A stretch of 64,000 nt of DNA from the NCBI GenBank assembly GCA_963706285.1, contig CAVPLU010000004.1, forward strand, positions 384,001-448,000, given 5' to 3'. The stretch is from Candidatus Bathyarchaeota archaeon (GTDB lineage: Archaea; Thermoproteota; Bathyarchaeia; 40CM-2-53-6). The notes beneath the pieces were generated by a model. It did no database searches, was not told the origin of the DNA, and was given only the letters and a program-made list of their open reading frames with translations. The stretch's first letter is position 1. Each line of letters begins with the position of its first letter. This document shows, piece after piece, positions 1-64,000 of this stretch. The position numbers were made by a program, and so were the translations under genes.

Positions 1-1
1 C

Positions 2-181
2 AGTTCCGGCGAACACGACAATCTTTGAGTTCGGCTTGAATCGGCTGGATACTTCGTCTGAGACCGCCTTTCCTGCATTCTCCATAAGTTGAAGCGTAGA
101 GACGCCAAGGTACTCTGCATTCCTGTCAAGTATGCGAGACTCGCGTGAACTAACTTCCCTGACGACTCCTTGAGAGATCAT
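2..181 (-). CDS. nnr: NAD(P)H-hydrate epimerase/dehydratase (YjeF/Nnr) N-terminus, runs off window edge
   Basis: Manual translation from ATG at 181: MISQGVVREVSSRESRILDRNAEYLGVSTLQLMENAGKAVSDEV...KIVVFAGT; D..A...G.....LMENAG is the YjeF_N signature. Not in the ORF track. Confidence 0.85.
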   Translation of the reverse strand, partial: MISQGVVREVSSRESRILDRNAEYLGVSTLQLMENAGKAVSDEVSSRFKPNSKIVVFAGT

Positions 182-357
182 GAGTAGACCACAGAACCCC
201 TGCGTGTAGACATCTTCTGTCGATTGATATATGGTGGTATGCCCAGTAGTCGCTTCGCACACCACACCTAGCGCACTGAAGAAATGTGTTTGGCGAAGGC
301 ATATTGCAAACTCTTTTAGGTATGTTGTCTTGATCTGAAATCCAAGAGGTTGCACAA

Positions 358-594
358 TTGCCGTCCGCTTTTGTCCTCATCAATGCGGAGATAGGATCCG
401 AAGACGACGTCCTGAAGCAACTGAAAGCGCTGCCAAACGTCAAAGAATCATACGTAGTGTATGGCGTCTACGACATTGTCGCCAAAGTCTCGGCCGATAC
501 AATGGATAAACTGAAGGAGATCGTGACGTGGAAGATACGCAGACTCGACAAGGTGCGTTCCACCCTAACGATGATCGTCGTCGAGGGAACTTAG
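358..594 (+). CDS. Lrp/AsnC ligand-binding-domain protein (stand-alone RAM domain)
   Basis: AFVLIN...VYGVYDIVAKV...IRRLDKVRSTLTMIV; no HTH. Confidence 0.9.
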   Translation: MPSAFVLINAEIGSEDDVLKQLKALPNVKESYVVYGVYDIVAKVSADTMDKLKEIVTWKIRRLDKVRSTLTMIVVEGT

Positions 595-648
595 CAGAGT
601 ATATCGACGCATCACGAATCTCTTACAATCCTGCCGGGATAGTTCCGA

Positions 649-1965
649 GTGAGAATCCACTTAGGAATTGACGACACAGACTCGCTGGCAGGCGGATGCA
701 CCACTAGAATTGCAGCAAATCTAGTTTCGATACTAGATTCGAAAGGAGTAGCCTTCCTAGACTATCCAAATCTCATCAGGCTCAACCCAAATGTCCCTTG
801 GAAGACAAGGGGAAACGGAGCAGTCTGCCTCAGGATAGAATCGAACCTAAACACTGAGGAGGTCCTTGAGCTTGCTGCGGAAGAGATTGAGCGGAACGCA
901 AGACTCGGCGACCCAGGCACAGATCCAGGCATCGTTGTGCTTGCGGGCGCAATCCCATCAGATCTTGAAGAATTCAGTAAAGAAGCGCTCACACGCGTTG
1001 TCACACCTCGCGAGGCGGTGTCTGCGATTTCGAGAGTCGGGGCCGAGGCACTGAGCTACGGCTCGATCCAAGGAATTGTCGGTGCACTCGCGTCGATCGG
1101 GATGCCATTAGAAGATGACTATACTTTCGAGTTAATTGCGTACAGGTCAGATGATTTCATTGGAAAACCGAGGCTCGTTGACAATGAGTCAGTGGTGCGG
1201 ATGAATAAGGAAATGGAGCAAGTCACATTCAACAATGTTGATCCGGAAACTGGAAGAATCCTAATCACTCCGAGAGGGTCCGATCCGATTCTATGCGGTG
1301 TAAGAGGAGAAAGCCCGGAGGCTGTACGCAAGGCATTTCATATGCTCAGAATCAGTGAACCAGTCAAGGCTTGGATGATCTTCAGAACTAACCAAGGGAC
1401 CGACGCCCATCTGACTAGGCGCTGCAGGATTGCAGAGCTGCAAGATCACTCGTCGATCGTCGTTGAAGGCACCGTGAAGGAGAAGCCTAGAACGATTCGT
1501 GGAGGTCACGTGATTTTCGTTCTTGAGGATGAAACGGGCTCGGTCAATTGTGCGGCGTATGAGCCTACAGGGAGATTCAGAGAGACTATTAGGCAACTGG
1601 AAGTTGGAGATCGAGTGCGGGGATTTGGAGGCATGAGATCCGCCGGCAAGTCGATCCCGAGGACTCTCAATCTGGAGAAGCTTGAGACTCTCAAGCTTGT
1701 TGCATGCACGCAAAGCCGCAACCCTGTGTGCCCAAACTGTGGAAAGCGAATGAAGTCAGCAGGCAGGAGACAAGGTTATCGTTGTGAACGTTGTGGAAGC
1801 CACGCAACATCGAAGGTCCAGCAAGAATCTAGTAGAGATCTTGTGAAACGAATTTATCTGCCGCCACCGAGAGCACATCGTCATCTAACGAAGCCGGAAG
1901 TCCGTTATTTGAGAACGCGCACGGAGATCAGCGGGCCGCCATCGCCGAAGTGGCATTTTCCGTGA
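649..1965 (+). CDS. tiaS: tRNA(Ile2) agmatinylcytidine synthetase
   Basis: HLGIDDTDS..GGCTT, LIRLNPNVPWKTRGNG, TNQGTDAHL, OB fold, CPNCG..MKSAG..QGYRC zinc ribbon. Confidence 0.95.
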   Translation: MRIHLGIDDTDSLAGGCTTRIAANLVSILDSKGVAFLDYPNLIRLNPNVPWKTRGNGAVCLRIESNLNTEEVLELAAEEIERNARLGDPGTDPGIVVLAGAIPSDLEEFSKEALTRVVTPREAVSAISRVGAEALSYGSIQGIVGALASIGMPLEDDYTFELIAYRSDDFIGKPRLVDNESVVRMNKEMEQVTFNNVDPETGRILITPRGSDPILCGVRGESPEAVRKAFHMLRISEPVKAWMIFRTNQGTDAHLTRRCRIAELQDHSSIVVEGTVKEKPRTIRGGHVIFVLEDETGSVNCAAYEPTGRFRETIRQLEVGDRVRGFGGMRSAGKSIPRTLNLEKLETLKLVACTQSRNPVCPNCGKRMKSAGRRQGYRCERCGSHATSKVQQESSRDLVKRIYLPPPRAHRHLTKPEVRYLRTRTEISGPPSPKWHFP

Positions 1966-2120
1966 TTACAATTTATCGGAGCATCCGAATGCCTGCGTGA
2001 TGGTCGCGTTTGCGATCTTCTCTTGCAGACGAGTATCGCTCGCTTAGTGCTTGGCTATTGTGGACTCTAGAAGATGCTGCGGCTTTCGCAAGATGGTTTG
2101 GTGGAGACGTTACGGACCAA

Positions 2121-2265
2121 TGGTATTCCCCCAGAACCGCTTTGCGCGGTTCTGTGCGGGGGGTGGATCTTCGGTCTTTCGTCAGACTTTCGAACCACCG
2201 ATCTCAGGGTTTCCCAGGAGGCTCATATGAGCCCTGCGGGTTAAACCTGGCTACCCCACCCCGCT
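2121..2265 (-). tRNA. Initiator tRNA-Met(CAT) with three introns: 37/38 (2211-2225), 59/60 (2168-2188), 71/72 (2126-2155); CCA encoded
   Basis: Spliced sequence AGCGGGGTGGGGTAGCCAGGTTTAACCCGCAGGGCTCATA|ACCCTGAGATCGGTGGTTCGAA|TCCACCCCCCGC|TACCA folds as a cloverleaf with A1-U72 and G29-31/C39-41 initiator hallmarks; each junction forms a strict or relaxed BHB. Confidence 0.9.
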
Positions 2266-2313
2266 GTTCTGAGATCTCCGCACGTCTCCGAGCCAAGACT
2301 CTCATGTCCAGAA

Positions 2314-2328
2314 GTTAAAGGTTTTCAG
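2314..2328 (-). promoter_or_regulatory. BRE/TATA-like promoter of tRNA-iMet
   Basis: Minus strand GAAAACCTTTAACT about 50 nt upstream of the tRNA 5' end. Confidence 0.55.
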
Positions 2329-2895
2329 GATAGGTTAGGAAAGCTGTCGGCGAAAATCCACGGATTCAATCCGGTCGTTCGCCGACGATGCACACTGCCT
2401 CATCATTACTCATCCGGCGAGTCACTGAGTCTCTCATCATCGTCTTTGTGGTTATCTGGCCGCCGTCGGCCTAGTTAGGGCACAATTTGTTCCCGAGGCC
2501 TGAATCGTTTGCTCAAAAATGACCGTTTCAGGCTGCTGCCTGTGCTGCTGCGCTTGTTATAAGCTGTCAGGGACGTGTGATGCGCTGAGCTGTGCCGACT
2601 CTGATCAGCAGAGTGCCTGCAAATTAGGCGTTCCTCTATCAATTCCCGCATGATTCCTTAACGCTTTTTCATCCAGGGGTGTACTCATAGCCTCTGACTT
2701 GGTGCTTTGGTGCCCTTTCTGCAATCGTCCCTGCCGTACCGAGGGTCGCACAATCATTATCTGATGATTGACCACACGTGGGTTGATTGTCGATACACTT
2801 TGGAGGCTCAGTTCCAGAATCCCGTAGTGATTAAGCCGCCTGAGGTTGTTGCTGCTCACGACTTTCTTCTGATAGGATGGATTCTATTACTTTTG

Positions 2896-3651
2896 ATGTC
2901 TCTTCCTTGGCTCGGCTTAGGCACACTCTCACTTGCTGTCGGATCATTGTTGTTCGTGGGTTACCCAGCTGCAACGGTCGTTGCCATGCTAGCAACTGGA
3001 AGCACCATTATTGATGCATGGACGGCGTTTTTCGCTTTCACATTCGCAACCCAAGCTCTCTCACCGCTCTTGATTGGAGCCGGGGCTATCGCTGTCTTTC
3101 TCATATTCATCGGAGTGATTTACTTCACAACGGTTAGAAGGACTAGTACTGGCAACTACGAGGGGGCCAGAGCTGCCTCACTATTCTTCGGTGTGATCTT
3201 GATTCTAGTCTCACTAGCGTCTTTCGCCGCTTTCCTTGGATACCCCTTTGCCGCAAGTGCATCGCTCCTCATTCTCCCAGCCCTGTTCTTCTTAATGGGA
3301 TATGGAAAGATGGGCGAGGTCATAGCGAGATACGGACCTAGGGCGGTTCTTTCAGACTCGTCTCCAATAGAGACAGCACCGCAAATTCCAAGTGGAGCAG
3401 CAATTCCACCTATGCCAATGATGGCCGCACCAGCGATGGGAATGGGTACAATCGCGATCCCAGCAAATCCCGGTGGAGTTGTTCAAATGCCAGCACCGCC
3501 TCAACCACAGCCAGCACCGCCTCAACCACAATACCAACATCTCGGAGGAGCAGTCCCACGCGTTCCACTTTGCCCCACATGCGGACGAGAACTCTTCTAC
3601 GCTACGAACTACAAGCGATGGTACTGTCTAGTCTGTGAAAGCCGCAGGTAG
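2896..3651 (+). CDS. Membrane protein with Pro-rich linker and C-terminal zinc ribbon
   Basis: Several hydrophobic segments, PAPPQPQ repeat, CPTCG...KRWYCLVC; ATG 2896 preferred over the track start at 2707. Confidence 0.7.
   Translation: MSLPWLGLGTLSLAVGSLLFVGYPAATVVAMLATGSTIIDAWTAFFAFTFATQALSPLLIGAGAIAVFLIFIGVIYFTTVRRTSTGNYEGARAASLFFGVILILVSLASFAAFLGYPFAASASLLILPALFFLMGYGKMGEVIARYGPRAVLSDSSPIETAPQIPSGAAIPPMPMMAAPAMGMGTIAIPANPGGVVQMPAPPQPQPAPPQPQYQHLGGAVPRVPLCPTCGRELFYATNYKRWYCLVCESRR
3489..3530 (+). repeat. Perfect 21-nt tandem duplication (PAPPQPQ x2) inside CDS
   Basis: gccagcaccgcctcaaccaca twice in tandem. Confidence 0.9.
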
Positions 3652-4008
3652 AGTCACGCGCCCTCCTAACTCTGCCTGACACCACCTTTGTGCACTACGT
3701 TCCGATCTGGCTCGCGTAACGGCATCGGCATGAAGACTATGGACTCCCTAGGTCTCATGCACAATTGCCCACGTTGACGTTTGCTCTTGGTACGTGTGCA
3801 TGCACGAAGCCCCCGACGATAACCAAATTGAGCTGTTCTTAGAGCCTTAATGTGTCTGCCAGGCGTTCCTGTACTTTCTTATGATTCTGGTAGCCAAAGC
3901 ACCTGCTTCGATTAGTCGCGTTTGCCACCGACTGGCACTGATAAGGTCTCAATTCCAGTACTTCATAACCTAAAATATTGGAGTCGAAAACGATGGGTGG
4001 ATGGAACC

Positions 4009-4728
4009 TTGACGTCTAAGAATCAACCTGGCGGCGAAGGTTCAAAGCAAACTGTTGCATCGCCCGAAAAGAGACTTGGGAGAAGGAGTCTCATAAAATA
4101 CGCCCTGGCGGCAGGAGGCGTAGTTCTTCTTGGAGGAGCGAGCTACGAGTATTATCAGAGTTATGTCGCGGTGCCAAAGCACTGTGAGGCATGCGGCATG
4201 GCGATAATGCCGGAAATGGAGCAACATCTCTTGATACGCGATGAATTGACCGGTCAACAAGTGTACGCGTGCTGTCAAGGATGTGCTTTGAAACTCGCAG
4301 ATCCGGTCAGAGGACGCAAGGAGTACACTATTCAAACGTTCTGCGACTATTTTGGGCCGGAACGAAAGATCACGATTAACGTGAAGGACCACGGTAACAG
4401 TGTTACGGTCGATCCAGTGACGGCAAGACTGCTACTCGGCGCAAAGGTCGTCAAGAGCTGTGCGAACAATCGATTCGCGTACAATCAAGAAGCAGTTGAC
4501 GGGTTGTTGAAGAAAGGTTTCACGCAATACACGATGACTTGGCAACAGCATCCGCTTCCAGAAGGGACTCCGGTGATGGAAATTCCAAAGGCAACGCCTG
4601 TCTTAGCAAATGGAGGAATAACCTATGTTGCACCATCTCCAATAATGCCCATGATCATTGCCGTAGCTGGCGCGTTGACTCTCGGCGGCTCCTTGCTAGC
4701 ATATAGGAAGCTGACAAAGAATCAGTGA
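4009..4728 (+). CDS. Tat-exported, C-terminally anchored metal-binding protein (TRASH/YHS/NosL-like)
   Basis: GRRSLIK plus hydrophobic stretch; CEACGM...YACCQGC; C-terminal TM and basic tail; start (TTG 4009) uncertain. Confidence 0.65.
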   Translation: MTSKNQPGGEGSKQTVASPEKRLGRRSLIKYALAAGGVVLLGGASYEYYQSYVAVPKHCEACGMAIMPEMEQHLLIRDELTGQQVYACCQGCALKLADPVRGRKEYTIQTFCDYFGPERKITINVKDHGNSVTVDPVTARLLLGAKVVKSCANNRFAYNQEAVDGLLKKGFTQYTMTWQQHPLPEGTPVMEIPKATPVLANGGITYVAPSPIMPMIIAVAGALTLGGSLLAYRKLTKNQ

Positions 4729-4826
4729 TATATGATGCCTGAGATCCGATTCATTTTCCTAGTGCAAACCCTAATGCCGCCGCCTCAGGCGTACAAGTCT
4801 GTGGGATCCTCGAAAGTGGCATCCGC

Positions 4827-5390
4827 ATGAAGTTAAGCAGATTTCTATACTTTGAAGTGTCGTTCATAATTGTCGTGTTGGTGCTCGCGGTAGCGTTTGT
4901 TAGCGGGGATTCCCGACTATCCGCGAACCAGGGAATACGCTTTCTAGGTGGTGGTGCGGGCAGTCCAAGTCAAGTCATATTGAACAAAACTTACTCAATT
5001 TCAGCCGGCCATGTCCTGAGGGAGAAATTGGGGTATGACGGTCGCGATGCAAGTGTGATTTCCATTTACTTAGTTGTCAAATCCGTTGGCACCGAAGGAG
5101 TCATGATGATTGTATTAAACGGCTTCAACGTGGCCAAGCTTGGCATTACCCAAACATCACTCATCTCTTGTGTTGACTTGTACCCCAAGTATAGAGATCT
5201 TCTGTCATGCGTGGGCAATGTCGATAATGCAACTCGCGGAAACGGCACAATCGGGGGACTTCCAAGTCAAGCTCTACATATCGTTGTGACTTCCTCGTGC
5301 GGTTTCGATATCGTTAACCCCAACCTCACCAATGAGATTTCCTTCATCTCCTCATACGAAGGAGTCTTTTCCTTTTCCGTTCAATGGTGA
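4827..5390 (+). CDS. Hypothetical secreted/membrane-anchored protein
   Basis: N-terminal hydrophobic helix, beta-rich body, co-oriented in operon. Confidence 0.6.
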   Translation: MKLSRFLYFEVSFIIVVLVLAVAFVSGDSRLSANQGIRFLGGGAGSPSQVILNKTYSISAGHVLREKLGYDGRDASVISIYLVVKSVGTEGVMMIVLNGFNVAKLGITQTSLISCVDLYPKYRDLLSCVGNVDNATRGNGTIGGLPSQALHIVVTSSCGFDIVNPNLTNEISFISSYEGVFSFSVQW

Positions 5391-5396
5391 GCAAAA

Positions 5397-5702
5397 ATGC
5401 GAGACATATCATGGGGAAAAGTCCTGACGCTGATCGCAGTAATTCTCACCACGGTCGTACTCAGCTGTTCCATGTACAGTGAATTGCAGTGGAAAGAAAA
5501 GGTGGAATCGGATAGAACTAACAACATTCGAAGAATTGTAGGCATCCCAAGCATCGCCATCGGAACGTTAAGCACAGCCCAAAGGAACCCTATGGTTGAA
5601 ATATATTGCACATCATTCTACGATGCTCCAGGGAGTTATTGCGCATACTACACTACTGGAGTAGCATGGTATAACATGACATGGTGGAGAATTGATGCTT
5701 AG
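5397..5702 (+). CDS. Hypothetical small membrane-anchored protein
   Basis: N-terminal TM; YC...PGSYC; GGTGA SD upstream. Confidence 0.6.
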   Translation: MRDISWGKVLTLIAVILTTVVLSCSMYSELQWKEKVESDRTNNIRRIVGIPSIAIGTLSTAQRNPMVEIYCTSFYDAPGSYCAYYTTGVAWYNMTWWRIDA

Positions 5703-6878
5703 GAGGCAGAGAAATCTTGCGGCTATGCGCTCAGATGCCTACACAGATACAAGATGAGAACTCTCGTGGTCATTATTGCTGTGACCATAACAGTTGCTGC
5801 TTTCTCATCGGTTGCCTTCATAAAAGATGGGCTCTCAAGAGACGCGGAATTGAGTCTTAGTTTTGCTCCAGACATAACCGTGCAGTACATGCGATCCGGA
5901 AGGCAATCACTGGTTCCTATGACATATCTTCGAGACATTTATTCGGTACAAGGGATCGATCGAGTCGTTCCCAGAGTATGGGGTTATGTTGGCGTAGGCA
6001 AGAATATCCTCATCTTCATGGGCCTCGATCTGCAAAACGTTACCGCGTCCTATTCTGATATTTTTCCGATGGAACAAGGCACATTCCTGACTTCTACAGC
6101 AAGGAAGTCGATAGTTCTTGGAAATGTGGCAGCACTAGCATTTGGTGTGAAGGTCGGGGATACCATAACCGTATTGAACGAGAACATGCGTACCGTCCAA
6201 TTTCAGGTAATGGGAATTTTCGACAGTGCAGCCAACGTGTATGCAGCAGATCTGGTTCTCATGAACATAGATGATGCACGTGATTATTTCGGCGTCCCAG
6301 AGGGATATGCATCGGATCTATGCGTCTACGTGAAAGACCCGAAACTCACAAACACCATAGCAAACCAGTTATCATATGTACCAAGTTTGCGAGTGTTGTC
6401 AAAGGACATAATCAGCCGCTCTTATCAGTCAATCTACGGATCAAGATCAGGGTTCTTCACCGTCACTTGGCAAATAGTGCTCCTAGCCATGGCGTTGATA
6501 GCACTTAATCAGTTCACAGTTGTCGGAAGCGAATCCATGTTTGAGGTTGGAGTATTGAAGGCATTGGGCTTTTCGACATCCAATATCATAAGCATCAGAC
6601 TAATCGAGAGTGCCGTAATCGGCGTCTTTTCCGCATCATTGGGAATGACTATTGGAATAGCATACGATTTGATCCTTGATGCACCTCTGCTCAAGGAATA
6701 CATGCTAGGATGGGCACAGCTGTATCCTTCATTTCGAATCCCAGTTTACATCAGTCCATCTTCAGTGTTCCTTATTTTCGCTGTAGCACTGATTCCATTG
6801 CTCTTCTCTACAGTGGTTCCGTCATGGAAGAATGCAATCGTTGACCCTGATATTGCCATGCGAGGCGCCAAGGCATGA
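5695..6878 (+). CDS. FtsX/MacB/LolE-type ABC permease (true start probably ATG 5695, with a 1-nt deletion near 5720)
   Basis: EVGVLKALGFS motif, periplasmic core, 4-TM pattern; restoring one G gives MLRRQRNLAGYALRCLHRYKMRT. Confidence 0.85.
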
Positions 6879-7549
6879 TCGAGGCCACCGCCCTAACCAA
6901 GATATACAACAGCGGAAAAACAAACGAAGTCAAAGCGCTCCTAGATGCAAATGTGAGTATCGAGGACGGCAAGATCACAACGTGTGTGGGGCCTAGTGGC
7001 TGCGGAAAGACGACGCTGATGAGCCTCTTGGGCCTTCTTCTCACTCCTACGAAAGGAAGGATAACCCTCGATGGAAGAGATGTCACTCAATTCTCGGACT
7101 ATTGGAAGACCATGACCAGGAGGGAGAGCATGGGATTCGTTTTTCAACACATCAATCTCCTCCCTCACTACACTGCAATGGAGAATGTGCTCATGCCATT
7201 GCTATGTCGTGATGTCGAACTCGCTCAGTATGCGGATCGAGCGCTGGAATTGCTTGAACTCATGGGGCTGTCGGACAAGGCAGCATTCCAGGTGGAGCAA
7301 CTCTCCGGAGGACAGCAACAGCGAATTGCAGTCTCCCGAGCGCTGATAACTGACCCGAAGATGATAATTGCGGATGAGCCAATCACTTTCGTGGATGCGG
7401 CATCCGCTGAAGTAATCGTGGACGCTTTCAGAAAGCTTCGAGACGAAGGGAAAGCTGTACTCATTTCGACGCATTCGAAAGAATTGGCAGCGATCGCTGA
7501 TGTTGCATACCAGATGAAAGAGGGACGAGTTGTCGAGAAGGCCAACTGA
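6875..7549 (+). CDS. ABC ATP-binding protein, LolD/MacB type
   Basis: GPSGCGKT, LSGGQQQR, IIADEP, STH. Confidence 0.95.
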   Translation: MIEATALTKIYNSGKTNEVKALLDANVSIEDGKITTCVGPSGCGKTTLMSLLGLLLTPTKGRITLDGRDVTQFSDYWKTMTRRESMGFVFQHINLLPHYTAMENVLMPLLCRDVELAQYADRALELLELMGLSDKAAFQVEQLSGGQQQRIAVSRALITDPKMIIADEPITFVDAASAEVIVDAFRKLRDEGKAVLISTHSKELAAIADVAYQMKEGRVVEKAN

Positions 7550-8359
7550 ATGATTCTGAATATGGGAGTCACTGCCATAATGGCAATAGCGGTCTTCTCA
7601 TTGGCCACGGCGTCATACACGGCTTACAAAGCATACAGGATTGGAGAGAAAGCAGATTCCTCTTCAATCGAAGACAGATACGGAATGGAGAAGGACTACT
7701 ATCTCGTTTCCAACGTCGGCTGGATAACTCTCGGTTCACGTGTTGCAGCCATCCCCCTTTTCTTCTTGACAGTAATCTCGCTGATCCCTTCAATCCCGGG
7801 AGCCATGTGTGAGTTTGGCGTTCTCCAAGCTGGATATCCATATTCGTGGATTGACTTTTTCATGAAGCTTGGCACCTTGTACGTGTTCGGTGGATGGCTT
7901 CTCGTTGACTATCTCAACAAGAAGTGTTTGCACTCACCTCTCATGGGAACGCTGGCAAGGTCTTTCACCCTGATCACGCCCATACTATTTGTAGACGCAT
8001 TTCTCGATCTCATGTTCTTCGGAACTCTTCAACCTCTGGTTGTTTCATGCTGTAGAGTAGTATACCCGCCCGAATCAGGATTCTCCTGTCCATTCTGCTT
8101 TGTGACCTACGTAGAACCTCTTTTTCTTGTGGTGATTCCTGCATATGGCGTAGCCGCCTTTCTCGTCATCTCCAGCATTATCGCTCAAAAACTTGGAACG
8201 CGCTCTGATGAGTTCAAGGCAGCATCGGCTGGTTCCGTGAAGACATTCCTCAAAGTTGCCATCCTTCTAGCCGCAGTCGGCACCATCCTAATGATAGTTC
8301 AATTGATGCTTGGCCCTATCGGAGTCAATCCACACGAGTTGATGGTAAGCCCCATCTAG
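7550..8359 (+). CDS. Cys-motif polytopic membrane protein
   Basis: About 6 TM; IPGAMC, VSCC, CPFC motifs. Confidence 0.7.
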   Translation: MILNMGVTAIMAIAVFSLATASYTAYKAYRIGEKADSSSIEDRYGMEKDYYLVSNVGWITLGSRVAAIPLFFLTVISLIPSIPGAMCEFGVLQAGYPYSWIDFFMKLGTLYVFGGWLLVDYLNKKCLHSPLMGTLARSFTLITPILFVDAFLDLMFFGTLQPLVVSCCRVVYPPESGFSCPFCFVTYVEPLFLVVIPAYGVAAFLVISSIIAQKLGTRSDEFKAASAGSVKTFLKVAILLAAVGTILMIVQLMLGPIGVNPHELMVSPI

Positions 8360-8585
8360 TTACGTCAAGAATAGTGAGTTCAACACCCACGTTCTTGTCT
8401 ACTGACGTGCGGAGACCGACGCCTCATCTTGTTTGTTGTGGCCGAATTCGGCTCAAGCCCATGGTCAGCGTCAACGATGACTGTCAACAAGTTTCGTCCA
8501 ATCCACATATTCACTCATAATGCATGCGAATGCGCCGAGTACGCCCAAGCCAAGCCTCCCAGCGACTGCCGGGAGAAGCCACTAG

Positions 8586-8612
8586 GACCTAAAGAGAAAA
8601 ATGAGGGAGTGA
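8586..8612 (-). terminator. Pyrimidine/T-rich terminator after ferritin-like gene
   Basis: Minus strand TCCCTCATTTTTCTCTTT downstream of the stop. Confidence 0.4.
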
Positions 8613-8624
8613 AGGAGAACGAGT

Positions 8625-9044
8625 CTACTCTTTCTCAAGAAGACTTGAGAAGAAGTCGTGGTGTTGTTCTTCTTCCTCTTCTATCTCTTCGAAGATCTCT
8701 CGGGTGGCGACGTCGCCTTCTTTCTGTGCTATTTCCATGATCTCCTTGTACATGCTGATTGCTTCCAGCTCAGCTTTGACATCGAAGTTGAGCATCTCGC
8801 CGAGCTTATCGCCAACATTGATCATGCTCGGTTTGGTTGTTGGTTTTCCTCCCAGGTACCATAGTCGCTCGGCAATCTTCTCTGCATGTTTCATTTCGGC
8901 AATGGCGGTCTTCTTCAACTCCTCGGTGACCGCGTAGTGTTCGACGCCTTTCCATTGAACATGCTGCCACATGTATTGGACTGAAACCTGAAGCTCTCTA
9001 GCGATCGCTTGGTTCAACATATCCAAAAGCTTTGCACTAGCCAT
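8625..9044 (-). CDS. Bacterioferritin-like/ferritin-like protein
   Basis: ARELQ..VQY, EMKHAE, ELEAI..Y, EEQHH diiron ligands. Confidence 0.9.
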   Translation of the reverse strand: MASAKLLDMLNQAIARELQVSVQYMWQHVQWKGVEHYAVTEELKKTAIAEMKHAEKIAERLWYLGGKPTTKPSMINVGDKLGEMLNFDVKAELEAISMYKEIMEIAQKEGDVATREIFEEIEEEEEQHHDFFSSLLEKE

Positions 9045-9195
9045 AACATACCGGACCTCAGACGATCACACTCGCCCGCCAATATAACTTCTGCGTATTC
9101 TCTGTTGAAGAAGGCCAGGAAGATTGCAAGAAAAATTGGGAATCGCCTCGGTGGCAAACCGAGGAACTTTCGTGATTGTTTTGTCGGTTGTTGCG

Positions 9196-9768
9196 CTAAT
9201 AGTTCTCAACGAAGAGTTCGAAGTAAGCCTTGTCGTGCTGACACACTGGGCACTTCTCCGGGGCTTCGTTGCCTTCGTAGATGTGACCGCAGTTGCGGCA
9301 CTTCCACTTCATAGTGGTCGGTCGCTTGAATACTTGACCTGCCTCTAGATTGCTTAGAAGCTTGAGGTATCTGCGCTCGTGATGTGCTTCAACAGAGGCC
9401 ACGCGACGGAATACGCTCGCTATCTCCTTGAAGCCTTCCTTCTCAGCAACATCGCCAAAGCCGGGATACAGGGTGCCCCATTCCAGCTTCTCACCTGCGG
9501 CGGCTGCTTTCAAATTCTGGGCAGTTGTTCCCATGATGCCTGCCGGATATGTTGCGGTGATTTGGGCGTCTCCGCCTTGGAGACGGTTAAAGAAGAGTTG
9601 GGCATGCTCCTTCTCATTGTCAGCTGTCTCGGTGAAAATCGCCGAAATCTGTTCAAGCCCCTCCTTCTTTGCCGCGCTGGCGAAGTACGTGTAGCGGTTT
9701 CTCGCTTGTGATTCTCCAGCGAAGGCCGCGAGGAGGTTCTTCTCAGTCTGACTGCCCTTCAGTTCCAT
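9196..9768 (-). CDS. rbr: Rubrerythrin
   Basis: [23 protein letters not shown]-like motif, CRNCG...CPVC rubredoxin tail. Confidence 0.95.
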
Positions 9769-9798
9769 CTAAGACACTTCTCCTGTAGGATGCAAGGA

Positions 9799-10407
9799 TT
9801 AGGCTCGTGCATTGAGAGCAGCGTCGAATCTCTTGTTCACAACATTCCAGTCTAGGTTTTCGAAGAAGGCGTCGATGTATGGAGGTCTCTTTGGCCCTTG
9901 ATCAGAATAATAGGCGTGCTCGTAAACGTCGAGAACCACGAGAGGAATGGTATTGAGTAACCCGTACACGTTGTGAGCGTCGAGTCCATTGTTGATGAGC
10001 TTCCCACTCGTCAGGTCATAAACGAGTACTGCCCATCCTCGAAGGGCGATGCCGCAAGCTTTGAAGTCTTCTTTCCATTTGTCAAACGAGCCGAAGTTCT
10101 TGTTGATGTGCTCGGCCAGCTTCGCGCTTGGTGTGCTACCTTTTGTCCCTTTGATGTTTTCGAAATAGAGTTCATGCAGCACGACGCCCATGTAATTGAA
10201 ACTCTCCTCAACCTTCAAGGCTCTGTAGTCGCTGAAGTTCTGGTTCGCCTTGCTTCGGTCCACGGTCTGCATCTTGTCCCAGACTTCGTTGATCTTCGTA
10301 ACGTATCCTTTGTAGTGCGTCTCAAAATGATACTCGATTTGTTGGTCGGAGATCCCTTTCAATCCCTTGGGTTTGAGTTCATTCCTAGGATTGACTTTTG
10401 CAGACAA
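9799..10407 (-). CDS. sod: Fe/Mn superoxide dismutase
   Basis: HFETHYKGYV, LHELYF, DVYEHAYY. Confidence 0.92.
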   Translation of the reverse strand: MSAKVNPRNELKPKGLKGISDQQIEYHFETHYKGYVTKINEVWDKMQTVDRSKANQNFSDYRALKVEESFNYMGVVLHELYFENIKGTKGSTPSAKLAEHINKNFGSFDKWKEDFKACGIALRGWAVLVYDLTSGKLINNGLDAHNVYGLLNTIPLVVLDVYEHAYYSDQGPKRPPYIDAFFENLDWNVVNKRFDAALNARA

Positions 10408-10534
10408 ACCACATTCATCTCAGAGGCTACTCAGTTGTCGAGACGTAAAAAGGATTGTTTGTCACAGTAGTGTTCGACCAAGGCTAATATTGGACCTCTT
10501 GCGTAGTTGAGGACGTAGTTCTGGGTGATCCGTC

Positions 10535-10660
10535 ATGAGTTCCACAAAATGCGTGAATTGCGGATACCTGATCGAAGAATGCAAATGCACTTGCCCCTAC
10601 TGTGGCGAAACCCACCAATGCAGTTGTTGCATAGGCTATGGGGCAGCTACTGGCGGCTAG
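10535..10660 (+). CDS. 41-aa Cys-rich metallothionein-like protein
   Basis: Manual translation MSSTKCVNCGYLIEECKCTCPYCGETHQCSCCIGYGAATGG (9 Cys); GGTGA SD upstream; below the ORF-track cutoff. Confidence 0.75.
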   Translation: MSSTKCVNCGYLIEECKCTCPYCGETHQCSCCIGYGAATGG

Positions 10661-10696
10661 ACTCTCCCTGCCAGCTCTCCTGTATACGATCATTAG

Positions 10697-13622
<2,926 letters not shown>

Positions 13623-13664
13623 CTCTTATAGGACGAGCAATCATGCGCGGAGTCTGATTCTCAC

Positions 13665-14042
13665 TTGGCTGCAACCGGAGAATATGTAATCGATGGCAAT
13701 GCAGTGAACAGACTACTTGACAGCTACCAACTTGACCTGCGAATGCTCCCAGGACAGGTTTTCGATATCGTAGAGAAGAAACTCATCAAAGGACTCGCGG
13801 ATGAGATAGAAAAAACCAAGTCTCAAACTGTCACGTTTGTCGACCTCGAAGCAATACTCTCCGGGCCATACAAGGACTTCGCATATGCAATCTGCGGCGG
13901 GCTAGCTCAACTCATAGATTCGTTGGTCATGAAGAAGACTACAGTGAATGGCACGATCCAAGCCCCCGAGGATCTTCCTTGGAACTTGACATCCAGACTC
14001 GACAAGAACTTCAAGAGTCATGCGCCGGCTCGCGCTGGGTAG
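13665..14042 (+). CDS. Hypothetical protein
   Basis: 125-aa ORF filling the space between the OFOR genes and tRNA-Ala. Confidence 0.55.
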   Translation: MAATGEYVIDGNAVNRLLDSYQLDLRMLPGQVFDIVEKKLIKGLADEIEKTKSQTVTFVDLEAILSGPYKDFAYAICGGLAQLIDSLVMKKTTVNGTIQAPEDLPWNLTSRLDKNFKSHAPARAG

Positions 14043-14075
14043 TCTGAGAACACGAGGCGAGCGCAGAGTATAGGT

Positions 14076-14190
14076 TGGTGGACCGGGCGGGATTCGGACC
14101 CGCGACCTTCCGGTTTCTTGGTTGCTGCGTCATGCAAACCGGACGTTCTTCGGCCCCATCAGCGGGCATACCAGGCTGAACTACCGGCCC
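14076..14190 (-). tRNA. tRNA-Ala(TGC) with introns at 21/22 (14149-14167) and 37/38 (14115-14132); CCA encoded
   Basis: Spliced GGGCCGGTAGTTCAGCCTGGTAT|GAACGTCCGGTTTGCA|ACCGGAAGGTCGCGGGTCCGAATCCCGCCCGGTCCACCA; G3-U70 Ala identity pair; BHB-like junctions. Confidence 0.9.
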
Positions 14191-14215
14191 TAGTTGCGGA
14201 TACGAGGAAAAAGCA

Positions 14216-14229
14216 CTTTTAACCTTTCG
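14216..14229 (-). promoter_or_regulatory. BRE/TATA promoter of tRNA-Ala
   Basis: Minus strand GAAAGGTTAAAAG about 26 nt upstream of the tRNA. Confidence 0.6.
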
Positions 14230-14346
14230 GAGACCAACTCATAGAATGCATTTCCTGTTCCGTCGATTCACACGCCAGGGTCAATGAAAACGCATAACAA
14301 TGCGAGAATGCCTCTCCTTACGAGGTCCTGGTCGGGAGGAATTCGC

Positions 14347-14913
14347 GTGCCTTTAGTGGACAGCAGAGATGGTGAAAAGCACGGAGTTCTGCGTGCTGCA
14401 GAACTGATGATGGTTTCATGCCGCACCGCCCCAAAGTCGGGTGGAGTCGACGATATCCAGACATTGCTGGTCACCGGAGACGAGAAAGAAAAGATTGCAG
14501 AAGAGATGGAGAAGATCGGCGACGAGCGAAAGATCGACGGCTTCAAACGTGATGCTGCCAATCTGAAAAGATCTGAGGTTCTTCTGCTCGTAGGTGTGAA
14601 TGGCAAGAGGAGTTTCGGTTTGTCCTGTGGGGCATGTGGACACTCGACATGTCAAGAGTTTGATACATCAGCAAGAATCACAGGTCTTGACTTTGAGGGA
14701 CCGACCTGTGTCTTCAAGTCGATTGACTTGGGAATCGCTCTCAGTTCCGCTGTGAAGATGGCGAGTGATCTCAATGTTGACAATCGGATCATGTATCGTG
14801 TAGGAACCGCTGCAAAACGGCTAGGCCATCTCGCAGAATCAAGCGTTGTGATGGGTATTCCTATCTCCGTCTCGGGGAAGAGCATCTACTTCGACAGAAA
14901 GTGGCCAAAGTGA
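14347..14913 (+). CDS. DUF2148 ferredoxin-domain protein
   Basis: RTAPKSGG.D, CGACGHSTC, GPTC...DLGIALSSA...VDNRIMY, SGKSIYFDR; GGAGG SD before GTG 14347. Confidence 0.85.
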   Translation: MPLVDSRDGEKHGVLRAAELMMVSCRTAPKSGGVDDIQTLLVTGDEKEKIAEEMEKIGDERKIDGFKRDAANLKRSEVLLLVGVNGKRSFGLSCGACGHSTCQEFDTSARITGLDFEGPTCVFKSIDLGIALSSAVKMASDLNVDNRIMYRVGTAAKRLGHLAESSVVMGIPISVSGKSIYFDRKWPK

Positions 14914-15030
14914 AACCTAGAAGAAATCATGCTCCATTCAGGATGCCATCGCCAAGATACACAGCCTTTAAGCTCAGGGAAGTTGTTATTGTCCTCTGCC
15001 CAGCCTATTAGTTAGTCGAGGTGAATCGTT

Positions 15031-15486
15031 GTGGCTCGATCGTCTTCCGGGTTGACCTTGGAAGGTCGATTGGTGATGGGGATGGCGATGCTATTTATGG
15101 GGGCTGCTGTGGCCATGGTGACTCCAATACAGCCTCGCACCATCACAGTAGCAGGGGGAGGCTCGTACAGTTACGAGGCGAAGACATACGAGGTCCTCGA
15201 ATCCCCAATCCGAGTGCAGATACTATGGACTGTCTTCGTTACGATCGCTTGCATCGGACTAGCTACCACGACACTATCATTGTACGGGCTAATTGAGCCT
15301 CAAATGCGAGCAGCCATTACCATGAAGTCTGTTCAGTCGCCAGCGAATGCCTGCCCTACTTGTGGGCAAGACCTGACCCTTGTGAAGCACTACCGACGGT
15401 GGTATTGCTGGAAATGCAGGAAGTATCAACAACCTCTAGTGGTGTGTGACGAGGTTCCAAACCAAATCGCGGAAAGTGATCGGTAG
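15031..15486 (+). CDS. Two-TM membrane protein with C-terminal zinc ribbon
   Basis: CPTCGQDLTLVKHYRRWYCWKC. Confidence 0.65.
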   Translation: MARSSSGLTLEGRLVMGMAMLFMGAAVAMVTPIQPRTITVAGGGSYSYEAKTYEVLESPIRVQILWTVFVTIACIGLATTTLSLYGLIEPQMRAAITMKSVQSPANACPTCGQDLTLVKHYRRWYCWKCRKYQQPLVVCDEVPNQIAESDR

Positions 15487-15699
15487 AACTTCCTCCCAAC
15501 TAATACTGTGCGTTTGTACACACACCGTACCGCTATCACTTCGTCAGACACATCCCCAGTCTGGGGTCATCCCAATCTTCTATTCTATGATCAACCAGCT
15601 GATGATTCAGCACTTTCAAAATCCGCGGCTCGACTGATGTGGGAGCAGCCGTAAGGCTTGAAGTCTAGGTTGTGAAATGACTTGGGTGTGAATGTTGAG

Positions 15700-15816
15700 G
15701 GCCGCCGCCGGGACTTTCCCATCGCAAGTGCGATGCTTTGAACCCGGCCTCTAGGGTCCACAGCCCTATACGCTACCAAGGTCCGCGGAATAGCATTCCT
15801 CTACGTTACGGCGGCC
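15700..15816 (-). tRNA. tRNA-His(GTG) with introns at 15/16 (15781-15800) and 59/60 (15714-15736); G-1 encoded, CCA not encoded
   Basis: Spliced G-GCCGCCGTAACGTAG|CTTGGTAGCGTATAGGGCTGTGGACCCTAGAGGCCGGGTTCAAA|TCCCGGCGGCGGCC; G-1:C73; intron hairpins GGAAT/ATTCC and CATCGCA/TGCGATG. Confidence 0.88.
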
Positions 15817-16068
15817 ATCAGCCCAAGGGGCGGTTGCACCCTGCTAATTGGCTTTTCGCAGCGGTTCGCTTTCGATACTCTCTTTGCCAGCAGCGCAGAA
15901 GATTCATGCAAGGAATGCATGATAATCACAGAAATAGGTTCGTAACGACTGAGGTTGCAGATGGTTCGAGAATACGCAGTAACGAGAACTGACGTAACTC
16001 TTTTAAGTGGTCGAGCTGCCGTGTCGGGTTCGCGTTCAGCATTCCAGTGCTTAGGAGGTGAACAGTGC

Positions 16069-16395
16069 TTGGCAGAAAAACAAGACATTGCAAGTCCCTC
16101 GCCGGGTCGTATGAGTGGTGTCCCTGCAAACACCGTCCTAATCGGCAAGAAGCCACTCATGGCCTACGCAACCGCGATTGTAATGCAGGCAAACACAGGG
16201 AGTGGAGACATTTCAGTAAAGGCTCGGGGAAGAGCCATCTCTAAGGCAGTTGATGTCGTTGAGGTCTGCAGGAGACGCTTCTTCGAAGGCAAGCTAGAAA
16301 TCAACGATATCCTGATCGGTACAGAGACGATCGCAAGTGAGGGACAGTCCAGAAACGTTTCGACAATCGAGATTAAGTTGAAGAAGCGAGACTAA
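16069..16395 (+). CDS. albA: DNA/RNA-binding protein Alba
   Basis: IGKKPLMAY, KARGRAISKAVDV, RNVSTIEI; GGAGGTGA SD before TTG 16069. Confidence 0.93.
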   Translation: MAEKQDIASPSPGRMSGVPANTVLIGKKPLMAYATAIVMQANTGSGDISVKARGRAISKAVDVVEVCRRRFFEGKLEINDILIGTETIASEGQSRNVSTIEIKLKKRD

Positions 16396-16431
16396 GACCG
16401 CTGAGACGATCGATTGTTGAACAAATATACC

Positions 16432-16466
16432 AACCCCTTTTTTCTGAATATCTTTCCTCTTCTTTA
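16432..16466 (+). terminator. Poly-T terminator after alba
   Basis: CCCCTTTTTTCTG...TCTTTCCTCTTCTTT. Confidence 0.5.
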
Positions 16467-16503
16467 TGCTCTTACTCCGCCCTGCAGTTAGTGGTGCGAC
16501 GAG

Positions 16504-17361
16504 ATGTCTTCAGGCAGTTCGATCAGCTGCGGAGTCCACGTGTCAATAGCAGGATCAATCGATCTGGCAGTAGACCGTGCAAGAGAAAGAAGCTGCGACA
16601 CGTTTCAGATCTTCACCCGAAACCCGCGCGGCTGGAAATTCAAGAAGCTTTCTTCCACGGAAGCAGGCCAGTTTCAACAGAAGCTCAAAGAATCCGCTAT
16701 GACTCCCGCTGTCGCGCACATGCCCTATCTCCCAAACCTCTCATGTCCAAAGAAGGGGCTCTACAAGAGGTCCCTGAGAGCGTTGACAGTTGAGCTTGAG
16801 AGATGTAACCTGCTCGGGATACCTTACCTCGTGACACATCTTGGAAGCCACCTCGGCAAAGGCAGGCCGATCGGGCTCGAACGTCTTGTCGAGGCGATAG
16901 ACACAGCGTTCAGCTTCTCGAACGGAAAGACGATGCTGCTGCTCGAGAACACAGCAGGGACCAAGAACAGTATGGGATCCTCATTCGAGGAAATTCAGGA
17001 AATTCTAGATCGTGTGGCGGCAAAATCTCGTGCGGCCGTTTGCTTCGACACGTGTCATGCATTTGCAGCGGGATATGACATGAGAAACACGGAATCGGTT
17101 GAGAGAACCGTAGCCGAACTGAAACGGACTGTCGGCTTGGAATCGCTGAAGGTTGTTCATGCGAATGACTCTGTGGGCGATCTAGCTTCACACCTCGATA
17201 GACATGAGCACATTGGCTTCGGGCGCATAGGCAAGCAGGGCTTTTCCGCCATACTCCACAATGATACTTTTCGCAAGTTACCCTTGATACTTGAAACCCC
17301 GATTGACAGACGCGGGTCTGATGTTACTGACCTTAGAAGGATTCGCGAACTGGCAGACTAA
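16504..17361 (+). CDS. nfo: Endonuclease IV
   Basis: GVHVSIAG, QIFTRNPRGW, HMPYLPNL, LLENTAG, CFDTCH, DRHEHIG, ILETP. Confidence 0.95.
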   Translation: MSSGSSISCGVHVSIAGSIDLAVDRARERSCDTFQIFTRNPRGWKFKKLSSTEAGQFQQKLKESAMTPAVAHMPYLPNLSCPKKGLYKRSLRALTVELERCNLLGIPYLVTHLGSHLGKGRPIGLERLVEAIDTAFSFSNGKTMLLLENTAGTKNSMGSSFEEIQEILDRVAAKSRAAVCFDTCHAFAAGYDMRNTESVERTVAELKRTVGLESLKVVHANDSVGDLASHLDRHEHIGFGRIGKQGFSAILHNDTFRKLPLILETPIDRRGSDVTDLRRIRELAD

Positions 17362-17426
17362 TCCCATTAGGCGAAACCCATTTTTGAGAGGTAGAGTTTC
17401 CTCTTGCGCATTCAAGGTGACGCATT

Positions 17427-18041
17427 CTGATATTCGAGCAGATTTCCGTTGGACCAATGGAGAACTTCGCATACCTGATCGGAGATGAGAACACAGGGCA
17501 TGCGGCGGTCGTGGATCCTGCTTGGGACATCGAGAAGATCCTAACGGTCGCCCAAGAAAACAATCTACGGATTATCTACGTAATCAACACGCATAACCAT
17601 CCAGACCACACATCCGGAAACGATGAACTTGTAAAAGCAACAGGCGCCAAGATAGTTGCACATGAAGCTTCGAGGAATCGAAAGGATATCAGCGCAAAAG
17701 ACGGCGAGATACTTCGCCTAGGTTCACTGGAGCTCAAGCTCATCCACACGCCGGGTCACTCTCCCGATCATATGTGCGTACTCGTGAATGGAAAACTAAT
17801 GACCGGGGACGCATTGTTTGTCGGCGAGTGCGGAAGAACTGACTTGCCTGGGGGTAACTCCGAGCAAATGTATGACAGTCTGTTCAACAAGTTGATGAAA
17901 CTGGCCGACGATGTTGAAGTATATCCTGGACACAATTATGGGCCGAAAACACATTCGACAATTGGATACGAGAAGGCTCATAATTATGTCCTCAAGCCTC
18001 GCACCGCGAAAGAATTTGTGCAATTCATGAGGGAACCATGA
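17427..18041 (+). CDS. MBL-fold hydrolase (glyoxalase II-like); probable CTG start
   Basis: THNHPDH, HTPGHS, GDALF, YPGHNY; in-frame CTG 17427 after GGTGA gives MIFEQISVGPMENF. Confidence 0.9.
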   Translation: MIFEQISVGPMENFAYLIGDENTGHAAVVDPAWDIEKILTVAQENNLRIIYVINTHNHPDHTSGNDELVKATGAKIVAHEASRNRKDISAKDGEILRLGSLELKLIHTPGHSPDHMCVLVNGKLMTGDALFVGECGRTDLPGGNSEQMYDSLFNKLMKLADDVEVYPGHNYGPKTHSTIGYEKAHNYVLKPRTAKEFVQFMREP

Positions 18042-18670
18042 CGGCCAGCAAGTCTGATCCCGAAGGCTTGCGGATCGAAGATTTCGTTGAGGAGTTTCTG
18101 GCAGTCAACAAAGCAAGTCTGACTACGTACGAGCCTCGAGAGGACTCATTCCTCATGCTGGAGGCGCTCGAAGAGCTGCATCTACGTGGGCTTCGCGTTC
18201 TCGATATGGGAACAGGTTCCGGTATCTTGGCAACATATTGTGCCAAAAGAGGTGCAAATGTAACAGCATCAGACATTGACGTTGATGCGATCAAAGCTCT
18301 GGAACTCACTGCCCAAAGGCTTGGAGTATCTATCAGACTGGTCGCCAGCGACCTCTTTTCGAACATTCATGACTCGTTCGATGTCATCGCCTTCAATCCG
18401 CCGTACCTGCACTCATCTGCAACGAAAGATCGAACCATAGATGGAGGAGAACGAGGAACAGACGTTATAGGTGGATTCCTCGACAGACTGATTGATCACT
18501 TGGTCGATGATGGTCTTGGACTGCTTGTGGTCAGCTCACTGAACGATCCTGAACTCCTTATGGCACGTTATCCGGATCTGAGCTTCAGGATAGTGCGTGA
18601 ACGATCTCTGTTCTTCGAGAGGCTCTCTATCTTGGAAATAAGGGCAAGAAGAACTGCTCTCGTGCACTGA
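18038..18670 (+). CDS. HemK2/Mtq2-type release-factor glutamine methyltransferase
   Basis: YEPREDSFL, LDMGTGSG, FNPPY. Confidence 0.85.
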   Translation: MTASKSDPEGLRIEDFVEEFLAVNKASLTTYEPREDSFLMLEALEELHLRGLRVLDMGTGSGILATYCAKRGANVTASDIDVDAIKALELTAQRLGVSIRLVASDLFSNIHDSFDVIAFNPPYLHSSATKDRTIDGGERGTDVIGGFLDRLIDHLVDDGLGLLVVSSLNDPELLMARYPDLSFRIVRERSLFFERLSILEIRARRTALVH

Positions 18671-18796
18671 TAATCTTCAGCTTATGCCTCTCACAGCATA
18701 ACGTCCAAGACTGTGCTCCTTTTCGTCCTATCTATGGCACGGTTTATAACCGCCGTCATAATCGAGAAGGGCAAATCCACAGGTTGTTCGCTTCTC

Positions 18797-19774
18797 ATGA
18801 TTGTTGACAATGTTCTACAGTTGATAGGGAACACGCCGATGCTAAGGCTCACGCGTCTCAATCCAAATCCGAATGTCGAAATGTACCTGAAGCTCGAGAA
18901 GCTTAACCCCGGCGGTTCTGTAAAGGATCGCATTGCCAAGTACATGATCGAGCATGCAGAGGAAGATGGAGTTCTAACAAAAGACAAGATCGTAATAGAG
19001 CCAACGAGCGGGAACACGGGCATAGGATTGGCAATCGTTTGCGCAGTGAAAGGCTACAAGTTGGTGCTCGTGATGCCTGAGACAATGACAATGGAACGAA
19101 GAAAGATGCTGATGATATACGGAGCTCGCATTGTGCTATCTCCTGGAGCCCAAGGAATGAATGGCGCCGAAGATCTGGCCAAGAAGATCGTTGACGAGAA
19201 CCCTGACAAGTACTTCATGCCTAATCAGTTCACAAACCGTTACAACGTTCTCGCGCACTATGACACAACGGCTCAGGAGATCTGGAAAGACACTGACGGG
19301 CGAGTTACACACTTCGTCGTAGGAATCGGTACCTCAGGAACACTCATGGGAGTAGCTAAGAAACTCCGCGAGTACAACCCCGACATCAAAATCATAGCGG
19401 TAGAGCCCGAAGCTACCACCCCAATACAGGGGCTGAAAAATCTAAAGACCCAGTATGTTCCGTCAATATTCGAAAACAAGGTGGTCGACGAACGGCACTA
19501 TGTGAACCTACAAACAGCCGAAGACACTGTGCGTCTTCTTGCACTCGAAGAAGCAATTCTCTGCGGGCCAAGCACCGGCGCCATATTGCATGTGGCACGC
19601 GAGAAAGCAAAGAGCCTCACCAAAGCTGTGATTGTCGTGATGGCTCCAGATGGCGGAGAGAAGTACCTCACTACGCAGCTCTGCGACGAGGATAGGTGCC
19701 GTGATTGCGTCTTGAAGTATAAGATCAAATGTGCTTACTCCCCTGACGTAGTGCTCCCAGGAATCGACCGCTAG
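18797..19774 (+). CDS. cysK: Cysteine synthase (PLP-dependent)
   Basis: IGNTP, KLEKLNPGGSVKDR, TSGNTG, GIGTSGT, PDGGEKY. Confidence 0.93.
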   Translation: MIVDNVLQLIGNTPMLRLTRLNPNPNVEMYLKLEKLNPGGSVKDRIAKYMIEHAEEDGVLTKDKIVIEPTSGNTGIGLAIVCAVKGYKLVLVMPETMTMERRKMLMIYGARIVLSPGAQGMNGAEDLAKKIVDENPDKYFMPNQFTNRYNVLAHYDTTAQEIWKDTDGRVTHFVVGIGTSGTLMGVAKKLREYNPDIKIIAVEPEATTPIQGLKNLKTQYVPSIFENKVVDERHYVNLQTAEDTVRLLALEEAILCGPSTGAILHVAREKAKSLTKAVIVVMAPDGGEKYLTTQLCDEDRCRDCVLKYKIKCAYSPDVVLPGIDR

Positions 19775-19795
19775 TTTTTGCACAGAAATCGCCAG

Positions 19796-19900
19796 GTGAA
19801 TCGTAGGTCATCCGAGCAGAGCGTCTTCACCACTAAACTCGATAGAGTGAATGACTACCAGTTCAAAGTAAGGTTCGATACTCTTCCAGTTCAAACTCAG
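19796..19900 (+). pseudogene. Possible OsmC-family N-terminal remnant
   Basis: FTTKLDRVNDYQFKVRFD resembles OsmC N-termini; the frame then runs antisense into the hydrolase. Confidence 0.35.
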
Positions 19901-20653
19901 CTATTTTTGGAGGAAGTTGAGAGCTTCTTGGTTGAACCTTTCGGGTTTTTCCTCATTCGGGAGATGGCCACAGTCTGGAATGATTCTCAGGTCGGCTTCG
20001 CCCAGACACCTGTGCATCGTCAAGGCTTGTTCAAGCTCGAAGATATTGTCCCTCTCGCCATGAATGACTAGAACAGGACTTCTCACCTGAGGAAGCGTTG
20101 GCCTTAGGTCGTATCCTTTGAACGGGTAACCATTCTCCTCAAGTATCGCTTGATAGAAGATCTCGTACAGTTTCTTCCCGTAACTCTCTCCATGATGGCT
20201 TGTAAGTTCGTGCAGCCAGTCAGGTGAAAGGTGGGTCGGATGTGGGTAGAGCTTCAAGGCTCTGTTTGAGATCTCTTCGTCGCCGAAACAACAAGTTCCT
20301 GCCGCTACCACACGATCCACTCTTGAAGGATTTCGAGCTGCAAAGAGAAGCGCAATAGCTCCACCGACGCAGATTCCGCAAAGGTTCGCTCGGTCGAGAT
20401 GCATCCGATCTAGGAAATGTGACAACTCATCGACGCTTTGTTCAAGCCAGCCTATCTTGAGGCTGGTCATGTGCGTTGAGCGTCCGTATCCTTGTCGGTC
20501 GTAAGCTATGACTTTGAAGTACTTGGAGAGTTCGGGCAGCTGCTTGGTGAAGCTCTTTGTGCATCCGAGGCCGTTATGCAGAAGTATGAGCGGCTCACCA
20601 CGCCCCTGGGTCTCGTAATAGAGGTTGCTTCCTCGTATGTCCATGTGAGGCAT
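19901..20653 (-). CDS. Alpha/beta hydrolase
   Basis: LLHNGLG, YDRQGYGRS, GICVGG nucleophile elbow (Cys), HGERD, CGHLP. Confidence 0.9.
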   Translation of the reverse strand: MPHMDIRGSNLYYETQGRGEPLILLHNGLGCTKSFTKQLPELSKYFKVIAYDRQGYGRSTHMTSLKIGWLEQSVDELSHFLDRMHLDRANLCGICVGGAIALLFAARNPSRVDRVVAAGTCCFGDEEISNRALKLYPHPTHLSPDWLHELTSHHGESYGKKLYEIFYQAILEENGYPFKGYDLRPTLPQVRSPVLVIHGERDNIFELEQALTMHRCLGEADLRIIPDCGHLPNEEKPERFNQEALNFLQK

Positions 20654-20969
20654 GATGCTTCATCCGAGGGAGTAGTGATTCTCGAAATGGCGTGGATATC
20701 AGTCTATCTCGCGTGGGTAAACCGTAGGCTGAGTTGGCAAAAGGTTGAGGTCAGTCCATGGGGTTGTTTCGCTCGTGCTTGACCAAGCAAAGGCATCGCC
20801 CCTTTGAGGACGTCGTTTCGAGCATGGTAGACACGTGAATGTACCATCTACGGAACATTCATATACTTTCGCCAATGGTACCGTGAATGGACGGTGGCAT
20901 GGGCACCCTCCAATCAGCCCCACGGGCTGGAGGCAGACCATGTCGCCGATCTACAATCAGGTGAATAAC

Positions 20970-21131
20970 GTGACCAAATGTGCAAGATGTGGAATCGACA
21001 TCCAGCAGCCAATGAAAGAATGGAACATGCAACCCAGAGACGGCAGAGGCCCTGCTCTACGCGTAAAGCACTATGCATGTCCACAGTGCGGAAAAACGTT
21101 CAGAGTCGCGGACAAGCTCATCGTAGCCTAA
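20970..21131 (+). CDS. Small zinc-ribbon protein, Cren7-like chromatin protein
   Basis: MTKCARCG...PMKEWNMQP...VKHYACPQCGKTFR matches the Cren7 pattern P.K.W.L.P...F..P..GK.FR; GGTGA SD before GTG 20970. Confidence 0.6.
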   Translation: MTKCARCGIDIQQPMKEWNMQPRDGRGPALRVKHYACPQCGKTFRVADKLIVA

Positions 21132-21146
21132 CGTAACTCTGAAACG

Positions 21147-22145
21147 CTACCCCTTTTTTCCATCTCTTCGCTCGATCGGAGGCCTGACGAGGCGCTGTTT
21201 CTCCTTGTTCATCTTCGTCCACTTTATGAACTGTCGAGAGGGCGGTTTCTCCTGATAGAGGCTTCCACGATTCGCCTCAAGTAGCCTAGGCCTTTCGCCA
21301 ATGCATTCAGCCGCAGTCATGATTGAACCACCAAGAGGCTTGATTTCCTCGGAAATCGTGGATAGTTCTCGGAGAGAGTCCTGGGCTCTCAACAGATGAT
21401 GATCGACAATGACCACCGGCACTTTCTTGGCGACTGTTGCAAGGTTGCTCATGCCTCTCCTTATGGAATCTTCTGAGACCTTCACCCCAGAGAGGTAGGT
21501 GGGTGGACCTCCTATGATGATTGCTGAGGGTTCTTCGGCGAGAATGAATTGAAGTGTCTTCTCCGAGATCGGTCCTTGAATATCCGATGCATGAATGAGT
21601 TTTTCATCGCGCGACTCTATCACGGTAGCAAGCAAGGAGCCAAGCTCCGTTGAATCCTCGCCATGAGGAAGCGCGACCGAGAATCTCACTTTCGTATCGC
21701 CATATTCGAAGCTTCTTCCATCTGCAGCGATTGTTTCAGCATTGATCTTCCGGCAGAAGCTTTGGAAAATCCATCCTCGTCTCCTCTGGCTGACGTTTGT
21801 TGAGGCCCTCGCATCTTTAACGAGTAGTGTCTTGTTTCGATAGATGTGCTGGGCCTCACGCAAGCTGCTAGCCAGCCATGTGGTGTCAGTGAAGTTGGGT
21901 GTGAAGTGGTCGTGATGGTAATGAGATACAACTAGGAGGTCTGCAATCCCTGCGTATTTGCGGATTCTCTGACGCGAATCCCTCAGAGCGTCGTACTCTT
22001 CAGGATGGGGGAGCAGGCGAAAACGAGGCCCCAAGGCCGCTCCTGGGTCAATGAGGATCTTGACATCTTTAGTTTCGACAAAAGTGCACATCGACCGAAC
22101 TCCGAGACTCTCGAACGCCAGCGGAACGAAGGTTATGTGATCCAC
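21147..22145 (-). CDS. UPF0282 MBL-fold hydrolase
   Basis: ESLGVRSM, SHYHHDH, SDIQG, GGPPTY, DHHLLR. Confidence 0.85.
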   Translation of the reverse strand: MDHITFVPLAFESLGVRSMCTFVETKDVKILIDPGAALGPRFRLLPHPEEYDALRDSRQRIRKYAGIADLLVVSHYHHDHFTPNFTDTTWLASSLREAQHIYRNKTLLVKDARASTNVSQRRRGWIFQSFCRKINAETIAADGRSFEYGDTKVRFSVALPHGEDSTELGSLLATVIESRDEKLIHASDIQGPISEKTLQFILAEEPSAIIIGGPPTYLSGVKVSEDSIRRGMSNLATVAKKVPVVIVDHHLLRAQDSLRELSTISEEIKPLGGSIMTAAECIGERPRLLEANRGSLYQEKPPSRQFIKWTKMNKEKQRLVRPPIERRDGKKG

Positions 22146-22318
22146 GTTTTCTCATCCCTGGTCATGGTGAAATGGAGTAGAAATCTAGGCGGTTACTACT
22201 TGCTCATTTGCAGCTTAGTGATGCAATGTTTCCATTTCACAGGTGTATGAGGCTCGTGCCTGGAATCTTGGGCACCCCACCCTTCTGAAGGTATCTGCGA
22301 AGTGTATGTGAAATAGTG

Positions 22319-23500
22319 CTACCTGTTCCGCTTGAGCCACTCCGATCTGCCATTATCCAGGTTTCTGCGAATGTAGTAGGCATTGTTCTGGAGTTTCTTC
22401 TTGGTGGCGAGTCTGATTAGTGGTGCAAAGTCTGGTCTGCTTCTGTCCACTGGGTTTGTTTCGATAACATTTGCCTTTTTGGCACTTTCAAACAGTCGTT
22501 CGCCTACTGCTGTTCGGACTATCACGGTGTTCCATCCATCTTTGGATCCAATCGCACCGATGGAAATGTCGGCAAGCTCAGCAGTGTAGTCAATGCAGTA
22601 CTTGCATGGGCCACTCATGTAACTCTCCAACTCTTTCAGGGAGACTTCAATGACGACCTCGGTGCCAACGTAGACCTTGAACTTCCCGCGCTTTATCACG
22701 GTCTTCGTTACCTTTGCGGGGTCAATGGCATGTTTTTGTTGAATGAACTCATTTACGAGCTTGTCGTGGTAGTAGACCTTCGAGCAGAATAGTCCGATGG
22801 TAAGGGCTGGTCGGCCTCCAGCTATGCCTGAACCGCCGAACTTGTAAGTTGACTGAAGTGATGTATGCATTCTCCAGAGCCCCTGCAATTCGCAAGGGAG
22901 GGCAACCAAGCCGATTCTCCCGTTCGGGAACGATGCTGCTGCATCCGACAGTCCTCCTAGAACGCCGCCATGAGTGTATTTCGAGCCTGCCGTGCCAACA
23001 ACGTCTTTCACGGTCGAACTGATCCTGGGCACGGTCTTCATCGGTATTCCGTTGCCAAGCGCAAAAGCAGAATTTGACTTGGCGAAGTCCATTGTCACGA
23101 AGCAATCGATGAGTCCTATGTCCAGCGCGTGCGCGAGAAGTGCGATGGATGTGCCTCCGTCTTGACCTGATTGCCGGAACCTATCCTCAACGGCGTGGGC
23201 CGAATGGATTGCTCTGTGGATTCCTAGCGTATCTTCTTCAAGGGACCTGGTCCTGCCGTGAATTAGATGTTCAATATCATCTATCGGCAGCTCAAGTCTT
23301 GGGCAACTGTAGTAACAGACTTGACATGCGGCACATGGCCCCACAATCACTGGCTCCTCATGCAGGCCCACGTAAAGTACATTCACCGGGCACGAAGCCA
23401 CGCAGGCACCGCACATCATGCAGTGGCCTGCACGGACAACTTCAGTGGAAAGGTGGCCCCAGATTTTGCCGCCCTTGATTGGTGACCAGCCCGTCTCCAT
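22319..23500 (-). CDS. Coenzyme F420 hydrogenase/dehydrogenase beta subunit family (FrhB/FdhB/FpoF-like) with N-terminal ferredoxin
   Basis: CMMCGACVASCP, CAACQVCYYSCP, GQDGG, AGSKY, LPC, IGLFC, CKYCIDYTAELADISIG. Confidence 0.88.
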   Translation of the reverse strand: METGWSPIKGGKIWGHLSTEVVRAGHCMMCGACVASCPVNVLYVGLHEEPVIVGPCAACQVCYYSCPRLELPIDDIEHLIHGRTRSLEEDTLGIHRAIHSAHAVEDRFRQSGQDGGTSIALLAHALDIGLIDCFVTMDFAKSNSAFALGNGIPMKTVPRISSTVKDVVGTAGSKYTHGGVLGGLSDAAASFPNGRIGLVALPCELQGLWRMHTSLQSTYKFGGSGIAGGRPALTIGLFCSKVYYHDKLVNEFIQQKHAIDPAKVTKTVIKRGKFKVYVGTEVVIEVSLKELESYMSGPCKYCIDYTAELADISIGAIGSKDGWNTVIVRTAVGERLFESAKKANVIETNPVDRSRPDFAPLIRLATKKKLQNNAYYIRRNLDNGRSEWLKRNR

Positions 23501-23800
23501 TTCACCTGTTAGGAACGTCAGTTCATCGGAATCGGCATATCAAGTTGACCCTAGTTAGTCCTCTTCCTAATTCCTGCCAGCATAATCGCCTGTTATGAAA
23601 CGCAAGACGGAAATCCTGCTTCTTCAATCCTCATACTTGCGGGCGATGACGACTCTGGCCCATTTGATTCGATGAAATCGATCTTGAGTGCGCGAGCCCG
23701 CACCTAGCTTTGCTCAAGGAGCTTGGTTGCTGACAGGAACTGTGATATTGGCTGTAGTCTTCACGTCAGATAGGTTGTGCGGCGACAGCGGAGAAAGACC

Positions 23801-24835
23801 ATGGTCCACGAAGCTTTCTTGACTGGAAAAGTTCCTCCGAATTTCCTCTCTCAGATCGTGTTTAGGCGCACTGGAGCGCATAATCGTGGGTTGTTGCTCG
23901 GCCCGGCCTTGGGGGAGGACGCGGCAATAGTCCGTACACGAGGAAAATTGCTGGTACTGACCACTGACCCCATAACGGGTGCGCAGGAAAATGTCGGTTG
24001 GCTATCAGTTCATGTCAACGCCAATGACGTCGCAACACGTGGAGGAAAGCCGGTCTGGTTCCTATGTTGTCTTTTGCTTCCTGAAGGGTCAGGCACAGAC
24101 GTTCTTGAGCAAATCATGACTCAGGTGGACGAGGCCGCACGCGAAATATCAGTCACTGTTGCAGGTGGTCACTCGGAGATAACACCTGGCCTGCATCGAC
24201 CAATAATAGTGGGGTCGATGGTCGGCGAGGTCACATCTGGCAGGTACATTTCAACCGCCGGTGCAAGGCCGGGCGATAAAGTTATACTGACTAAGACGAT
24301 CGGCCTCGAAGGCACAGCAATTCTAGCATACGACGTTCACGAAAGACTAACGCGCTCGCTTGGGGACAATGTCCTTCAGTCCGCGAAGGCGTTCTCAAGG
24401 CGAATTAGTGTGGTTAGAGACGCGATGATCGCCATGAAAGTAGGTGGTGTTCACGCCATGCACGATCCAACGGAGGGAGGTATCATCTGTGGCCTGTGGG
24501 AAATCGGGGAAGCCTCACGGACCGGCATGATGGTGGAGGAGTCAAGGATCGCTGTGGCTCCCGAAACCGAGTCCGTGTGTAATGTGCTAGGGCTTGACCC
24601 GCTACGGATGCTGAGTTCAGGATCGCTTCTGATTGCAGCAAGGTCAGGTAACGCCGATCAGATCATAAAGTCGCTGCGGAGAAGCGGAATCGCTGCATCT
24701 GTGATCGGGGAGATTACGAAGCCGGAGAAAGGCAGAATCTTCGTCAAGCGCGATGGAACCCGAGAGAAGCTTGAGCCGCCAGCTCGTGATGAACTCTACA
24801 GAATTCTCAACGAATCGCGAGCACCGTTCAGGTAG
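23801..24835 (+). CDS. AIR synthase-related (PurM/HypE-like) protein
   Basis: GEDAA, TDPIT, VNANDVA, GGHSE, MHDPTEGG. Confidence 0.85.
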   Translation: MVHEAFLTGKVPPNFLSQIVFRRTGAHNRGLLLGPALGEDAAIVRTRGKLLVLTTDPITGAQENVGWLSVHVNANDVATRGGKPVWFLCCLLLPEGSGTDVLEQIMTQVDEAAREISVTVAGGHSEITPGLHRPIIVGSMVGEVTSGRYISTAGARPGDKVILTKTIGLEGTAILAYDVHERLTRSLGDNVLQSAKAFSRRISVVRDAMIAMKVGGVHAMHDPTEGGIICGLWEIGEASRTGMMVEESRIAVAPETESVCNVLGLDPLRMLSSGSLLIAARSGNADQIIKSLRRSGIAASVIGEITKPEKGRIFVKRDGTREKLEPPARDELYRILNESRAPFR

Positions 24836-24924
24836 TCTCCATCGATCCTCAGTTTCACTTGGCTCTCACGTTTTTATCGAATCCGCATGCACAACAGATA
24901 AGATCGAGCAGGTCACGTTAAGCC

Positions 24925-26175
24925 ATGAAGAGCGTAGGGGTCCTTGAAGAGTTGCCTTCAGACATTGTGAAGGAAGTACTATCGAGGCCAACGGTTTTCC
25001 GCGACGAAGGGCCCCTCTCACTTGAGTATGTGCCAGCTCAGCTACCTCATCGAGAAGACAAACTAAGCTTCCTCGTACAACTCTTCAGGTTTGCCCTCGA
25101 AAGACCTGCTTCAATGAGTCAACGCGTACTGATAACGGGCGACGTAGGAACCGGCAAGACCGTCCTATGCCAACGTTTCGGCCTCGACATCACAAAAGCC
25201 GCAAAGAATCGCAAAGTGAACCTACACTACGTTCACGTGAATTGCAGAGAAAACAAAGGCAGCCTTTTCCTGATAATGAAACGTACCATTGAGAAACTGT
25301 CGCCTGACTTTCCGAAACGTGGCTTCGCACCAGAAGAACTCCTCCAAGTTCTAATGGACATGCTCGACGATCAAAACGCCCACCTGATCCTGGCCCTTGA
25401 CGAACTTGAAAGTCTAATTCAAACAGAAGGATCCACACCAATCTACACTCTGACGAGAATACAAGAAGAACGACCAGGTGCGCCCATGCGCCTCTCACTC
25501 ATCTGCATCCTCAGAGACCCTGAATACCTTAACAAACTGGACGCGAGCACCACCGGAACACTGCAACGCAACTTCGTAAGGCTTGAGAAATACGCCCCGA
25601 ACCAGCTCGAAGCAATCATCTCTAACCGTGTCGGACTTGCTTTCAAAGAAGGCGTCATGCCTGAAGCAACTATCTCTTTCTTGGCAGATGTGGCAGGTTC
25701 GTCTGGCAACGCCCGCTATGCCATTGAACTACTCTGGAGATCAGGAAAGTACGCAGACTCGGAGATTTCCCGCATAGTCTCCGCCGAACATGTCAGAAAA
25801 GCGATTGCAAGCGTCTATCCAGCCATGAGAACCGATTACATAGCCGCCCTCTCAATCCATGAGAAGCTCTTTCTGCTTGCTCTCTCCAGACTACTCATAG
25901 AAAGAGACACCGCCTACATCAGCATGGGAGACGTTGAACGTCAATACCAAGCCTCCTGCGACGAGTTCAACGAGGAACCCCGCCAGCACACACAACTATG
26001 GAAGTACGTCCGCGCACTCAGTTCGATTGGAGTTATCTCTGCCCAAAAGTCCGGAGAAGGCATGCGTGGCAGGACAACCCTTCTTGGATTCGCCCAAGTT
26101 CCTGCATCCGCAATGCAGCAAAGTCTAGAAGCAGTCCTCGAATCCACCCGCAAAACATCGAGAAAGTATCCCTGA
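24925..26175 (+). CDS. cdc6: Orc1/Cdc6 replication initiator
   Basis: YVP..LPHRE, GDVGTGKT, LALDE, GNARYAIELL, C-terminal winged helix (RGRTT). Confidence 0.93.
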   Translation: MKSVGVLEELPSDIVKEVLSRPTVFRDEGPLSLEYVPAQLPHREDKLSFLVQLFRFALERPASMSQRVLITGDVGTGKTVLCQRFGLDITKAAKNRKVNLHYVHVNCRENKGSLFLIMKRTIEKLSPDFPKRGFAPEELLQVLMDMLDDQNAHLILALDELESLIQTEGSTPIYTLTRIQEERPGAPMRLSLICILRDPEYLNKLDASTTGTLQRNFVRLEKYAPNQLEAIISNRVGLAFKEGVMPEATISFLADVAGSSGNARYAIELLWRSGKYADSEISRIVSAEHVRKAIASVYPAMRTDYIAALSIHEKLFLLALSRLLIERDTAYISMGDVERQYQASCDEFNEEPRQHTQLWKYVRALSSIGVISAQKSGEGMRGRTTLLGFAQVPASAMQQSLEAVLESTRKTSRKYP

Positions 26176-26223
26176 CCATACCCTTGAGCAACAAGCGCCT
26201 GCGATGGCTCGACAGCAGAAGTC

Positions 26224-27538
26224 TTAGGTAGTCTTTCTCTTTCGTCTGGGGTTTCCTGCCGTTCGAGGTTTCGCCTGTCTCTCTTTCTTCAGAAGAACTC
26301 GGCAGCTCTATAGGAATCCGTTTGATGCCCAGATAATCCATTGCGTCTTCACTTAGGCCGAGCCATTCGGCGAGTTTGGGTCCTTCGGTCGGGTTCTTCT
26401 CAATGATGTACTTGATGTAGGGTAGGTAGTGAGGGATTGCCCGTTTCGATGAGATGTGGCAACGTGCGCCTATGCTCTTGCCGAGCTCTGCTTTGATGGA
26501 TCTCATCTTCCTCGTTCTGGAAAGGAGCTGTATCCGCTCGGGGAACTTCATTGGGATCCAAGCCGGCTTCGTGAACTCCTTTGACATGGCAACTCCCGCT
26601 GTCTCCATCTCAAGAGCATATGGTAGCAACTCCCATGCTCGGGTCCGATTGATTCTCGCTCGATAGAGATCGGCCTGCGCAATTGCGTTCATGGCGTGAG
26701 ATAGGTCGCGTGGATCATTGAGTTGTCTGGGCGCGTTTTCGTAGATCCATTCAAAGAACATGTCCAGATCCATGTCCGCCATGTCCGTCGCCCTTCGCGC
26801 TTGAAGGCAAGTGGGTGACGTGAAGACAGTCTTAAGAGCGTCAAAGATCGTGGCTCTTCGATCTCGGAAACCGAGCCAAGTTGTCTCATCATACGTCAGC
26901 CTCTTCCGCCCCGACGTGAGCATTTGGAGATCGTTCATGATCGAGCGCATGTCACCTTGGGTCCTGTCTATGATGAGTCTGAGTGCTTGTTCGTCGACTT
27001 CGATGCTTTCCTTCTGGCAGATCTTCTTCAGATAGGGCACGGCATCTCTGAGGCCTAGCCTCTTGTATTCGATCATGGTGGTCGCGTTTCTGATCGGACC
27101 GATCTTTGGATCCCAAGGATCGTTTGCAGTGAGTATCACTGGAACCTGAGTATCCTCAACTAGTCTAACGATGGTGTCGACGGCGCCCCGGTCCTCACTT
27201 AGATTTATCCCATCAACCTCATCGATCAGTATCAGGCGAGGCCTTCCAAAAAGATCCGACTGCCTCGTAGCGAGTCCAACAGTTTTCTCGAGAGCATCCC
27301 GGTTTCTCTTGTCACTCGCATTAATTTCCACGAGGTCTAGACCGCGTTCGTTGGCTACTGCCTCAACAGACACGGTCTTACCTGTTCCGGGCGGGCCATG
27401 AAGCAACAGGGCTCTCTTCTTGGGAGGGCCTTTCCTCCACATGTCCATCCAATCCAGGATTTGTTGGATGGCCGGCTTGTTTCCCGCTATGTCAGCGAGA
27501 ATCTTGGGCCGATGCTTAACGGTCCAAGGTGCATTCAT
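26224..27538 (-). CDS. rfcL: Replication factor C large subunit (true stop probably 26224; apparent extension to 26033 from a 1-nt insertion)
   Basis: PWTVKHRP, GPPGTGKT, EINASD, DEVDG; removing one C of the CCCC run gives ...KPRRKRKTT*. Confidence 0.9.
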
Positions 27539-27547
27539 TCGAGCAGC

Positions 27548-28516
27548 TCAGCTCGAACGCTTCTGTGAAGGGACCAAGGCTAAGTGAGCGATCAGGGAGG
27601 ACAGCTGAACTTCTTCGTCTGCGCCCTGGATCAGTCTGTAGTCTATCTCGCCTACGATATCGATCAGCTCGATCTTACTTTTCTCGGGGATCGGCATTCG
27701 AAGTATCTCCGAATGGATTTGCTTCAAGATGTCTTTGCCCGACAATCCTTGCTGGATCAGCAGCGTTCTGAGTCTTTCTCTTGCTTTGATGAAATCTCCT
27801 TTCGTTGCGATTTCAAGAAGTTCTTGAACGTCTCCTGGCTTGGCTTTGCCGACAACCTCGTAGATCACTTTCTCGTCGATGGGTTTTCCTAGTGAGGAGG
27901 CTCCTTGGAGGGTATTGATGGCCTTCCTCAAGTCACCTTCAGAAGCGCTAGTCAGAGCCCGCAGTCCATGTTCGGTCAAGTGAACATGTTCTTTTTCGGC
28001 CACTGTCTTCACGTAGGCGGCAACATCTTCCTCGTTCAGAGGAATGAATCTGAAGATGGCGCATCTGGACTGGATAGGTTCGATTATCTTACCAGAATAG
28101 TTGCAGCTCAGGACGAAGCGACATGTGTCCGTGTAGCGTTCCATCGTACGTCTAAGTGCATGCTGAGCGTCCCCGGTCATGTTGTCTGCTTCGTCAAGCA
28201 CTAGAATCTTGAAGGGGACCTCGCTAATTGTGGCGATCCTTGCAAACTCTTTGACTGTGGTTCTGATCACGTCTATGCCTCGTGCGTCACTTGCATTCAG
28301 TTCCATAAACGCGTCCATGAACCTCTCCCCAAACAGATCGTGGGCCAAACACAGCGCCGCGGTCGTCTTTCCACTCCCAGGAGGGCCGGCAAAAAGACAG
28401 TGAGGCATAGCCTTCGTTTCAGCAAACCGTTTCAGGCGGTTGATCACGTCAGTTTGATTCCGCATCTCAGAGAGTGTTGCCGGCCGATACTTCTCCGACC
28501 ACATCGCGCTTTCCAT
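27548..28516 (-). CDS. rfcS: Replication factor C small subunit
   Basis: WSEKYRP, GPPGSGKT, ELNASDARGID, DEAD, SRC. Confidence 0.96.
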   Translation of the reverse strand: MESAMWSEKYRPATLSEMRNQTDVINRLKRFAETKAMPHCLFAGPPGSGKTTAALCLAHDLFGERFMDAFMELNASDARGIDVIRTTVKEFARIATISEVPFKILVLDEADNMTGDAQHALRRTMERYTDTCRFVLSCNYSGKIIEPIQSRCAIFRFIPLNEEDVAAYVKTVAEKEHVHLTEHGLRALTSASEGDLRKAINTLQGASSLGKPIDEKVIYEVVGKAKPGDVQELLEIATKGDFIKARERLRTLLIQQGLSGKDILKQIHSEILRMPIPEKSKIELIDIVGEIDYRLIQGADEEVQLSSLIAHLALVPSQKRSS

Positions 28517-28696
28517 ACGGAACACCAAACACTCACCATGTTTCAACGGAACGAAGGCAGATGCTTATGCAGGCCACGACGCCTAAAAAAGGATGGGATG
28601 CCCCATACTGTCTCAGCGTAAGCCATTTTCACTTGCCTCTCATGAGGAAGAACTTATGTGCAAATTCCCCATCTTCGCAGTGACGGAGAGGAATTC

Positions 28697-29254
28697 TTGG
28701 ACTTAGCGTCCTCAGTGGCGGATGTCGACTTCGACTTCCAGAACCTACCGGTAAGAATAGTCCTAACGCGTGAAATCCCATTCTCTCATCCTGCGACTGA
28801 GCGACTACAGTCTGTGAAGATTGGTCAAGACGCTGAGGTTCCATACTGGGTAGCTGATGAACTGGTCAGCGGAGGCTTTGCCAAGTATCTCGAGGAGGAC
28901 ATTTTGGATCTTTCCAAACTCTCAAAGACTCATTGGAAGGAAACGATTCCTACCTCGACACAGTTGCCATCACTGCAAGCGGACTTCTATTGCATGCTTA
29001 GACGCTTCCTTGCAAGACTGATGGCTGAAGGGAAGCAGGATCCATCCAAGCTGAGAGATTATGAGAAGGCCGAGAATCTCTCTCGTGACGTGGTCAACTG
29101 CAGGCTTCGAAAGATTGCGTCTTTTGCCGCTGCGCTCGGTCCTTCCAGCGACCTTCTCAAGAACATGACCTCTGAGGAACAGGCTCTGTACAAGCAGCTC
29201 AGAGTCACCATAGGTGAATGGAAATCCTCCTTACTAGAAGGTGAGCCTCCGTGA
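28697..29254 (+). CDS. GINS subunit (Gins23-type)
   Basis: N-terminal beta domain (EVPYWVADEL), then helical domain (RLRKI..A, NMTSEE..LY); overlaps mcm start. Confidence 0.8.
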   Translation: MDLASSVADVDFDFQNLPVRIVLTREIPFSHPATERLQSVKIGQDAEVPYWVADELVSGGFAKYLEEDILDLSKLSKTHWKETIPTSTQLPSLQADFYCMLRRFLARLMAEGKQDPSKLRDYEKAENLSRDVVNCRLRKIASFAAALGPSSDLLKNMTSEEQALYKQLRVTIGEWKSSLLEGEPP

Positions 29255-31296
29255 CTGTTCTTACAGGGCCCGAAGAGAGATTCCAAGAATTCCTCCGAAC
29301 ATTTCAGCCTGAGAAAGGCGAATACAAGTACAGGAAGAGGCTCGGCCAGCTTCGGAATCTCAGTCAACACTATATCGTGGTAGATTTCGAAGATCTCTTG
29401 GCATATGACCAAGAGCTCGCAAAACTGCTAGTGGACAAACCCGACGAGTACCTGCCATACATTGAGCGGTCAGGCTGGGCACAACTCAAGATCGAAGATC
29501 CAGAATACGCAGAGATGATCAAGAAGATTAGAGTGCGCTTCAGAAAACTTCCTGAACGCTACTCTCTTCGAAAAGTAGGACAAGCACAGCTAAGTAAGCT
29601 TCTCCTTGTCGATGGGATCATAGTACGTGCGACTCCAGTTAGGCCGCTTGTGACACGAGCCGCGTTCCAGTGTAGGAAATGCAATTCGTTCACTTTCGTG
29701 GAACAGTCTGGTCTCGTGATGCGTGAGCCCGAACTGTGCGGGCGATGTCGTTCGAAGCTTCTCGATTTTGCTGAGAAGCAGTCCACCTTCATCAACTCGC
29801 AAGAGCTTCGAATGCAGGAACGCCCAGAAGACCTCCCGCCAGGGCAACTGCCTAGAGCAATCGACGTGAAACTCTTCGAGGACCTTGTTGATGTGGCGAG
29901 GCCAGGTGACAGAATCTCACTAACAGGAATCGTCAGGGCACAACAAGAAGTGCTAAGCCGCGGAACACGCCTTCGTACGTTTGACCTTTTTCTGGACGCG
30001 AACTTTCTTGACATATCCGGAAAGGAAACGGAAATCGTTGAAATAACAGTCGAAGAAGAGGCTCAGATCCTTGAGATGGCGAAGGATCCCTGGATCCACA
30101 GAAAGCTCCTGTCATCACTTGCCCCATCAATCTACGGGTACGATGCCATCAAAGAAGCAATTCTGTACCTGCTGTTCGGCGCGGTCCACAAGACGCTCCC
30201 AGATGGAGTCACGATCAGAGGAGACGTGAACGTGCTCCTCATCGGAGATCCTGGCACAGCAAAGAGTCAATTGCTCCAGTACGTGGCACGTGTCGCCCCA
30301 AGAGGCCTATACACGAGCGGAAGAGGCTCCACCGCAGCAGGGTTGACAGCAGCCGTCGTACGAGAGAAATCAGGGGGCTTAGTTCTGGAGGCAGGTGCGC
30401 TCGTCCTCGCAGACAAGGGTGTCTGCTCGATAGATGAGATCGACAAGATGAGGCCTGACGATCGAGTCGCGATTCACGAAGCGATGGAACAGCAGACCGT
30501 CAGCATCGCAAAGGGAGGCATCGTGGCGACGCTGAACGCCAGAGCATCCGTCCTCGCCGCAGCGAACCCGGCGCTTGGAAGATATGAACCCTACAAGAAC
30601 ATCACTGAAAACATCAACCTTCCCGTTACGATACTTTCCAGGTTCGATTTGATCTTCATAATGAGAGACGCTCCGGACACTGAAGTTGACACTAAGATGT
30701 CGGAGCACATTCTCATTCTGCATAGAGTGGGGGCACCACCTCAAGAGGTACCGCTGACCCCGCAAATGTTCAGAAAATACGTCAGCTACGCTCGAGGAAT
30801 ATTTCCCGCCCTTACCGAGGAGGCCTCGAATGCTCTCAGAGATTTCTACCTTAGAATGCGTTCGACATCAACCACCGCGGACTCGCCGATCGCCATCACT
30901 CCACGTCAGTTGGAAGCATTGGTCAGGTTGTCGGAATGTCGAGCTCGCTCATTTCTGAGAGACAAGGTCACAGTGGAGGACACGGATGCAATTATCAGAC
31001 TCATGACGATCTCGCTACAACATGTCGGAATCGACACGAGCACAGGTAAGGTCGACATTGATGTGATAATGACTGGGAAACCCAAGAGCCTGCGCGACAG
31101 AATGCAGACAATTCTCAGCACAGTAGCTGTCATGGAACGCGAAACTGGAACCGTTCAAGAGTCTAAGCTCTACGAGGAACTGTCGAAGACAGCAGGACTC
31201 TCCGAAGGCGAGGCCCAGACCTTAGTCAACCAACTCATCAGAGACGGAATTCTATACTCGCCTAAGCCCGGTCAGCTGAAGCGCACGGCCGCCTGA
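29251..31296 (+). CDS. mcm: MCM replicative helicase
   Basis: Zn finger, PPGQLPR, GDPGTAKS, IDEIDKM, SRFD; no intein. Confidence 0.97.
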   Translation: MTVLTGPEERFQEFLRTFQPEKGEYKYRKRLGQLRNLSQHYIVVDFEDLLAYDQELAKLLVDKPDEYLPYIERSGWAQLKIEDPEYAEMIKKIRVRFRKLPERYSLRKVGQAQLSKLLLVDGIIVRATPVRPLVTRAAFQCRKCNSFTFVEQSGLVMREPELCGRCRSKLLDFAEKQSTFINSQELRMQERPEDLPPGQLPRAIDVKLFEDLVDVARPGDRISLTGIVRAQQEVLSRGTRLRTFDLFLDANFLDISGKETEIVEITVEEEAQILEMAKDPWIHRKLLSSLAPSIYGYDAIKEAILYLLFGAVHKTLPDGVTIRGDVNVLLIGDPGTAKSQLLQYVARVAPRGLYTSGRGSTAAGLTAAVVREKSGGLVLEAGALVLADKGVCSIDEIDKMRPDDRVAIHEAMEQQTVSIAKGGIVATLNARASVLAAANPALGRYEPYKNITENINLPVTILSRFDLIFIMRDAPDTEVDTKMSEHILILHRVGAPPQEVPLTPQMFRKYVSYARGIFPALTEEASNALRDFYLRMRSTSTTADSPIAITPRQLEALVRLSECRARSFLRDKVTVEDTDAIIRLMTISLQHVGIDTSTGKVDIDVIMTGKPKSLRDRMQTILSTVAVMERETGTVQESKLYEELSKTAGLSEGEAQTLVNQLIRDGILYSPKPGQLKRTAA

Positions 31297-31315
31297 AATA
31301 GGAAGCCCGTATCAA

Positions 31316-33577
31316 TTGAGGATCGAAGAGCTACCAATCGCGGATCAGATCAAACGCGTCCTCACAGAGAAGGGCTATGATGAACTCTACCCGCCACAAG
31401 TTGACGCGATAGCCGCAGGCGTTCTGACTGGCAAGAACGTAGTCCTCGCTAGTCCAACAGCTTCGGGAAAAACGCTCGTAGCCGAGTTGGCTATTTTGAA
31501 GAAGATCACGGAAGGCAAAGGGAAAGCGCTATACTTGACTCCGCTTCGAGCACTTGCTAGCGAGAAATACGATGAATTCAAGAAGTACTCAGATCTCAAG
31601 AAACCTGACGGCCACAAAGTCAGGATAGCGATATCAAGCGGCGACTACGACGAGTCCGACGAACGCCTAGGAAACTACGACATAATAATCGCAACAAATG
31701 AGAAAGCAGACTCCCTTCTGCGTCACAAAGCGAAATGGATCTTAGATGTTGCGCTCATCGTTGCCGACGAAGTCCACCTACTCAACGAGGCTAAGAGGGG
31801 TCCAACCCTTGAAGTGGTCATAACACGGCTGAGGAAGCTAAACCCCAACATGCAACTGCTTGCACTCAGCGCCACAGTAAGAAACGCGGCGGAAGTGGCA
31901 GACTGGGTCGGAGCCTCAGCAATAACTACCGAGTGGAGGCCGGTCCCACTAAAAGAGGGCGTACACTGTCAAAACGAGATACATTTCAAGGATGGATCTT
32001 CCAAAACGATTCAGTCGATTACAGGTAATCCAATCATGGATATTGCATTGCAGACGCTCCATGAAGGCGGCCAAGCACTCCTTTTTGCTGAAACGCGCAG
32101 ATCGGCCGTGCAGATGGGGAAAAGAGCCGCAGCCATTCTCAGCAAAGTGGTCTCGCCAGGTGAGAAACGATCTTCCGAGCTTGTAGCTCGCAAGATCAGA
32201 ACAAGCGGAGAAAAGACAGGGCTCAGCGAAATCTTAGCAGATCAGGTGACCCAAGGAGCCGGGTTCCATCACGCGGGACTTGATGCCACACATAGGAGAA
32301 TAGTCGAAGACGCGTTCAGGGAAGGCAAAATCAAGATGCTCGCTGCTACCCCGACCCTAGCAGCCGGCGTCAACCTGCCAGCACGCCTTGTCGTTATTAC
32401 AAGTCATGAGCGATATGAGGCAGGATACGGAAGATACCCAATCTCGGTGCTTGAGTACAAACAATTCTGCGGCCGCGCGGGGCGGCCCAAGTACGACGAG
32501 TATGGGGAAGCCGTGCTCATCGCGCAGACGGAAGAGGAACGAGACGCCCTTCTTGAGAACTATGTGTTAGCGAAACCAGAGCGACTTTGGTCAAGACTAG
32601 GCGTAGAGAAAGTTCTGCGGCCGCACGTTCTATCAACAATTGCGACGGGCTTTGCCCGTTCCGACGAAGGACTACGGGACTTTTTCTCAAGCACATTCTA
32701 TGCCTACCAATACGGTCCTCGAGCCATCGCCTCGCGCATGGCGGACATTCTGAAGTACCTCGCCAAAGAAGAGATGATCACCTACGATGGGCAGGAGCTC
32801 GTGGCAACAAGGTTTGGGCGGAGAGTCTCGGAACTCTACATCGACCCGGTCTCTGCCGTAACGATTAGAGACGGGCTCTACAGAAGAGCAGTGAACCTCA
32901 CGGACTTCAGCTACCTCCACCTAATCGCTCGGACCCCGGACATTGCTCCTAGAGTATACCCAAGGCGAGGCGATGACGAGAAGCTTGCATCAATGGCGAG
33001 CGAGAGAGCTCAAGAATTCATGTGCGAGATTCCAGACGAACTTCTGGGATCATTTGATCCACATTACGAGGATTTCTTGTCAGAGGTCAAGACGGCGGCG
33101 GTTCTTCTAGATTGGATTGAAGAGACCTCGGAGGATGAGATACTGAAAAAGCACAGAGTCGAGCCAGGTGATCTTATGAGGTTGGTCCAGATCGCCGACT
33201 GGCTTCTCTATTCCGCACAAGAGCTTGGAGACCTCTTTGGGCACAAGGACTTGAGGAAACCGCTTGGACAGCTTAGGCTTAGAGTGGAAAAGGGGACCAA
33301 GGCCGACGTAATCCCATTGCTGAGTCTGCAGGGAGTAGGTCGAGCCAGGGCCCGTGCATTGCACAATGCGGGATTTCAGACCATTGAGGACATCCGGAAA
33401 GCATCTCCATCACAGCTTGCCTTGGTTCCGCTGATTGGCACCAAACTCGCAAAGAAGATCAAAGAGCAAGCGGGTGGCTTGATTAAATCTGAGGAATGGG
33501 AAGAAATCAAATCAACCCGTGACGAAACTGAACAGAGCCTACTCACGGAGTATTCTAACAATGACCGAGTCGGCTGA
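31316..33577 (+). CDS. hel308: Hel308/Hjm Ski2-like DNA helicase
   Basis: PTASGKT, DEVH, SAT, FHHAGL, GVNLPA, QFCGRAGRP, HhH. Confidence 0.95.
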   Translation: MRIEELPIADQIKRVLTEKGYDELYPPQVDAIAAGVLTGKNVVLASPTASGKTLVAELAILKKITEGKGKALYLTPLRALASEKYDEFKKYSDLKKPDGHKVRIAISSGDYDESDERLGNYDIIIATNEKADSLLRHKAKWILDVALIVADEVHLLNEAKRGPTLEVVITRLRKLNPNMQLLALSATVRNAAEVADWVGASAITTEWRPVPLKEGVHCQNEIHFKDGSSKTIQSITGNPIMDIALQTLHEGGQALLFAETRRSAVQMGKRAAAILSKVVSPGEKRSSELVARKIRTSGEKTGLSEILADQVTQGAGFHHAGLDATHRRIVEDAFREGKIKMLAATPTLAAGVNLPARLVVITSHERYEAGYGRYPISVLEYKQFCGRAGRPKYDEYGEAVLIAQTEEERDALLENYVLAKPERLWSRLGVEKVLRPHVLSTIATGFARSDEGLRDFFSSTFYAYQYGPRAIASRMADILKYLAKEEMITYDGQELVATRFGRRVSELYIDPVSAVTIRDGLYRRAVNLTDFSYLHLIARTPDIAPRVYPRRGDDEKLASMASERAQEFMCEIPDELLGSFDPHYEDFLSEVKTAAVLLDWIEETSEDEILKKHRVEPGDLMRLVQIADWLLYSAQELGDLFGHKDLRKPLGQLRLRVEKGTKADVIPLLSLQGVGRARARALHNAGFQTIEDIRKASPSQLALVPLIGTKLAKKIKEQAGGLIKSEEWEEIKSTRDETEQSLLTEYSNNDRVG

Positions 33578-33922
33578 CCACTACCGGATCTCCTAGAAGA
33601 CTGGGGAACATTTCCCCGTTCTCACACTCTTATGTCAAAGCGCGTCTGTGTACTCGGGATTTTCCAGAACTTCATCGCAGCATTCGCTGAAAGTTGTCAT
33701 GTATGCTGGACCCCAGCTTTCTTCAAGTAGTAAGGTGTGTTGCTGGTGCGGGCTTGGGCTGGGGTGGGGATGGTTGCAAAGCTTTCTGGTAGACCGTGTG
33801 GGAGGTCCTAGTTGAAAGAAGCACCTAGTCTCCGGATTCACATTTTGGCCATTCGGTGGATTTGCAGACGTTAATACACCAAATCATAAATCCAAAATGG
33901 TGGAGCATTCTCTGTGTTCGCG

Positions 33923-34117
33923 ATGAAAGAAGTTCGGCTCTGTCCAAGATGCAAGGAACCTTTGAAGAAGAACGAAGAACGATATGCCATTCCTCGGTTA
34001 TGGCACTCGCCTCATGACGCCATACTGTCGGGAAAGCAGGTAGAACTTCACACTTGTACGAAATGTCATTATGTCGAAATCGTGGAGGTCGAGAACATAA
34101 CACTCACCGAAGAATAA
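33923..34117 (+). CDS. Small zinc-ribbon protein
   Basis: CPRC...CTKCHYVE. Confidence 0.6.
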   Translation: MKEVRLCPRCKEPLKKNEERYAIPRLWHSPHDAILSGKQVELHTCTKCHYVEIVEVENITLTEE

Positions 34118-34205
34118 AGGAAAAGGACTACCCGAAAGCCAGAATTCCAAACAGCAATGATGCAGTGATAGGTCTGCATAGGCAAGGCATAGGTGAACAG
34201 GCGAT

Positions 34206-35688
34206 TTGGGTGGAATTGCGGCGGTCTTCTCCAAGTCTCCAATTGATGCACCCCAGGTTGTCGCAAAGATGCTCTCTGCGATGCAACACCGCGGAAAGGA
34301 CGCGGCGGCAGTTGCTTGGGGTGACAGTCTCGAATCCACCACTGATCTCCCAGGCCGCTTAGTAGCATCATCGTCCAAGAGAAGGATAGCAGTTGGGTAT
34401 TGTTTCACCAAGATACTCCCAAGCGATATCCCTCAGCCGGTCCGAGCAGGTGAAGCTTGGTTCAGCATGGATGGGAGAATTGTGGCGAATGGACAGCTTG
34501 TCGGGGGAAGTCAGGCAGCGCGAATCTTAGAAAGCAGACTTACCCCGACCAGATTCTCCTCAATTCGAAGGGACGTAGACGGAGCATATGCCCTCTGCTG
34601 TTGCACAGATGAATGGCTGCTTGTCACGCGAGACCAGCTTGGCCTCAAACCAATCTACTTCGGCCATCAGGATGACTTGATAGCGGTTGCATCAGACCGT
34701 AAGGCGCTTTGGGCCATTGGAATTGCCGATACCAAGATCTTTCCAGTCGGTGGTTGTTTAGAGGCAACCGAGGTCGGATCAACTGTTGACTCTCCGATCC
34801 CTGAGATCGAGGTAGCTAAGAACAACGCCTGACACGAGCGTAGATCATGCTCAACTTCTCGGGTTGCTGACTGAGTCGGTCTCAATTCAGACTGCTGGGC
34901 TAGGCGCAGTGGCCGTCGGGTTTTCGGGAGGTCTCGATAGCACGGTGCTTGCCAAGATTGCGAAGAATGCGGGACTGGATTTGCTTCTAGTGACGGTTGG
35001 CGTTGGCCGAACGGTCGAGATGAGTCTAGCAGAATCGACAGCTAGAACCTTGGATTTGCCCATTGTCGTGAAGGAGTTCTCGAAGAAGGATGTGGCAGAA
35101 TGTCTTGACCATGTCCTGTGGCTGATAGAAGACCCAAGCCTGATGAAGGTCAGCATTGCCATGGCGATACGATGGATTGCACAGATTGCTTCGGGAAACG
35201 GAAGATCTGTGATCATACTCGGGCAGGGCAGTGACGAGCTCTTCGGTGGGTACAAGAGATTCGCTACGATTCTAGGCGAGCGTGGAGAAGCAGCGGCCTC
35301 GCAGGCGATCTCGGAGAGTGTTCGAGATGCACATGAAGTGAACTATCAGAGGGACGAGCAGGCCGTCTCTGGGCTTCGCGCCGAGCTGAGGCTTCCGTTC
35401 GCGACAAGGAAGATTGCAGAGTTTGCCTCCAGAGTGCCTCTCAGCATGAAAGTCCGTGACCCTTCGGACAATCTTCGGAAATGGATTCTTCGTGATGCCG
35501 CAATCAAGCTCGGCATTCCGTCTGAGATCGCACTAAGACCGAAGAAGGCAATACAACACGCATCAGGAGTAGAGAAGGCGATTCGTGAGATCGCCAAGCA
35601 CGACCAACTTTCCCCTTCAGCCTATCTAGAACAGAGATTGCAGACGATGAAGCGCGATCTTACAGACCGCGAATCCGTACGAACCTAG
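34206..35688 (+). CDS. Asparagine synthase (AsnB)-like protein, split by a 1-nt frameshift near 34818
   Basis: Ntn domain (HRG.D, RD.LG.KPIY) in 34206-34832; synthetase domain (FSGGLDS, GQGSDELFGGY, LRLPF, RKWILR, RPKKAIQ) in 34864-35688. Confidence 0.85.
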
Positions 35689-35703
35689 CAAGCTATTAGA
35701 TGA

Positions 35704-36298
35704 ATGACCCAAAGTCTGCTTGATCAAAGCGAATCGCAGGAATCGGGTCTCTTGTCTGACATAGCTCATCTTCTGCCGAGGTGCCCCAGATGTGGATACG
35801 GTCTGCGCATGGTGCGTGGATACTGGTGGTGCGATGTCTGCAGAGCACCTCTCGCCTCTCAGAAGAGGTCCATCAATTCGCGAAACGCTTCCGGCGAGCT
35901 GGAGAGAGCCTCCGACGATTCTTAGCACCGCCCCCCCGGAGACGACCTGTCTTGAGCTACCCAGCAAGGATCGCTGGCACAACAGAGCGAAGCCCGCCGC
36001 TTGCACGATGCCCCACTTGCGGAGCCCTCACGCCAAGAGATGCGCGTCTCATGCGTTCATTGCGGCGCGGCATTCGGTCGACCGGTAGATGTGCCTCCGC
36101 CGCGTCCACCTCCGATCCCAGCGGATCTCACAACACGACGAAGCAGTGTATCGTTACATTGTCGAGAAGACCGGGAGAAATATCGCTCTCAAAGGCATCT
36201 GCGGATCTTCAACATGACCGATCCCTGAACTCCAAGCCTCAATACGAAGACTCGAAGATTCAGGAAAGATCTCGCGAGACAGCACGCAGAGAAGCTAG
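35704..36298 (+). pseudogene. Multiply frameshifted zinc-ribbon plus winged-HTH protein (pseudogene or error-rich consensus)
   Basis: CPRCG..WWCDVC, CPTCGA/CVHCGA and GEISLSKASADL...ELQASIRRLEDSGKI lie in different frames. Confidence 0.55.
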
Positions 36299-36348
36299 TC
36301 AAAGCACCAGAGCCGGAGGATCTCCCTATGGAGGATCCGCTCCGTCCT

Positions 36349-38784
36349 TCAGATACTACTTCTTCCTTTCGCTTTGGATGTACGTTTCGTCTTTGAAGGT
36401 GCTTCGGAGAATCGGGCAAGGGTCTCTGCCATTTCTCTCAGGCGACGGTCAACTTTCTCGTTCACCGTGTTAGGTTCGAAGGTTCCGTCCTTTCTTCTTT
36501 CGCCCGCTTTCACTCCTGTCAAGATTTCTATGCCTTCGTCGATGGTGCTAGCTGTGTAAATGTGGAATCGGCCGTCTTTCACGGCTTTGACAACTTCCTC
36601 CTTGAGCATTAGGTCTTGGGCGTTGCTTTTCGGTATCATCACGGATTCGTCGCCCTTGAATCCTATGGCTTTGCAGACTTCGAAGAAGCCTTCGATCTTC
36701 TCATTCACTCCACCGATCGCTTGAACTTCTCCTCTCTGGTTGACGGACCCGGTGACGGCGATGTTTTGCTTGATCGGAATGTCTGCCAAAGAGGACAGTA
36801 TCGCATAGAGTTCGGCGCTGGAGGCGCTGTCGCCTTCTACTCCTTCGTAGCTCTGCTCGAAAACGAGTCTTGCAGAGAGGCTTAACGGCTTGTCTTGGGC
36901 GTACTTGTTCGCAAGGTAGCCGCCCAGTATGAGTACGCCCTTCGTGTGTATTGGACCGCCCATTTTTGCTTCGCGTTCTATGTCGAGTACGCCTCCTCTT
37001 CCGAGGCCTATGCTCGCGGTGACCCTTGATGGTCTGCCGAATTCAAAGTCCCCGAGGCCTATGACGGACAGGCCGTTCACTTGACCCGTCTTTGCTCCTG
37101 ACGTGTCTATGAGAAAGAGCCCTCGCTGAATCATCTCAACGATCTTTTCCTGGATGAGGTTGGATCGGTAGACTTTTTCCTCGAGCGCCTTGGTGATATG
37201 CTTCGCATTGATGTACTTGGAATGATCTTGGCTGGCATAGTAGTTGGCTTCCCGTATGAGGTCAGAGACTTCTGCGAAACGCGTTGACAGTTTCCTCTGG
37301 TCTTCTGCTAGCCTTGAACCGTGTTCCACGACTTTCGCGATAGCTGAGGCCTCGAGATGCTTCAGTCCTTCCTTCTCGCAGATGGTGCACACAAACGAGG
37401 CGTACCTTCGCAGATTCTCTTTGTTTCTTTCGATTGTGGTGTCGAAGTCGGCTTTCACCTTGAAGAATTCGCGGTATTCAGGATCATATGCGACTAGTAG
37501 TTGGTAGACCTGTGGGTTTCCAACCAAGATGACTTTGACATTGAGCGGTATTGGTTGGGGAGTGAGAGTCTTCGTGGTGATGAAACCTAGGTGTTCGCCG
37601 GGTTCTTCGATGGCTATCTTGTTGTTTCTCAGCGCTCTCTTCAGCCCATCGTACGATAGTGGGTTTGTCAGCAGGCTCTCCACTGGAATAACCAGATATC
37701 CGCCGTTCGCCCTGTGTATGGACCCGCCTTTTACTAGTGTGAAATCGGTTGAAAAGCTTCCAAATTGAGCTTCTTTCTCAATTCTCCCAAACAGGTTGAG
37801 GTACGTAGCGTTCTCCTCAAAAACGACTGGCGCACCCTTCAGCTTTGAGTTGTCAACAATGACGTTCGCCTCGTATCTTCTGAAGGGCAGGTCCTTCATC
37901 CAGGGAGCCATCAGTTTCTCTTGCGGGCTAGTCGGTTCCTGCGGGCCGGCAAAGATCTCATAGTTCTCAAGGATGTCGGCTCTGACATCTTTTAGATAAC
38001 TGATCACGTCGGGGATTTCCTCGTAAGATTTCTGGAGTGTATCCATCAGAAAGCCCATTGCGTATTGGATTGCGTCATTGCTGAGCTTTCTGAGCGCAGA
38101 TCTGGTCTCTTTCTCCAGAGCGGCTACCTGTTTCATGGCTTCCTCGAACTTGCTTTCGAGGCCAGTCCTCTTCTCGTCGAATTCCTTCCTCACGTGGTCG
38201 GGCAACGACGCGAGTTCTTCTTCAGCAATCAACTTGCCATTTAGGATTGGTACCAAAGTGACGCCGAGATGCGTTGCCTGTATCGAGAAACCGGCTCGTT
38301 TCGCCTCATCTCCGAGATCAGACAGTATCTTGTTTCTTCTCTCTTCGGCAGTCTTGATCAGTGTCTCTCTCTTAGATTGAAATTCGTCGCTTTGGAGGGC
38401 TCTCGGAACCGCTCGCTGTGCCTCTTCTATGAAATTGTTAAGATCCTTTTGGAAAATCCTCGCCCTGCCTGTGGGGAGCCTTATGCAGACTGGTTCGTAC
38501 GAATTATGGAAATTATTCACATAGCACCAGTCGGGAGGAGTCGGGCGGTCCTTGGCTATGGCTTCGAGGAAGTTCCTCACGGCCGTCGTCTTGCCGGTGC
38601 CTGGCGGGCCTGCCACGTAGAGGTTGAATCCCTTCTCTTCTATTCCTAGCCCCAGATTCAGGGCTCGAAGAGCACGGTCTTGCCCGATGATACCTTCTAG
38701 AGGTGCGAGTTCCCCGCTTGTACGGCACTCTAACGGTTCGCTTTCGGCTCTAAGTTCTTTTGGTGAGAGTTCAGTGACTACCAA
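36349..38784 (-). CDS. Lon-like protease (LonC type, soluble)
   Basis: IIGQDRA, GPPGTGKT, coiled-coil insert, HRANGGYL, EGDSAS catalytic Ser, GGVNEK Lys. Confidence 0.9.
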   Translation of the reverse strand: MVVTELSPKELRAESEPLECRTSGELAPLEGIIGQDRALRALNLGLGIEEKGFNLYVAGPPGTGKTTAVRNFLEAIAKDRPTPPDWCYVNNFHNSYEPVCIRLPTGRARIFQKDLNNFIEEAQRAVPRALQSDEFQSKRETLIKTAEERRNKILSDLGDEAKRAGFSIQATHLGVTLVPILNGKLIAEEELASLPDHVRKEFDEKRTGLESKFEEAMKQVAALEKETRSALRKLSNDAIQYAMGFLMDTLQKSYEEIPDVISYLKDVRADILENYEIFAGPQEPTSPQEKLMAPWMKDLPFRRYEANVIVDNSKLKGAPVVFEENATYLNLFGRIEKEAQFGSFSTDFTLVKGGSIHRANGGYLVIPVESLLTNPLSYDGLKRALRNNKIAIEEPGEHLGFITTKTLTPQPIPLNVKVILVGNPQVYQLLVAYDPEYREFFKVKADFDTTIERNKENLRRYASFVCTICEKEGLKHLEASAIAKVVEHGSRLAEDQRKLSTRFAEVSDLIREANYYASQDHSKYINAKHITKALEEKVYRSNLIQEKIVEMIQRGLFLIDTSGAKTGQVNGLSVIGLGDFEFGRPSRVTASIGLGRGGVLDIEREAKMGGPIHTKGVLILGGYLANKYAQDKPLSLSARLVFEQSYEGVEGDSASSAELYAILSSLADIPIKQNIAVTGSVNQRGEVQAIGGVNEKIEGFFEVCKAIGFKGDESVMIPKSNAQDLMLKEEVVKAVKDGRFHIYTASTIDEGIEILTGVKAGERRKDGTFEPNTVNEKVDRRLREMAETLARFSEAPSKTKRTSKAKGRSSI

Positions 38785-39075
38785 GGCGCATCGCGATGAT
38801 GTGTCTGCGCGTTTTCCTATATATGGAACATGCTTTGACAGTGAACACTGACTTGATTGGACGTTGTTTGAGAAGATGCTCAGCGCGTTCTGATTAGATA
38901 CTCCGCGATGCCATAGCTCACCTTAGAATCCATCTCATATCGCGCGAGATTCTCATGCATGAGAGAGCTTCCACCATCTCTATTGGCAAGAGGAACAACC
39001 GCTTTCCTAGGTTCCTAGGGTGGTTTCGAAATCTTATCTTGTGCAGGCTGATACGACTCTGGGCTAGTGGCGACG

Positions 39076-40260
39076 ATGAGTACAGGAAAAGAGAAGAGAT
39101 TCTCCACGACCGCTGTCAGGGGTGGCGAGAGAGTCGATCCGGAGACTGGAGCAGTTGTCACGCCCATATACGAGACTTCAGTCTTCGCCTTCACAAGCAC
39201 GCAACAATTGATCAATGCAGTAAGTGAGAAGACCGACCGTGATGTATACACGAGATGGAGCAACCCTACGATCACGGCAGCCGAGAAGAAGATAGCCGCT
39301 CTGGAGGGTGCCGATGATTGTGCAGTGTTCGCATCGGGTATGGCAGCCATCTCAACCGCAATTATCAGTCTCGTTTCCCCAGGAGATCATGTGGTATCAG
39401 TCCGTGATTTGTACGGCGGAACTGTAGAACTATTCTCGAACTTCATGACTAGGTTCGGAGTTCAGACGACCTTCGTTGACGCAGCAAACGCCGGCGAGAT
39501 CGAGTCAGCAGTCAAGCGCAATACGAAGATCATCTTTGTTGAAACTCCGACAAATCCAACTCTGAAACTCGTGGATCTTTCCAAGGTGGTGGAGATAGCC
39601 AAGAAGAATGGCGCGAAAGTGATCGTCGACAGTACCTTTGGCACTCCGTTCAATCAGCAGCCTCTACAGTTCGGCTGCAGTGCGGTAATCCATAGCGCGA
39701 CAAAGTACCTAGCAGGACACAATGACGTTACAGCGGGAGCAGTAGCAGGATCGAAGGAACTCATTCAGCCTATGAAGAAGCTTCGCAGAATCTTGGGAGG
39801 TGTCCTTGACCCTCACGCAGCCTGGCTGATGCTGAGGGGAATGAAGACTCTAGCGGTTCGAATGGAGAAACATAACCAGAACGGCCAGAAGATAGCGGAA
39901 TACCTTCAATCTCACCCAAAGGTAGAGAGAGTGTACTACCCGGGTCTAAGCACGCATCCACAGTATTCTCTTGCGAAGAGACAGATGAAGGGGTTCGGAG
40001 GAGTGCTGAGTTTTGAAATCAAAGGCGACCTGAATAGTGCAATTCGGTTCGTCGACAGCCTCAAGCTAGCACTTATCGGGGCGAGTTTGGGTGGACCGGA
40101 GACGTTGGTCAGTCAGCCCAGCACAGTATCTCACGCTTTCATGAATCCCGAGGAAAGGCGGAGAGCAGGAATAGCTGACTCGCTAATCAGACTCTCATTA
40201 GGAATAGAGGATGCGGATGACATAATCTCTGATCTAGATCAGGCATTCGAAAGAGTGTAG
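39076..40260 (+). CDS. Cys/Met metabolism PLP enzyme (cystathionine gamma-synthase/methionine gamma-lyase family)
   Basis: YTRWSNPT, SGMAAI, ETPTNP, HSATKYLAGH, RGMKTL, SLGG.ETL. Confidence 0.92.
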   Translation: MSTGKEKRFSTTAVRGGERVDPETGAVVTPIYETSVFAFTSTQQLINAVSEKTDRDVYTRWSNPTITAAEKKIAALEGADDCAVFASGMAAISTAIISLVSPGDHVVSVRDLYGGTVELFSNFMTRFGVQTTFVDAANAGEIESAVKRNTKIIFVETPTNPTLKLVDLSKVVEIAKKNGAKVIVDSTFGTPFNQQPLQFGCSAVIHSATKYLAGHNDVTAGAVAGSKELIQPMKKLRRILGGVLDPHAAWLMLRGMKTLAVRMEKHNQNGQKIAEYLQSHPKVERVYYPGLSTHPQYSLAKRQMKGFGGVLSFEIKGDLNSAIRFVDSLKLALIGASLGGPETLVSQPSTVSHAFMNPEERRRAGIADSLIRLSLGIEDADDIISDLDQAFERV

Positions 40261-40462
40261 ACTGCTCTTCACGTTGGCAAGGCGCTCTACGCCGATCTGT
40301 GTGCAATTATGCCCCTTGTCATATTCAAGACTCGCAATTTCGTAAGGTTTCGCACGAAGATTGCGCTGTTACTGACGATGTTGAGGTCCGATCCCATCTG
40401 TCGCTTGGATCAGTGATCTCTTGCCAAGGAATCAGAGCCAAATCCAAAGGATCGAATAGTAG

Positions 40463-40581
40463 TGGCGGGCCCGGTGGGATTCGAACCCACGACCTCTGGC
40501 TTTCTGCCGAGTCGTCCGCAGGCTTCCGCGAGGAGGCTGTGCCTCCGCTCAACGTCATGATCCTGGCTAGACTACGGGCCC
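40463..40581 (-). tRNA. tRNA-Arg(GCG) with introns at 29/30 (40524-40549) and 37/38 (40502-40515); CCA encoded
   Basis: Spliced GGGCCCGTAGTCTAGCCAGGATCATGACGTTG|GCCTGCGG|AGCCAGAGGTCGTGGGTTCGAATCCCACCGGGCCCGCCA; canonical BHB helix CTGC/GCAG. Confidence 0.9.
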
Positions 40582-40648
40582 GTGCAAACCGATATGCGAA
40601 ATCTACCGCACTTTGGCTGCTGAGGTCTGCTAAGTGATCGCTCTGAGG

Positions 40649-42286
40649 CTATGTGGTTTTCGGAGTTGACTTTGCTATGTCTGTGCTCACGGAGCTTAGT
40701 GCTCGGTCTAGAGCGTCGGCGACATTCTCTCGCCCCATCGCTTCCACGTAGGGTCCTAGTCGGGGTCCCTTTGGCGACCCGAGAAGGATCTCGTATAGGA
40801 TCTTGAAGAATCCTGGAGGTTCGACTCCATGCTTCTTTGCGACTTCGAAGATCGAGTTCTGAATGATGTCGGCCGAAGCCTGCCCTCTTATGACTGTGGT
40901 AAGCTCGCGGACGGCATCTACTTCCGTGCCGGAGAGTGTCGGGATGTGTTCTGTTATTTCGGCGAAGTCTTCCGCCCAATTCTGTGCGTATGCTAGGCGT
41001 GCGTCAATGCCCACCGGTTCTTTTCCGTGCAAGTAGCTGTATTCTTCCAGTTTCGCTAGGATGTACTCCTTCTCCTTTCCTTTCGGCGCAACCTTCGCGA
41101 GATAGACAAGCAGGTTGTAGGGAATGTGCATGTCTGGTTGTTGGGGTGGTTTGAGGCGCCAAACATACTCGTAGAGGCCTCTCAGTTCCGTTAGTTCGAA
41201 CTTGTCTTCGATCGCCTTCTTTCCGAAATAGATGTCTTCAAGATTGTCGAGTTCCATCATGTATGTTGGTACGTCATCCACTGACAACGTTCTCGCGCCC
41301 ACAATCCGTTTCAACATCAGCAGGATCAGAGACTCTGGTGAGGCGTACCGGAGCCAGATTTGGGGAGTGAAGACGTTGCCAACCGATTTCGAGATCTTCT
41401 TTCCGGACTTGTCAAGGAACATTTCATAGCGAACGTGGTATGGTGGAGCATAGCCGAGTATCTCCTGGCAGATGCGGTCGTTGACTCGCACCGAGTCCAG
41501 AATGTCCTTACCATACGCTTCGAAGTTGATTCCTAGTGCTTGCCATCGAGCCGCAAATTCGCTCTTCCAGCTAAGTTTGCCGTTGCCTTCGAGTACGTTT
41601 GCTTCGCCTCTGAATCCGCATCCTTGCAGCTCTTGCCCGCGGATGTCGATCTGTCCCTCACATGAATAGGAGACCTTGTGTTCGTCTGGTAGGTACTTGT
41701 GTGCACGAGTTGTGTAGATTCTGCCGCAGCCGCCGCATATGGGGAAGTATGGCAGGACTTCAGTGTACTTCTCCTGTCCTAGATCTTCCTTTATGATCTT
41801 CGCGACTCTGTCGGCGTTCTCAAGGATTTTCACGATCTGTTCGTTATAGAGGCCGTCATGGTATGCTTTCTTTGCAGAATAGAATGTGTACTCGATTCCG
41901 CACTTGTCTAGAGCTTCGCGGAGAAGTGAACTCATGTGATCTCCGTAACTAGCATGGCAGTTGAACGGGTCCGGTATGGACGTTACCGGATAGCCTAGAT
42001 ATGTGGCAAGCGACGCTGGCATGCCCGCCGGAACTTTCCTTAATCCATCGAGGTCATCTGAGAAAGCTAAGTACTCCGCTTTCCTGCCGAGCGTCTCGAC
42101 GGCGAGCTTGATCGCGTATGATCTTACGCCGTCGCTTAGGCTACCAACATGGGGTATTCCAGAGGCGCCCAATCCACTCTCGGTTCTAATCACTGGCGGG
42201 TTTCTGCCTAACTGCTCCTCTCTTTCGAGGACTCTATGCGCGACAAGGTCGAGCCAGGTCCCCCGTCCGATGATCTGTCTCGACAT
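40649..42286 (-). CDS. lysS: Lysyl-tRNA synthetase, class I
   Basis: SGIPHVG (HIGH), KISKS (KMSKS), GPRLG. Confidence 0.95.
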   Translation of the reverse strand: MSRQIIGRGTWLDLVAHRVLEREEQLGRNPPVIRTESGLGASGIPHVGSLSDGVRSYAIKLAVETLGRKAEYLAFSDDLDGLRKVPAGMPASLATYLGYPVTSIPDPFNCHASYGDHMSSLLREALDKCGIEYTFYSAKKAYHDGLYNEQIVKILENADRVAKIIKEDLGQEKYTEVLPYFPICGGCGRIYTTRAHKYLPDEHKVSYSCEGQIDIRGQELQGCGFRGEANVLEGNGKLSWKSEFAARWQALGINFEAYGKDILDSVRVNDRICQEILGYAPPYHVRYEMFLDKSGKKISKSVGNVFTPQIWLRYASPESLILLMLKRIVGARTLSVDDVPTYMMELDNLEDIYFGKKAIEDKFELTELRGLYEYVWRLKPPQQPDMHIPYNLLVYLAKVAPKGKEKEYILAKLEEYSYLHGKEPVGIDARLAYAQNWAEDFAEITEHIPTLSGTEVDAVRELTTVIRGQASADIIQNSIFEVAKKHGVEPPGFFKILYEILLGSPKGPRLGPYVEAMGRENVADALDRALSSVSTDIAKSTPKTT

Positions 42287-42486
42287 GTTATGCGCTTCCG
42301 GATTGTAGACTGTTATGCGCTTTGCAGATCATAAAGGTTTGACGCAACTATTCACCAAGCATGCAGTCTCGGATCAGAGACACATCGAGAAACGCTTTTA
42401 GCGTGGCCCATTCGCTAGCTGCGAACATCTCACAGCTAGAGGAGCGAGATGAGAGTCAACCGCGAAACCCGAGCGCTAGAAGGTTA

Positions 42487-43050
42487 ATGAAATTGCAGTC
42501 ATCGAGAAGTGCGCGCAATCTGCTTACGCTGCTTATCTTTGTCGGAATCGTAGCCTTGATGGACTACGCGCTCTTGAGCTACCTCGTGTCGCATGGTCTC
42601 GACGCCAAGTCCTACCCGGTGCAGGTCGGAAGCTATGCGCTTAACATCCCCATGCTTGGCCTGACCTTTGTGGGTGTGCTGATTGTGGCAATCGCAGCTT
42701 GGCAGTACATGTCAGGCACGATGCCCGTTGCAGCGCTGAAAGAGATGGGGCAACTGGAAACCATTCGTGTTGTGAGAGCAGCTGGAGTTGCGCTTTTCTT
42801 CTTCAGCTTGGTGCTCTTTGGACCTTACGTTGTTGGCGCGAGCGCCTTCTGGGCGCAGATGTCCGGTTTGAGTAGAAGCATTCCTCAACTTGCTCCGCCA
42901 CTTCAAGGATTGGTATCTTCGATTCGCCCTTGGATGGATCTGGATGCTTTGACGAAGTTCGCCGTATCACAGGATGCCGCCGCTGCAGCGTTGGTTCTGG
43001 CTTCAGGTTTGATCGGGTACGTTCAGCGCAGGACAAGGCGGGTACGATAG
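42487..43050 (+). CDS. Hypothetical membrane protein
   Basis: Four hydrophobic segments; start uncertain. Confidence 0.6.
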   Translation: MKLQSSRSARNLLTLLIFVGIVALMDYALLSYLVSHGLDAKSYPVQVGSYALNIPMLGLTFVGVLIVAIAAWQYMSGTMPVAALKEMGQLETIRVVRAAGVALFFFSLVLFGPYVVGASAFWAQMSGLSRSIPQLAPPLQGLVSSIRPWMDLDALTKFAVSQDAAAAALVLASGLIGYVQRRTRRVR

Positions 43051-43116
43051 TAGCTTACGACTACGGGAAGGACTTCGGCTAATGCTTAAGTAAGAATCGT
43101 GCTCGAGAATTGAAGC

Positions 43117-43383
43117 ATGAGCCCAACTGATTCTGAAGAGAAAGATAGCCTGAAGAAGCTGACGTGGCAATCGGAAAACTGTTTGGCTTGTGTTTGGTTC
43201 CGACCAAACGACCCCATAAACGCTGACATAATGGAACGTGGAATGTGCATCAATTCAAAGCTGAAAACGTACGACCTCATCGTCTCCGGCCGTGATTGGT
43301 GCAACCTCTTCAAAGAGATAAAGCAGCAAACGATCGACATGCTCCAAGAAAAGGCGATGAAGACCCAAGAATCCGAGAAGTAA
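43117..43383 (+). CDS. Small four-Cys protein (HiPIP-like Cys spacing)
   Basis: NCLACVWF...GMC...V...DWCNLF. Confidence 0.6.
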   Translation: MSPTDSEEKDSLKKLTWQSENCLACVWFRPNDPINADIMERGMCINSKLKTYDLIVSGRDWCNLFKEIKQQTIDMLQEKAMKTQESEK

Positions 43384-43647
43384 CATTCAGAGAATCCTGC
43401 AGACTCGCCGTATCGTACAACGTACCCAAAAGTCTGTTGCAGGAATAGGCACGTCTTCGATCTCACGTCTGATGACCAATCCTGAGGCCCATCCGCCTGG
43501 CTGCAACTATGCCATCAGGAACCATGAACATATTACGATTCGAAAACATCAGGCATACCAACGTCTTTCGCGATGAACATTTGGGAGACTTGACGCGCCA
43601 GAAGTCAACTTGATTCAAAGATCAAGAGCAGTCGATGGTGAGTACCC

Positions 43648-43878
43648 ATGCAACCCACGTGTCCGGTCTGTAGTTGCCCTGTGGTCGAGGGGTCACGATT
43701 CTGCAAACGCCATCAGAAGGCAAACGAGCGATTGGAGTTGGCTTTTGCGAAATGGAAATCGGCGTACAGCGGTCAACTGGAAAAGAAAGTATTCCTCGAA
43801 CGGTTGCTGCAGATGTCTGAGACGGGGCAGAAAGTCCGTGAAGTCATCCGCTTAGTTCTGGTGGAGGAATCGGCCTGA
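43648..43878 (+). CDS. Small zinc-finger protein coupled to topA
   Basis: CPVC...FCKRH; stop overlaps the topA start. Confidence 0.65.
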   Translation: MQPTCPVCSCPVVEGSRFCKRHQKANERLELAFAKWKSAYSGQLEKKVFLERLLQMSETGQKVREVIRLVLVEESA

Positions 43879-45935
43879 CTACCACGCTCGTCGTGACGGA
43901 GAAGCCGGATGCTGCTCTACATGTCGCGGAAGCTCTTGACTCAAAAGGCGAGCCCAAAAGGTTCAGTCTCAAAGGAGTTCCAATGTATGAGGCCAAGCGG
44001 CTTTCAGAAACGGTTTTGGTGTGTTCAGCGCTCGGCCACCTGTACAAGGTTGATCAGGTCAGCAGCTCTCAGCGCGGGAGGTATCCTGTCTGGGAATATG
44101 AGTGGAAACCAATCCACGCAGCTGAGCGTGGACGTGAAAGACATGAAAAATGGTTAGACGCGATCTCCGAGATCGCCAAACAGGCTGATGCATTCGTGAA
44201 CGCCTGCGACTTCGATGTTGAAGGCTCCCTTATCGGATACATGATCCTGAAGTACGCATGTGAAGGAGCCGACACAAAAGCTAAGCGAATGAAATTCAGC
44301 ACACTCACACGTGAGGAGCTACAGTACGCCTACGAGCATGCGCTCCCGCAGCTTGATTTTCCGCTCGTAAACGCTGGTCTCTGTCGACACGAAGTTGACT
44401 GGCTCTACGGCATCAACCTATCCCGCGCACTTACGGAATCGGCGAGGAAATCAAGCGGAAAATACGCGACTCTAAGCACGGGACGCGTGCAAGGCCCTAC
44501 ACTAAGATTTGTCGTCGACCGCGAAGGCGAGATTGAAACATTCGTTCCGATTCCATATTGGGAGATTCAAGCCACAGTAGAAATCAATGGAGAAACACTA
44601 CGCGCTGAATTTGAGACCCAGAAGTTAGATGTGAAAGTGCAAGCTGATAATGTCGCATCGCTCTCAGATGGAAAAGAAGGGCTGATTGAGAACATCGAAT
44701 CTAGGACAGCCCAGGTTCCTTCGCCATTTCCTTTCGATCTTTCATCGCTACAAACAGAGGCGTACAGACACTTCGGAATGACGCCGCGCCTAAGCTTGGC
44801 AATTGCAGAGCGTCTCTACCTTGATGCTCTGATATCGTATCCTAGGACCTCTAGTCAGAAGCTCCCTGTGTCGATTGACTACAAGCGAATTCTTCAGGGT
44901 CTCAGCAAGAATCCGAGCTACGCACAGTCTTCAGCGAAGCTATTGAATCTGCAGAAACTTCGCCCCAACGAGGGAAAGAAGACTGACCCAGCCCACCCTG
45001 CAGTGTATCCAACCGGCACATTTCCGAGACGATCACTCGACCCTAAGGAATCCAAGCTGTACGACTTGATCGTCAAACGTTTCATGGCAACTTTTGCATC
45101 ATCAGCGACCCGAGAGACCATGAAAGCCACAATCAGGGTGAACAATCTCAGATACTACTTGAGAGGATCCCGCATTCTGGCCGCCGGCTGGATTGATTTC
45201 TACAAACCGTATGCAAAATTCGAGGATGTGAACCTCCCGCAACTCAGCAAGGGTACTACGGCAAAATTTCTCTCCGTGAAAGCCGTTGAGAAGTTCTCGC
45301 AACCCCCGCCTAGGTACAATCCAAGCAGCCTGCTTCGTGAAATGGAAGCAAACGAGATAGGAACGAAGGCTACCCGAGCCGAGATTGTCGAGACTCTGAT
45401 TCGAAGATCGTACATCCGAGGAGACAGGATCGAAGCCACCCCGCTCGGGATCCAGATAGTCGACGTGCTTGACAGGTTCTGTCCAAGAGTTCTCGATGTC
45501 GCTTTCACTCGAGAGCTCGAACAGATGATGGCGAACATCGAACTCGGAAAGGAGGAGAAGCAACGTGTCGTCAACGAAGCGATCGGTCACCTGAAACCGA
45601 TTATGGAAGATTTGAAGGCTCACGAGAAGGAAGTAGGCGAACAGCTCACCTACACGATCAGACAGGCACGGAATGCAGAGCTGACTCTATCTGTTCCCTG
45701 CCCAAAGTGCGGTCGCGTATTGCAGGTCGTCAAGAGTCGGAAAAGCGGCAAGAGGTTCATCGGATGCCTTGGAAAGTGGGAAGGTGAATGCAGTTTCACG
45801 CTACCTCTCCCCCAGCTCGGGACCTTGACTCTGCTCGATCAGAAATGTAGCAAATGCGGATTTCAGCTTGTCAAGGTCGCATCGAAAGGAAGACGTCCAT
45901 TGGTGGCGTGTTCGATGTGTTATGTTAACAAGTAG
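43875..45935 (+). CDS. topA: Type IA DNA topoisomerase; probable CTG start
   Basis: EKP, GHL, DFDVEG (TOPRIM), STGRVQ, ISYPRT catalytic Tyr, C-terminal Zn ribbons; GGAGG SD before CTG 43875. Confidence 0.95.
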   Translation: MTTTLVVTEKPDAALHVAEALDSKGEPKRFSLKGVPMYEAKRLSETVLVCSALGHLYKVDQVSSSQRGRYPVWEYEWKPIHAAERGRERHEKWLDAISEIAKQADAFVNACDFDVEGSLIGYMILKYACEGADTKAKRMKFSTLTREELQYAYEHALPQLDFPLVNAGLCRHEVDWLYGINLSRALTESARKSSGKYATLSTGRVQGPTLRFVVDREGEIETFVPIPYWEIQATVEINGETLRAEFETQKLDVKVQADNVASLSDGKEGLIENIESRTAQVPSPFPFDLSSLQTEAYRHFGMTPRLSLAIAERLYLDALISYPRTSSQKLPVSIDYKRILQGLSKNPSYAQSSAKLLNLQKLRPNEGKKTDPAHPAVYPTGTFPRRSLDPKESKLYDLIVKRFMATFASSATRETMKATIRVNNLRYYLRGSRILAAGWIDFYKPYAKFEDVNLPQLSKGTTAKFLSVKAVEKFSQPPPRYNPSSLLREMEANEIGTKATRAEIVETLIRRSYIRGDRIEATPLGIQIVDVLDRFCPRVLDVAFTRELEQMMANIELGKEEKQRVVNEAIGHLKPIMEDLKAHEKEVGEQLTYTIRQARNAELTLSVPCPKCGRVLQVVKSRKSGKRFIGCLGKWEGECSFTLPLPQLGTLTLLDQKCSKCGFQLVKVASKGRRPLVACSMCYVNK

Positions 45936-45940
45936 TATCA

Positions 45941-46850
45941 TCATTTAGTAGTTGTAATTCTGTTCCATATCGCGTGTTGTCTCCCAGTTCGCACATCCAA
46001 CCAAGCAAGCAGTCTGATTGCAGTCTCAAGTTCCATCAGAAATAGGGCCCCGATGATACTTTGCGGATGCGAGGCAGCCTCGCGAATCATCGCCAGTGCA
46101 AGAATCATTGTGTGATCAAGTGGCCAGCCCTTCAATATTCGCGAATCTTCCCATCTGATTCTTGATCTGCAAGTGGCCGAAGGTGACACGTCGCCTCTGC
46201 GCGATGTAGTCTGAAATGGACGTGGGTACTTTCAATACGAAATTGGCTCTGGTTGCATGAGTGACCTTGAAGCCTTTGCTGCGGGCGAATGTGGCTACAT
46301 ATGCGTCATCGTTTACGACTGTAGGAGGTATTCGTTCAACGAGATCAGTTCTGAAACAGTAAAGTTCGCCCATTACGAATGATAGCTCACCTCTTGAGCC
46401 CAGCTCGATCATCGCCTGCCTCATCACTCGCCATATGATGGCTGCAGATTTGGCGACTGTGCCGCTTTCGTAGTTCCCAACAATTGGTAGCCCTCCGACC
46501 ACGGCAATGCTCTCATCCGACATCTCTCGCAGGATTCCGCTGATAGATTTCTGAGGGAGTCTTACGTCAGCGTCCACGAGCACCAGTATTCCGGGATTGC
46601 ATCGTGCCAAAACGAGGTTGATTGCGTTGGTTTTGCCAGTTCTAGTCTTCTCTTCGATGAGTTCAACTCTGCTGTCGCGCCTCATGATTTCGCGAACGAT
46701 GCCCGCGGTATTGTCTGTGCATCCAGACGCTACTACTAGGATTCTCGTATCCTGGGGTAGCCCCTTCTGATTCAGGACGTCGTCGAGCAACTTCTTGATG
46801 TTCTTTTCCTCGTTGTATGCGCAAACGCCTATGGTCAGCTTCATGGGCAT
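45941..46850 (-). CDS. GT2 glycosyltransferase (frameshift near 46120)
   Basis: GVCAYNEE, SGCTD, LVDAD, VNDD, QRRR; C-terminal part continues in the 45941-46189 frame. Confidence 0.85.
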
Positions 46851-47036
46851 GCCTCGGCGAGTCATCGTCTCATATGCGGGTTTGATGAAGAAAGAGGACG
46901 CCAACGTGCTTATCAAGCGAACCGGGGCGTGCGTAAGCCGCAATGGGCCTCTGTTGAGTTGCGGAACTAGCTAGCCTTCGCTCGAGCCGCGGCCCAAATC
47001 GTCGCTCCGTTCGCTTGGAGGACAGAGGGATGAATT

Positions 47037-47228
47037 TTACACCTGTGCGTCAGAACGACTTTGACGGGAAAAAGGGGGTCTGTCGCTTGGCGTCTTCCTC
47101 TTGATGAGCCTCATTGGAGTGTTCAACCCTCGTTTGTCACATTGCGGACAGAAATATCCCTCACGCAAGACTTCGCGAGGGCGCAAGCTTATGATGTGGC
47201 CGCATCTTGGGCAACAAAGGTATGGCAT
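47037..47228 (-). CDS. Small zinc-ribbon protein
   Basis: CPRCG...FCPQC. Confidence 0.55.
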   Translation of the reverse strand: MPYLCCPRCGHIISLRPREVLREGYFCPQCDKRGLNTPMRLIKRKTPSDRPPFSRQSRSDAQV

Positions 47229-47519
47229 CTCAAGTTCCTCTTTGCTCGGTAACCATGCTCGATGGTCACACTGGCCAGTCCAGAAAGACCATTCCTTTTC
47301 TGACCGTTAACGTTTTTTGGGCACCACAGAACCTCCGTCTTGGCTTCTCCAAGTCGACAACATCACGGGCACAGATAAGACAAGAGCTTTTCCATGGCGT
47401 GTGTGGCTTCCGAAGGGCAAAAGAGTATAGCCCCACATCTACATTCTATCGAGGCGGGTTCGGGTCAGAGTTCCGAGCGGTCGCCCAGAAGGGTTATGTA
47501 GAATTCGATCTGGTGACAT

Positions 47520-48860
47520 GTGTCGGTCCAAGATTGGTGGAGCATCCTGTCCGCCTTCGCGTTTGCATCTCTCAGTTACTCGCAGCAGCTCATCTTGGTA
47601 CTCTCCGTGCTGATTTCTGGATTGCTTGGAATCTACTCTATCCACGCTTGGATGCTCACACTGTTGGCGTTTCGAAAGAGAACACCGCTAGCCCCATCGC
47701 GTCCAAGCGTCTGGCCTTCAGTCTCAGTACATTTGCCTGTCTACAACGAGAGGCAGGTCATATCGCGACTACTTGATTCAGTCCTTGCATTCGACTATCC
47801 CCGCAACAAGCTTGAGATCATTGTTGTTGACGATTCAAATGATGACACTACAGGAGTTGTTCGATCCTATCAGAAGAAGTATCCGGAGCTCGTGACCGCA
47901 ATCCACCGAGACAAACCCGATGGGTTCAAGGCAGGTGCACTCCAGGTTGCTCTGGAGAGAAGCAAGAGCGAGCTATTCGTGCTCTTCGATGCCGATCACA
48001 TTCCCCAACCCGATTTCCTTCAAAGGATGGTTCCGTACCTATGCTCGAACGGAGCGATAGCATTTGCACAGGCGCGTCAGAGCTACCTACAAGATGTAGA
48101 TTCATGGATAGCGCGTGCACTCGGTCTTGGAATCGATGCATACGCTTTCGTTGACCAAGAAGCACGATTCTCTCATGATCTTCTTACACACTTCAGCGGT
48201 AGCGGTGGTGTGTTCAGAACCAAGGCGGTGATTGATGTTGGAGGATGGAGCTCGCAAACACTTGCCGAAGATCTTGATCTGTCAATACGTCTGCGCCTAA
48301 GTGGTTGGCGATGGGTATACGACAAGTCTGTTGAATGTCCTGGGGAGCTTCCAGCCTCATTCGCGATACTTCGTCGACAACAGTTCAGGTGGGCCAGCGG
48401 TTTCGCGGGTTGCCTAAGCAAACACCTGCGAAACCTGCTTACAACGGACAAGATGTCACTAGCGCAGAAGGGAGAGGCTTTGATCTACCTCTCGGAATAC
48501 GTAGCTTCTCCGCTGATTGCTATTGGCGTTGTTCTCGCAGTTCTCTACTGTCTCGTGTTTCCGGTAGATTTCATATTGTATGGGCCTTTGCACAACGCTC
48601 TATCCACCTTCACGGTGATAATGTCTGCGCTCATCTACACGGCCCCGCTTGCGATGTTCACTGTTGCCGTCTATAGGGCGACCAACGGTTGGTCGCGAAG
48701 AATTGGGCGTGTCTTGGATCTGATCTATTTGGGGGTGCTTTCAGTTGGGATCTTCCTGACAAGCGCCAGGGCGGTGGTCGAGGGTTTTCTTAACAAGGCC
48801 ACGTACTTCTACAGAACGCCAAAAAATGGCTACGTGACAGCGTCAAAGGCAAATGTCTGA
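47520..48860 (+). CDS. Processive GT2 glycosyltransferase (cellulose synthase-like)
   Basis: LPVYNE, DDS, FKAGAL, FDAD, AEDLD, QQFRW, TM helices. Confidence 0.9.
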   Translation: MSVQDWWSILSAFAFASLSYSQQLILVLSVLISGLLGIYSIHAWMLTLLAFRKRTPLAPSRPSVWPSVSVHLPVYNERQVISRLLDSVLAFDYPRNKLEIIVVDDSNDDTTGVVRSYQKKYPELVTAIHRDKPDGFKAGALQVALERSKSELFVLFDADHIPQPDFLQRMVPYLCSNGAIAFAQARQSYLQDVDSWIARALGLGIDAYAFVDQEARFSHDLLTHFSGSGGVFRTKAVIDVGGWSSQTLAEDLDLSIRLRLSGWRWVYDKSVECPGELPASFAILRRQQFRWASGFAGCLSKHLRNLLTTDKMSLAQKGEALIYLSEYVASPLIAIGVVLAVLYCLVFPVDFILYGPLHNALSTFTVIMSALIYTAPLAMFTVAVYRATNGWSRRIGRVLDLIYLGVLSVGIFLTSARAVVEGFLNKATYFYRTPKNGYVTASKANV

Positions 48861-48871
48861 GGATGGGTTGA

Positions 48872-49606
48872 ATGAGAAGGGTCTGCGTAGCTGTTCCCAC
48901 ATACAACGAGCGCGAGAACGTTTCGAAACTAGTCCCCACTCTTCTTCAAGTTCTGCAAGACAACAGGATTGATGGATGGATACTTGTCGTTGATGACTCG
49001 AGCCCGGATGGAACCGGTGACATCGCGGAGGCGCTATCGAAGAAACATCACAATGTGAAAGTGATCCACAGAAAAGGAAAGCTTGGACTCGGAAGTGCAT
49101 ACAAAGATGCATTCAGTGAAGCGTTGATGGATAGCGAAACTGGTCTTGTTGTCGAGATGGACGCTGATCTCTCGCATGACCCGGTCTATCTCCCCCAAAT
49201 CCTCGAAGCAGCAGAGCACTCCGGCGGAGTAGGGCTTGGATCGCGCTATATCAAAGGGGGACGCATCGTCGGTTGGCCCCTTGGAAGAAAAGTGGTAAGC
49301 TGGGGTGCGAACTTCCTCACCCGAACAATTCTCGGTCTAGACGTCAAAGACGCAACAAGCGGCTACAGGGCATTCACAAGGGAGGCTCTCGCAAGGATTG
49401 GGTACGAGAACGCAGGCACCAAGGCGTACGCCTTCCAAGTCGAGATTCTGTATAGATGCACACAGCAGAACGTGTCCATCGAAGAGGTGCCCATCACGTT
49501 CTACGAACGCCAGTTGGGCAAGTCGAAACTGTCAAGCGGAGACATGTTCGACTTTCTGAAAACGGTCCTGCGACTTCGTCTAGCGTTCTTAGGTGGCGTC
49601 ACTTGA
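48872..49606 (+). CDS. Polyprenol-phosphate mannose synthase (DPM1-like GT2)
   Basis: PTYNE, DDSSPDGT, MDADLSHDP, GSRY, DATSGYR. Confidence 0.92.
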   Translation: MRRVCVAVPTYNERENVSKLVPTLLQVLQDNRIDGWILVVDDSSPDGTGDIAEALSKKHHNVKVIHRKGKLGLGSAYKDAFSEALMDSETGLVVEMDADLSHDPVYLPQILEAAEHSGGVGLGSRYIKGGRIVGWPLGRKVVSWGANFLTRTILGLDVKDATSGYRAFTREALARIGYENAGTKAYAFQVEILYRCTQQNVSIEEVPITFYERQLGKSKLSSGDMFDFLKTVLRLRLAFLGGVT

Positions 49607-49991
49607 GTTGGCTTCGTTTGTCTACGACCAGGAGAAGTGAGATGATCAGGCCTATCGCGTACAGGATGAGTGAAGCATTGAACGCCAAAACTGCGTCGTT
49701 CGAGTACCACCCGGACAGCGTCACTGAGTAGAGAAGTGTGGCGACTACCTCAACAAGCCCTAGTGGGAACAGCAGCAATGTCAACCAGAGTCCAAAGCGG
49801 CGTCCAAGAAGCACTCCCACTCCAGTGGCGAGAGAGACCAGACTCAGCGCAATGAGAGGAACGAGTCCTATATCGTAAAGAGCAGAGAAGACAAGTCCGT
49901 ACCCCCCTAAGACAAAGAATATCGCGCCAGCGACGATTAGCCCTGGTGCATGAGCACGTTCTAGACTCACTTTTCCAGCCAATGTTTCCAA
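49599..49991 (-). CDS. Small 4-TM membrane protein
   Basis: Hydrophobic helices; probable TTG start at 49991. Confidence 0.6.
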   Translation of the reverse strand: METLAGKVSLERAHAPGLIVAGAIFFVLGGYGLVFSALYDIGLVPLIALSLVSLATGVGVLLGRRFGLWLTLLLFPLGLVEVVATLLYSVTLSGWYSNDAVLAFNASLILYAIGLIISLLLVVDKRSQLK

Positions 49992-50104
49992 CACACGCTC
50001 GGACGCATAACGTGGGGTCACGTATATCATTTTTCGCTCTTTTGAACGGTCATCGGGCAAATAGGAGAATATCAAGTTCCCTTGAAGGATAAGCAAATAG
50101 CTCA

Positions 50105-51058
50105 ATGGTAGGCAGAGTTGAACTGCATCACTACGCGAGCTGGTACAGTTGGTCCCTAGACGAGATTGAACTGCATGTTTCCTCATCGCAAGTCTTTTCT
50201 GGATTTGGGAAACCGTTTGGTGAAGCGATGTTCGTCGTTTTCGGGGTACCATTTGACAAGACGAGTACCTACCGGTCTGGCTCCAAGTTTGCTCCGGCAG
50301 CTATTCGGGAAGCCTCTTTGAACATAGAAACCTACAGTTTCCGGTCTAAATTCGATCTCGAGGATGCTCAGATTTGCGACTTGGGGGATCTGCATGTTGT
50401 TGATTCCGTCGACGAGACTATGCGTCGGTTGTCAGCGGTCGAGAGCGAAATTATCGAAGCATCAAAGATACCCATAGCCATAGGCGGCGAGCACACGATC
50501 ACCTTTGGCACAACTCGTTCCTTTTCAAATGACGTTGGCATAGTATGTTTTGATGCCCACGCAGACATGCGGGATGAATACGCGGGTGAGAAACTTATGC
50601 ATGCAACATTCCTTAGGAGGATAATCGAGAAGGTCGGCTCGAACAAGATTGTGCATGTCGGCCTAAGGGCGATTTGCAAGGAGGAACTAGCATTCCTTGA
50701 GAAGAGCGATGTGGAAAACTTCTCGATGGGCGACCTAAGGCAACACGATGTGAAAGAAGATGTTGATCTTGTTAGGAAAGCGGTCTCAGATTTTGGGAAG
50801 CTCTACGTCACGATCGACATGGACGTTTTCGATCCCGGGTTCGCTCCCGGAGTTGGAAATCCGGAGCCAGATGGCATGTGGCCTGATCTCTTCTTTGCTA
50901 TTCTGACAGGCGTCTGTGATGAAAGGCTCGCAGGACTGGACCTAGTAGAGCTATCCCCGGGTTGCGACAATGGAGCTACTGCAGCTCTGGGCGCGAAAGT
51001 GCTCTTCGAGGCAATTTGCGCAACGGAGGCAGCAAGGAGCAAGACAGCGGGGAATTAG
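50105..51058 (+). CDS. speB: Agmatinase
   Basis: GVPFD.TSTYRSG, GGEH, FDAHAD, TIDMDVFDP.FAPGVGNPEP; true start probably near 50150. Confidence 0.92.
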   Translation: MVGRVELHHYASWYSWSLDEIELHVSSSQVFSGFGKPFGEAMFVVFGVPFDKTSTYRSGSKFAPAAIREASLNIETYSFRSKFDLEDAQICDLGDLHVVDSVDETMRRLSAVESEIIEASKIPIAIGGEHTITFGTTRSFSNDVGIVCFDAHADMRDEYAGEKLMHATFLRRIIEKVGSNKIVHVGLRAICKEELAFLEKSDVENFSMGDLRQHDVKEDVDLVRKAVSDFGKLYVTIDMDVFDPGFAPGVGNPEPDGMWPDLFFAILTGVCDERLAGLDLVELSPGCDNGATAALGAKVLFEAICATEAARSKTAGN

Positions 51059-51060
51059 TC

Positions 51061-52408
51061 TCAACCAGTTCGTTTCATTTTTGACAGAAAATGGCCGTTG
51101 CAGTCATGGGTGTGAGGATATAGGCGCTGGCCTGTTTCCAAGCCGTACAGGCCAGGCAGACCTATTCTCTGGACTTGAGTTAACGGCTTTGAAGTCAGGG
51201 TTCGCAGCTAGGAAACCATTGACGACGTGTTCGTTCTCTTCAACGAGAATGCTACACGTGCTGTAGACGAGTGTTCCTCCTTCGCGTACGAATCGCGACG
51301 CGTTCTCAAGGATCGTGCGCTGAATCCGTGCGAGTGAGTCCACCCGTTCGGGAGTGATAGTCCATTTCTCAGCAGGTGACTTCCAGAAGGTTCCAGTATT
51401 GCTGCACGGAGGATCCAGCAAGACCACATCAGCTTGCACATTTGTCGGGAAAGGTTTGCTCGCGTCTGCGAGCAACGGATGCGCGATTCTGACTCCAAGC
51501 CGATTGATTTCTCGTTTCCAGAAATTCATCCTCTCGGATGACCTATCGATTGAATAGATCGCGCCTCTATTCTCCATCAACTCAGCCAGATGCGTGGTCT
51601 TGGCGCCGGGTGCTGCACAAACATCAAGAACGGTATCGCTTGGCCTAGGATCTGCCAGAATGCCTGCAAGTATGCTCGCTTTGTCCTGAACCGCTATTCT
51701 TCCCTGTCGGTAAGGTTTCGTCTGTACGATGGGGCGTTTGAAGGACAGGACCTTGAGGGCGAGCGGGAGACTGTGCACGGGCTCCACATTGATTCCTGCC
51801 TCCTCAACTTCGCGAAGGCACGCCTCCTCGTCTCCCAGCAATGTGTTGATTCGAAGGTAGGACGATGCTCGCTGAGCGTTTCGTTTCATCAGTTTGAAAG
51901 CTGCCGGTCTTCCAAGCAACAACGCAGACGAAGACACAAACCAACGGGGATGAAAGACGCTCAGGGCTAGAGCTTCGTCATGAGGGAGTTTCCTCAGCTC
52001 TCCGACGATGTCCAAGGCAATGATTCGTCCCAAGACGAGCTCGATCGGCTGTAGAGCTCTCCAGCCAAGAGCGGAGCGCGCAGCACGCAGAAGGCGGATC
52101 ACATCACGTTCGTCTGCTCTGTGAAACTTCGTCCAATAGCAGAACAGTCTTAGAAGGCTCGCCGTGCCGTGTGGAATAGAATCTAGATCGAAACGCTCGC
52201 CAACTCCTCTTCGAATGAGATAGTCTATGAGATTTCGGCGGCGACTCGTCTCTAGAATTAGCAACTGGGCTGTTCTCAACTGATCTGTCCTGGTGATTCC
52301 GAGTTGTCTTGACGCTTTGGCAAATGCAGTTCGCTCGCTAAGTCCTTCGTGCTCCATCCAGCTTAGAGCCTCAATGGCTAAAGCGACAGCGTCTTGCACT
52401 GTTCTCAT
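51061..52408 (-). CDS. RsmB/NOP2-family RNA m5C methyltransferase (frameshift near 51165)
   Basis: QDKAS, DVCAAPGAKT, DPPCS, YSTCS..EENE; corrected tail QRLYPHTHDCNGHF ends at 51061. Confidence 0.9.
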
Positions 52409-52643
52409 CCGCTCAGAAACTATCTCAGATTGCGCAGGAACTCTGCTGCAATTGGCTTTGTCACTATATGTGTCTGCAGTTTGTGAGAAGCAGCTGATCG
52501 AGCGTCCTCAACTGAGCTGGAGTGTCCTGAAGTGCATGAGACCCGTGGAGAGGTATGTGCCCTTAAACGGGTCCGAGAGGAACCAGATGACACAAACGAT
52601 TTCTATGACAGGGGCTCCCAAGTACGCTGGAGCATTTCGCTGA

Positions 52644-55250
52644 ATGCAGACACTCGACGAATACGTTTCCTCTCCCTCTGAGCACAAACCAAAACTGAGA
52701 TCTCCGAACCTCGCAGAGTTGAGAACCCCAGCAGCTCCGTCCGAGATTCCCCCCTCGTATTTCGTTTCAATAGGCTACGACGGTCAGAAGCGCGCCTGCT
52801 ATCTTCGCCTGTACGAACCAAAGAGTCATCGAATTTATGAATGGTACGACACCTCCAATCACAAACCATACTGCTTCTCAGACAAGTCGGAAGAAGAACT
52901 GAAATCCATTGACGCTATCTCCAAGAATCCTGGGTTTGAGAAGTTCGATATAGCGGAGAAATACGATGCCCTTCGCTGCAAGCGAACTGCTCGCACCATG
53001 ATAGTTGCGAAGGATCCCTTAACGATCGGAGGTAAACCCGTTGGTTCGATAAGGGATGCGATTCGAGCGTGGGAGGCTGACATAAAGTATGTGCAGAACT
53101 ACATCTACGACAGTGGCCTCGAACCCGGAATGATGTACGAGGTCAAAGGTGGAGTTCTCAAGAGAATTGAGTATTCGCTCGGAAAAGAAGCCACTGCCCG
53201 AGTTGAGCGACTGCTTGAAGCAGAATCAGACGAGTACCGGAGCCTTGCACTCGAGTGGATGCGTCTTCTCGAATGCCCTGTACCAACCTATCTTAGAGCA
53301 GCAATCGACATCGAAGTATCATCTCCAGTCGCGACTAGAATTCCGGACCCGGAAACAGCTGATCAAGAGGTCATATGCGCAAGCCTCGTAGGTTCAGATG
53401 GTCACGAGCGCGTGTTTCTTCTAAGCAAACAGAACAAGAAACAAGGTACATGTCCTTATCCCCAAAACGCTTCCATTGAGTTCTACGGCACGGAAAAGGA
53501 GCTTCTCGCTGAATTCTTCAAGGCTATGGTCGCGTATCCGGTCATTCTCACCTTCAACGGTGACGATTTTGATCTAAGATATCTCTATCATCGCGGACAG
53601 AATCTTGGTCTGGCGAAGGAAGAAATGCCCATCGAAATGGGACGGGACGTAGGGTATGTAACACACGGAGTCCACATCGATCTCTACAAATTCTTCTTCA
53701 ATCGGTCGATACAGATCTACGCGTATGGGCAAAAATACCGTGAGAATACGCTCGACAAAGTCAGTGAAGCCATACTCGGGAGAGGAAAAATCGAGACATC
53801 CGCGCCAGTCTCAGAGCTCGATTATGGTGAGCTAGCCGCCTATTGTCTCAATGACTCCGAGATCACTATCGAACTGACGAGAATCGATGATGATCTGGTA
53901 ATGAAACTCATCACAGCCCTTTCACGGATCAGCTACATGAGCCTAGAAGACGCGTCTCGACAGGGAGTCTCCAGCTGGATCCGTAGCATAATGTACTGTC
54001 ACCATCGGAAACGCAACTACTTCATCCCACGAGCAGACGAGATTCAAGAGTTGAAAGGAGGCACAACGACCGAGGCAGCAATAAAAGGCAAGAAATACAA
54101 GGGAGCCATCGTCGTGGAGCCTCGTCCTGGCGTTCATTTCAATGTGGCTGTCCTCGACTTCGCCTCGCTGTATCCCTCCATCATCCGAAACTGGAACTTG
54201 GGCTACGAAACGGTGCGTTGCCCTCACACCGATGATCAGTGCAGACAGAACCTCGTGCCTGGAACATCTCACTGGGTCTGCAAAAAGACGAGGGCTCTTG
54301 AGAGCCTCCTGATCGGTTCTTTGAGAGACATTCGCGTAAGTTGGTACAAGCCGCGCTCGAGAGATCCTAGTTTGCCCAAGACGCAGCTAAGTTGGTACAA
54401 GGTTGTCGCCGATGCGCTAAAGGTCGTGCTAAATGCGAGCTATGGGGTCTTTGGAGCTGACAGATTCGCTCTATATTGCCCGCCGGTCGCGGAGGCAACA
54501 GCAGCGGTGGGGCGATACGCCATCTCCCAAACGCTTGAAAAGGCTCGTGAACTTGGAATCGAAGTCCTCTACGGTGACACCGACTCGTTATTCCTTGAAA
54601 GCCCGGATCAGAGTGCGCTGAAGAAGCTCATAGATTGGTCGACATCAATGTTGCGGATGGAACTTGAGGTCGATAAGAACTACCGTTATCTGGCCTTGAG
54701 TTCAAGGAAGAAGAACTATCTCGGCGTTAAACCTGACGGAAGCGTGGACATAAAGGGCTTAACCGGAAAGAAGCGACATATTCCGGAATTCCTGACGAAA
54801 GCCTTCTACGAAATGGTTAGCATCCTCAGCAATGTAAAAGATCCTAACGAATTCGAAAATGCAAGAGCGAGAATAAGAGAGATCGTGAAGGCATGTTACC
54901 TGAAACTCCGAAATCGGCAATACAGCGTTGAGGAGCTGGCATTCTCGGTCATGATGGGGCGTGAGACGGGGAGCTACAGGAAAACAACTCCTCAACACGT
55001 GAAAGCCGCAAAACAACTTGAGGGAGCAGGCGTCGAAACCAGGTCCGGTGAACTCATAGCTTTTGTCAAGGTGATCGGGCAACAAGGAGTAAAACCCGTC
55101 CAACTGGCCAACGTTGATGACATAGACATTCAGAAGTACATGGAGTATCTGCAATCAACTTTCGAACAGGTTCTCGACGCGCTCGGAATTGAATTTGAAG
55201 ACCTGGTCGGAGTCAAGAAGCTTGAGTCCTTCTTTTCAAGCTCAAAATGA
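52644..55250 (+). CDS. polB: Family B DNA polymerase (PolB1-like)
   Basis: DIE and FNGDDFD exonuclease motifs, DFASLYPS, K..LNASYG, YGDTDS, KKNY, C-terminal PIP-like KKLESFF. Confidence 0.96.
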   Translation: MQTLDEYVSSPSEHKPKLRSPNLAELRTPAAPSEIPPSYFVSIGYDGQKRACYLRLYEPKSHRIYEWYDTSNHKPYCFSDKSEEELKSIDAISKNPGFEKFDIAEKYDALRCKRTARTMIVAKDPLTIGGKPVGSIRDAIRAWEADIKYVQNYIYDSGLEPGMMYEVKGGVLKRIEYSLGKEATARVERLLEAESDEYRSLALEWMRLLECPVPTYLRAAIDIEVSSPVATRIPDPETADQEVICASLVGSDGHERVFLLSKQNKKQGTCPYPQNASIEFYGTEKELLAEFFKAMVAYPVILTFNGDDFDLRYLYHRGQNLGLAKEEMPIEMGRDVGYVTHGVHIDLYKFFFNRSIQIYAYGQKYRENTLDKVSEAILGRGKIETSAPVSELDYGELAAYCLNDSEITIELTRIDDDLVMKLITALSRISYMSLEDASRQGVSSWIRSIMYCHHRKRNYFIPRADEIQELKGGTTTEAAIKGKKYKGAIVVEPRPGVHFNVAVLDFASLYPSIIRNWNLGYETVRCPHTDDQCRQNLVPGTSHWVCKKTRALESLLIGSLRDIRVSWYKPRSRDPSLPKTQLSWYKVVADALKVVLNASYGVFGADRFALYCPPVAEATAAVGRYAISQTLEKARELGIEVLYGDTDSLFLESPDQSALKKLIDWSTSMLRMELEVDKNYRYLALSSRKKNYLGVKPDGSVDIKGLTGKKRHIPEFLTKAFYEMVSILSNVKDPNEFENARARIREIVKACYLKLRNRQYSVEELAFSVMMGRETGSYRKTTPQHVKAAKQLEGAGVETRSGELIAFVKVIGQQGVKPVQLANVDDIDIQKYMEYLQSTFEQVLDALGIEFEDLVGVKKLESFFSSSK

Positions 55251-55299
55251 GCAATTGGATCACAGGTCGGAAACATATTGAGGAAGAGGGCCATTCACG

Positions 55300-56038
55300 G
55301 TGGTTGGTCTGCGATACATTCCAGAGGTCAAGCCGAGAGACAACCTTGGCAGAATGATCATCGAAGCTGCGAATAGGCAAGCCCTCCAACTGAGGAGCAA
55401 CGACGTGGTTGTCGTGGCGCAGAAGATTGTCTCGAAAGCTGAAGGCCGCTTCGTCTTTCTCGGCAACATCAAGCCATCGCCCGAGGCTAAGCGAATTGCG
55501 GGAGCGATGAGAAAAGATCCGCGCCATGTTGAAGTCATCCTGCGTGAAACAAAACGTGTGGTGAGACGACGGGGACCTCATCTGATCGTTGAGACTCGAC
55601 ATGGTCTAGTATGCGCGAACGCAGGTGTGGACAAGTCAAACGTTGGGGGCCAGGATGCAGTCACTTTGCTCCCAAAAGACCCTGACAAATCGGCACGCCG
55701 AATACGTGATCAGATCAAACAGAGGACAGGGAAGAGTCGTCTCAGTAATTGTTTCGGATACTTTCGGCAGGCCATGGAGACTGGGCCAGACAAATGTTGC
55801 CATCGGTCTTTCCGGCATGAGGCCGTTGATTGATTACCGAGGGAGAAAGGACACTTTTGGCTACGAGCTCTCAGTGACAAGGATAGCTGTAATTGACGAG
55901 CTTGCAAGTACAGCAGAGCTAGTTATGAATAAAGTAGATCGGATTCCTGTAGCAATCATTAGAGGCTATCCGCATCTCCAGTCTCGCGGAAGCGCACGAG
56001 AGCTGGTAAGATCTGCCCGACAGGATCTATTCCGTTAG
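55300..56038 (+). CDS. cofE: Coenzyme F420-0:L-glutamate ligase (frameshift near 55730)
   Basis: QKIVSKAEG and ANAGVDKSN in frame 1; SDTFGRPWR.GQ, DELAS and DLFR in frame 2. Confidence 0.9.
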
Positions 56039-56269
56039 GGAATCCTTGGGCTGTCTTGGATCATCAATCATGCTGAGGCTGCTGAACAGTCCAAGCCTAG
56101 TTGGCGTCCACCGCTGACATTTTGGGCGTTCTCCTAGGAGGAGAGTTCGAAGTCTGCAAATCCATGGTGAAGATATCCCAGTTCCAGTGATTACTCACAA
56201 ATAGGGGACAACATAAATCACAGCAAACTTAACTACCGCTCTCCTGTTCTGTACGCCCTCAAGGAAGCA

Positions 56270-56977
56270 ATGTTATTGGATTCGATAAAGCCGCCAGTGC
56301 CAGTAGAAGTCAAGGATGTTCTTAATTTCTCAAGGCTCGCGCTTGCTCTTACTGAAGGATCGCAAATACTTTGGCATCTTAAGCACAAGGGCAGACATGT
56401 ACTCGGCATGTTCACTGCATACATGTATTGGAATGGCGACCTGCCTATACTAGCCTACACTTATGCTGATTCTGCCCCGAAACCGTTCCTTGCGTACAAG
56501 AGTGATTCTCCGAAAGGGGAAGAATGGATGTTCACGGATGACGCCGATGACAGCAGATACCGATTTGGCTCATTCGTCGAAGTGAAGAGCTTGCCTCAGA
56601 AATTCCTGGAATGCTTAGACGGGCAGTTTCCTTCCCCACCAGTACCGATGCTTGCTGAAGTTGAGAGTATCAACTCGATAATGCGAACGCTCGTTCCTCT
56701 CTCAATGCGTGAAGGCACAGTATTCCCACTGTGGCATTTCCCTCGCAACGGCAAACACATAGTTGGAACCTGCATACCATTCGAACATTACTATGAGGCG
56801 GATGCCCTTCCAGTCTTTTTCTACATCACTCAAGAGAAACCCCCATCCCTTCCTTTCATCAAATACGTGGCCTCGAAACCCACCGGAGAACGCATCGATT
56901 ACACAAGCAACACATCGGACGCGAAAGGCTTCTACGCTAAGATAGTGGATGTAAAGGACTTTCCAATATTCCCCTAA
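56270..56977 (+). CDS. Hypothetical protein with internal tandem domain duplication
   Basis: Both halves show P..EV...LWH....G.H..G...LP...Y....P..PF..Y....P.GE. Confidence 0.7.
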   Translation: MLLDSIKPPVPVEVKDVLNFSRLALALTEGSQILWHLKHKGRHVLGMFTAYMYWNGDLPILAYTYADSAPKPFLAYKSDSPKGEEWMFTDDADDSRYRFGSFVEVKSLPQKFLECLDGQFPSPPVPMLAEVESINSIMRTLVPLSMREGTVFPLWHFPRNGKHIVGTCIPFEHYYEADALPVFFYITQEKPPSLPFIKYVASKPTGERIDYTSNTSDAKGFYAKIVDVKDFPIFP

Positions 56978-57025
56978 GAACTTGGAATCCGTTGGGCACT
57001 TGGATCAGACGGAGCTCGCCGGAAG

Positions 57026-57784
57026 TTGGAGTTCAAGCAATTCATCGAACGTGCGGCAGCGCGCAACAAGTCACCTATCGTATTGGCGCTTGACTTGACA
57101 CGTGAGGACAGAGAGCGTCTGTTCAAGGATGCGATGCGGCTGATCGGGTCTGTTTCTCGTTCTCTATGTGCAGTAAAATTCAATCATCAGATGATCCTTC
57201 CCCTTGGGCTACATGATCGAGTGACAACGCTAATCGAAGAGGTCCACAAGCACGATATCCCTGTGATTATGGATGCAAAAATCAATGACATCGGTCACAC
57301 CAACGAGTTTATCGCTTCTGAATACTTTTCAGCAGGTTTTGATGCTGTCATAGCAAACCCCTTTGCGGGCTACAAGGACGGATTGGAGCCTGTCTTTCGG
57401 ATTGCCAAAGCCCAGCAGAGAGGCGTCCTGTTGCTTGTGCACATGAGCCATAGTGGCGCGAGCGAGGGCTACGGTCAAACTGTTCTAGATGAGAAGGACG
57501 ATAGAAGACTCCAGTTCGAAGTCTTCGCTCAGAGGGCGGTGCAATGGGGTGCGGATGGTGCGATCGTTGGAGCGACCTTCCCAGAAACGATAACGAGGGT
57601 TCGCTCCATCTTGGGCAACGGCATCCCGATATTCTCTCCAGGAGTCGGAGTCCAGGGTGGAAGCCTCAGTAGGGCTTTCGCCGCTGGAGCAAAGTATGCC
57701 ATAGTTGGCCGGTCCATTTACGAGAGTGAAGATCCGGCGAAATCAGCAGAGATTTTGCGTAGGTCAGTTGCTGCAACTGACTAG
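57026..57784 (+). CDS. pyrF: Orotidine-5'-phosphate decarboxylase
   Basis: [34 protein letters not shown]. Confidence 0.95.
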
Positions 57785-57933
57785 GTCTCTTCTGTTCTCC
57801 ACAATTCCTTCTTGAGCATGTCACGCACTGCTGCCCTTATGGCTGCGCTTCTGTTCTGATACATTCCTGCCTTGACGAGCTCATCCAACCCTTCCAGTAT
57901 CGCCTCGGGTAGTTTGACCGTGATGAGTTTCAA
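57781..57933 (-). CDS. CopG/ribbon-helix-helix regulator (50 aa)
   Basis: Manual translation [50 protein letters not shown]; not in the ORF track. Confidence 0.88.
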
Positions 57934-58055
57934 AACCCAGAGCTCCGAAGATGACTGGTATTTCGATGGACGTGATATGACTCTTTCCCATCGGCTCGTT
58001 GCTCATACGGAAAGATTTTATTGACCTCGGATTGTCTCAAGGACAAGTGATTTCA

Positions 58056-58382
58056 TTGGGAGGAGCCAAAAAGAAGAGCATGGCGCAGATGGAGAAGACC
58101 CAAGACCAGCAAGACAAGAAACCTGAGGCCCCGAAGAAGTCCAAGGGTAAACCACCTGCGGAGAAGAAAGCGCGTGGCGTCGATCTTCCGAACCTGGAGG
58201 ACACTCGGTTCCTTTCGGAGTTGTCCAAGATGGGAGCGATCACTCCATATGCCCTCGCCTCACAATTCAATCTGCGAATAAGTGTCGCAAAAGACATGCT
58301 TGAAGAACTGGAAAGGAAACGGCTCGTTACAGCGGTCGGCGGGAACGCTAGGATACGAATCTACAAGATGGCTGCTGCTTAG
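58056..58382 (+). CDS. rps25e: 30S ribosomal protein S25e
   Basis: MGGAKKK...ITPYALAS..NLRISVAKDMLEELE...IY. Confidence 0.88.
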   Translation: MGGAKKKSMAQMEKTQDQQDKKPEAPKKSKGKPPAEKKARGVDLPNLEDTRFLSELSKMGAITPYALASQFNLRISVAKDMLEELERKRLVTAVGGNARIRIYKMAAA

Positions 58383-58753
58383 GCCTTTTCCAACCTGATC
58401 TTTGCCCCGGCAGCCACATCCGTAAAGATCTCAAGCCCGCTCTTCACGACACCTATGATGTTCACCGGGCTGTACGGTTGAGTCTGCCCATAGAAGATGC
58501 AGACAGCAGATCCCATAGGCCAGAAGGCGATGGTTCCGGTATCAATCTTTGACTTGGGTTTCTCAAGCCCCATCTTGATGTCGGATTCAAAGTAGACTTC
58601 CTCCTTCCATCGAGCAATTCTCCCCTCGATTGGCATTCGTCTGAGTATTGCATCCGCGGTCTTCGGCGCGTAGAACCTTACCAGTTCTGCCTCAGCCTTC
58701 CTCCCGTCTTCAAGCACAAAGCGAACGGGTATTCGCGAAACGCTATCTGACAT
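58379..58753 (-). CDS. Cyclophilin-like fold protein
   Basis: APKTADAI...PIEG...W.EEVYF, GTIAFWPMGSAVCIFYG, PVNIIG. Confidence 0.8.
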   Translation of the reverse strand: MSDSVSRIPVRFVLEDGRKAEAELVRFYAPKTADAILRRMPIEGRIARWKEEVYFESDIKMGLEKPKSKIDTGTIAFWPMGSAVCIFYGQTQPYSPVNIIGVVKSGLEIFTDVAAGAKIRLEKA

Positions 58754-58836
58754 GGTCGTCGAGGCTCTGCCCGTGCTAGTATAGATATAGGTTTGATGCA
58801 ATTGGCTAAGACTCGTCAATTGCAGGTGGTCCTAGG

Positions 58837-60168
58837 TTGGCACGCAGGACAAGAACCGTCATAATGGGTGCAGCAGGACGGGACTTCCACAACTTCAACG
58901 TCTTCTTCAAGAAGCGACCAGAGTACGAAGTGGTAGCGTTCACTGCCGCCCAAATACCCGGCATTGAGCATAGAACGTACCCACGAGTTCTTGCGGGCTC
59001 GCTCTATCCGAAGGGAATCCCGATTATGCCAGAAGAGCAGCTTCCGATTCTCATCAAAGAGAAAAATGTCGACCTTGTCGTTCTTGCATATAGTGATCTC
59101 TCATATGACGATGTCATGCACAAGTCATCCATCGTTGGGGCCAATGGACCGGACTTTGTGCTTATGGGCCCCAAGAGCACGATGCTGAAGTCCAAGGTTC
59201 CTGTCGTATCTGTCTGCGCCGTTAGAACTGGAGCAGGCAAAAGCACTGTCTCTAGAACCGTGGCAAGAGTCATCAAAGCACGCGGAAAAAGAGTCATCGT
59301 TGTTCGTCACCCCATGCCCTATGGCGAGCTGGAAACCGAAGCCGTGCAAAGATTCGCCACTTACGCTGATATGGACATTCAGAAATGCACAATCGAAGAG
59401 AGAGAAGAATACGAACCCCACATTCACGAAGGAAACATCGTCTACGCGGGCGTAGACTACGAAAAGATTCTCCGGGCAGCAGAGAAGGAAGCCGACGTGA
59501 TCCTGTGGGACGGAGGAAACAACGATCTATCATTCTACAAGCCAGATTTCAACATCGTTGTTGCAGATCCTCACAGACCCGGCAACGAGCTCTCATACTA
59601 TCCGGGTGAGACCAACGTAAGAATGGCGGATGTGGTGGTAATTAACAAAGTCGACAGTGCGCCGCCCGAGAACGTGCGACAGGTACGCGAGAACGTCAAG
59701 CGACTGAACCCTTCCGCAGCAATCGTCGAAGCGGCGTCCACGATCCATGTTGATGACCCATCCCTCATCAAAGGAAAGAGGGTCCTAGTCGTTGAAGACG
59801 GCCCGACAGTCACCCACGGACAGATGAGCGAATCAGTGGGCGCGATCGCTGCCCGTCAGTACGGAGCACGTGAACTAGTAGATCCGAGACCTTTTGCAGT
59901 TGGCTCAATCAAAAGAACATACGAGAAGTATCGGCATATTGGCCTTGTCCTGCCTGCAGTGGGGTATGGAGCCAAACAGGTCAAAGAGTTGGAACAGACA
60001 ATAGATAGGACTCCCTGCGATTCTGTAGTCATAGGAACCCCGATAGATATCCGTCGGATCATGAAAGTGGTCAAGCCTGCCGCTAGGGTTCGCTACGAAA
60101 TAGATGAAGTCACCAAGCCCACTCTTGAAGAACTTTTGAACAAGTTCTTCGAGCGATTGAAGAACTAG
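58837..60168 (+). CDS. COG2403 P-loop protein (cDPG synthetase-like; probable arginine synthetase ArcE type)
   Basis: MGAAGRDFHNFN, RTGAGKS, RHPMPYG, TIEEREEYEPH, WDGGNND, EDGPTVTHG. Confidence 0.8.
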   Translation: MARRTRTVIMGAAGRDFHNFNVFFKKRPEYEVVAFTAAQIPGIEHRTYPRVLAGSLYPKGIPIMPEEQLPILIKEKNVDLVVLAYSDLSYDDVMHKSSIVGANGPDFVLMGPKSTMLKSKVPVVSVCAVRTGAGKSTVSRTVARVIKARGKRVIVVRHPMPYGELETEAVQRFATYADMDIQKCTIEEREEYEPHIHEGNIVYAGVDYEKILRAAEKEADVILWDGGNNDLSFYKPDFNIVVADPHRPGNELSYYPGETNVRMADVVVINKVDSAPPENVRQVRENVKRLNPSAAIVEAASTIHVDDPSLIKGKRVLVVEDGPTVTHGQMSESVGAIAARQYGARELVDPRPFAVGSIKRTYEKYRHIGLVLPAVGYGAKQVKELEQTIDRTPCDSVVIGTPIDIRRIMKVVKPAARVRYEIDEVTKPTLEELLNKFFERLKN

Positions 60169-60186
60169 TCTGGCGACCGAATTCTC

Positions 60187-61314
60187 CTAGATTGCGCGTT
60201 TGACAGCTTCGGCAACGTACTGTAGTTCGTTCTGTTTCATCATCGGGTGCACCGGTAGAGAGAAGACCTGTCGACAAGCTCGTTCGGTCTCAGGTAGAGC
60301 GCTTCTCCGCGCGGACTGCAAGTCACGATAGTACGGGAGCATGTGAACTGGTGATTCGTAGTACACCGAGCAGGCGATATTCTTAGAGCGGAGCTTCTCA
60401 ACTAGCTTGTTGCGCTTCCCTGCGTTTGCTCCGCGCAATCGCGGAGTAAAGAGATACCACGCATGCTTCCTACCAGCGGGTTCTCTTGGCATAACCAGCT
60501 TTCCCAAGACACCCAGTTTCTCAGACATGAATTCGGCGTGGTTTCTGCGCTCCTGCAGGAAACCTGGCAGCTTCTTTAATTGGACGGCTCCGATCGCTGC
60601 AGCGATCTCAGGCATGCGATAGTTGTGCCCTTGTCTGGCAACCCAGTACGGGCGTTCTTCTCCATGCGTCCTGATTCGCTTGAGTTGCTCTGCCAAGTCA
60701 TCATCATTCGTCGTAATCATTCCTCCCTCTCCCGTGGTCATGTTCTTCCCAGGGTAGAAGCTGAAGCAAGTCATATCGCCAAGGGAGCCAACTTTGCGGC
60801 CGTTGTATTCTGCCCCATGTGCTTGGGCTGCGTCCTCGATGACAACCACTCCGCGGTTGTGTGCCAGTTCGATTATGGGATCCATATCGGCGCATAGACC
60901 GTACATGTGCACTGGCATTATGGCCTTCGTTCCACGGGTTAGCACGGCCTCAATTGACTCAGCTGTGATGCAGTAGGTGTCTGCATCAATGTCCGCGAAA
61001 GCTGGTTTCCCTCCGGCGAGGGCAACCGCCCCGGCGGTAGCGGAGAATGTGAAAGAAGGAACCACGACTTCGTCTCCAGACTGAATGCCCGACGCCAAGA
61101 TCGAAGAGTGCAAAGCCGCAGTACCGGAGGAGACGGCGATCGCGTGCTTAGCTCCAACAAACTTGGCGAACTCCTTCTCGAACTGCAGGACCCTGGGTCC
61201 TCGGCCGCTCTTTTCAGTAAGGATTCCGCTCCTGAGAACTTCGGTCACTGCTTCGATCTCCTCTTTTCCTATAGAGGGTTGATTGATTGGTATCATGTCA
61301 CGCATGGACTTCAT
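60187..61314 (-). CDS. DegT/DnrJ/EryC1/StrS aminotransferase
   Basis: SSGTAALH, PVHMYG, EDAAQAHG, SFYPGKNMTTGEGG; the track start at 61842 is over-extended. Confidence 0.93.
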   Translation of the reverse strand: MKSMRDMIPINQPSIGKEEIEAVTEVLRSGILTEKSGRGPRVLQFEKEFAKFVGAKHAIAVSSGTAALHSSILASGIQSGDEVVVPSFTFSATAGAVALAGGKPAFADIDADTYCITAESIEAVLTRGTKAIMPVHMYGLCADMDPIIELAHNRGVVVIEDAAQAHGAEYNGRKVGSLGDMTCFSFYPGKNMTTGEGGMITTNDDDLAEQLKRIRTHGEERPYWVARQGHNYRMPEIAAAIGAVQLKKLPGFLQERRNHAEFMSEKLGVLGKLVMPREPAGRKHAWYLFTPRLRGANAGKRNKLVEKLRSKNIACSVYYESPVHMLPYYRDLQSARRSALPETERACRQVFSLPVHPMMKQNELQYVAEAVKRAI

Positions 61315-61636
61315 TGCCACAGGGTCCCGTATAACGGTGGAAAATCTAAGGGTTTCTCGACGATCTACTCTTGTCGAAAACGCTCCGCGGAGGGCGTTAC
61401 GTCTGGTTCTTCGATGCCAATACGAATGGAACGCGGTCCGAAATTGTGCCTGTGTAATCAGTTTCTGACTGTAACATGAATCAAATGGCATCTTTCGCTG
61501 CGTCGCGGGACAAGAGTGGCTGAGAAACCAGCAAACCTCTTGAAGTGGCATCAGCACAAGGCGGCATTTCGACGCAACACTTATATAAATACCAATTTTT
61601 GGTTCCGCTATTCTTTGAATACTGAGGTCATGATGT

Positions 61637-63280
61637 TTGAGTGCTGAATTTGCAGGACAGCAAGTCATAATCCTGAAGGAAGGGACTTCCCGTGCTACAG
61701 GTCGTGACGCACAACACGCCAGCATCGCCGCAGCTCGTGTGGTAGGAGAGTCGGTGAAATCGTCCCTTGGCCCAAAGGGAATGGACAAGATGCTCGTTGA
61801 TGGTTTCGGAGATGTTACGATCACGAACGACGGTGCAACCATTCTAGATGAGATGGACGTTCAACACCCGGCCGCAAAGATGTTGGTGGAAGTGGCGAAA
61901 GCTCAAGATGACGAGGTCGGTGATGGAACAACGACGGCCGTCGTCTTGACTGGAGAACTTCTTAGCAAAGCCGAGCAACTGCTCGAAAAGGATGTTCACC
62001 CGACAGTAATAGTGGACGGGTACCAGATCGCTGCTCAGAAGGCTCTTGAAATTCTAGAGGCCATAGCAATCAAAGTCGACCCCGCAGATAAGGCGATGCT
62101 CAAGAAAGTCGCAACCGTCTCCTTGGCCACAAAAATGCTGGCGGAGTATGCTGATGAAGTGAGCGATTTTTGTGTTCGAGCAATTCTAGAAGTGGCGGAG
62201 AAAGATGCCAAGGGCTTCAAAGTCGATATAGACGATGTCAAAGTCGAGAAGAAACCGGGAGAGTCACTATCTGACACGAGACTGATCCAAGGCGTTCTGT
62301 TGGACAAGGAAGTTGTTCACCCCGGTATGCCGAAGCGCGTCGAGAATGCCAAGATTGTGCTCCTAAGCTGCCCGTTGGAGGTTGAGAAGACTGAGTTCGA
62401 CGCGAAACTCAACATCAAGAATCCAGACCAAATGAAGGGCTTCCTTGATGAAGAGGAGAAGATGCTGCGGGAAATGGTTGACAAGATCGTCTCAGCAGGC
62501 GCGAACGTGGCTATCTGTGAGAAAGGTATCGATGATGTGGCACAACACTTCCTCGCAAAGAAGGGTGTGCTCGCAGTGCGCCGCGTGAAGCAGTCGGACA
62601 TGGAGAAGCTTGTGAAAGCGACCGGTGCACACATGGTCACCAGCCTTGAAGACCTAGGAGGTAAGGATCTAGGTAATGCACAGCTCGTCGAGGAAAGGAA
62701 AGTAGGCGACGACAAGATGACTTTCGTGGAGGGCTGCAAGAATCCGAAGGCTGTTACGGTGCTAATTAGAGGAGGCACTGAGCGAATTGTTGACGAAGCA
62801 GAACGAGCTGTTCACGACGCACTCTGTGTTATCAGAGATGTTATGGTCAACCCCAGGGTTGTGGCAGGTGGGGGTGCTCCCGAAGCAGAGGTCGCCAAGC
62901 GACTGCGAGCATACGCGGACAAGTTCTCAGGCAGAGAACAGCTTGCTGTCCAGGCTTTTGCCGAATCACTCGAGTTGATACCTATGGTACTTGCGGAGAA
63001 TGCTGGAATGGATCCGATCGACACTCAAGTTGAGTTGAGAACAAAACACGACCAAGGATTCATATGGGCTGGCGTCGATCCTTACAAGGGAAAAGTCGCG
63101 GACATGGCGAAGCAGAATGTCTACGAGCCTTTGACAGTAAAATTGCAGCTGGTCAAGTCAGCCAGCGAGGCAGCAGCGATGATTCTGAAGATAGACGACG
63201 TGATCGCTGCATCGAAGAAAGAAATGAAGGGACCACCAAAGGGGCCAGAAGATAGTGGTGAAGAAGCGGGCGAGTACTAG
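61637..63280 (+). CDS. ths: Thermosome (group II chaperonin) subunit
   Basis: LGPKGMDKM, TNDGATIL, GDGTTT, GGGAPE. Confidence 0.97.
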   Translation: MSAEFAGQQVIILKEGTSRATGRDAQHASIAAARVVGESVKSSLGPKGMDKMLVDGFGDVTITNDGATILDEMDVQHPAAKMLVEVAKAQDDEVGDGTTTAVVLTGELLSKAEQLLEKDVHPTVIVDGYQIAAQKALEILEAIAIKVDPADKAMLKKVATVSLATKMLAEYADEVSDFCVRAILEVAEKDAKGFKVDIDDVKVEKKPGESLSDTRLIQGVLLDKEVVHPGMPKRVENAKIVLLSCPLEVEKTEFDAKLNIKNPDQMKGFLDEEEKMLREMVDKIVSAGANVAICEKGIDDVAQHFLAKKGVLAVRRVKQSDMEKLVKATGAHMVTSLEDLGGKDLGNAQLVEERKVGDDKMTFVEGCKNPKAVTVLIRGGTERIVDEAERAVHDALCVIRDVMVNPRVVAGGGAPEAEVAKRLRAYADKFSGREQLAVQAFAESLELIPMVLAENAGMDPIDTQVELRTKHDQGFIWAGVDPYKGKVADMAKQNVYEPLTVKLQLVKSASEAAAMILKIDDVIAASKKEMKGPPKGPEDSGEEAGEY

Positions 63281-63536
63281 GCGCCAAGAGCCCTCTCTCA
63301 TCGGCCCCAAGAAACTGACTCGTTTCGAGAGGGCAAGAGTGGTTGGCGCTCGTTCTCTGCAAATCGCCTTGGGAGCCCCTGTTCTGATCGATGTTGATCC
63401 AGGAAGCATGTCCCCGATAGACATAGCGACCCAAGAGCTTGAAGCGGGTGCACTTCCGATCAGTATCAGAAGAACCTTACCAGATGGAACGAGCCAGAAC
63501 ATTGCCTTAAGGACGCTCATGAGACAGGAAAGCTGA
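63255..63536 (+). CDS. rpoK: RNA polymerase subunit Rpo6/K
   Basis: LTRFERARVVGARSLQIALGAP, LPISIRR.LPDG. Confidence 0.95.
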   Translation: MVKKRASTRRQEPSLIGPKKLTRFERARVVGARSLQIALGAPVLIDVDPGSMSPIDIATQELEAGALPISIRRTLPDGTSQNIALRTLMRQES

Positions 63537-63537
63537 G

Positions 63538-63765
63538 ATGAAAGAGCTCACGCACGCCGACGCTTCTCAGATAAGCGCAGCCAAGAACTGGGGCTACGCT
63601 TTCATTCTCCTAGCAGCAGTCTCAGCATTCTTCTTGACTCTGAGGCTGATCGGGCGAGCTTTCATTGTTCCCGAGTTTGAAGTCCTAGTGATCTATTTGC
63701 CGACGGTCATCTGTCTGCTGATCTATGTGACGATGGTGCGGCCTTTCCGTCGAGCGAACCTATGA
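63538..63765 (+). CDS. Small two-TM membrane protein
   Basis: Two hydrophobic helices directly after rpoK. Confidence 0.5.
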   Translation: MKELTHADASQISAAKNWGYAFILLAAVSAFFLTLRLIGRAFIVPEFEVLVIYLPTVICLLIYVTMVRPFRRANL

Positions 63766-64000
63766 TCGTTGATCTACCAGACAGGCCAAGTTTGCCTAGC
63801 CGCCTGATGCATTGGCATGCTTATTGGCTGAGGATACCAAGGTTGCGGCTGAGCTGGGCCTATCGAGCATAGCGGGCAAAGCACAATTTCGAAGTAGGGG
63901 CGAACGCATAACCTACAAAGCAGGCGACCGCAACGACCACATATGTTTGTTGCAACTGCGTCGGGATGGAAAGAGCATAGCGATGAGGCGTTAGGCTCTG

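What the first reader, a model, noticed from the sequence alone, without database searches (positions are those of the whole stretch)
2121..2167. Intron inside the acceptor stem (71/72) of the initiator tRNA-Met
Seen: the minus strand reads ...CCACC-CCCC-GC^A-CAGAACCGC-GCAAA-GCGGTTCTG-GGGG-AA^T-ACCA. This has BHB-type geometry: a 4-bp CCCC/GGGG helix, a 3-nt bulge on each strand and a 9-bp intron hairpin; the outer helix is absent, so it is a relaxed form. Cutting after the second nt of each bulge (the established EndA rule) removes 30 nt (2126-2155) and yields CCCCGC-U72-A73-CCA, restoring the A1-U72 initiator pair. Unspliced, the gene has A1:A72 and C73 and would not be a valid iMet. Inference: the last exon is only 5 nt (UACCA), so splicing must happen before 3' trimming. 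I do not recall 71/72 among reported archaeal intron positions, and tRNA finders may call such genes truncated or pseudo.
Basis: partly seen in the sequence, partly recalled or inferred. Interest (0 to 1): 0.88.

Follow-up and report, generated by a model that had tools for sequence, protein, structure and literature searches.

The report
Intron splitting initiator tRNA's last five bases
The only initiator tRNA gene of this uncultured archaeon carries three introns, and the third sits between the last two acceptor-stem positions, so the final exon is only five bases long and a conserved pairing of the flanking sequences probably holds it in place during splicing.

Summary

- One bulge-helix-bulge cutting rule removes all three. 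The product is a perfect 79-nt cloverleaf with A1-U72, A73 and CCA.
- That product matches the intron-free parts of relatives' genes, with 0 mismatches in 14 of 20.
- The insertion is present in 8 of 10 genomes of one Bathyarchaeia genus. It was not found in the other 391 Bathyarchaeia genomes sampled.
- Across 44 gene versions, 2 of 79 exon columns vary against 48 of 69 intron columns. TACCA never varies, and the intron hairpin shows compensatory changes.
- The genome encodes a two-subunit EndA with the loop lysine linked to broad specificity, plus RtcB.
- No second initiator gene was found.

New here: a conserved 13-bp leader-trailer helix, seen only in this gene and this genus, which may tether the 5-nt exon. 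Splicing itself is not shown; RNA-library contigs carried only the unspliced form. Whether 71/72 is unreported could not be settled.

The parts
2312..2325 (-). Promoter-like element (A-rich stretch followed by a TTTAA-type box), 60 to 47 nt upstream of tRNA position 1
   Evidence: Nearly invariant in 42 of 44 aligned gene versions. It lies about 30 nt upstream of the leader helix strand. The two versions with a different leader have another T/A-rich box at a similar distance from the same helix strand. Its role as a promoter is inferred from position and composition only.
2277..2289 (-). Leader strand of the leader-trailer helix (13 nt)
   Evidence: Pairs with 2116-2103. Over 13 pairs, 94.7% of cells are paired in 44 versions. 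One pair changes on both sides and two on one side. Duplex energy is -24.5 to -33.5 kcal/mol in 8 of 8 genomes of the genus.
2269..2276 (-). Leader octamer complementary to tRNA positions 41-48
   Evidence: Read. Nearly invariant in 42 of 44 versions. It pairs with the tRNA body in the minimum-energy fold of the 200-nt precursor. It is absent from the two versions with the alternative leader. Function unknown.
2226..2265 (-). Exon 1: tRNA positions 1-37, with anticodon CAT
   Evidence: One of 40 columns varies in 44 versions.
2211..2225 (-). Intron 1, 15 nt, at the canonical 37/38 site (hBH form: positions 32-35 pair with four intron bases, followed by a two-base intron end)
   Evidence: The central helix is 98.9% paired in 44 versions. 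Ten of 15 columns vary.
2189..2210 (-). Exon 2: tRNA positions 38-59
   Evidence: One of 22 columns varies.
2168..2188 (-). Intron 2, 21 nt, at 59/60 in the T-loop. Full hBHBh' motif, with the T-stem as outer helix, positions 54-57 as central helix and a 4-bp inner helix.
   Evidence: Two of the 4 inner-helix pairs change on both sides. Twenty of 23 columns vary. Relatives in other genera also carry an insertion at this site.
2156..2167 (-). Exon 3: tRNA positions 60-71. Positions 66-69 (2161-2158) form the exon strand of the central helix of intron 3; positions 70-71 plus the first intron base form the 5' bulge (2157-2155).
   Evidence: None of 12 columns varies. The bulge reads GCA in 44 of 44 versions.
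2126..2155 (-). Intron 3, 30 nt, between positions 71 and 72 (the finding). It has 9-bp hairpin arms (2154-2146 and 2140-2132), a loop (2145-2141) and GGGG (2131-2128) pairing with positions 66-69. Its last two bases plus T72 form the 3' bulge (2127-2125).
   Evidence: The central helix is invariant in 44 of 44 versions. Four of 9 hairpin pairs change on both sides, and 93.2% of hairpin cells are paired. Eighteen of 31 columns vary. Length is 30 nt in 41 versions, 29 in 2 and 31 in 1. There are 24 distinct intron sequences.
2121..2125 (-). Exon 4: T72, A73, C74, C75, A76 (5 nt)
   Evidence: None of 5 columns varies in 44 versions, while the next four trailer columns all vary. After removal of intron 3 it restores the 3' end that relatives have uninterrupted.
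2103..2116 (-). Trailer strand of the leader-trailer helix (14 nt with a one-base bulge)
   Evidence: It begins 4 variable nt after A76.

Best explanation
This is the functional, single-copy initiator tRNA-Met gene of a Bathyarchaeia archaeon, interrupted by three protein-spliced (bulge-helix-bulge) introns.

The third intron lies between acceptor-stem positions 71 and 72. To be cut, the precursor must adopt a conformer in which the 3' acceptor strand (66-69) pairs with four G's near the end of the intron rather than with G4-G7. That 4-bp helix, stacked between the T-stem and the intron's 9-bp hairpin, presents a closed 3-nt bulge at the 5' splice site and an open-ended 3-nt stretch at the 3' splice site. 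This is the relaxed HBh' form.

The genome's two-subunit splicing endonuclease cuts after the second base of each, and RtcB joins C71 to U72. The 5-nt last exon is paired to nothing in this conformer. I therefore propose that the conserved 13-bp pairing between the 5' leader and the 3' trailer keeps it tethered to the tRNA body, so that this intron is removed before RNase P and 3' trimming act.

Shown:
- the sequence anatomy;
- its conservation pattern and compensatory changes;
- the identity of the predicted product with relatives' initiator tRNA;
- the presence of the enzymes' genes.

Inferred:
- actual cleavage and ligation;
- the order of processing events;
- the tethering role of the leader-trailer helix.

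The confidence given (0.8) is for the core claim that this is a genuine spliced intron at 71/72. For the tether role alone I would say about 0.4.
For: (1) One geometric rule (4-bp central helix, cut after the second bulge base on each strand) applied to all three insertions yields a 79-nt sequence. ARAGORN folds it as tRNA-Met(CAT) with A1-T72, A73, CCA and three G-C pairs closing the anticodon stem.

(2) That product threads through 20 initiator genes of other genera with block insertions only. Mismatches are 0 in 14 genes, 1 in 2 and 4 in 4. None has an insertion 3' of the T-loop site.

(3) Distribution:
- 7 of the 9 other genomes of the genus hold the full gene at 89-95% identity. The two without any match are 77% and 69% complete.
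- A scan of one genome per species (185,579 species) found the motif next to an initiator body only in 7 Bathyarchaeia records, all of this genus.
- In 401 sampled Bathyarchaeia genomes from 131 genera, 13 matched the looser pattern. Eight of these are this genus and the other 5 are not tRNA genes.

(4) Selection, from 44 distinct versions:
- 2 of 79 exon columns vary against 48 of 69 intron columns;
- TACCA varies at 0 of 5 columns, and the next four trailer columns vary at 4 of 4;
- 4 of 9 intron-3 hairpin pairs change on both sides;
- across the whole structure, 45 cells change on both sides against 17.6 +/- 3.1 in shuffles, with 0 of 500 shuffles reaching the observed value.

(5) No second initiator gene and no paralogue of the intron was found in the 2.13-Mb assembly.

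(6) Enzymes:
- Two EndA-family genes of 186 and 174 aa each carry both Pfam endonuclease domains.
- The 186-aa protein aligns end to end with solved two-subunit-type endonuclease chains. It keeps the Tyr/His/Lys triad and has a Lys at the position of K44 of chain 3p1z_B. PMC6379350 (passages) ties that lysine to cleavage of relaxed motifs.
- RtcB, RNase P RNA and a CCA-adding enzyme are present.

(7) Leader-trailer helix:
- duplex energy is -24.5 to -33.5 kcal/mol in 8 of 8 genes of the genus;
- it is -6.5 to -21.2 in 20 initiator genes of other genera;
- it is -7.9 to -19.8 in 14 other tRNA genes of this genome;
- it is kept in the two versions whose leader and promoter are otherwise different.

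(8) With leader and trailer included, the minimum-energy fold of the 200-nt precursor contains the splicing-competent helix (-94.2 kcal/mol, against -91.4 when the acceptor stem is forced).
Against: - No spliced junction was observed. See Tried and rejected for the RNA-library contigs, which showed only the unspliced arrangement.
- The outer helix of the motif is missing, so cleavage depends on a broad-specificity enzyme that was not assayed.
- The two conformers are close in energy, and the ranking depends on the calculation. With all other helices fixed, the acceptor-stem form is the more stable (-75.7 against -71.6 kcal/mol). RNAalifold's consensus chooses the acceptor stem.
- The central helix never varies, so it carries no covariation evidence.
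- One hairpin position is unpaired in 20 of 44 versions.
- Intron 3 and the leader-trailer helix co-occur in a single clade. This is one evolutionary event, not independent support for a functional link.
- RtcB matches in two overlapping reading frames, which I did not resolve.
- The assembly is 89% complete, so a second initiator gene cannot be strictly excluded.
Confidence: 0.8

Rival explanations
1. The 30 nt are not an intron. The tRNA ends within the annotated intron (A at 72, C at 73), the hairpin belongs to the 3' trailer or terminator, and the CCA-adding enzyme supplies CCA. The result is an initiator with an A1/A72 mismatch.
For: ARAGORN accepts this form once the two other introns are removed. 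The acceptor-stem conformer is energetically competitive. A CCA-adding enzyme is encoded. Only unspliced sequence was seen in RNA-library contigs.
Against: All 20 relatives' initiator genes have T72 and A73. TACCA lies exactly where the cut rule predicts and is invariant in 44 versions, while the bases just after it vary freely. GGGG, which has no role in this rival reading, is also invariant. All 14 other tRNA genes checked in this genome encode their own CCA.
Confidence: 0.07
2. The gene is a disabled copy (an insertion scar), and the working initiator tRNA gene lies in the unassembled part of the genome.
For: The assembly is 89% complete with 7.5% contamination. tRNA genes are often missing from draft genomes.
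Against: The exons are almost invariant, the introns vary, and the hairpin shows compensatory changes across 44 versions. This is purifying selection on a spliced product, not decay. None of the 8 genomes of the genus that hold the gene gave a second match to the 40-nt first exon. No other copy is in this assembly.
Confidence: 0.04
3. The intron is real and spliced, but the leader-trailer helix has nothing to do with holding the 5-nt exon. It could be a general processing or protection stem, for example against exonucleases or premature RNase P or 3'-end cleavage, or a signal for transcription start or termination.
For: Much of the helix is conserved in sequence, not only in pairing: 4 of 13 pairs never vary and 6 depart only by unpaired cells. 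Its co-occurrence with intron 3 is a single evolutionary event. No bulge-helix-bulge motif is visible in it.
Against: It is absent from 20 initiator genes of other genera and from 14 other tRNA genes of the same genome. It survives a complete replacement of the rest of the leader. In the splicing conformer the 5-nt exon has no other partner.
Confidence: 0.35

Closest known systems
Non-canonical bulge-helix-bulge tRNA introns of Thermoproteales and other archaea with two-subunit endonucleases, including multi-intron genes and acceptor-stem introns such as 3/4 (PMC4090602, passages)
   Same: The motif is the same: a 4-bp helix with 3-nt bulges, here in relaxed HBh' form. Several introns sit in one gene. 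The enzyme set is the same (two-subunit EndA with the loop lysine, plus RtcB). A 59/60 intron and a 37/38 intron occur in the same gene.
   Different: The position is at the very 3' end of the acceptor stem, so the last exon is 5 nt and consists of U72, the discriminator and the encoded CCA. The lineage is Bathyarchaeia. I found no text naming this position, but the primary lists (Sugahara 2008; Marck and Grosjean 2003) are not held in the library and supplements are closed.
Split tRNA genes of Nanoarchaeum equitans and some Crenarchaeota (PMC3218864, passages; that complementary flanking sequences bring the halves together is my recollection)
   Same: Base pairing outside the mature tRNA would hold two pieces together so that the endonuclease and ligase can act on a relaxed motif.
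   Different: Here everything is on one transcript. The proposed tether joins the 5' leader to the 3' trailer rather than forming the helix next to the splice site.
Circularly permuted tRNA genes of Thermofilum pendens and red algae (PMC3218864; PMC3978253; passages)
   Same: Leader and trailer of the precursor pair with each other. Initiator tRNA is one of the affected genes in T. pendens. The 59/60 site is used.
   Different: In permuted genes the leader-trailer pairing itself forms the cut motif and gives a circular intermediate. Here the gene order is normal and I saw no cut motif in the leader-trailer helix.
Heavily interrupted tRNA genes of some Asgard archaea (preprint 10.64898/2026.10.13.758758, abstract and passages; PMC11291895, passages)
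   Same: Most tRNA genes carry introns, often several per gene, and standard finders miss many. The same holds in this genome, where ARAGORN with introns found 26 genes and Rfam put 16 over its cut-off.
   Different: The phylum is different. Those papers' position tables are in supplements I could not open, so I cannot say whether an equivalent site is listed there.

Membership tests
Archaeal bulge-helix-bulge (EndA-spliced) tRNA intron | Central helix of exactly 4 bp between the two splice sites | tested here: met
   Positions 66-69 pair with GGGG of the intron. The pairing is in the minimum-energy fold and present in 44 of 44 versions. It is invariant, so it gives no covariation.
Archaeal bulge-helix-bulge (EndA-spliced) tRNA intron | Two 3-nt bulges on opposite strands, each 3' of its helix strand, cut after the second base | tested here: met
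   The 5' bulge is 2157-2155 and the 3' stretch is 2127-2125. Cutting there gives the canonical 3' end. The same rule fits introns 1 and 2. The handedness was checked against PMC4090602.
Archaeal bulge-helix-bulge (EndA-spliced) tRNA intron | Flanking helices h (exon side) and h' (intron side) of at least 2 bp for the strict motif | tested here: not met
   h' is present (a 9-bp hairpin with compensatory changes). h is absent: the bases after the 3' splice site have no partner. This makes it the relaxed HBh' form, not the strict motif. The T-stem could stack in the place of h, but that is inference.
Archaeal bulge-helix-bulge (EndA-spliced) tRNA intron | Removal restores a functional tRNA | tested here: met
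   ARAGORN draws a full cloverleaf. The product has 0 mismatches to the intron-free parts of 14 of 20 relatives' genes.
Archaeal bulge-helix-bulge (EndA-spliced) tRNA intron | Host encodes an endonuclease able to cut relaxed motifs, and a ligase | tested here: met
   Two EndA-family genes are present. The catalytic triad and the loop lysine are aligned to solved chains. RtcB is present, though in two overlapping frames. Activity was not assayed.
Archaeal bulge-helix-bulge (EndA-spliced) tRNA intron | Spliced junction or excised (circular) intron observed in RNA | tested here: inconclusive
   Four RNA-library runs were laid as contigs. No joint was found, and 7 of 9 records are colinear with the unspliced gene. 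Contigs cannot show absence, and raw tRNA-seq was not available.
Archaeal initiator tRNA-Met | Anticodon CAT, A1-U72 pair, discriminator A73 and three G-C pairs at the bottom of the anticodon stem (features recalled from general knowledge of initiator tRNAs) | tested here: met
   All are seen in the script-spliced product. A1-U72 and A73 exist only after removal of intron 3.

The most novel reading that the evidence does not exclude
The leader-trailer panhandle is a dedicated cis-acting device that makes an otherwise unworkable intron position viable. On this reading it tethers a 5-nt terminal exon through cleavage and ligation and favours the splicing conformer over the acceptor stem. It also enforces a 'splice first, trim ends later' order, which stops 3'-end enzymes from cutting inside the intron and making a dead-end initiator with A72/C73. 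This would be a new class of pre-tRNA element, and evidence that intron position can drive the evolution of flanking RNA structure.
Probability: 0.35. Interest if true: 0.75.

Novelty: new variant of a known kind. Interest (0 to 1): 0.56.

Why it matters
Initiator tRNA is essential and single-copy here, so every round of translation initiation in these widespread sediment and peat archaea would depend on removing three introns. One of them leaves a 5-nt exon that carries the discriminator base and the CCA end.

- It marks an extreme of where protein-spliced introns can sit.
- It implies a fixed order of processing steps.
- It gives a simple test system for how a tiny exon is kept for ligation: one transcript, two endonuclease subunits and one ligase.
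- In practice, standard tRNA finders miss the gene completely. Genomes of this group will look as if they lack an initiator tRNA, and counts of archaeal tRNA introns near gene ends are probably too low.

Tried and rejected
1. Rfam at a permissive threshold over 1900-2500 gave only sub-threshold hits to Pyrobaculum small RNAs on the plus strand over the hairpin (16.2 and 15.1 bits against cut-offs of 71 and 40). I rejected these as chance hairpin matches.

2. RNA evidence.
- The look-up of sequencing runs listed 24 runs, of which 20 hold part of the stretch and 6 are recorded as RNA.
- I laid four RNA runs, all kept as contigs. There were no joints.
- Seven of 9 records are colinear with the unspliced gene of relatives. 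Two belong to other organisms' initiator genes.
- Some records extend beyond the presumed promoter or terminator, so DNA carry-over or read-through is possible.
- This neither supports nor refutes splicing.

3. A second initiator gene or a donor copy of intron 3 was sought in the assembly with blastn-short. Only the locus itself matched; other hits were 14 nt or shorter for the mature-sequence query and 13 nt or shorter for the intron queries.

4. Other tRNA genes with a split 3' acceptor strand were sought with my own scan, anchored on a T-loop start. It gave 7 hits, and only the initiator gene is convincing. The scan cannot see genes whose T-loop start is itself interrupted.

5. A cut motif inside the leader-trailer helix would imply a circular intermediate as in permuted tRNAs. 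I inspected the duplexes by eye and saw none. The outer 4-bp extension is not conserved.

6. The first six bases of the intron hairpin equal the last six leader bases in this genome. The relatives do not keep this, so I dropped it as a functional pairing.

7. Which conformer dominates could not be settled: disagree within about 3-4 kcal/mol.

8. ORF 2010-2318 (+, 102 aa) overlaps the gene. I did not test it. The variation follows exon/intron borders, which a coding frame would not produce.

9. Literature.
- Searches found no text naming an intron at 71/72 or any 3'-strand acceptor position.
- One search returned only unrelated papers.
- The paper tools cannot search numbers joined by a slash. 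A control search for a position that is in the text returned nothing.
- Sugahara 2008 and Marck and Grosjean 2003 are not held, figures are not held, and supplements are closed.
- 'Not in print' is therefore not established.

Full report
**What is there**

Read on the minus strand, window 2265-2121 is a 145-nt gene. It begins with the 5' acceptor strand typical of archaeal initiator tRNA, carries anticodon CAT and ends in TACCA. It is interrupted three times (coordinates):

| Piece | Window coordinates | Length |
|---|---|---|
| Exon 1 | 2265-2226 | 40 nt |
| Intron 1 | 2225-2211 | 15 nt |
| Exon 2 | 2210-2189 | 22 nt |
| Intron 2 | 2188-2168 | 21 nt |
| Exon 3 | 2167-2156 | 12 nt |
| Intron 3 | 2155-2126 | 30 nt |
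| Exon 4 | 2125-2121 | 5 nt |

No standard finder sees the gene:
- ARAGORN finds no tRNA in the window.
- ARAGORN with its intron option does not call this locus in the whole genome.
- Rfam's tRNA model gives nothing at E<=10 over 1900-2500.
- Rfam gives nothing at this locus at E<=1 genome-wide.

**The three introns obey one rule**

The review PMC4090602 (passages) describes the archaeal motif as a 4-bp helix flanked by two 3-nt bulges, with the first two anticodon bases inside the helix. The exon strand of the helix therefore lies directly 5' of the 5' bulge, and the cut falls after the second bulge base.

- Intron 1: positions 32-35 pair with four intron bases that are followed by two more intron bases. 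This is site 37/38, in hBH form.
- Intron 2: positions 54-57 pair the same way. The T-stem is the outer helix and a 4-bp inner helix closes the intron. This is site 59/60, a full motif.
- Intron 3: positions 66-69 pair with GGGG, the 9-bp hairpin is the inner helix, and nothing pairs with the bases after the 3' splice site. This is site 71/72, in HBh' form.

Joining the exons by coordinates in a script gives 79 nt. ARAGORN draws this as a perfect tRNA-Met(CAT) with A1-T72, A73 and CCA. With intron 3 left in, it draws an A1/A72 mismatch and discriminator C.

**Comparison with relatives**

The assembly is a 2.13-Mb, 21-contig draft, 89% complete. Record titles of its closest relatives read 'Candidatus Bathyarchaeia archaeon'.

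- Within the genus: a DNA search of 41 genomes found the whole gene at 89-95% identity in 7 of the 9 other genomes. The two without any match are 77% and 69% complete. All 8 copies have the same three insertions.
- Other genera: in 22 loci from other genera of the family and order I recognised the initiator gene in 20. All 20 read straight through from position 71 to 72. They carry other introns at many sites, up to four per gene.
- Product identity: the script-spliced product of our gene threads through those 20 genes with block insertions only. Mismatches are 0 in 14 genes, 1 in 2 and 4 in 4.
- Species-wide scan: a pattern scan of one genome per species (185,579 species) returned 25 loci. 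Seven are Bathyarchaeia and all belong to this genus; 18 carry bacterial labels and have no tRNA body.
- Class-wide scan: a looser pattern over 401 Bathyarchaeia genomes (131 genera) hit 13 genomes. Eight are this genus and five are not tRNA genes. The reversed control pattern hit ten genomes by my count.

Among the genomes searched, the insertion is therefore a character of one genus.

**Selection**

A metagenome scan added further copies. Over all loci I found 61 full genes, 42 of them distinct, and 44 distinct versions with flanks. One row was dropped for lack of flank.

| Region | Variable columns |
|---|---|
| Exons (all four) | 2 of 79 |
| Introns (all three) | 48 of 69 |
| TACCA (exon 4) | 0 of 5 |
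| Next four trailer columns | 4 of 4 |

Other points:
- The 5' bulge is the same in 44 of 44 versions. The 3' stretch varies at its second base (34 A, 10 G).
- In the intron-3 hairpin, 4 of 9 pairs change on both sides and 93.2% of cells pair, but one position is unpaired in 20 of 44 versions.
- The central helix never varies.
- Over the whole structure I specified, 45 cells change on both sides against 17.6 +/- 3.1 in shuffles (0 of 500 reach it), and sliding the partners destroys the signal.

This is the pattern of a spliced, functional gene, not of a decaying one.

**Single copy, and the enzymes**

Only the locus itself matches the predicted mature sequence in the assembly, and intron 3 has no paralogue. 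The genome encodes:
- two EndA-family proteins of 186 and 174 aa, each with both Pfam endonuclease domains;
- RtcB (in two overlapping frames, unresolved);
- RNase P RNA;
- a CCA-adding enzyme.

The 186-aa protein aligns over its whole length with solved endonuclease chains. It keeps the Tyr/His/Lys triad and has a lysine opposite K44 of chain 3p1z_B. PMC6379350 (passages) names that loop lysine as the determinant of cleavage of relaxed motifs by two-subunit enzymes.

The 5' leader (2289-2277) and the 3' trailer (2116-2103) are complementary over 13 bp with one bulged base.

| Genes compared | Duplex energy (kcal/mol) |
|---|---|
| 8 of 8 initiator genes of this genus | -24.5 to -33.5 |
| 20 initiator genes of other genera | -6.5 to -21.2 |
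| 14 other tRNA genes of this genome | -7.9 to -19.8 |

- All 14 of those other tRNA genes encode CCA.
- In 44 versions, 94.7% of helix cells pair. One pair runs G-C, G-U, A-U.
- Two versions have a different promoter and 45 extra leader bases, yet keep the helix (-33.9 and -31.2).
- A T/A-rich box lies about 30 nt upstream of the helix strand in both architectures. The primary transcript probably starts just before it, but that is inference.
- A further leader octamer (2276-2269) is complementary to tRNA positions 41-48.
- With leader and trailer included, the minimum-energy fold of the 200-nt precursor contains the leader-trailer helix, that octamer pairing and the central helix of intron 3. 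Its energy is -94.2 kcal/mol, against -91.4 when the acceptor stem is forced.
- Against this, the fixed-structure comparison (-71.6 against -75.7) and the alignment consensus favour the acceptor stem. The two conformers are close in energy.

**How it most likely works**

- The precursor is a panhandle.
- In the splicing conformer the intron's G's replace G4-G7 as partners of positions 66-69.
- The two-subunit endonuclease cuts after C71 and before U72.
- The 5-nt exon with its trailer stays attached through the leader-trailer helix. RtcB then joins C71 to U72, the acceptor stem forms, and RNase P and 3' trimming finish the ends.
- Cleavage, ligation, the order of events and the tether role are inferred.
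- RNA-library contigs from four runs show only the unspliced arrangement and no joints, which decides nothing.

**Comparison with what is known, and novelty**

Protein-spliced introns at non-canonical sites, several per gene and in relaxed motifs, are well known in archaea with two-subunit endonucleases. Reviews state that they occur in the acceptor stem, and 3/4 is cited as an extreme (passages).

This case is the same kind of intron. It differs in three ways:
- it sits at the last base pair of the acceptor stem;
- it leaves a 5-nt exon that carries the discriminator and CCA;
- it is accompanied by a clade-specific leader-trailer helix.

I found no text naming this position. I could not search slash-joined numbers, see figures or supplements, or read the primary surveys, so priority is open.

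I rate it a new variant of a known kind, of moderate interest. The comparative evidence makes the intron itself very likely real (about 0.8). The tether idea is plausible but untested (about 0.35-0.45).

Noticed in passing
window 2269-2276 (-) and tRNA positions 41-48 (window 2207-2200): The leader octamer just upstream of the tRNA is the exact reverse complement of tRNA positions 41-48. It is nearly invariant in 42 of 44 versions and pairs with the tRNA body in the predicted precursor fold. Its purpose is unknown. It would compete with the anticodon stem.
   Followed up: partly
L074 and L098 (metagenome contigs), upstream of the initiator gene: These two gene versions have a different T/A-rich promoter-like box and about 45 extra leader bases that fold into hairpins. 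They keep the leader-trailer helix and lack the octamer above.
   Followed up: partly
L029 and L030 (same order, other family): These initiator genes carry a 38-39-nt insertion within or just after the 5' acceptor strand (mature index about 4-7, ambiguous because of the G run), plus three other insertions. Acceptor-stem interruptions on the 5' side therefore also occur in this order.
   Followed up: no
L015 (sister genus), about 60 nt downstream of its initiator gene: A second, partial copy of the 3' part of the gene (T-arm with its intron and a diverged acceptor end) follows the complete gene. It looks like a duplication or an integration scar.
   Followed up: no
own genome, contig C4:105729-107043 (-), outside the window: RtcB matches in two adjacent pieces in different frames that overlap by 23 nt (profile positions 1-243 and 236-426). 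This could be a frameshift, an assembly error or a split gene.
   Followed up: no
window 2189-2273, RNA-library run X15, record 2: An 85-nt contig identical to the window ends exactly at the exon 2/intron 2 border. This could be a graph branch where spliced and unspliced reads diverge, or chance.
   Followed up: no
own genome as a whole; window 40466-40581 (-): The genome is very rich in tRNA introns. ARAGORN with introns finds 26 genes, several of them doubtful, and Rfam puts 16 over its cut-off. The only tRNA Rfam finds in the window is a 116-nt intron-containing gene. All 14 tRNA genes I checked encode CCA. Contig C20 duplicates part of C4, with the same Met and Phe genes.
   Followed up: partly
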